Origin: Candidatus Thorarchaeota archaeon
Lineage (GTDB): Archaea; Asgardarchaeota; Heimdallarchaeia; Hodarchaeales; Hodarchaeaceae
Assembly (NCBI GenBank): GCA_048882505.1
Contig: JBHLRO010000005.1
Coordinates: forward strand, 90,001-122,000
DNA: 32,000 nt
Reading direction: 5' to 3'
Each line of letters opens with the position of its first letter. The stretch's first letter is position 1. A program made the translations under genes and the position numbers. The notes below the pieces were generated by a model. That model saw only the letters and a list, made by a program, of their open reading frames with translations, was not told the DNA's origin and searched no databases. Below, piece by piece: positions 1-32,000 of the stretch.

Positions 1-656
1 GATTCTTCATTGGTGTGGGGAATGATTTGGGAATCCCAATCCCAATAAAAGAAGCCGCCGAACACATCTTCGGAATGGTAATTGTAAACGATTGGAGTGC
101 ACGAGACATTCAAAGATGGGAATATGTGCCATTGGGGCCCTTTTTGGGAAAGAGTTTTGGCACATCTATTTCCCCCTGGGTGGTTACTCTTGACGCATTA
201 AGTCCGTTTAGAGTGGCCAATACTGAACAAAAGAATCCGACTCCATTACCTTACCTTCGATCCCCTGATAACTGGGGTTTAGATATCGAATTAGAAGTAT
301 TTATAAAGACTAAAGCGTTGGAAAAACCGTTTCGTGCAGCTAAAACGAATTTAAAGTACCTTTACTGGAATATCCTCCAACAAGCAACGCATCATACAAT
401 TAATGGCTGTAATCTTCAAACAGGGGATCTACTGGCCACGGGAACTCTAAGTGGACCGAATCCTGGATCTTATGGCTCCCTTCTTGAAACTTCTTGGAAA
501 GGAACGAAATCATTAAAGCTTCCGAATGGCGAAACTCGAAAGTTTCTTGAAGATGGAGACCGTGTGATAATGACTGGTTGGTGTCAAGGACCAGGATATC
601 GGGTTGGATTTGGCGAAGTAGTCACGGAATTATTATCCAGCCTTCCTTTAACCTAA
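1..656 (+). CDS. fahA: Fumarylacetoacetase (FAH), C-terminal part; 5' end lies outside the window
   Basis: Motifs [44 protein letters not shown] and FLEDGD.V match true FAH. The frame is open upstream of the track start at 15. Confidence 0.9.
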
Positions 657-694
657 ACCATTGATTGGAGAGTACAGTTAGGAGGAAAAAAAAA

Positions 695-1087
695 ATGGAT
701 TATTATATAATCTGGTGTGATTTGAAGAATAGCGCAAGGGATTTAGAATTTGTCCAAAGCGTCAGAACTTATCTGGGACATCTTCAAGGAAAGGAACTTA
801 TAGAGGGTTTCAAGATTACGAGACGAAAACTGGGTTTTGGGCCAAATGAATTGGGAGAATTTATGCTAACACTCGCTGTTAGAAATATGGCTCAATTAGA
901 GAACACTTTTGAGCTGGTAGCAACAAGAGAAGGCGTAGTTGAGGAGTTCCATAGAGCGGTGTATTCTGCCGTTACAAACTTTAAAGCAGCACTTTATCGA
1001 GACTTTCCAGACCCTATCAGGACTTTAAGTGAAAAAAAGAACAGTGTTTCTGGAGAGAAAGATCTACGGGGGAATTTGGAAATTTAG
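695..1087 (+). CDS. Conserved hypothetical protein (DUF6614-like)
   Basis: Starts Y.IWCDLK and contains ITRRKLGFGP..LGEF. GGAGG at 681-685 precedes ATG at 695, a better start than the track's TTG at 665. Family name from memory. Confidence 0.6.
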   Translation: MDYYIIWCDLKNSARDLEFVQSVRTYLGHLQGKELIEGFKITRRKLGFGPNELGEFMLTLAVRNMAQLENTFELVATREGVVEEFHRAVYSAVTNFKAALYRDFPDPIRTLSEKKNSVSGEKDLRGNLEI

Positions 1088-1089
1088 AG

Positions 1090-1602
1090 GTGGAAAAATT
1101 GGATGCCTATACTCAAATTATTCATAGATTAGAAACTCGAAACTTTATGGAGGAACAGAATATTCCTAATGCCATAGTTCGGAAAATTGTTGAAGCTGGT
1201 CGCTTGTCTCCATCCGCAATGAATCGTCAACCATGGAAATTTAAGGTTATTACGAATCAGAGCAAACTAGCGGAATTGGCTTTGATCCATCGACATGCAC
1301 GTTTTGTTGGTTCCGCAGGTTTTGCAGTTGCGGTGTATATATCCGATCAGAAATATGGTCTAATTGATGCTACAAGGGCAATCAGCCATATGCAAATAGC
1401 GGCCTGGTTATTATCACCACGGATTGGTTCATGCTTTAATTTTGGCTGGAACGAAGGGCAGGTCGAAGAAATAATAGGACCAGTTGCCGGATATCAATTA
1501 TTTACCATCATTCCGTTTGGATATCCGAGGATTTCAAACGTTCAGGGTAAGAAAAACAGAAAACCATGGAACGAAGTTGTGCTTGAAGATCAAGGTTCAT
1601 GA
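1090..1602 (+). CDS. Nitroreductase-family flavoprotein
   Basis: R.F, EAGRLSPSAMNRQPWKF, MQIAAW...IGSC and IPFGYP motifs. Confidence 0.88.
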   Translation: MEKLDAYTQIIHRLETRNFMEEQNIPNAIVRKIVEAGRLSPSAMNRQPWKFKVITNQSKLAELALIHRHARFVGSAGFAVAVYISDQKYGLIDATRAISHMQIAAWLLSPRIGSCFNFGWNEGQVEEIIGPVAGYQLFTIIPFGYPRISNVQGKKNRKPWNEVVLEDQGS

Positions 1603-1615
1603 TCAAAACAGGAAT

Positions 1616-2341
1616 CTAGGAGAGAATTTCCGCAAAAGCTCGAACTGGCATTGCTGCAACTTGTTTTCCTTTGATAGGAACACAGAAAAACCTGAACCGT
1701 TTATTGTATAGCGCGCTTAAATTGGTTAGGTTCTCAACTATCAAGATATCATTTTTCAGGAATTCAGTGTGTGCGGGCCTAGCCAAATTGCGTGAATCGT
1801 CAATATTGATTGTATCGACACCTACTAAACCTACGTTAGTTTTTGAAAGAAACTTGATTAGCTTTTCAGATATGAATGGGTAGTCGTGGTACTTTTCTGT
1901 CCCCCAATGTTGATCCCACCCGAAATTAATTAAGATCGCCTTGTTAGCAATCTCCAATTCATCTGGAATAATTTCTAAACCAACAGACGTTCCAGCTGAT
2001 CCGTCTCTTGCATCCAGAACTATTCCCTCCAAAATCACTTCTTCTATTCCAATTTCACTAATATCCCGTTTATCGGGATACCTATGGTAAGGGGAGTCAA
2101 GGTAAGTACCCACTGAGGTCTGAAATGTCATTTCAGTGATCTCGAAGGCTGCCTTATTCTTGTATCTGGGACGTGACTGTTCATGAGTGAGAAAAGGCCG
2201 TATTCGAGCAGTAAACGTTGAGGTATTGCCATTCTCTGATTTCAGGCGAAAACCCGGCATATTGTCTTCAAAAAGATGACTGAGGTCAATGAATCGCATC
2301 CGATCACCACTAGATAGAGGCGGGGGATCTCGTTTTACCAT
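1616..2341 (-). CDS. Cyclase / kynurenine-formamidase-fold protein (variant metal site); probable start at 2299 (MRFIDLSH)
   Basis: IDLSH N-terminus, GTYLDSPYH, LVGVDTINID, H..FL...ILIVENL.NL and F.C.P.K......PVRAFA. Confidence 0.8.
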   Translation of the reverse strand: MVKRDPPPLSSGDRMRFIDLSHLFEDNMPGFRLKSENGNTSTFTARIRPFLTHEQSRPRYKNKAAFEITEMTFQTSVGTYLDSPYHRYPDKRDISEIGIEEVILEGIVLDARDGSAGTSVGLEIIPDELEIANKAILINFGWDQHWGTEKYHDYPFISEKLIKFLSKTNVGLVGVDTINIDDSRNLARPAHTEFLKNDILIVENLTNLSALYNKRFRFFCVPIKGKQVAAMPVRAFAEILS

Positions 2342-2455
2342 ATTGCTTAATCACCTGCGTTATTCCTATTCATATTTATTTTGATGAAGTTGATTCACCG
2401 CCTCATTACAAAGCTATCCCGAGAATACTGGATTTATGCCATAGGTTACCTCAGA

Positions 2456-2695
2456 TTAGTAATCTATTATCGAACCACATTTTGGGCAAAAACTAGAATC
2501 TTTGGGCAATTCTGTGCCGCAAAATTTACAGTATAAGGAAGAATAGGTCGTTCTCGAAGATTTTCTTAATCCAAAAGTAAATGGTAAGAATAGAAAGATG
2601 AAAAGGAACGGGAAATCAAAGGCCAGAAACAGTACTAAACTCAAAATCGATATTAATACCAGTATTAAGGCCACTATATTCCATCGTTTCGTCAT
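2456..2695 (-). CDS. Small membrane protein with C-terminal zinc ribbon
   Basis: Two hydrophobic segments followed by CKFCG..LP....FCPKCG. Confidence 0.75.
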   Translation of the reverse strand: MTKRWNIVALILVLISILSLVLFLAFDFPFLFIFLFLPFTFGLRKSSRTTYSSLYCKFCGTELPKDSSFCPKCGSIIDY

Positions 2696-2858
2696 ATAGA
2701 GTCCACTACGTTATATTCTTGTACAACCAGTTGATTTGGCTCATCCAATACAAACTGGTCAAGGTTTAGAGATCTGTTGTAGCATTAAGCCAGATTCGCC
2801 TGCGATTTCAATTGATACCAAGGCAATATATTATGGTACCGCGAATGGTTTTGGCCAG

Positions 2859-3560
2859 CTAGAGGTATCTCTTATAAAATTCAACGGTTTCATTCCATGC
2901 TAGCTGGGCCGATTTTCCGTCTCCATATCGAGGGGAGAACGGATTTAAAAAGCCATGACCCACGTCATCATACACTCTAATTAAATGTGAACCGTATCGC
3001 GGTTTGTTGCTTAGTAATTTTTCTTGGAATTCTTCTACATCACTAAACGGAAATAAGTGATCCTGTTTTCCGAAGATACCGAGAACAGGGCACTCCATCT
3101 CCTGGACAAGAAGAATTGGGGTATCGTTTTCATCCTCGCCCCTGGTTGGAAATCCATAAAAGGAAACAACTGCGTTCAACTGTTCTGCATATCTAGCTGC
3201 AGCCAGGTATGCATACCGTCCTCCCATACAAAATCCAAGTACACCAATCCTTGATGGATCTACATTTTCCAGGTTATTTTTCACGAAGTTTATCGTTGTT
3301 TCGAAGTCTTCAAACACAGAAAAATCAGTATAGTCGTTTTCCAAGATTCCCCCACGGTATACATCGAAACAAATCGCCGCAAAGCCAGCCTCGACCAGAT
3401 CGTCAACAACCTTCTCCATTGGTTTATCAACCCCTGGTGCGTGCATGAATATTATGACCGCGGGTGACCTAGATTCATCGCTAGGAACGCCCACATAGGC
3501 TGGTAGTTTCGGATTAGATCTAATTTCTTGAAATACATTCATAGACATCAGTTTAAGCAA
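2859..3560 (-). CDS. Dienelactone hydrolase family protein
   Basis: Nucleophile elbow GFCMGG, G.FGKQD and GHGF motifs. Confidence 0.9.
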   Translation of the reverse strand: MLKLMSMNVFQEIRSNPKLPAYVGVPSDESRSPAVIIFMHAPGVDKPMEKVVDDLVEAGFAAICFDVYRGGILENDYTDFSVFEDFETTINFVKNNLENVDPSRIGVLGFCMGGRYAYLAAARYAEQLNAVVSFYGFPTRGEDENDTPILLVQEMECPVLGIFGKQDHLFPFSDVEEFQEKLLSNKPRYGSHLIRVYDDVGHGFLNPFSPRYGDGKSAQLAWNETVEFYKRYL

Positions 3561-3665
3561 GTTTTGATGGAGTAAAATGGTATTCCAGAAGATTTATAGC
3601 GCTTTTATTGGTTTTTTTCTAATTATTTGGGTTGGGAAAATCGGATCAAGAAGCAATCAGATAGC

Positions 3666-4646
3666 TCAAATGGTATCTAGACAGGAATTAATGAAATCGA
3701 TTACCATGAATTCATACATAGAGTCCGAATCAAGATCATAGTGGTTTCTTCCTTTAACAATCCAGAGCTTACTATTGGGAATCGCTTGATGCAAGATTGA
3801 ACTGTGTTCAAAAGGGAAAAAATTGTCATGAGTCCCATGAATCAATAAAACTGGCGATAAGATCAACGAAGCAGCATCTAAAGGACTAAAATGATGTTTA
3901 TGGTATCTGAAATACCTGGAGCGTACAATCATCCATAATCCCGGAGCAAATAATGGAGTAAATACTCCTAATCCTGGGCGCATAATATATTTCATGCTCT
4001 GAGGGAGGGAGTAGGGAGGTGCTTCTGCGATAACACCTCTCACCAATGGTTCCCTGGCGGCCACCAATAGCGCGGCTCCCCCTCCAATTGAATGTCCTGC
4101 TAAAAACACAGGGCCTCCCCACCAATGAACTACGCTTGCTAGGTCCTCGGAATAACGTAGAATGTTCATTCCCGTAATTTCGCGGTCAGATTCACCGTGA
4201 TCACGAACCGAGAAGAGTATCGTAATAAAACCATGCCTACCATAGATCCGTGCACGGGAAACCATTCGTCCCAGGTTTCGTCCCCATCCGTGGATAAGGA
4301 CTATGGGGATATTGTTTTTTTTCCATTCATCGCCACCTTCGTCATCACTTGGGATTTCGATATTGTGGGGAACTACCATCAATCCTTCCAAGCTTTTGTT
4401 CTTCACTGTGGGAATACGCAATCGACGCGTTTTCCCCCAATCAGGAAGATCTAGTACTGATTTCCTTGGTATTTTGGAGGACAAAAGAATAATTAGGAGG
4501 CATACGACGAGATATGAGGTAACCCCAATTAGGGAAAGAAGAATAAGCGTTGTAATGATACCAAGAGGCATTGTTCCTACCAATTTATATTGATCATTCG
4601 ATAAGGTTTTCTTCCCATTTGGTCGGTTCAAAATATCGAAAGTCAT
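3666..4646 (-). CDS. Membrane-anchored alpha/beta hydrolase
   Basis: N-terminal hydrophobic helix, LIHGWG, GHSIGG elbow, LLIHGTHD and a C-terminal His (GRNH). Confidence 0.85.
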   Translation of the reverse strand: MTFDILNRPNGKKTLSNDQYKLVGTMPLGIITTLILLSLIGVTSYLVVCLLIILLSSKIPRKSVLDLPDWGKTRRLRIPTVKNKSLEGLMVVPHNIEIPSDDEGGDEWKKNNIPIVLIHGWGRNLGRMVSRARIYGRHGFITILFSVRDHGESDREITGMNILRYSEDLASVVHWWGGPVFLAGHSIGGGAALLVAAREPLVRGVIAEAPPYSLPQSMKYIMRPGLGVFTPLFAPGLWMIVRSRYFRYHKHHFSPLDAASLILSPVLLIHGTHDNFFPFEHSSILHQAIPNSKLWIVKGRNHYDLDSDSMYEFMVIDFINSCLDTI

Positions 4647-5023
4647 GGCCTCGTTGTTAGGATATGGTACTCGCCATGCTTATCTTGGACCAAGGAAAAG
4701 TGTACTTCCAGTTTTGCCTCTTTCATTACTTCATCATTTGCTGTTTCTAATGATCTCATAGGGTAACATAAATACAGCCTCTGCAGCAGCATATTCCCAA
4801 TTAAAGGTTGAGGGTTCGTGACTCCCGGGTTCTTCACGCCCAGTTTATACCTTGGTTATATGTAAAGCTGACTGACGGATCAAGGTTTTTTCAATCCCAT
4901 TTTTACACCTGATTGAGAAATTATTCTATTCTATGACATTTAGAAAAGGTAGTAAATAATCAACTAGCTTTCTCGATAAAATAAAAACCAAGCAGTTTTA
5001 AGTTTTGGATTTAGTCCGAACCC

Positions 5024-5926
5024 ATGGCCATTACCCCCGTAATATTCATTTCTCTCGTCATCGTAGGTTTTTTCATTGGCATAATAGCCGCTATGGTCGG
5101 AATTGGCGGAGGAGCCTTGGTAGTACCTATCCTGATCTTTTTTTATGACTTGAGTACACCCCAGGCATCCGCTACCTCCTCTTTTGTAATAATATTTACC
5201 GCGGGATCCGGAACTCTGACGTATTTTAGACAAAGACGAATCGATCTTAGGTCGGGACTCTTTCTGGCCGTTGTTGCAATACCTTTTGCTCTAGTAGGTG
5301 CCTTCCTCGCGGAGACAATAAATGAAGATTTTCTGACGGTAATATTTGGTGGTTTTTTGATTTTGCTGGGAATCCAAAAGTTAGCCGCAAAATCAAAAAC
5401 TGAAAATTCATCTGCTTCATTGAACCAGAAGTCTAACTCTGTTACAGGGAGTAATAATGGAGACCCAGGAAATTCCACTAAGAAAAGATTCCTGCCGCGG
5501 CCAGTGGAAACGCGTTTGATTATCGATGACAAAAACGAGCAATTTCGATACGAGGTTAAGCTTTATAACGTGATTAAATGGGGATTTGTAGGGGGATTGA
5601 TGGGCGGTATGTTAGGAATTGGTGGCGGCGTTATTTTCGTCCCTGTTTTATCTGAAATTGGTGGAATTCCCCCACATATCGCTGTAGCGACTTCTACACT
5701 CGTAGTTCTATTTAATGCCTTATCAAGCTCTGTTGGCCGTTTTCTATTTGGCGAAAACATCATTTTTGATTTTGTCCTACCGTTAGCCATAGGAACAGTT
5801 TCAGGCGCTCGTCTTGGGGCCTTACGAGTACGTAGAATTTCAGCGAGACGAATACTCACGATTTTTTATCTCATTGTCCTGTTTGTAGGAGTAAGGGCTA
5901 TCCTTAGAGGACTGGGGCTTTTTTAG
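5024..5926 (+). CDS. Sulfite exporter TauE/SafE family membrane protein
   Basis: Two repeats of GIGGG...VP.L with A.ATS, and multiple transmembrane helices. Confidence 0.9.
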   Translation: MAITPVIFISLVIVGFFIGIIAAMVGIGGGALVVPILIFFYDLSTPQASATSSFVIIFTAGSGTLTYFRQRRIDLRSGLFLAVVAIPFALVGAFLAETINEDFLTVIFGGFLILLGIQKLAAKSKTENSSASLNQKSNSVTGSNNGDPGNSTKKRFLPRPVETRLIIDDKNEQFRYEVKLYNVIKWGFVGGLMGGMLGIGGGVIFVPVLSEIGGIPPHIAVATSTLVVLFNALSSSVGRFLFGENIIFDFVLPLAIGTVSGARLGALRVRRISARRILTIFYLIVLFVGVRAILRGLGLF

Positions 5927-6831
5927 AAGAGATCCATTCTGTCTGGAAAATGTTCCAAAAGGGTTTTTAGCCTAGCTCTTCGTTTTAGTTGTCCAGCCAA
6001 TGACTCAAGGTCTTCAGATTGTCCCTTATAGGAAAGTTTTTCTCCATCGTACTCTACTCTTGTTCCCATATTTGTACGTCTGCATATGAACCAATCCCAA
6101 TCGACGGGTAAATCCATTGACGTTATGTAATGGGCTACCAGCTCCGGTGAATTACATTCCCCGCTTAGATGACCCAAAAACATGCCTTTTATCTCGCTAT
6201 CAGTGAGTGATTGAAGGACCGAATTTGTTTCATTATTTGCAAGATGGTTCGCTCGAATACGTTTCTTTAACCAGGCTGGACGGCCTGACTCCCATAACAT
6301 GGATAAATCATGGTTTGTTTCCAGCAGAACAATTTGGCTCTCTCTCATAGCTGTGATATGCTCATGTGTGATTTTTCCAGTGTCAGTAATAATTGTTACA
6401 TTTATATCATCTACAGAAATTTGAAATCCAATAGACCCGAGGGCGTCATGGACGGTTTTAAGAGGAATAACTTTAAATTCTCCTATTTTTGTGGGCTTAT
6501 CAAAGGGTAATGGACGGCATCTGTCTGTGATGTTTATCCAGCGGGGAATTATTTTCTGAAGTTTGTGAAAAAGACGCAAAGTACCTTTGGAGCAATAGAT
6601 TGGAGAAGAAATATTCTCTGAGATTACGGGAAGTCCCTTGCAATGATCTGTATGCGCGTGACTCACCAAAACTCCTTGGACGTTGTTTAAAGTAAGTTTT
6701 TCTTCCAATAAAGCCGAAATTAATCTCTTCCTGGAAACGCCTGCATCTATAACCAATAAATTTTTTCCTGATGAGATATAGGCAGCGTTTCCATTGCTAC
6801 CTGAAGCAATAACCCTAAAAGAAAGGTTCAT
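5923..6831 (-). CDS. MBL-fold metallo-hydrolase (YycJ/WalJ-like)
   Basis: ASGSNGNA, IDAG, SHAHTDH, HDA, TDTG, LETNHD and LGHLS motifs. Confidence 0.88.
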   Translation of the reverse strand: MNLSFRVIASGSNGNAAYISSGKNLLVIDAGVSRKRLISALLEEKLTLNNVQGVLVSHAHTDHCKGLPVISENISSPIYCSKGTLRLFHKLQKIIPRWINITDRCRPLPFDKPTKIGEFKVIPLKTVHDALGSIGFQISVDDINVTIITDTGKITHEHITAMRESQIVLLETNHDLSMLWESGRPAWLKKRIRANHLANNETNSVLQSLTDSEIKGMFLGHLSGECNSPELVAHYITSMDLPVDWDWFICRRTNMGTRVEYDGEKLSYKGQSEDLESLAGQLKRRARLKTLLEHFPDRMDLF

Positions 6832-7201
6832 TTAACGATTAATCTCCTAATCTGAGAATTCTTTTGGCTTTTCTTCTTCTATTACGATAGGATTTCACGG
6901 GGGTTAACGCAATCATCATACGAACAATTATAACTTATCCGAGTGGAATTTTCCAGTTTGAAATACAATTCTTACGGTATCAACAAAACACTATAGATTG
7001 GGTTTTAGAATAGTTCAACTAGAATTTTATCCAATTCTATAGGATGAACCTTGTGGTTTTGTTCATGTTTTAAGTCAGAAGGCCTGCCCTGGTTATAGGT
7101 ACGTTTAAGTGAAGGGCCCTTTCTGCCCATTAGGTGGGAGTATTTAGGCAGATTCGTGATGTAAAGGTAAAAGTAACGTCTTTTTTATATGGTGGCCGAA
7201 A

Positions 7202-8446
7202 GTGTTCAACGTAGAAACCGTAAGAGAAAGTTTCCCTGCTCTCCATGTTCTTAAAGATGGAAAACCAATCATTTATGCAGATTCAGCTTGTATGGCCCTC
7301 AAACCTCAAGTCGTAATAGACTCACTAACAGAGTACTACCGTGAATATTCTGCTTGTGCTGGAAGGTCACCTCATTTTTTTGCTCGTCAAACAACCGCGA
7401 AGTTCGAGGATGCCCGAGATATCGTAGCTAGGTTTATTAACGCCCGAGATTCTGGAGAGATCGTATGGGTAAAAAACACCACGGAAGCTTTGAACCTAGG
7501 GAGCGGTATATTACAGTTCGATGGTTCAGGGGAGACTATAATCGTTACATCAGATTCTCATAATTCCAACCTGGTTAAATGGATGTATTACGCAGATCTT
7601 GGAAGAATAGATCTTGAAGTTCTTAATGTGGGGACTTCTGGCCGTTTTAATGAGGAACAACTGGTAGAAAAGCTCGAAAAGAGTAAGAAGGGGAGGATAT
7701 TGGTTACTTTGGCCCAAGTTTCGAATGTTACTGGTGCTATCCTTAACATCAAAAACATTGCAAAAATCGTGCACGAATATGGAGGTATTATTCAAGTGGA
7801 TGGGGCACAGAGTTTTCCCCATCAAACTATTGATGTTCAAAATTTGGACATTGATTTGATGGGAGTTTCAATGCATAAGGCGTGTGGACCGACTGGAACA
7901 GGATTTTTATTCGGAAAACAGGAAATTTTAGAGTCCTTAAATGCCTTGATACTAGGAGGAGAAACTGTCAGGGATGTACGTCTCCCTGATAGAATCGATC
8001 TGTTACCACCACCTGCACGATTTGAGGCTGGTCTTCAAAACTACGCTGGCATAATTGGCAGCGGTGCGGCAATTGAATTCCTAAATTCCCTTGGAATGAC
8101 GGAAATTCATAGACATAATCTGGAATTATCAACAATCCTCATGAAAGGTCTTCAGGACCTTTTTGGAGAGAAGATTGCAGTTTTGGGCCCCCCGAATCCC
8201 ATAGAAAGGGTAGCCCTTGCAGCTATAGACCTTAAAGAAATTAACGCTCATGAAGTTGCGATTTTGATGGATGAGATGTTCAATATATTCCTACGATCTG
8301 GTTTTCATTGTACTCACGGTCTTCATCATCAACTAGGTCTTAATCAAGGTACACTTCGTCCCTCTTGGTATCTCTATAATACTAAAAACGAAGTTAATCT
8401 CTTTCTAGAAGCGTTGGCAGAGATTCTGGAAACCCTCGGGTTATAA
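7202..8446 (+). CDS. sufS: Group II cysteine desulfurase / selenocysteine lyase (SufS/CsdA-like)
   Basis: R..FP.L, DGAQS.PH, PLP lysine in SMHK..GPTG, and catalytic RSGFHC motif. Confidence 0.88.
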   Translation: MFNVETVRESFPALHVLKDGKPIIYADSACMALKPQVVIDSLTEYYREYSACAGRSPHFFARQTTAKFEDARDIVARFINARDSGEIVWVKNTTEALNLGSGILQFDGSGETIIVTSDSHNSNLVKWMYYADLGRIDLEVLNVGTSGRFNEEQLVEKLEKSKKGRILVTLAQVSNVTGAILNIKNIAKIVHEYGGIIQVDGAQSFPHQTIDVQNLDIDLMGVSMHKACGPTGTGFLFGKQEILESLNALILGGETVRDVRLPDRIDLLPPPARFEAGLQNYAGIIGSGAAIEFLNSLGMTEIHRHNLELSTILMKGLQDLFGEKIAVLGPPNPIERVALAAIDLKEINAHEVAILMDEMFNIFLRSGFHCTHGLHHQLGLNQGTLRPSWYLYNTKNEVNLFLEALAEILETLGL

Positions 8447-8470
8447 TTCTGCAAATTTCACATCTGGTTG

Positions 8471-8749
8471 ATGAGTCTCATGACCCCGAAACCCTTAGAA
8501 AAAACAAAGACACTGATCCTTTTATTATTAAAGGACATGGTTGAAGCGACAACCGCGGAGATCGTAAACGAGGCATCCATTATATCTGCAGATTGCAAAG
8601 ATCGTGTTCCAGCAGCCATTGCAGGACTTAATCGTGCGGGCATGCTCCTTCGGTCAATTTCTCGTGAAAAAAAAGCCATAGTTTGGAGTCTGTCAGCGCG
8701 TGTTGACCTTTCATCCTTGAATAGTCAAGATATCAACAATTTTGAGTAA
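8471..8749 (+). CDS. Small hypothetical protein, possible winged-helix DNA-binding domain
   Basis: IL.LL....EATTAEIV...L...GML......K...WSL pattern, 24 bp downstream of sufS. Start uncertain (8468, 8471 or 8480). Confidence 0.5.
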   Translation: MSLMTPKPLEKTKTLILLLLKDMVEATTAEIVNEASIISADCKDRVPAAIAGLNRAGMLLRSISREKKAIVWSLSARVDLSSLNSQDINNFE

Positions 8750-8999
8750 TCGGCTTTAAACCGATAGCTTTTCGAAATCTCGATTTGAGAATTCCCTTCA
8801 CACAACGGCAGCCAAGAGGGTGTGTCATAATCGCTCCTGTAGGGCATTGTAGGCTACATGCACCACATTCAATGCATTCCTCCTCGTCAGTTAGAGTAGC
8901 GGGTTCATTTGGTGGTATTGCAATGATTTGATGAGGACACACGCCCACACAAAAACCACACGAATTGCATTTCTCGCCAAAAATAGTCGCAGCCATCAT
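8733..8999 (-). CDS. hgcB: HgcB-like 2x[4Fe-4S] ferredoxin
   Basis: CNSCGFCVGVCPH and CIECGACSLQCP, the latter matching the C(M/I)ECGA HgcB signature. Tail cysteines GCRC plus a terminal Cys. Lies 21 bp downstream of the hgcA-like gene. Confidence 0.75.
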   Translation of the reverse strand: MMAATIFGEKCNSCGFCVGVCPHQIIAIPPNEPATLTDEEECIECGACSLQCPTGAIMTHPLGCRCVKGILKSRFRKAIGLKPITQNC

Positions 9000-9020
9000 G
9001 GTGCATTAGATGGTATCATT

Positions 9021-10682
9021 TTAAAATAGTTGATGAATCGGAGGAAAAAAAAGAGCGAGTACGCAAACAACACTGAACACGATTGTTGTAGGAATCAAAA
9101 GTATCGCCAAATCGGTTTCTACGTTCAAATGATTTGAATGTGGAGTCTGACCCGCGAAGTCTAACACTACAAAAAAGGAAATCAAAAACACCAGGGAGCA
9201 CCAGAATATGATTGTGGGGATATTTTTATTGGATAGCCAAAGCAGAATCAGGAGACAGCTTGCCGAGGAAAATATTAGTCCCTTATAGAAGAACGACTTA
9301 ACGCGACGTAGGATTGGATATATAATCGGGAAAACAAACGAGGGAAGGATCGAAAAAATTGCCAGCTGAATCGCAACGTCCCACCAGAAATGGAAAGGAT
9401 CGACTCCTAATGACCAGAAACCCCAGGCCCCTAAGAGTAAAGGCAAAAAGATGGTTACTAGAATAAAAAAAGTATGCTGTATCGCCATTAGGATTCGAAA
9501 ACGCATATTGAATTTGACCATGGCCTGATCTTTTGTTTTTTTGTAATTATTTTGTTTATATTCTGGAAAGTTACCAATATAAACCGGCCCAAATGTCGGA
9601 CGCCATCCATAACGGCGTATAGCATGCTGGTTAACACCCGTTGCCGACAATTGCGGTAATATAAGACGCTTATGGCCTAAAAATGTTGAATTTACAAATA
9701 GTCGGAGAGCGTCTATAACTTGACGATGCGTAAAATGCTTTCCTCCCGCAGCGCACCATACATTTATTCCTGAAGAATCTATTATCAGGATCCAACAATC
9801 GATATAAGATTTAGCTAATGACCTATTTACGCTCCACGCTGTCCAGTAATAGTTCCCCGTTACTAATAAGGGCGAATCTTTTGTCGGAGTACCGACATAA
9901 TAAAGGCCTGGCGCAACCTTACTTCTTGTATAGATTCCGTTGACCATACAATACAATGTACGGGCTAATCCAAATTTTCCCAAAGTTCTTGAAAGAGGTA
10001 CCCTCTTGGTAGGACTATATTCTTCCACAGGAACGTCCGAAGTGCAACTAAAGAGCTGGATTGACCCCAGGGATAATAGGCGCATGGGAGAGAAGTATTT
10101 TTCCAATAATCTGTAAAAGTCCCTGATAGGAAAAGTCTGGGAGATATTTCGGAGGACCGATATCTGCGAATTGATCAAATGTTTGAACCAATAGAAGTAT
10201 TTTCTAACGCCAGACCTAGGTAGTGTGTCAGCTGCAATGTACAGGGTACCGTTCCACATTAAAAGTTCTCTCACTTGTCTTAAAAACAGTTGTTGTCTAA
10301 GAGGAGTTAATTCTGATAAGACAAAGGTTGAAACAACATAATCAAAAGGACCCAATGAGATTAAATCTTCAAAAACCGAATAATCAGTAAAATCCCCCTG
10401 TAGGAAAGATATTTTTTCGTTCAATCCCTCTTCATAAGATTTTTCAGTCGCATATTTGATCATTTCCCCGGAAATATCGATTGCGATCACTTCTAGCCCT
10501 TTCTGTGCAAGCTGACAAGATAGCTGCCCTGTACCGCAGCCAATTTCGAGAACTTTTCCTCTACTCCCGATTTGCTCCAAAATTCGTCTATAGATCTCTT
10601 TAGATTCCGGAAAAAGACGGTAGAACTCTTGATCATATGTGGTCGGATCTTTCTCTAGTATTTTCATATATAAGAGACTCAT
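9021..10682 (-). CDS. hgcA: Class I SAM-dependent methyltransferase fused to an HgcA-like corrinoid-binding domain and C-terminal transmembrane domain
   Basis: N-terminus: VLEIGCGTG, IAIDIS, QGD, FDYVVSTF. Middle: PGLY.VG.P...SPLLVTGNY, GINVWCAAGGK, LILPQLSATGV, FGPV. C-terminus: several TM helices ending DFAGQTP. The symbol denotes homology, not proven Hg methylation. Confidence 0.85.
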   Translation of the reverse strand: MSLLYMKILEKDPTTYDQEFYRLFPESKEIYRRILEQIGSRGKVLEIGCGTGQLSCQLAQKGLEVIAIDISGEMIKYATEKSYEEGLNEKISFLQGDFTDYSVFEDLISLGPFDYVVSTFVLSELTPLRQQLFLRQVRELLMWNGTLYIAADTLPRSGVRKYFYWFKHLINSQISVLRNISQTFPIRDFYRLLEKYFSPMRLLSLGSIQLFSCTSDVPVEEYSPTKRVPLSRTLGKFGLARTLYCMVNGIYTRSKVAPGLYYVGTPTKDSPLLVTGNYYWTAWSVNRSLAKSYIDCWILIIDSSGINVWCAAGGKHFTHRQVIDALRLFVNSTFLGHKRLILPQLSATGVNQHAIRRYGWRPTFGPVYIGNFPEYKQNNYKKTKDQAMVKFNMRFRILMAIQHTFFILVTIFLPLLLGAWGFWSLGVDPFHFWWDVAIQLAIFSILPSFVFPIIYPILRRVKSFFYKGLIFSSASCLLILLWLSNKNIPTIIFWCSLVFLISFFVVLDFAGQTPHSNHLNVETDLAILLIPTTIVFSVVCVLALFFPPIHQLF

Positions 10683-11825
10683 TTATTTTGACCATCCCAG
10701 TAGATGTCTATTACCAATATGTACATTTTTGAGATGCTTCTTTGCCGCCAAATAGCATTTTTTAACTTGATCAGGTGATGTAAAAGGTAAATCGCTTAGG
10801 AACGAGGAAGGATGAAAGGCTAGAAGGCTATAGGGAATCGTTTCATCTAATTCGGCCAAAAAGCCTGCGATAAGTTCAACTTCTATGGCATCAATGTACC
10901 CAGGAATTAGTAACGTTGTTGCAGCAAGCACCGGGATTACTTTTCGCTGATGATAGAACTTGTGGAAGCATTTTTCGAAATTTTTGAAAGACTGTTCATT
11001 AGAGACTCCGCTGAGAACTCGTGATAGAATCGGATTAAAGTACTTTAAATCAAATTTGACATTTCCTCCCGTATCCAGAGCTAAAGCTACCGCATTACCT
11101 ACCAGTTTTGGGTGCCCAGCGCCATTCCATTCCCAACAGACACGAAGGATACGATCAGAATATTCTTTAACCGCTTTTTTGCTCGCACGGAGAGCCCAGG
11201 GCAGCTGCGGCTCAGGTGATCCCCCAAACCAACATATACAAGAAACTAGCGGATCGTTGGCCTTTGAAAGGAATTTTTCTAGCGTATAGCGCTCGCCAAT
11301 GTTAATATTTCTATGTTGCGCGTTTTGACAACCATAACAAAAGAAATTACAACCATAAAGGAAGCAAGCAAGATTATAATGGCTAAATTCTGGGCCTGGA
11401 GCACAGGCAAACCTGGGATAACCTTTGCCTGTGCCACCTGGACAAAAATATGTTGAGCAACAATTAGTTGGAAGAGGGTCCAAATATGTGTGCAAAATCG
11501 CTTCTATGTTACCTGAAATCGATCTAATCCTTCCTCCACGATTTTCCCAAAGCCCACAATATCCTGATTCCCCTGGAGCTATATAGCAGGTATTCGAACA
11601 GACTTTACACTGAACTCCCTCTGAATCATGCGGGAGATTTGTACGTAATCCCCATTTTGAACGAGAATACGAATGCACGTCCTCGATGTACTGTAAAACC
11701 TTTGTAGGATTATTACGGATACATTCAGAACAAATACCTATATGTTGGGAAAATATGGGAGGACTTTCTTGACAGATACGACATCTTCGTGTTTTTTTCG
11801 ATTGAGGGCCACGAATGAAGGGCAT
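10683..11825 (-). CDS. Radical SAM protein (PFL-activating / AmmeMemoRadiSam-like) with Cys-rich N-terminus
   Basis: CxxxCxxC motif GCNFFCYGCQN, FGGSPEPQ, KFDLK, plus CRIC, CSEC and CKVCSNTC...G..GYCG clusters. Confidence 0.88.
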   Translation of the reverse strand: MPFIRGPQSKKTRRCRICQESPPIFSQHIGICSECIRNNPTKVLQYIEDVHSYSRSKWGLRTNLPHDSEGVQCKVCSNTCYIAPGESGYCGLWENRGGRIRSISGNIEAILHTYLDPLPTNCCSTYFCPGGTGKGYPRFACAPGPEFSHYNLACFLYGCNFFCYGCQNAQHRNINIGERYTLEKFLSKANDPLVSCICWFGGSPEPQLPWALRASKKAVKEYSDRILRVCWEWNGAGHPKLVGNAVALALDTGGNVKFDLKYFNPILSRVLSGVSNEQSFKNFEKCFHKFYHQRKVIPVLAATTLLIPGYIDAIEVELIAGFLAELDETIPYSLLAFHPSSFLSDLPFTSPDQVKKCYLAAKKHLKNVHIGNRHLLGWSK

Positions 11826-11930
11826 TGCTTAATTTACTATCTTGCGGATTAAAAACTTTCATTCTCCAAGTGCATTGATATCGTCTCTCCCTTCTGTAAA
11901 TATTCATTCTCCTATAACAGACGAATTCAT

Positions 11931-12476
11931 TTACCTCTCAGTATTAACCATTAGGCGAGCCAGGTCTGAAAAAGCCGCTTCCACATTCTCTCCAGTTAGC
12001 GCGGAAGTATCATAATGGTGAGGAATTGTTTCTAGCTCTCGGAAGGCGTCAACATGTTCCAAGGAAACGGTTCGCAATTCAAATAGATCAGATTTGTTTC
12101 CTATCAAGACAAATGGAATTCGACCAGTTACGGCCTCGATATCCCTAATCCAGACGTGTAAAGACTCCAAGGTTTCTTGAATTGTGATATCATATACAAG
12201 TAATGCGCCACGGGCATTTGAAAAGAACTTATTCCGAATAGATCGAAATAGGGTCTGTCCAGCGATATCCCAAATCTGTAATGAGATATCCTGTTGGTCT
12301 TGTACCAATCTTTTTGAAGTAATTTCGACTCCAATGGTTGCCTTATAATCGGATTTGAACTGACCATGGACAAAGCGATTGATCAATGTTGTTTTTCCAA
12401 CAGCACCTTCGCCAGCCAAAATGATCTTGAACTTATATTGGCCTTCTTCTTCTAGTTCATTTACTTCAATACTCAT
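11931..12476 (-). CDS. Rab/Ras-like small GTPase (eukaryotic-signature type)
   Basis: G1 GEGAVGKT, G2 TIG, G3 WDIAGQ, G4 NKSD, G5 TSAL. No C-terminal prenylation cysteines. Confidence 0.93.
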   Translation of the reverse strand: MSIEVNELEEEGQYKFKIILAGEGAVGKTTLINRFVHGQFKSDYKATIGVEITSKRLVQDQQDISLQIWDIAGQTLFRSIRNKFFSNARGALLVYDITIQETLESLHVWIRDIEAVTGRIPFVLIGNKSDLFELRTVSLEHVDAFRELETIPHHYDTSALTGENVEAAFSDLARLMVNTER

Positions 12477-12494
12477 CCTGGCTCATCCTAAACT

Positions 12495-13253
12495 CTATTT
12501 TCCTTGAGCTAGCCGTTCTGCAAGATAGGTTGGTAGTCCCACACTCAGAATATCGCTTTGAACCTTGGGAATGTCGTATTCCACCCGAATGATCTCAGCT
12601 GAGCAGTCATCCATGTCGATTACAGCATAGCTTGCTCGTGGATCTCGGTCGCGGGGTTGTCCCACACTTCCAGGATTACACATCAAAAGTGGGCCTTTTT
12701 CTGATTCCATCGTATCTACGAATGGTATATGTGTATGACCCAAAAGCAATACACCAACTTCAAACAATTCCATAAATGGAAACAGGCTTTTTTGCTGTTG
12801 CGACCCTGGAAACACATATTCATCTAGGGGATATTCGGGGGATCCATGAATAAGTGCGATTTGGGTTTTATATCCCTGGTGTAGGCAGGTCTGACTGGAA
12901 GGTAGCTTATAAACACTATTTTTTTCTTCGGTGGTTAGAAGTTCCACATGCCATCGAATTGCCTCTTGAGCGTATGTATTGAACTTTTTAATGTACTTTT
13001 GGTAATGGGTCGAATCGCCGCCTCTTCCCAAACCAACACCATGGTCATGATTCCCCTTGGAGATCGCGATCAGTTTCTCTTCTTTAAAAACACGTTGCAG
13101 AACCTCTCGTGGGTTTGGGCCATATCCCACAAGATCACCAGGACAAAGATATTCTGTGACTTCTGAAAACTGCGATTCAATATCCTCCAGTACAGTATCA
13201 AGGGCAACAATGTTTGAATGGATGTCCGAAAAAACCGCGAGTGTATATGCCAC
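12495..13253 (-). CDS. Calcineurin-like metallophosphoesterase (MJ0936/YfcE-type)
   Basis: SDIHSN, GDLVGYGP, GNHD, HGSP, GHTH and NPGSVGQPRD motifs. Confidence 0.9.
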   Translation of the reverse strand: MAYTLAVFSDIHSNIVALDTVLEDIESQFSEVTEYLCPGDLVGYGPNPREVLQRVFKEEKLIAISKGNHDHGVGLGRGGDSTHYQKYIKKFNTYAQEAIRWHVELLTTEEKNSVYKLPSSQTCLHQGYKTQIALIHGSPEYPLDEYVFPGSQQQKSLFPFMELFEVGVLLLGHTHIPFVDTMESEKGPLLMCNPGSVGQPRDRDPRASYAVIDMDDCSAEIIRVEYDIPKVQSDILSVGLPTYLAERLAQGK

Positions 13254-13669
13254 CGTTACCGCCCAAGAGGATATAGAGGAGATTTTGAGGAGGAAAATTC
13301 AAGCAATCATTGAACGTAATTTTACTCTGAACATTGTATAAAGGTGTTTCCAAATAAAACTTTGCAAATCATCAGTCCATTATGTATTGCGACCTATATT
13401 TTCTTTAGCGTCTACCTTCAGCCAAGTATTGGACGCTCCTCGCTGCAAACTTAAAGGGTTTTCTACGAAAGACGTCAGTTTAATCTGGCGTCCTAGTATA
13501 CTCGTTTCACTTCTATCAAAAGTCCTCTGTATTTTCCCTTGATCAAGATGCGGGTTTTTAGGAGAAATTGAGCGAACTGCATAAGCCAACGGGCTTCTAG
13601 GCGGCTGGAAACCATTTACGGAGAAAATATCTAGATAATTACATATATGCACTCAAACTAGATTCTATC

Positions 13670-14986
13670 ATGGTAAAAGGTGGGAAGATCAAAACTAGGA
13701 CTCGAAAATTGAGGAAATTCCCCTGTAACTCTTTGATCATTCTAATATTACTTCCAATAGTCATCGGAAATCTGCCCATCACTCAAGAAATCCCCTTCTC
13801 CGATCGAACTCCAAAAACTGAAGGGGTAGATTATATGAAAGTGGACATGGCGGAGGAAAATTCAGAATTGATAGAAACAACGGACTTCCCTCAATCTTCT
13901 GTCCTGGAATCGGGATCGGAAATTATAGAATCTTATTTACCTACTTTTAACGTTGAATCAGACACGGAAGGATATTGGTTAGTTATCGAAAATGACACCA
14001 ATGATCTTGACCCCCGTCTTTCAACCGCCTACATCGAAGTGGCTCAAAAATTTGAAATTATGGAAGAAATGGCCAATGTAACTCAAATCCAGGTTTATTT
14101 AAAATATATAGATTTGGATTCAGGCGATGACATTCCACACGGGGTAATCTCCATTTTTACTGATAATAACGGAGCTCCTGGAATCCCACTAGGAACAGCA
14201 TCATTAGAAGAGGGATTTGCTTCACTCAATTTAGGTGTTACTATTGGCCCTGCATGGGTTACTTATACTCTTCAAACTCCGATCGAGGTAACCATGGGAG
14301 AGTACTGGATAGTCCTTAGCGATACAGGAAATCAAGCAGCGGGCTATTGGGAATGGTATACCCAAGCTGATATAAATAACGAGGATGCAGGTGACTGGGC
14401 TGCACGTTCATCTCATGAAGGAGATTGGTATGTCAATCCCATTCCTGTTGGTGATCTTCTTTCTTCCGTTAGGATTCTTCCAACTCAAACATCTCCTCCC
14501 GAAGAAGAACCAAATGAGGATCCTCAGGGTAACAATACCCTTTATTGGTTTGTGTTCAAGAGCCCAGGGATTGGCGCCTTTGAATACAACTTAACCTTTG
14601 TAATGAAAGATTCAAGCGATCTAAAACAATTCCATCACAGGCATCAGAATAAAGGTAAGTCTCACTCGAAATCCAATGGTTCACCCAAGGAGAACTATTT
14701 TTTCGATGATGAATCGTCCGCCATCGTTTTTGTAATTGAAATAGGAAATGAATTATTCGAAGCTAATGGGGCCTCCTCCCGATCAACTAGACTAAACAGG
14801 AATGTCCTTGGAGTTGTTTTAAGTAGAATTCATTCTTTTATCTATACGGTCTCTGAAACATTTTCGTATCGATATTTAGGTATTATATTCAAAATTAAAA
14901 CCTTGAATGCATCGGGAAGATCTGTTTCCCACGATGTAGTAATCAGGTTTTCTGTTGGTCGTATTCTTTCAAGTACCAAGGCATAA
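13670..14986 (+). CDS. Secreted/surface hypothetical protein
   Basis: Basic N-terminus plus hydrophobic signal-like segment. Contains an acidic beta-rich domain paralogous to part of the next gene, and a PPEEEPNEDP linker. Confidence 0.75.
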   Translation: MVKGGKIKTRTRKLRKFPCNSLIILILLPIVIGNLPITQEIPFSDRTPKTEGVDYMKVDMAEENSELIETTDFPQSSVLESGSEIIESYLPTFNVESDTEGYWLVIENDTNDLDPRLSTAYIEVAQKFEIMEEMANVTQIQVYLKYIDLDSGDDIPHGVISIFTDNNGAPGIPLGTASLEEGFASLNLGVTIGPAWVTYTLQTPIEVTMGEYWIVLSDTGNQAAGYWEWYTQADINNEDAGDWAARSSHEGDWYVNPIPVGDLLSSVRILPTQTSPPEEEPNEDPQGNNTLYWFVFKSPGIGAFEYNLTFVMKDSSDLKQFHHRHQNKGKSHSKSNGSPKENYFFDDESSAIVFVIEIGNELFEANGASSRSTRLNRNVLGVVLSRIHSFIYTVSETFSYRYLGIIFKIKTLNASGRSVSHDVVIRFSVGRILSSTKA

Positions 14987-15131
14987 GAGATGGTTTACTA
15001 GTAGTGGTGCCAAGACGAGTGAAGTATCAAAATGCTTATGTATCAACAGAGACCAATATTGACGAGGGATCTTGAAACCGCGGGGCCAGAGAGGCTACAT
15101 TCCTTTTATCATATATTGAATGGTAGGATGA

Positions 15132-18100
15132 ATGGTGGATTTTTCTAGATGGTCGAAGAACGGTCAAAAATTCATTCAGTTCCTTTTCATTTTGCTTGTC
15201 GCAATTCCTATTGCCAATCCACTGTTATTCCAACCTGAGGATAAATTTTTTGTTGAAAAGCATTTTAATACAACTATCCTCCGTAATCCAGAGGGAGGCT
15301 TAATTCCGCAGACAGAAGAGATGCGCAGCGTTGCAAAATCTTCTAGAATATCCAAAGAACTTGGTAATGATCCTACTGATTCAGCAGCATCTGATAGAGG
15401 TTTGCTTTCACATAGCATCGGTACACGATTGGGAATTGGAACGGGGTCTCACTCTGTGATCGACTCGTATACTAGGGTCAATCTAAGCGAGTTAAATACC
15501 ATGAATTCAATCAAAGACGGGTATACTAGCCAACGCAATGCGACTTTTTCGATCGATCCCTTGGTCGCCTCTTCCCAGGAGGCTGTTTTTTTTCAGATCC
15601 AGGAAGTGATAGCACAAGAAGATTGGCGGGCGATGGAAAACAACATTTCAAGTGCAGATTCGCTCAGTTCGACATCCTTTGTTGAGGCAGGCCAAAAGTT
15701 CGAAATAAAAGAAGATTATGCTAATATCACAGAAGTCAGTGTTTTTCTCAAGTATGTTGATGCCATTGGCCTTGATGGAAATATTCCCCACGGTAACGTA
15801 TCTATCCATGATGATAACTCTGGGGAACCAGGTAAACAGTTAGGTACAATGACGCTTGAAGAGGGATTTGGTTCGCTGGACATCGGACCAGCAATCCCCG
15901 CGGCCTGGATTAGCTACAGGTTTTCCGTCCCAATCAACCTAACAAAAGGATCATATTGGCTAGTGCTCAATGACACTGGAATTCCAGCGGAAGGATCCTG
16001 GGAATGGTACGCGCAGGAGGATACATCCCTTGGGAATGCAGGTGATATTGTTTTAAAAACAAGTCATGTAGATACGTGGTCTCTTAACCCCTTTCCGTAT
16101 GATGGTCATGACATTATTTCAGCAGTTAGGATTCTTCCCACTGATGGAAACTGGAACAATCTAACCTATACAAGTCCATCAGACATAAAAATGAACTATA
16201 CTACAACGGAAGGGGGATATACATTGAGTTCATTCTCTTTTGAAGCCAATAATACCCTTTCCCATGAATTTAACACAACAACCTCCGTTTCATTTTCCCT
16301 TTTGAATACAGTAAATTATGCATATTCTGGGAATCCCATCAATGGAACCTCCACATATCGAGCTGAAAATGGTTCACTGGTATTATGGAATATAACGTTC
16401 TCCACGATTCAAATTAGTACTTCTGATGCAATCAAAAATCGTACGATAACAATCGATGGCATACCTGTGGATTGGAATGGTTCAAGAATATATTGGAATA
16501 ATTCTGACGTGCCAGAATATCCCGATTTAATCAATGATTTTAACGTGACTTGGGATGGAGACCCAGCTCATAAATACACCCATGGTAATACAACTATGGT
16601 TGTTAATGTGAGCACTTTAACTGACAACGTCACCTGGCATGTGTGGTTCGAGGCTCCCAATTATCTTCTCAATTTCACTCTTGGCCGTGGCACTACCCCG
16701 TTCATTATCCCCTATGAAGCCAATGCTACTGATCTCTTGAACTTGACCTTCTACACCCGATATACGGGGAACCTATCTTACTGGATCGATTTTCCCAACG
16801 GGTCTTCCATTGCACGTGTGGACATTAACGGTATAAACACAGAATTTTGGGAGGAATGGGACATTATTCAAACATTAGATCCAACCATTAATGTAAACGG
16901 AACTTATTGGCTTCAGGCATTTTGGAGCAAAGACAATTCAACCAAGGTAGGCACATTTGTTCGGTATTTGGACCTTTTTGTGAATACATCATTATCGCCC
17001 CTAAACGACACTGAAATTTTGATAGGCCAGAGTTTAAATTTGGCCGTTAATTATAGATCCACCCACAACGGTACGGACATCAAAGGAGCTTTAATTTGGG
17101 CTAATGCAAGCTGGCCCACAGGTGCCAGACAAAACGTGACTATGAATCAGCTAGGGGATGGATCCTATAATGCATCTTTTTCCACCACGGGGCAACCTGC
17201 AGGTTATATAGGAACGGTAACCGTAAACACTCGAGTTGGTTGGTTTGTAAACCGGACGCAGATCTTTTTTGTCAAATTTGTTGAAAATTCTTCACTCTTT
17301 GTTGATAGGCAAAATCTCGTATTAGAATGGCGTGAAAACGCCACCCTGCGTATAGATTATCTCAACTCGACAAACGGAGTCATTTTCGACGGAATTGTGA
17401 AAATTGCTGGAAATGTGGTTTCATTTGATACCGGGGCATTCTTCTATAGCTTAAATACAACGGATTTTGGTGGGATTGGATCCTACATGGATATCCCAAT
17501 TGTTGCAACTCATAGCCAGTACCTCTCTCGTCAAATTAACATATCCTTGACCATTACTTCTGGTGAGACCAGTATTGAAGGGAAGTATAAAGGTCAACCC
17601 CAAACCAATAATACCCTGATATCGGAAGATATCATTTTCGCTGCAAACGCGCAGGATACGTTTATGATCAATTTTCGTTATCATTCTACCTTTCCTATTG
17701 ACCTAACTCTAAATACCACGCCCGTAGTTAATTATTCTGCAATACAAGGTGTTTCTCTTAAATCGGAACTTAACTTAACTTGGACGATCATCATTAATCC
17801 TGATAGTATAGGTACTTACTCGATTAACGTCTCCTTCTCGCTAGCGAATTATAATAGGAGTCTATTTAACTTTAAGATTAACGTAATCAAGGCACCGACT
17901 GAGGTGGTTAGTAATATCGCATTTCCTAGAATTGTCTATTTTACTGATAACTTTGTTTTCTATTTACAATTTCAGAGTACAGCTTACAATGAACCAATTC
18001 CACTCGTAACGCCTACGATTGACGATGAATCCAAGATAACGTTCCTAAACAATGATACGGAAAAATATTGGTTCAGGTTCAATACCACTCAATTATCATT

Positions 18101-19775
18101 GGGGTTGCATTCCCTTCAGATTTCTTTTTCAAGCCCTAACTACGAATCAAGCGAGATTGGGGTAGAATTCGAGGTTATTGAGATGTCTACCCTAGAATTG
18201 TCTTCCGATAGTGTTCATTTGCCCGATAACGGAACAGTCCTCATAGAAGATTTGTTTCCGATATCGATAGACAATTACTTAACGTATCAAGGTGAAAATA
18301 TCGGTCATCTGGATGAAGTCAATATTTGGCTGAACGGTACCCCCGTTTCAAAAGCAGATTTTGAGGAGGTTCACTTGCTTCAGACTCCTTTTTCTTTAGC
18401 TTTTTCCACTAGTGGCTGGCAGCATGGTTTCTATAATCTCACTTTTCAACTTGTTACCTGGGGTTACCAAACCCGGTACTTTACCTCTAATATTACACTA
18501 CGGGGTCGGCCCATCGAAATGGAGCTGGTAATCTTACCAGGGACCACGATTTCGCAGGGAGAAAATCTCACCTTTATTATCGAATTAAGTTATCATTTGG
18601 CTCCGCAAGGAGGCGGATCAAGTGTGCAACTTGCTCCACTTGGAGCAATAAATGTAACCTTCTACATCATGATCGAAAATGAAAATGGTTCCCAGTCTAT
18701 TTTTGAATGTCTTAGGCAAACCAACAGTCAGGGTGAAGCTTCCTATATAATTCCAGGTTCCCAGACATTAGCCGCCTATCGTTTTTCAAAGATCACCATT
18801 CAAACCGGAATGGGATTATCTAGTTTGCCATATTCCTACACGATGTCTCCTGAAAAGCTTGAATCGTATAATTTCCTTCCAGCACAAGTTGATATCACGG
18901 GAGTCATCATTTTTGTTTTAATCATCGTCGTTTTAGTGCTAGTGTCCGCATTTGCAGCTGGAGGGGCTGCACGTACTGTTCATCGTAAACGTGAAAAGCG
19001 GGCTCAAGTGGTCCAGAAACATGACGTTGCGATTGAACGGAGTTTTGAAGATATTAAATCAATTAAGGCAATTGTCGGACGTGTCGAGTCAGGTTTACCA
19101 TTTTATTACGAAAATACCACCGCGGATATCCGTACAGATCCACACGCCTTGTCGGGTATGTCAGCCGCGATTTCCTCATTTATGCAGGATGTATCAGGGG
19201 GAATGAGTTCCCGTTTTGAAGATGGAGAGATGGCGGAGCAGATCGAGATTATGAGTCGCCACGGATTGCACCTACTCATGTGGAACGGGGAGTTTATCAC
19301 AATGATGATTATATCCGATATTGAACTCCCTGATTATTTCAGAAGCAGGTTGGCAGGGTTAGGCAACGAACTGGAATTCACATTTAAAGAAGAACTAAAG
19401 GAATTCTATTCTACGGAACAGATCCCATCATCAAGCGTAAGGAAAATTGTTCATAGGTACATTCCCTTACATTACTTTTCTGCGTTCATTCTAAATGAAG
19501 GGGTTATAACTCTTAGAGGCATCAAATTTTCCAAAGAAGAAAAGAAGATGATTTCGTTAATAAAAGGGATTCTCTTTGAGAAAAACGGGATGCAATTCCT
19601 GTTTTCCGAACAGATTATTTCTCATCTTTCAAACCATTTCAAGAGAAGTAAATGCATCAACTTTTTAGATAAGGCTATTGAGCAGAATTTATTGATCGAA
19701 TTTGATCCTGAAGACATATTACATGCTAAAGAAGGGCAGTCCGAAGAATCCATCCCACTAGGCCAGAATCTCTAG
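15132..19775 (+). CDS. Large glycosylated single-pass surface protein with cytoplasmic longin/roadblock-like tail
   Basis: N-terminal hydrophobic segment, ~1200-aa beta-rich region with dozens of N-x-S/T sequons, TM helix (about 18894-18971) followed by RKREKR, then an SGLP.Y...LSG...AISSF..DV tail. Confidence 0.8.
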   Translation: MVDFSRWSKNGQKFIQFLFILLVAIPIANPLLFQPEDKFFVEKHFNTTILRNPEGGLIPQTEEMRSVAKSSRISKELGNDPTDSAASDRGLLSHSIGTRLGIGTGSHSVIDSYTRVNLSELNTMNSIKDGYTSQRNATFSIDPLVASSQEAVFFQIQEVIAQEDWRAMENNISSADSLSSTSFVEAGQKFEIKEDYANITEVSVFLKYVDAIGLDGNIPHGNVSIHDDNSGEPGKQLGTMTLEEGFGSLDIGPAIPAAWISYRFSVPINLTKGSYWLVLNDTGIPAEGSWEWYAQEDTSLGNAGDIVLKTSHVDTWSLNPFPYDGHDIISAVRILPTDGNWNNLTYTSPSDIKMNYTTTEGGYTLSSFSFEANNTLSHEFNTTTSVSFSLLNTVNYAYSGNPINGTSTYRAENGSLVLWNITFSTIQISTSDAIKNRTITIDGIPVDWNGSRIYWNNSDVPEYPDLINDFNVTWDGDPAHKYTHGNTTMVVNVSTLTDNVTWHVWFEAPNYLLNFTLGRGTTPFIIPYEANATDLLNLTFYTRYTGNLSYWIDFPNGSSIARVDINGINTEFWEEWDIIQTLDPTINVNGTYWLQAFWSKDNSTKVGTFVRYLDLFVNTSLSPLNDTEILIGQSLNLAVNYRSTHNGTDIKGALIWANASWPTGARQNVTMNQLGDGSYNASFSTTGQPAGYIGTVTVNTRVGWFVNRTQIFFVKFVENSSLFVDRQNLVLEWRENATLRIDYLNSTNGVIFDGIVKIAGNVVSFDTGAFFYSLNTTDFGGIGSYMDIPIVATHSQYLSRQINISLTITSGETSIEGKYKGQPQTNNTLISEDIIFAANAQDTFMINFRYHSTFPIDLTLNTTPVVNYSAIQGVSLKSELNLTWTIIINPDSIGTYSINVSFSLANYNRSLFNFKINVIKAPTEVVSNIAFPRIVYFTDNFVFYLQFQSTAYNEPIPLVTPTIDDESKITFLNNDTEKYWFRFNTTQLSLGLHSLQISFSSPNYESSEIGVEFEVIEMSTLELSSDSVHLPDNGTVLIEDLFPISIDNYLTYQGENIGHLDEVNIWLNGTPVSKADFEEVHLLQTPFSLAFSTSGWQHGFYNLTFQLVTWGYQTRYFTSNITLRGRPIEMELVILPGTTISQGENLTFIIELSYHLAPQGGGSSVQLAPLGAINVTFYIMIENENGSQSIFECLRQTNSQGEASYIIPGSQTLAAYRFSKITIQTGMGLSSLPYSYTMSPEKLESYNFLPAQVDITGVIIFVLIIVVLVLVSAFAAGGAARTVHRKREKRAQVVQKHDVAIERSFEDIKSIKAIVGRVESGLPFYYENTTADIRTDPHALSGMSAAISSFMQDVSGGMSSRFEDGEMAEQIEIMSRHGLHLLMWNGEFITMMIISDIELPDYFRSRLAGLGNELEFTFKEELKEFYSTEQIPSSSVRKIVHRYIPLHYFSAFILNEGVITLRGIKFSKEEKKMISLIKGILFEKNGMQFLFSEQIISHLSNHFKRSKCINFLDKAIEQNLLIEFDPEDILHAKEGQSEESIPLGQNL

Positions 19776-20048
19776 TCGTAGAACCATCCTTAAGCAAAAA
19801 TGGACCTTTTTTTGGCAGGGTGTAACAACGGGAATGGTAAGTTAGATTTTGCTAAAAACCTGAATCGAATTTCACTATTGTTGATCGGGACGAGGTTTAA
19901 TTTGCCGATGTTAATAATTTGTCTATTATTAAGGGTCAACCGCCATTCATAGGGAGAAAAGTTCCGAAGTAGTAAGGATTAAGTCATATTATACTACAGA
20001 CTCCAATATTCTCCACAGATCTTTTTGATTGCGTTAGAAGGCGTTAAA

Positions 20049-21206
20049 ATGCCAACATGTCCAAATTGTACGTCATTGGTTGAAGAAGGAACCATTTTTT
20101 GTTTCAATTGCGGGTTTAATCTGCTTATAGACTCTTATGTTCATCAAACGAAAAATATTGCCTCCAAAAGTCTAGATCTGTCTGCTGATGTTATTACTCA
20201 ATACCACGATTTGGAACTCAAGTTAAAAGAACTTACAGATATAGAAGTTAAGCTGCAGGATCAACGATCATATCGAAGAGACCTGGAGGAGTTAAGTCAG
20301 AACGCAAATGAGCATCTCTCTCAATTAAGTGCCCAAAGGTATAAAGAGTTCCAAGATGTTAAAAAACTGAAAGAAATGAGTGTAACATCTGTTGTCGCTC
20401 GGCTTAAAGGCGACCGCGAGGAAAAACTTCAAAAAGAAGAACTCGAATATTTTACGATCTTAAATAAGGAAGAATCAGCGCAGGTAGAAGTTAATCGTCT
20501 GAATACACTTATCAAGGATACTGATTATAACATTACGGAACTAGAAAAGCTACTGTCGCTAAAAAGAACCCTCCAGAAAGATCTTGAGGGATTAATACAT
20601 GAAGTGTGTGCCGGGGTTACGGATCCGATTGAGGACGGGATAGAAGCAGATCTGAAGGTATTGGTTACAAAGACGAATCCGATTTCCCTCCGAAGGAGTG
20701 CTTATACTCGAGCCAGGGCACACATGCAAAATGCTGAGCGTAATCTAGGAGAAGCTCTAGACCTGTTAGGAAGCGCTTCTAGTCTTTCAACGTGGGATAC
20801 TTTCTTTGGAGGAGGAATATTTGTGGATTCAATGAAGCATTCACGTATGGCTACAGCTAGAAATCTAGTTCATAGCGCTCATAATGATATCCAACTTGCC
20901 AATAAAGAGGCTCCTGAGATCAGAGCATCATCTCAAGCTTTCGTGGAGGATATCAGTTTTTTCTGGGACGGTTTCATGGATAATATCTTTTCTGATTTAA
21001 GTTCAAGAGGAAAAATCCACCGATCGATTTCCTCTGTCCGTGATGCCCTTGAAGATTCACACAATGTCATCCAATGGATTGATCGACAGTTAAATCAACT
21101 TGATAACGAGTATAAAGCACTAGAAGAGCAGATCAAAGATACTAGGAGCCGATTGTTGCGAGAAAGGAAGCGGATGATCGAAGATGCAATTTCAAATGCA
21201 AAATAG
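20049..21206 (+). CDS. Zinc-ribbon plus coiled-coil hypothetical protein
   Basis: CPNC...V.....FCFNCG at the probable start (ATG 20049), long heptad-like helices, and WDTFFGGG...D..KH and D.F.DNIFSD motifs. Confidence 0.7.
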   Translation: MPTCPNCTSLVEEGTIFCFNCGFNLLIDSYVHQTKNIASKSLDLSADVITQYHDLELKLKELTDIEVKLQDQRSYRRDLEELSQNANEHLSQLSAQRYKEFQDVKKLKEMSVTSVVARLKGDREEKLQKEELEYFTILNKEESAQVEVNRLNTLIKDTDYNITELEKLLSLKRTLQKDLEGLIHEVCAGVTDPIEDGIEADLKVLVTKTNPISLRRSAYTRARAHMQNAERNLGEALDLLGSASSLSTWDTFFGGGIFVDSMKHSRMATARNLVHSAHNDIQLANKEAPEIRASSQAFVEDISFFWDGFMDNIFSDLSSRGKIHRSISSVRDALEDSHNVIQWIDRQLNQLDNEYKALEEQIKDTRSRLLRERKRMIEDAISNAK

Positions 21207-21218
21207 GGATGTGGGGAT

Positions 21219-21995
21219 ATGAATATTGTGTGTACAGGAAACACAAGGGGGATAGGGCTTGCGTTGACCCATGAATTCCTCAATCATGGAGACGATGTCA
21301 TCATTTCTTCAAGGGATGGCAATAGGGTCTCAGAAATAATTCAGGAACTCGGACCAAACTATCCAGGTCAGTCTATCCATGGAATGGTGTGTGATGTAAG
21401 AAATCCAAAGCAGGTTGAAGAATTGGGAGAATTTGCCAAGGAAAAGCTAGAATCAATAGACATCTGGATAAATAACGCAGGTATTCGGGGGCCACTCAAT
21501 CCAATACAAGAAACTCCTGTTGACCAGTATTATGACGTGATTAACACGAACCTTATGGGGGTGCTTAATGGATGTAAAATTGCCCTAAAAATTATGATTG
21601 ACCAGCCTAACGGTGGAAATATCTTTAATATGGCCGGTATGGGATCTTTTGGCAGGGCAACACCCCGAATGGCCGCGTATGGAGCATCAAAAGCTGGGAT
21701 TCCTGTATTAACTAAGAGCCTAGTGGAGGAAACCAAGAAAACACAAGTAGGTATTCACGTACTATCTCCTGGGATGGTTATCAGTGATTTTATTGGAAAA
21801 AATATAACACCCCAAGCCGCTCGAATTTACAATATCCTAGGGGATCTGCCTGAAACTGTTGCAAAGGTTCTCGTACCCCAAGTTCGCAATATACAAGGAA
21901 CAGGTAAAACAATTAGATATTTAACGCGAAAAAGGACCATGATACGTTTCTTAACAGCAAGAAGAAGAAAAAATCGTTTTTACGAAATAGATTGA
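21219..21995 (+). CDS. Short-chain dehydrogenase/reductase
   Basis: TG.TRGIG, IDIWINNAG and YGASK catalytic motif. Confidence 0.92.
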   Translation: MNIVCTGNTRGIGLALTHEFLNHGDDVIISSRDGNRVSEIIQELGPNYPGQSIHGMVCDVRNPKQVEELGEFAKEKLESIDIWINNAGIRGPLNPIQETPVDQYYDVINTNLMGVLNGCKIALKIMIDQPNGGNIFNMAGMGSFGRATPRMAAYGASKAGIPVLTKSLVEETKKTQVGIHVLSPGMVISDFIGKNITPQAARIYNILGDLPETVAKVLVPQVRNIQGTGKTIRYLTRKRTMIRFLTARRRKNRFYEID

Positions 21996-22061
21996 CATCA
22001 GCTAGCCTGTTATTCTTCTCCACATTTCCATTCAAATCTCGGAAATCGTCTCATCCCCCTA

Positions 22062-23489
22062 TTAAGATTTAATAGAATAAACAAAATCAATAAGCTCACG
22101 CATCGTTGCGACAGTATATACCTCCGCACCCGCGTTTTCAAAGTGTCGAACGACCGAATCTCCTGAATTCCATGTTTCGGGAGGTTCGGGATTAAGAATC
22201 AAGCAACGTTTTGCTGAGACTGCCATTTTTTTTAGTAGATCCGCACTGATTGGATTTCCCTGTATCCACATACCTTCAAAATCACGACAATCCCCAAAAA
22301 TCAAAACTGTGGTTCGTCGGTTAATTGGATGATATCTAATTAGCAGAGAAAAATCTTCGAAGGAAGTTTGGTAGTCAGAATGAATTCTGCGTAGACGTAG
22401 CGTGTGTTTCCAGGCCAATTCTCTTTCTTCCAATGCCTGATCTATCGTAGGTTGATTTAATGCGTCCGTGACTTCTACGCAACAATTATCAAACTCAAAC
22501 ACGCGGACCCTCTTGAAAACAGACCTGGCCGCATAGGTAATGACAAAGAACCAATCTGCAATCCAACGGGTAGAGCGGGAAACATCATTGAGTATGAAAA
22601 TGTCTGGATCTTGGATCCGTTTCTTCTTTTGAATAAGATTAAGCGGAATTCCATTAGTTGCCAAATTCTTTCGCATCGTTCTTCGAAAATCCAATTTCCC
22701 TCGCTTCGCGCGTTCACGCCGACGTCTTTCTCTGCTCGCTAAGATCCGTCCGATTACGATAAGTTGGTGTTTAACATTCGTGATGGTTAGAGAGAGTGTC
22801 GTTAAGTCTTGATCTAGAAAGGATTCAATTGGTTTCATAACTTCAGGGAGCTCAGGTGCCTTATGAATTCCAAAATTCCCTGCTTCCGTTATTTGTTCTA
22901 TTTCACGTTCAAGAGATTGTTGGAATTGTTGAAGGGCTCCTGCAAAACGAAGAGTCGTAGCAGGAAGAGCCTGTCTTTGGATTGGGGTTAATCCACGTAT
23001 GGGAAGGCGTAATCCAAATGCAAGTTGGAAAGCACGTCTCAGAGTTCCCTGTAATCTTTCCAGCTCTTCTCGAAGATCGCTGGAACTACCCACGCCATTA
23101 GATCCGATCATTGAAACTGCGGTTTGGATGGCTTCAGATACCTGATTCTGTACAAGCATCTCACCAATGGCATAATCAATCCTCTGAGGACTGCTTTCAA
23201 GGCGGCGTAAAAATAGCTCAAGCTCTTGAGTCAACTGCATTTGCGGTTGAGACTCCTTGCCTTCAGATAATTGGTACCTGGTGGAAGAAAAATACATATT
23301 AAAGCATTCCTTGAAAATGGAAAGATTGTCCTTTTGTTTTACCAGGGTGGCTCTCAAACCCAAAAGGAGATCATCTCTGGAGGCGACCCCCAGTAATTGG
23401 TAAACTTTTTGAGCTGAAATGGTCTCATCGGGAGAAATGGGCAGTCCAAAGTATCGTAACATTGAAATAAAGTCCAAAATGACGGACAA
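22062..23489 (-). CDS. VWA-domain protein (CoxE-like)
   Basis: GKLDFRRTMR, MIDAS-like DVSRS, RVFEF, GDCR and LNPEP...W..GDS motifs. Adjacent to a MoxR ATPase. Confidence 0.85.
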   Translation of the reverse strand: MSVILDFISMLRYFGLPISPDETISAQKVYQLLGVASRDDLLLGLRATLVKQKDNLSIFKECFNMYFSSTRYQLSEGKESQPQMQLTQELELFLRRLESSPQRIDYAIGEMLVQNQVSEAIQTAVSMIGSNGVGSSSDLREELERLQGTLRRAFQLAFGLRLPIRGLTPIQRQALPATTLRFAGALQQFQQSLEREIEQITEAGNFGIHKAPELPEVMKPIESFLDQDLTTLSLTITNVKHQLIVIGRILASRERRRRERAKRGKLDFRRTMRKNLATNGIPLNLIQKKKRIQDPDIFILNDVSRSTRWIADWFFVITYAARSVFKRVRVFEFDNCCVEVTDALNQPTIDQALEERELAWKHTLRLRRIHSDYQTSFEDFSLLIRYHPINRRTTVLIFGDCRDFEGMWIQGNPISADLLKKMAVSAKRCLILNPEPPETWNSGDSVVRHFENAGAEVYTVATMRELIDFVYSIKS

Positions 23490-23491
23490 TG

Positions 23492-24391
23492 TTACCTAAC
23501 TTCCTTATTTCCGAGACGAATTATCTCAGTTATCTGAGTTTCCAAACGCTGTATGTCCTCCTCGTACTTTAACAATACAGGAAGAGTCTCGACCAGGGTT
23601 CTCTTATCTATGTGCTCTTTCCCCAGATAAATCAATGCTTTCGCCCAATCAATGGTTTCGGCAATAGATGGTAATTTCCGTAAATCATAAGTCCGAATTT
23701 GTTGAACAATACCCGTTATACTGCCCAATAACGGCGTGTCGAAATCAAGCCCTGTATGAGTGGCGAGAATTTGACGTTCTCGTTCAGGAGTCGGAAAATC
23801 GATATACAAATAGAGGCATCTTCGCCGTAAAGGTTCACTGAGGTCACGGTAGGAGTTACTAGTTAGAATCACGATTTGATCATCAGTTTGGGCAGAAAAG
23901 GTTCCAAGTTCAGGGATAGTAATCTGTCGTTCCCCTAACGCTTCAAGAAGAAATGCTTCAAATTCTTCATCAGATTTATCGATCTCGTCAATGAGAAGGA
24001 CGCTGGGTTCCGAATTAATGAATGACAAAAATAAGGGACGCTCAATAAAAAATTCCCGTGAGAATATTTCATCCATGTCAACTCGGTTCTTGCTTGTATC
24101 TGATCTCAGTCTTTCCAGCTCAATATGGAGGAGTTGTCGTTTATAATCAAATTCCCCAATAACCGATTCGGCCTGTATCCCTTCAAAACACTGAATTCTG
24201 TACAAATGCCAATTCAAAGTCCTGGCTGCGGCAATAGCAATACTGGTTTTTCCAGTTCCTGCTGGGCCTTCAATCAGTACAGGTCTCTGTAACTCCAGTG
24301 CAAGCCTGAGTGTAAGGTCAATTTCTGGATTAGATACATAATCCGCTAGAGCTAAATTTATGGCCATTGGTTTCGGCTCCATGTCGTTCAT
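23492..24391 (-). CDS. MoxR-family AAA+ ATPase (CoxD-like)
   Basis: Walker A EGPAGTGKT, RIQCFEG, Walker B LLIDEIDK, and LRRRC. Start placed at ATG 24391 because the track's TTG at 24448 lies inside the duplicated kinase fragment. Confidence 0.88.
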   Translation of the reverse strand: MNDMEPKPMAINLALADYVSNPEIDLTLRLALELQRPVLIEGPAGTGKTSIAIAAARTLNWHLYRIQCFEGIQAESVIGEFDYKRQLLHIELERLRSDTSKNRVDMDEIFSREFFIERPLFLSFINSEPSVLLIDEIDKSDEEFEAFLLEALGERQITIPELGTFSAQTDDQIVILTSNSYRDLSEPLRRRCLYLYIDFPTPERERQILATHTGLDFDTPLLGSITGIVQQIRTYDLRKLPSIAETIDWAKALIYLGKEHIDKRTLVETLPVLLKYEEDIQRLETQITEIIRLGNKEVR

Positions 24392-24432
24392 ATTGTAATG
24401 AAAACCGTTCCAGCTTCTTAGACTTCCCTGGA

Positions 24433-24579
24433 TGATTTTCTGCGCCAATTTGCGCCAATCACTTCAAAATCCTTGGTAATTAGGAGATGAGCTTTTGGTT
24501 TCAAAGATTGCGCTACTTGATGTTCTCTTTCCAGGGCTTTCAATCTCTCTTCATTGAGCTTTTCTTTTCCCCAAATTAA
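24433..24579 (-). pseudogene. Duplicated 3' fragment of the kinase gene (repeat copy B)
   Basis: Matches 25249-25395 with 7 mismatches in 147 bp by hand alignment. No start codon; the TGA stop is changed to TGG. Confidence 0.9.
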
Positions 24580-24582
24580 AAC

Positions 24583-25107
24583 CTAATCATCTGGTTTGGC
24601 ATCAATCAAAATGCCGGCTAGGAGGGCCCGATTGGAACTTTTATTTATCCATGCGTGATTCGTCCCCTGTTGAATAACCACATTAAACGGCTTCAATTCT
24701 ACCTCGGTTTCCTCAAGTAAAAGCGTAATCTCACCCTCTAGCACGATAATGTAGTCAACTGTTTCCGTCTTGTGCATATAAGGATGTTTCGAAGTATCTT
24801 TACGGCAATGAAGAGCCTTTAAGGTAGATAAACCTTGCACAGCCAGATTCTCAAGCTTAGACTTTGTTAATTTCGGATCAAGCGGTGGAATTTCGAAAAA
24901 ACGGAAGATAGTTCCGCTTGGCGGAGGTTCAAGGGGAAGTAATTCAATTCCCGCCAGATCAATAGCTTTTGAATTATCTACGGGCGTTTCCCGAGTAACC
25001 CAAAACTGGTGTATAGTTCCATATTGAAAAGGGGAATCATCTATGATAATGGTCGATTTTTTTTCTTCGTTGTTCCCTGTTACGATTCTCCGAATTTCTT
25101 TGATCAT
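24583..25107 (-). CDS. Cupin-domain protein
   Basis: RRIVTG, MHKTETVDY.IVLEGE and Q.GTNHAW.N motifs. Probable start ATG 25107 (track start 25146). Confidence 0.88.
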   Translation of the reverse strand: MIKEIRRIVTGNNEEKKSTIIIDDSPFQYGTIHQFWVTRETPVDNSKAIDLAGIELLPLEPPPSGTIFRFFEIPPLDPKLTKSKLENLAVQGLSTLKALHCRKDTSKHPYMHKTETVDYIIVLEGEITLLLEETEVELKPFNVVIQQGTNHAWINKSSNRALLAGILIDAKPDD

Positions 25108-25248
25108 ATTCAACACCTGACTACTTCCTACTCGAACTTGAGACATTCTTACTTGGGATTTTTTATCCTTGATCTCCTAACAGGGTTTTACGATAATGAA
25201 TAGGTCATCAAGAACCTAATTTCTTCCAGGGGCTTAGTCTGCGCTAGG

Positions 25249-25395
25249 TGATTTTCTGCGTCAATTTGCACTAATCACTTCAAAATCCTTGGTAATTAGG
25301 AGATGAGCTTTTGGTTTCAATGATTGCACTACTTGATGTTCTCTTTCCAGGACTTTCAATCTCTCTTCATTGAGCTTTTCTTTTCCCCTAATTAA
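25249..25395 (-). repeat. Direct repeat copy A (3' end and stop of the kinase gene)
   Basis: Offset 816 bp from copy B at 24433-24579. Confidence 0.9.
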
Positions 25396-25896
25396 TTGGG
25401 CCTTTTTGGTTTCATGGTAAGATAGGTCGATCATTATTTTCAAGTTTACTTCCGCACTCAAACAATAAAGTCCATCTAGAATCAGAACCTGAATTCCACG
25501 AAAATCAGTAGTTAAATTGTCTACTTGATCTGTTAATAAATCGATGCACGGCATTGAGCATTTTTTGTCTTCCTTGAAATCTAAGATATGTTTATTAACT
25601 AATTCCCAGTCTAGTTCAGTGATTCCAATAGAATCAATGCCCTTTTCTTTTCTCCAAGCCGCTCTTTGTTTTGGATGGATTTTGTAATAGTTATCAGTGT
25701 GAATTATTTTTGCGTAAACCCCCATATTCTTCAAAGTCTTCGAAATCATATGAGAGACTTCGCTTTTTCCTGATCCTGATTCCCCACCAATTGCCAGCGT
25801 AAACTTGTTTAACTTCGTTGGATCTCCGAGTTTTTCAACAATTTCCTTAGCTACTTTCTCATGGTTATCTGTAATTAGGAGAACGTCACCCAGCAC
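25261..25896 (-). CDS. P-loop kinase, uridine-kinase-like
   Basis: Walker A GGESGSGKS, HTDNYY and ILDGLY motifs. Confidence 0.75.
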   Translation of the reverse strand: MLGDVLLITDNHEKVAKEIVEKLGDPTKLNKFTLAIGGESGSGKSEVSHMISKTLKNMGVYAKIIHTDNYYKIHPKQRAAWRKEKGIDSIGITELDWELVNKHILDFKEDKKCSMPCIDLLTDQVDNLTTDFRGIQVLILDGLYCLSAEVNLKIMIDLSYHETKKAQLIRGKEKLNEERLKVLEREHQVVQSLKPKAHLLITKDFEVISAN

Positions 25897-25935
25897 GATT
25901 TTTCACCCTTTCTACATCTGCTTTGGCATTAATGA

Positions 25936-28900
25936 TCAAATTGGAATTCTGATCCATTCTTTGGCCGGATCTATAAAGTATTTACTTCCTTTTATCATTA
26001 CTTGTACCTTCCTACCACCACTACTAGTTATTTTGAGACCTATTTCATGCATTGAGATGTCTAGATAATAGGTTATTCCCCTTAACGTGATCCTGAATTT
26101 AATTCTTCTCCAGTTAATCGGTAAAGAAGGGTTTATTTCCAAAATCTGAGATCTTAGATTGACTCCAGCATAAAAGGTAATTGCTCCTAAAACGGTTCCC
26201 CCCATTACCCCCGTATGAATTCCCTCGCCCGTTGTTCCCTGTTGAATATCAGTATAATCACTCTTCAAGGCATCTTCGTACATTCTATAACTCTCCGCAA
26301 TATTACCTACTAGTTTGAACATAAGGCTGTGGACGATTCTGCTCAGGCTCGATCCATGTGAGGTTCTGACACTGTAATAATCGAAGTTTCTCTCCAAATA
26401 GTTTTCTGGAATTGAAAAACCGAGATCTTTTACTATTTCCGCCACCTCACTTGGAAGAAGGGTGTAGAATGTCATAAGGACGTCAGCTTGCTTGGAAACC
26501 TTGTAATCGTTGGGCGATCTGTTTTCTGCCCTTAAAATTCTATCTAATCGCTGAATATTCCTGTAATTTTTCCGGTAATATTCCCAATCCATTTCTTGCA
26601 AACTGAAATAACCATCGAATTGAGCTAATATTCCTTCTTTTGATATTATTAAATTTAATCTCTTTGTTATATCTTTCCATCTCTGTAGGTCTTTCTGCGA
26701 TATTCTTAGTTTGCCTAGAAGATTTTCCTTAAAAATGCCGTTAATTCTCTCTAAAATTTCAAACGCTTTCTGAAATGCCCATATAACCATGATATTTGTG
26801 TATGAGTTGTCTTTTAATCCTTCTTCGCCCGATTGGGGAAATTTTTCATGAAATTCATCTGGGCCCATCACTTTTCGTATTGAATATCTACCAGAGTCGT
26901 TGAGTGTGGCCTTACTCGACCAAAATTTGCAAATTTCTAATAACATCTCTGCTCCGAAGTTTTTTAGAAAATCCGCATCATCAGTAAGCCAAAAATAAAA
27001 CCATATATTGTGGGCTACCGCCAAAGAAACATGTCTCTGGAGCCGGCTATAATCAGCTCCCCATTCTTGGTTTATTGGATTTAAATGCATTGAAGGGGTT
27101 TCTTCATCACCTGTCGAGCCGCTTTGCCATGGAAACATGGCCCCATCGTAACCAAACGCCCTAGCGTATGATCGAGCTCTGTCCAATCTGTTATAACGAT
27201 ATAACAGCGCCATTCTAGTAATTTGCGGGAAATGTAGAGTATAAAAGGGCAGAATGAAAACCGAGTCCCAAAATATATGCCCGCGATACGCTTCCCCATG
27301 GAGTCCTCTAGCCGGTATCCCCAAATCAGACTCGGTGTTGGAGGGTGAAGCTGTAACCATCAGGTGATACAAATGCAATCTTAATAATTTTTGAATCAAA
27401 CGATCTCCCTCAATACATATATCAATACTACTCCAAAGCTCCTTCCATTTCTTCTTGCTTCCTCTTTCAATAACGTCGTAATTTCCAAATTTCCTTGCTG
27501 ATTCAATAGCCAACTTAAGGAGGGTTTGACTACTCAATGAAATTATGTCCCGGGATGTGTAAACAGCCACTGTTTTTTCAACTCTTATTTGATCCCCTTT
27601 TTTTGCATCCACAACGAATAAGACTGTAATTTCCCCCTCCTGGGTTACCAAGGTTTTGAATTCTGGAAAAATTTCCCTTCCATTCTCAAAAATCCTTAAT
27701 TTCATTGCTTCAGCAATTAAAATCTTTGATTGATTGGTCTTTACTAGTATGTACCATATTTCTCCTTCTCTCCCTTGATCCATAGGTGTTAGATGCTTTG
27801 AGTTCAGCTGCCTATATCGTTTAACACCGTCATTAACTATGGTTCCATCCAAGGATACCTTTATCTGGATCGTTGATGCATAATTTTGGGGCCTTAATTC
27901 ATACTTTAAACCTAATGCATGGCAGTTCTCCATACTTGCAAAACGATGTGAAATAATTTTGGTCTCTCTCCCAAACTCATCTTTCACCCTCATTCGCTTG
28001 GATAACACACCCGTTTTTAGATTGATCTCCCTTCCCAGTTCTGTTAGCTCATATTTGTCAAAAGAGAACCACGGGGCATCAGCTATTCTAAAAGAAACTA
28101 AAAGCCAATTTGGGCAGTTTACCATATCTTCATTAACAACCGTCCTTCCCGCCACCGTACTTTTAAGCCTGTTATATACTCCCGCGATATACGTGCCAGG
28201 ATAGCTGATGGAATTACTTTTGACTTCTTCCATGGCTCCTCTGGTACCAAGATATCCATTTCCAACGGTAAAGAGTGATTCCCATCTACTTTCCTCTCCT
28301 TGAGTATATCCAAAATTTCTAAGGAACCAACTATCCTCTTTCAGACTTTTGTCAAACCACTCCTCAATTGTATCAACCGTCACCTCTCCAAGGTCTGACA
28401 CAACAATATCTGCCCCGTTTTTTCGTAACTCATGAAAATTCCGATCTCTCGCGATTCCAATAACCATTCCGAACCCCCCATTCCTTCCAGCTTGAACGCC
28501 TGAAACTGCATCTTCTATTATAACTGAACGATCATAATATACATTGAGACTCCTACATGCGGCTTGAAAAATATCAGGTTCTGGCTTTCCTTTCAAATCA
28601 AGATGCTCTGATAGAATCCCGTCTACTCTCGCTTCAAACATATCGGATAGCTTGGCGGCTTGTAAAATCTGTTTACAGTTTTTACTGGAGGAAGCGACCC
28701 CTATTCTGATATTTCTTCTCTTTAGGTCTTTTATCAGACCTATTGTTGAATAATAAACCTCTATCTTTCCGCTCGAAATCAAAACGTTGAAAATTTGATT
28801 CTTTCTGTTACCCAAACCACATATCGTTACAGTATCAGGAGGATCTGAAGGCTTGCCGTATGGTAGAGTGATTTTCCTAGATTCCAGAAAGGACTTCACT

Positions 28901-29103
28901 CCCTGGTATCTGGGCTTTCCGTCAATATACTTCAGATAATCTCTACTATGAGAGAATGGTTCAAATCCTTTGGTATCCTCCCTTCCGAATTTATTTAAGA
29001 ATTCATCAAACATTTGTTTCCAAGCTTGACTATGTACATTGGCAGTTTTTGTAATCACACCATCCAAATCGAATATGACCGCATCAAAGCTCAACCTATT
29101 CAT
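25936..29103 (-). CDS. Beta-phosphoglucomutase-type HAD domain fused to GH65 glycoside phosphorylase/hydrolase
   Basis: HAD motifs FDLDGVIT, ASSSKN, GKPEPDIF and IEDA. GH65 motifs GNGYLG.RG, GLHGEAYRGHIFWD, MGPDEFHE, KQAD and HGSSLS. Confidence 0.92.
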   Translation of the reverse strand: MNRLSFDAVIFDLDGVITKTANVHSQAWKQMFDEFLNKFGREDTKGFEPFSHSRDYLKYIDGKPRYQGVKSFLESRKITLPYGKPSDPPDTVTICGLGNRKNQIFNVLISSGKIEVYYSTIGLIKDLKRRNIRIGVASSSKNCKQILQAAKLSDMFEARVDGILSEHLDLKGKPEPDIFQAACRSLNVYYDRSVIIEDAVSGVQAGRNGGFGMVIGIARDRNFHELRKNGADIVVSDLGEVTVDTIEEWFDKSLKEDSWFLRNFGYTQGEESRWESLFTVGNGYLGTRGAMEEVKSNSISYPGTYIAGVYNRLKSTVAGRTVVNEDMVNCPNWLLVSFRIADAPWFSFDKYELTELGREINLKTGVLSKRMRVKDEFGRETKIISHRFASMENCHALGLKYELRPQNYASTIQIKVSLDGTIVNDGVKRYRQLNSKHLTPMDQGREGEIWYILVKTNQSKILIAEAMKLRIFENGREIFPEFKTLVTQEGEITVLFVVDAKKGDQIRVEKTVAVYTSRDIISLSSQTLLKLAIESARKFGNYDVIERGSKKKWKELWSSIDICIEGDRLIQKLLRLHLYHLMVTASPSNTESDLGIPARGLHGEAYRGHIFWDSVFILPFYTLHFPQITRMALLYRYNRLDRARSYARAFGYDGAMFPWQSGSTGDEETPSMHLNPINQEWGADYSRLQRHVSLAVAHNIWFYFWLTDDADFLKNFGAEMLLEICKFWSSKATLNDSGRYSIRKVMGPDEFHEKFPQSGEEGLKDNSYTNIMVIWAFQKAFEILERINGIFKENLLGKLRISQKDLQRWKDITKRLNLIISKEGILAQFDGYFSLQEMDWEYYRKNYRNIQRLDRILRAENRSPNDYKVSKQADVLMTFYTLLPSEVAEIVKDLGFSIPENYLERNFDYYSVRTSHGSSLSRIVHSLMFKLVGNIAESYRMYEDALKSDYTDIQQGTTGEGIHTGVMGGTVLGAITFYAGVNLRSQILEINPSLPINWRRIKFRITLRGITYYLDISMHEIGLKITSSGGRKVQVMIKGSKYFIDPAKEWIRIPI

Positions 29104-29126
29104 AAAAAGTAACCTTTATCGGATTT

Positions 29127-29144
29127 GTTTACAGAACTGTAAAC
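29127..29144. promoter_or_regulatory. Perfect inverted repeat GTTTACAG-AA-CTGTAAAC
   Basis: 8-bp arms, located 23 bp upstream of the GH65 fusion start. Confidence 0.4.
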
Positions 29145-29152
29145 CATATAAA

Positions 29153-29168
29153 ACTACTCTGGGTAGTA
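29153..29168. promoter_or_regulatory. Candidate TrmB operator 1 (ACTACT-CTGG-GTAGTA)
   Basis: Dyad ACTAC-N5-GTAGT in the divergent GH65/trmB intergenic region, adjacent to a minus-strand TTTTATAT TATA-like box. Confidence 0.55.
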
Positions 29169-29285
29169 ATTTCAATTATTATACTAAAGCTGTTCCTAGC
29201 CTTAGTTCAATCCAAAAGTGATTTACGTGTTGCATTATAGAATAAAGCAATGATGGAATCCAAAAATTATTTTGGTTGATGTCCT

Positions 29286-30419
29286 ATGAAGAAATCTCCC
29301 TCTGATGCGTTAAACGAGTTTAGCTATAAAGTGGCCAAAATCCCTGATACGAATTGGCGTCTTCATGCATTATTGAAACGTTTAGGTTTGACCAAATATG
29401 AAATACAGGCTTATGTCGCACTTGTTCAAGGTGGTCCGCAAACTGTGATGGAGATTGTAAAAAAGACGGGTATTCCTCAGCCAAGAGCGTACGATACACT
29501 CTCGAGTTTGGCCAAATATGGATTACTAGAACAAAGAGTAGAATCTGGGAAAGATAAGGTTAGAAAGGCAAAAAAATTTCGAGCTGTTGAACCTGAACAA
29601 GGTTTGGATAATCTGTTCGCTTTTTTTCTATTTGCCAAGGATCAGGCCTTAAGCGATCTAAAGAAGTTGGCTAAGACTCAGATCAAACTTCATAGTGGGA
29701 TTTGGGAGGTTCATAGAAAGCTAAACATTATGAAGACCGCTAAATCGATGATTCAAAACGCGAATTACGAGATTCTTACTGTTACAACCGTACCAGTATT
29801 AGAGGAGCTTAAAAAGGACCTATTGGCGGCAACCAAAAGGAATGTTACCGTCTCATGCATTACAAGTCTTGAAGATGGAGTTCAAGCAAGAACACTACTT
29901 GAGAATAGCAATGTTCTGAGAATAAAACAAAGAAAAGGTTTTTCGATGCCCTATATTATCAAAGATCGTTCTCAGGCCCTACAATGGGGAACAAAAACCT
30001 TTGGGGACGATTTTGATCCTGAATTTGTTGTCGCTCAATTGATTGAACAGACGGAGCTAATTCATACACTAATTGACCATTTCTACTTCTCAAACTGGCA
30101 CCTAGGTAAATACGCTACCTTATTTTTTGAAAGACCGTCATTCCCACGAACATTCGTACATATTCAAACAGTTATAGAAGAGGTTGAATACCTGTTACAA
30201 AGGAATAGAGCTCCTAATGTTCGAATCTACGGTAGTTATACTGATACCGGTGAGAAATTAGTGATTGAAGGTCGCGTCTCAAAAATTGACCATGATTGGT
30301 CTAGTGGGGTATTTACTATATTCATTATGGAACCTAATTCTGGAAAAGAAATCCCGGTAGGTGGGATTAGGGCGCAGTATGAAGATGTTACGGCGGATAG
30401 GATCACAATATTGGATTAA
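29286..30419 (+). CDS. trmB: TrmB-family sugar-sensing transcriptional regulator
   Basis: LGLT.YE..AY.AL, GIPQPRAYDTL.SL...GL wHTH, and a C-terminal sugar-binding region with V.IGG..A..ED. Confidence 0.9.
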   Translation: MKKSPSDALNEFSYKVAKIPDTNWRLHALLKRLGLTKYEIQAYVALVQGGPQTVMEIVKKTGIPQPRAYDTLSSLAKYGLLEQRVESGKDKVRKAKKFRAVEPEQGLDNLFAFFLFAKDQALSDLKKLAKTQIKLHSGIWEVHRKLNIMKTAKSMIQNANYEILTVTTVPVLEELKKDLLAATKRNVTVSCITSLEDGVQARTLLENSNVLRIKQRKGFSMPYIIKDRSQALQWGTKTFGDDFDPEFVVAQLIEQTELIHTLIDHFYFSNWHLGKYATLFFERPSFPRTFVHIQTVIEEVEYLLQRNRAPNVRIYGSYTDTGEKLVIEGRVSKIDHDWSSGVFTIFIMEPNSGKEIPVGGIRAQYEDVTADRITILD

Positions 30420-30868
30420 TCCCTTCTCATTTAAATCTGCAAGCGGTTTATGAAGAAGAATTAGACCTCCTTTGGTATGTTATAATTGTCTCGTTAATAG
30501 GAAAAACGGACATGGACAGTTTATAACTATAAACTGAAGAGAGTTGAGTTTTTTTTATGGAAACGGCTGTGACCAGGTCCATTAACTCGTCGTGAAGGAA
30601 ATAGAACAATGAAAAGACTGAACCAAGTTCCGAAATAGCTTAAGTAACGATTTTACGAGCTTTTCTACCTTAATTTAATAAAATAGAATCATCCGAGCCA
30701 GCTGACCAATAACATAGGACAATTACTTTCAATTGGTCTTCCTCTATGTTTATGGTATAAAACAGGATCAAACCTATGTTAACTACTCCATAACTAACTC
30801 GTATACCGATATCCTATCATAAAGTATTTATAGCAGGAAAAGCCCTTTGTGGTTTACATATTCTCATA

Positions 30869-30887
30869 ATACTACTTAAGATAGTAT
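30869..30887. promoter_or_regulatory. Candidate TrmB operator 2 (ATACTA-CTTAAGA-TAGTAT)
   Basis: Same ACTACT-N4-RTAGTA core as site 1, about 60 bp upstream of the sugar-binding protein start. Confidence 0.55.
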
Positions 30888-30947
30888 AATGTTCCTATTG
30901 GACATAGAGAGAGAAATGTTGTAAAAGAAAATAAGGGTGTATAAAAA

Positions 30948-32000
30948 TTGAAAAAACTATTAGCTCTAGCACTTATGGTCGGGTTACTGGGTTTATCTTC
31001 GGCTCCAATGTTTACAGCTTCCGGAAAGGTTTCCCAAGATGTAACATTGAAAATTATTGTCTCAGATCAGCAGAAACCTGCCATAGATGGAGTGATAAGT
31101 GATTTTTTGGCAAGTAGTCTTGGAACAGGCGTTAGCGATGTTGAAGTCGTTGCGAGTGGAACACGAGCAGATGATCAATTAACCTATCTCGTGACTCAAA
31201 TGACTGCAGAAGACGATGAATTTGATGTAATTGGTCTTGATACAGTCTGGCCGGCACAATTTGCTGAAAATGGATGGATTGTAGATCTTACAGATAAATT
31301 GGACGCCAATGAAATGGATGCGTACGTTGACGGAATGGTTGATTCTTCCACATATAACGGAAAAGTATATGCCTATCCCTATTTCATGAACTTGGGGGTC
31401 CTATTTTATCGTAAAGACATGATTGCGCGCAATGGATTTACCACCAGTGATTTTGATACATGGGCCGAATTCAACGCGACCGCAAATGCAATATTGGCGA
31501 ATGCAACCGAACAAGCACTTAATCCAGATCTAGTCGGATTTGTGGGTCAGTTCGATGCCTACGAAGGAGGAGTCGTTAACTTCGTAGAATGGTTGGGAGG
31601 CAACGGGCTTACATCCCTCTTTGATGCAAACGGGAACCCCAATCTGAATACATCGGATGCCCAATATGCTATGAACTTTCTGAAAGGTTTAATAGCTCCA
31701 CGTTATACTGGTGTCCAGGATACACAGTATATCATACCTAGAAGCGCCCTCACGATGGATGAAGGTTCTTCAGTAGGTAAATGGCTTGCCGGTGAATCTA
31801 TCTTCATGAGACAATGGACATTCGCATATGGCTCCAGTGCAAGCGAGGCGGGCTTAAATGCAACCGACACAAGCGGAGACTACACACAGTTCGGGGTTGC
31901 TCCTCTTCCGACACGAAGTGGCGCTACTGATGAAAAATCCTCTTGCGTTGGTGGTGCAGTTCTCGCCATATCCAGCTTTAGCCAAAATCAAGAAGAGGCA
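30948..32000 (+). CDS. Sugar ABC transporter substrate-binding protein (trehalose/maltose type), 3' end outside the window; absent from the ORF track
   Basis: Translated by hand from TTG 30948 and open to the window end. Signal-like MKKLLALALMVGLLGL, then DVIGLDTVWPAQFAENGW, YRKD, GQFDAYEG and FMRQW motifs. Confidence 0.88.
   Translation, partial: MKKLLALALMVGLLGLSSAPMFTASGKVSQDVTLKIIVSDQQKPAIDGVISDFLASSLGTGVSDVEVVASGTRADDQLTYLVTQMTAEDDEFDVIGLDTVWPAQFAENGWIVDLTDKLDANEMDAYVDGMVDSSTYNGKVYAYPYFMNLGVLFYRKDMIARNGFTTSDFDTWAEFNATANAILANATEQALNPDLVGFVGQFDAYEGGVVNFVEWLGGNGLTSLFDANGNPNLNTSDAQYAMNFLKGLIAPRYTGVQDTQYIIPRSALTMDEGSSVGKWLAGESIFMRQWTFAYGSSASEAGLNATDTSGDYTQFGVAPLPTRSGATDEKSSCVGGAVLAISSFSQNQEEA

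Follow-up and report, generated by a model that had tools for sequence, protein, structure and literature searches.

The native function and the methyl donor of the HgcA superfamily have been in question since 2013, and it took until 2024 to demonstrate that SAM is the donor. In the canonical HgcA/HgcB pair (NF040863 and NF040864, Parks 2013) the corrinoid is methylated by SAM with Co-thiolate ligation and SAM is the turnover donor (PMC11588087), as had been mentioned in a preliminary description of the DNA studied here. Features of HgcB are two CxxCxxCxxxCP motifs, a cysteine roughly 12 residues beyond the second of these and one or more C-terminal cysteines; mercury methylation requires HgcB Cys73 together with a C-terminal cysteine (PMC7305189). 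The second described system, CpaM (NF043040) with an HgcAB-like protein (NF043039), corresponds to the 'fused HgcAB' of Podar 2015, Gilmour 2018 and Lin 2023. The two members of this group that have been tested do not methylate mercury (PMC5893877, PMC10083202): methylmercury was not produced by P. furiosus and M. methylutens, each of which harbors a ferredoxin-fused HgcAB gene pair (PMC5893877).

A homologous corrinoid-binding Rossmann-like domain is also present in CdhE/AcsC of CO dehydrogenase/acetyl-CoA synthase. In CdhE the cobalt-ligating Cys, the membrane domain and the SAM domain are all absent. In methionine synthase MetH, a SAM-binding activation domain re-methylates oxidised cobalt after its re-reduction. 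The MetH activation domain and flavodoxin likewise combine a SAM-binding module with a low-potential electron carrier acting on protein-bound cobalamin; folds and families are unrelated to those of the locus described below and the SAM route of MetH serves repair only, hence the likeness is one of logic and not of homology.

The window analysed here is a 32,000-nt stretch (contig JBHLRO010000005.1, 90,001–122,000) in which the three modules of the CpaM/HgcAB-like system, namely a CpaM-type methyltransferase, an HgcA-like corrinoid/membrane part and a two-cluster ferredoxin, are encoded by two adjoining genes. The gene at 9021–10682 on the minus strand will be denoted the window fusion. In window coordinates the features are:

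9021..10682, minus strand: fusion gene comprising a CpaM-type SAM methyltransferase, an HgcA-like corrinoid domain and a five-helix membrane domain (single ORF, Pfam, NCBIfam, AlphaFold2, Foldseek)
10038..10682, minus strand: methyltransferase domain, aa 1–215 (best NCBIfam family CpaM NF043040)
10527–10553, minus strand: SAM motif I VLEIGCGTG, aa 44–52 (the motif II acid is D69)
9528..9923, minus strand: HgcA-like corrinoid-binding domain, aa 254–385 (PF03599 match, cap-helix residues, tree)
9738–9770, minus strand: cap helix GINVWCAAGGK, aa 305–315, including Cys310
9024..9527, minus strand: membrane domain of five long helices, aa 386–553 (AlphaFold2 secondary structure; the HgcA HMM match reaches aa 544)
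8733..8999, minus strand: 88-aa HgcB-like ferredoxin with two [4Fe-4S] motifs (best NCBIfam match HgcB NF040864)
8802–8810, minus strand: ferredoxin CxC pair C64 and C66, at +12 and +14 after the second motif
8736–8738, minus strand: ferredoxin Cys88, the final residue
10683..11825, minus strand: 380-aa radical SAM gene, a neighbour outside the conserved module (weak Radical_SAM and Fer4_12 matches)
8468..8749, plus strand: 93-aa convergent ORF, overlapping the ferredoxin 3' end by 17 nt (Pfam search without match)

The window fusion is an uninterrupted frame of 553 amino acids with zero internal stops, in which Pfam and NCBIfam find the intact class I SAM methyltransferase domain and the HgcA-type corrinoid domain that had been claimed for it. 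Class I methyltransferase domains match aa 41–150 (Pfam, E 5e-17), and CpaM matches aa 2–195 at model positions 1–193 of 216 with 142.4 bits, below the NCBI cut-off of 180, the second-best methyltransferase family reaching 52 bits. Residues 1–193, with the N-terminal YxMKxLExxPxxYD signature among them, align with a stand-alone CpaM whose gene adjoins one for an HgcAB-like protein, and the named stand-alone relatives of the domain are CpaM, so that the resemblance to corrinoid protein-associated methyltransferases mentioned beforehand proved correct. In an alignment of 54 homologues G48, G50, G52 and D69 of this domain are invariant, as are N307, W309 and C310 of the cap helix.

Within the remainder of the chain, CdhD/PF03599 matches aa 254–349 (E 8e-11, profile positions 266–361 only), HgcAB-like NF043039 aa 255–517 (195.8 bits, cut-off 285, model positions 15–280 only; the ferredoxin is a separate gene) and HgcA NF040863 aa 254–544 (158.5 bits, cut-off 275, with four canonical-clade controls at 325–406 bits). 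The CpaM-partnered kind of fused HgcAB is the best NCBIfam match of the window protein. All four HgcA-type motifs listed previously are found, namely PGLY (aa 258–261), VTGNY (274–278), GINVWCAAG (305–313) and LILPQL (340–345). The AlphaFold2 model (pLDDT 89.1, pTM 0.85) depicts the anticipated HgcA-like membrane tail as five long C-terminal helices (393–424, 430–458, 464–482, 488–510 and 518–545). Its best Foldseek match in the PDB is the HgcAB model 9a0b_A (E 4e-12), and CFeSP relatives are also among its AlphaFold DB matches. A PDB sequence search returned methyltransferases and CFeSP (2h9a, 4c1n and 4djd, E 1e-4 to 3e-3) and no solved HgcA structure.

The ferredoxin starts 21 nt past the fusion stop and contains the CIECGAC motif, exactly as first described. 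Its cluster motifs span C11–C21 and C42–C52, and it scores 58.4 bits against HgcB (cut-off 99); the proposed comparison with HgcA and HgcB models therefore gave matches to both, each of them under its cut-off. As in canonical HgcB, the gene adjoins the HgcA part, and the protein has CIECGAC, a pair of CxxCxxCxxxCP motifs, a Cys some 12 residues beyond the second and a Cys at the C-terminus. Among 22 partner ferredoxins C64 and C66 are invariant and C88 is nearly so; in alignments with canonical HgcB from loci L074 and L071, C66 falls on the Cys73 position and C88 on the C-terminal cysteine. In each of the 23 separate partner ferredoxins a CxC follows the second motif at +12 to +15 and a C-terminal Cys is present. 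A comparable CxC, at +14 to +19, is seen in just 3 of the 31 ferredoxin-fused proteins examined, the majority of which have no Cys whatsoever beyond the second cluster motif. The two cysteine features of HgcB needed for mercury methylation are kept in the separate Asgard-type ferredoxins and are missing from most ferredoxin-fused HgcAB-like proteins, a difference which is new.

Prediction of a complex between aa 235–553 of the fusion and the ferredoxin gave a score of 0.55 (best control 0.00), a mark which 58 of 80 solved complexes attain, as do 2 of 110 mismatched pairs, although only 7 of the 80 solved complexes, together with both mismatches, lie between this mark and 0.60. Contact agreement between runs was at least 57% and partner pLDDT at least 68. 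The prediction thus lends weak support to an association of the corrinoid/membrane part with the ferredoxin.

In order to place the corrinoid domain among its relatives, trees were calculated in which the HgcA-superfamily ingroup, including the window domain, splits from eight Asgard CdhE corrinoid domains with 100/100 support; the suggested distinction between HgcA and CdhD/E consequently falls on the side of the HgcA superfamily. The TIM-barrel domain of CdhD/CdhE is likewise absent from the window fusion. The canonical HgcA clade (99/100) excludes the 11-member clade of the window (100/96), while a sister position of the two is not rejected (p-AU 0.37). The careful tree gives no firm order for the deepest branchings among the six HgcA-like lineages, and a grouping of all non-canonical forms seen with FastTree (80–96 support) was not reproduced there. 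In agreement with the earlier statement on canonical HgcA, none of 70 canonical-clade proteins carries a methyltransferase domain.

These data bear on whether the pair is a true mercury methylase, i.e. a functional equivalent of HgcAB whose SAM-binding step is provided by the fused domain. The cap-helix motif N(V/I)WC(A/S) with the cobalt-ligating Cys, used by Lin et al. to call HgcA (PMC10083202), is present as NVWCA at aa 307–311, and the five transmembrane helices of the model (aa 393–545), the Cys73-position and C-terminal cysteines of the ferredoxin and the tolerated sister position all speak for such a function. Contrary to the canonical form NVWCAAGK, which almost every one of the 70 canonical-clade proteins displays, the window fusion reads NVWCAAGGK, and its HgcA score and its position outside the canonical clade argue in the same direction. 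Furthermore, about half of the 400 Asgard genomes searched contain a match to the fusion, which makes a housekeeping substrate more likely than mercury. Mercury methylation as the actual function is accordingly considered quite unlikely. Judged from sequence, the window fusion is a domain-permuted form of the catalogued CpaM plus HgcAB-like system and not a canonical HgcA.

The permutation becomes evident from locus L072, in which a stand-alone CpaM lies directly upstream of a ferredoxin-fused HgcAB-like gene, whereas in the window the CpaM and HgcA-like parts share one polypeptide and the ferredoxin has a gene of its own. Like stand-alone CpaM, the fused domain is a class I SAM methyltransferase encoded together with an HgcA-like corrinoid protein. 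In the methyltransferase-domain tree all Asgard-type fused domains form one clade of their own (support 99), while Chloroflexi-type and triple fusions group with stand-alone CpaM, and hence at least two independent fusions have occurred. The triple fusions exceed both the CpaM and the HgcAB-like cut-offs, unlike the window fusion.

The fusion is genuine and occurs frequently among Asgard archaea. The same genome contains a second, diverged fusion paralog on contig 39, which passes the CpaM cut-off with 221.8 bits, and among the matches listed most are full-length open frames, some of them on single-contig genomes. A chimeric join, raised as a concern beforehand, is excluded by this paralog and by well over 100 full-length ORFs from independent assemblies, and the fusion is not an assembly artefact. 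The closest homologue (77% identity) stems from a Heimdallarchaeota MAG and most named matches are from Asgard MAGs, which, along with a Ras-family GTPase two genes from the fusion, supports the Asgard origin assumed at the outset. At 23 of 25 sampled fusion loci a same-strand ferredoxin gene lies -6 to +58 nt downstream; the other two comprise one triple fusion and one locus with a 62-aa ferredoxin gene about 50 nt downstream. The suggestion of novelty, on the other hand, was overstated, as NCBIfam already lists the partnership of CpaM, HgcA-like protein and ferredoxin (NF043040, NF043039) and the fusion is widespread in Asgard archaea. In a literature search neither the term 'corrinoid protein-associated methyltransferase' nor a methyltransferase-HgcA fusion was found in any of the papers searched. 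Lin 2023 removed the first 327 poorly aligned alignment columns (PMC10083202), and this trimming may have concealed the fusion. In environmental surveys, counts of hgcA based on motifs or HMMs can include the abundant Asgard genes, which need a test before being counted as mercury methylators.

Taken together with the module composition, the preferred reading, to which a probability of roughly 60% is assigned, is that the gene pair codes for a membrane-anchored corrinoid methyltransferase of three modules, which relays a methyl group from SAM via cobalt to a thiophilic acceptor. Each chemical step and the acceptor are inferred. The corrinoid, bound beneath the cap helix in the HgcA-like domain, would be reduced to Co(I) by the HgcB-like ferredoxin, the SAM-loaded CpaM domain would methylate Co(I) to methyl-Co(III) with Cys310 as lower ligand, and an acceptor bound at the face of the membrane would then receive the methyl group. 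The acceptor would most likely be a thiol-bound soft metal or metalloid, because the HgcB-type cysteines (C64/C66 and C88) are kept in the ferredoxin, and arsenite and Hg(II) may be regarded as the leading candidates. The genome uses cobamides, as it contains eight B12-binding domain matches; CobS was not found in it (94.5% complete), so that the cofactor would have to be salvaged or completed by another route. At least two independent fusions of a SAM methyltransferase with a corrinoid protein constitute independent genomic evidence for SAM-to-cobalt transfer as core chemistry of the family, and fusion plus ferredoxin represent a compact two-gene system for expression.

As canonical HgcAB employs SAM without any methyltransferase domain, the role of the CpaM domain may differ from cobalt loading. 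It could serve as a repair module only, re-methylating cobalt that was oxidised to Co(II) and then re-reduced, with another molecule as turnover donor. A ferredoxin combined with a SAM domain follows the logic of reductive reactivation in MetH, and in the CFeSP relatives a pterin-bound donor supplies the methyl group (PMC7305189). However, neither a pterin methyltransferase nor another methyl-donor gene is conserved beside the pair at 25 loci, and a search of the genome found no CdhD/CdhE, its only PF03599 matches being the two fusions. Moreover, SAM acts in turnover in canonical HgcAB (see above), and CpaM accompanies the corrinoid protein in every fused form, the triple fusions included, as well as in L072, the sole ferredoxin-fused locus read. 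The repair-only role is therefore judged unlikely. Even less probable, and by a wide measure, is that the corrinoid serves reductive chemistry such as halomethane dehalogenation rather than net methyl transfer: CCl4 dechlorination by heterologously expressed HgcAB is reported in a 2026 preprint (doi 10.64898/2026.04.26.720869), but an intact SAM methyltransferase that was fused at least twice independently to the corrinoid protein, and is paired with it elsewhere, would be left unexplained.

The methyl relay gains a concrete, testable form from the gene neighbourhoods of a sister paralog type with the motif NVWCxARG, in which ArsR and/or an ACR3-like arsenite efflux gene is located nearby at 9 of 15 loci. 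The Asgard fusion, the HgcB-type cysteines and this paralog group in arsenic-resistance loci together lead to the hypothesis of metalloid methylation. In the window's own subgroup (NVWCAAGG[G/K]H) metal or arsenic genes occur at none of seven sampled loci (L019 and L060 may be one contig), and the sole ACR3 gene of the genome lies on a different contig from the fusion. A further-reaching proposal, which regards the Asgard type as the nearest extant relative of canonical HgcAB and as a genuine SAM-driven corrinoid methylase of a soft metal or metalloid, e.g. arsenite or Hg(II), is unlikely; if true, the Asgard type would preserve an ancestral state from which canonical HgcAB lost its separate SAM domain, and the native function of the HgcA superfamily would be revealed.

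The stop codon of the radical SAM gene abuts the ATG of the fusion, and the same layout is observed on contigs L017 and L018, which carry the 77%-identity homologue. In principle, a cobalamin-dependent radical SAM methylase could be split between the two genes. Of 22 same-genus genomes, 17 possess an orthologue of the radical SAM gene; apart from these two contigs, however, it adjoins the fusion only in this genome and in G188; in G190, G136, G115, G102 and G180 the two genes reside on different contigs, and the gene is missing from the fusion loci examined in other lineages. Synteny not being conserved, the split methylase was rejected as hardly credible. In the sampled loci of the window's own subgroup no conserved neighbours were found beyond the ferredoxin. 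The convergent 93-aa ORF yields no Pfam match even at E = 1 and no regulator domain; in L017 and L018 an ORF of similar size is found at the corresponding convergent position, the likeness being one of size and position.

The two genes at issue share one strand:

9021-10682, minus strand: fusion gene, a single open frame of 553 aa
8733-8999, minus strand: HgcB-like ferredoxin of 88 aa, starting 21 nt downstream of the fusion

Within the fusion, Pfam assigns aa 41-150 to class I SAM methyltransferase domains and aa 254-349 to the CdhD family PF03599. Three informative NCBIfam matches are obtained, each below its curated cut-off, namely the corrinoid protein-associated methyltransferase CpaM (NF043040, aa 2-195, 142 bits versus 180), the HgcAB-like fusion protein (NF043039, aa 255-517, 196 bits versus 285) and HgcA (NF040863, aa 254-544, 158 bits versus 275). 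The motifs on which the preliminary description had based its HgcA-like assignment (PGLY, VTGNY, GINVWCAAG and LILPQL) are all found in the 553-aa frame. The AlphaFold2 model, computed with 54 homologues as input, is confident (pLDDT 89.1, pTM 0.85); in it a methyltransferase of Rossmann fold is followed by another alpha/beta domain and, at the C-terminus, by five long helices. In a Foldseek search of the PDB with this model, the published HgcAB model 9a0b_A ranks first and small-molecule C-methyltransferases come next.

The same genome carries a diverged second copy on contig 39 (548 aa, followed by a 111-aa ferredoxin), the CpaM domain of which exceeds the cut-off with 222 bits. At E <= 1e-30 a whole-protein profile finds a match in 210 of the 400 Asgard species genomes searched; 17 of the 21 genomes of the window's own genus have one. 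Among the 150 matches listed, most are uninterrupted frames of 550-600 aa that span model positions 1-554, and several sit in single-contig genomes. Neither a missed stop nor a chimeric junction can therefore account for the frame, and the fusion claimed in the preliminary description is both real and common. All but one of the best 120 database matches combine the methyltransferase with PF03599, the exception being a shorter protein of 481 aa with PF03599 only. These 120 stem from Heimdall-, Hod-, Loki- (Promethearchaeota), Thor-, Odin- and Hermodarchaeota MAGs and a Chloroflexi MAG, and are publicly named only 'methyltransferase domain-containing protein'.

Searched by itself, the HgcA-like part yields matches to 910 clusters (50% identity) at E <= 1e-3. 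Sorted by architecture and cap-helix motif, the best 150 of these fall into three kinds:

no extra domain (canonical): about 330-370 aa, cap helix NVWCAAGK
C-terminal ferredoxin motifs (HgcAB-like): 350-400 aa, cap helix NVWCAA[GTCA]GGH
methyltransferase-fused: about 540-590 aa, cap helix NVWCAARG.. or NVWCAAGG[G/K]H

These labels are confirmed by four canonical-kind proteins above the HgcA cut-off and three ferredoxin-fused ones above the HgcAB-like cut-off. Triple fusions, one of them in an Asgard genome (locus L070), score above the CpaM cut-off as well as the HgcAB-like one. In an IQ-TREE phylogeny of 86 sequences, with the corrinoid domains of Asgard CdhE as root, the HgcA superfamily is separated from CdhE with 100/100 support. 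The canonical HgcA clade (99/100) contains no methyltransferase fusion, while the clade of the window protein (100/96) comprises 11 members, all fused and all from Asgard archaea. The branching order of the six deep HgcA-like lineages is without resolution in this tree, and a topology constrained to unite the clade of the window protein with canonical HgcA withstands the AU test (p-AU 0.37). The window protein is therefore not a canonical HgcA, and may be nearer either to HgcA or to the HgcAB-like group. Among Asgard CdhE-like proteins (loci L049, L024, L031, L034, L027 and similar), some of about 590 aa harbor two tandem corrinoid-binding domains (for example aa 344-468 and 472-579) in place of the single one in the usual 470-aa form.

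The nearest stand-alone relatives of the methyltransferase domain measure about 220 aa, and those specifically named at NCBI are CpaM. Residues 1-193 of the fusion align with a 225-aa methyltransferase of locus L072 encoded directly upstream of a ferredoxin-fused HgcAB-like gene; this alignment covers the N-terminal signature named in the preliminary description. Judged by sequence, the fused domain is of the CpaM type. In the methyltransferase-domain tree all Asgard-type fused domains, those of the window, NVWCxARG and contig-39 types included, form one clade (99*), and the Chloroflexi-type and triple fusions are placed among stand-alone CpaMs. From these two placements it follows that the fusion arose at least twice and was later duplicated within the lineage dominated by Asgard archaea. 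That one pair of partners has been joined repeatedly, in differing orders, argues strongly that they work as one machine. The triple fusions (L070:3725-5515, minus strand, and proteins P0141, P0166 and P0169; 580-600 aa) combine CpaM with an HgcA-like part and a two-cluster ferredoxin in a single protein; their sources are an Asgard genome (G052) and 'Ranarchaeia' MAGs.

The 88-aa ferredoxin contains two CxxCxxCxxxCP motifs and the CIECGAC signature quoted in the preliminary description, its best family being HgcB (NF040864, 58 bits versus a cut-off of 99). A same-strand ferredoxin gene lies -6 to +58 nt downstream of the fusion in 23 of 25 sampled loci; the remaining two are a triple fusion and the Chloroflexi locus, where a 62-aa ferredoxin is called about 50 nt downstream. 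All 23 separate partners possess a CxC pair 12-15 residues past the second cluster motif and at least one C-terminal cysteine, in the window C64, C66 and C88. Of these, C66 aligns with the 'GVGC' cysteine and C88 with the C-terminal cysteine of canonical HgcB (two loci). The corresponding positions in ND132 HgcB are Cys73, which is essential for mercury methylation, and Cys94/95, at least one of which is required for full activity (PMC7305189). A comparable CxC is present in only 3 of 31 ferredoxin-fused proteins, most of which lack any cysteine past the motif, and the Chloroflexi ferredoxin sequence has none past its second cluster motif. The signature sets the Asgard-type partners apart from the ferredoxin-fused type. 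Complex prediction for aa 235-553 of the fusion with the ferredoxin scored 0.55 (best control 0.00), with at least 57% of contacts in common between runs and a partner pLDDT of at least 68. Of 80 solved complexes 58 attain this mark, as do 2 of 110 mismatched pairs, although only 7 of the 80, plus both mismatches, do so at scores of <= 0.60; the support from this prediction is weak. In an HgcB gene beside a canonical HgcA attributed to Alkaliphilus serpentinus (L071:4096-4371, plus strand), an in-frame TGA falls exactly at the Cys73 position (GVG-TGA). The gene call ends at 74 aa; read as selenocysteine, the frame runs on to the C-terminal cysteine, in agreement with the 'GVGU' HgcB selenoprotein listed in PMC13188914.

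The best-supported reading, all chemical steps of which we infer, is a methyl relay from SAM via cobalt to an acceptor. The ferredoxin would reduce the corrinoid to Co(I), the CpaM domain would transfer the SAM methyl group onto it, giving methyl-Co(III) ligated by Cys310, and the methyl group would pass to an acceptor held by ferredoxin cysteines at the membrane face. For the transfer from SAM to cobalt, canonical HgcAB offers a precedent (PMC11588087). The cysteine pattern of the ferredoxin and the arsenic context of a sister paralog lead us to favour a thiophilic metal or metalloid as candidate acceptor. Of 15 loci of this NVWCxARG paralog type, 9 contain an ArsR/SmtB regulator and/or a gene for ACR3-like arsenite efflux (273 bits versus a cut-off of 283); in one examined locus, L051, the ACR3-like gene shares the strand of the fusion and ends about 55 nt upstream of it. 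Neither gene occurs in the seven loci of the window's type, two of which (L019, L060) may be the same contig. Arsenic genes have been reported beside canonical hgcAB (PMC7438021). The window's own genome (94.5% completeness) has one ACR3 gene, away from the fusion locus, and eight B12-binding domain matches; CdhD/CdhE are absent and CobS was not detected. Two genes of 106 and 120 aa matching no Pfam or NCBIfam family (L051:6108-6428 and L051:6457-6819, both plus strand) recur just 3' of the ferredoxin gene in five loci of the Loki type with arsenic context.

The component families and their partnership are already catalogued by NCBIfam, and Asgard sequences have been assigned to a 'fused HgcAB' subtree in a study that does not mention their N-terminal domain (PMC10083202). 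Our literature search found no paper describing the methyltransferase-HgcA-like fusion. New are its measured frequency among Asgard genomes, the evidence of independent fusion events, the HgcB-type cysteine signature distinguishing Asgard-type partners and the compatibility of a sister position to canonical HgcA with the tree test.

The neighbours of the fusion in the window (class V aminotransferase, small ORF, radical SAM gene, Ras-like GTPase, metallophosphoesterase and TauE-family exporter) indicate no pathway. In the window, in genome G188 and on two contigs bearing a 77%-identity homologue, the fusion is directly adjoined by the radical SAM gene, an arrangement which a split B12-radical SAM methylase formed by both genes would explain; in five other genomes of the same genus, however, the orthologue lies on a separate contig, and this reading is therefore rejected. 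Further features are:

8468-8749, plus strand: 93-aa ORF, convergent to the ferredoxin gene and overlapping its 3' end by 17 nt, no Pfam match
11931-12476, minus strand: Ras/Roc-family small GTPase, 181 aa, E 8e-46
15132-19775, plus strand: 1547-aa ORF, no Pfam family at E <= 1e-5
25936-29103, minus strand: 1055-aa protein, N-terminal HAD-type hydrolase and full glycoside hydrolase family 65 phosphorylase

The GTPase fits an Asgard origin. On the two homologue contigs (L017, L018) a convergent ORF is called that resembles the 93-aa ORF in size and position, and at the edge of L017 a gene call of 1538 residues, cut by the locus end, has about the size of the 1547-aa ORF.
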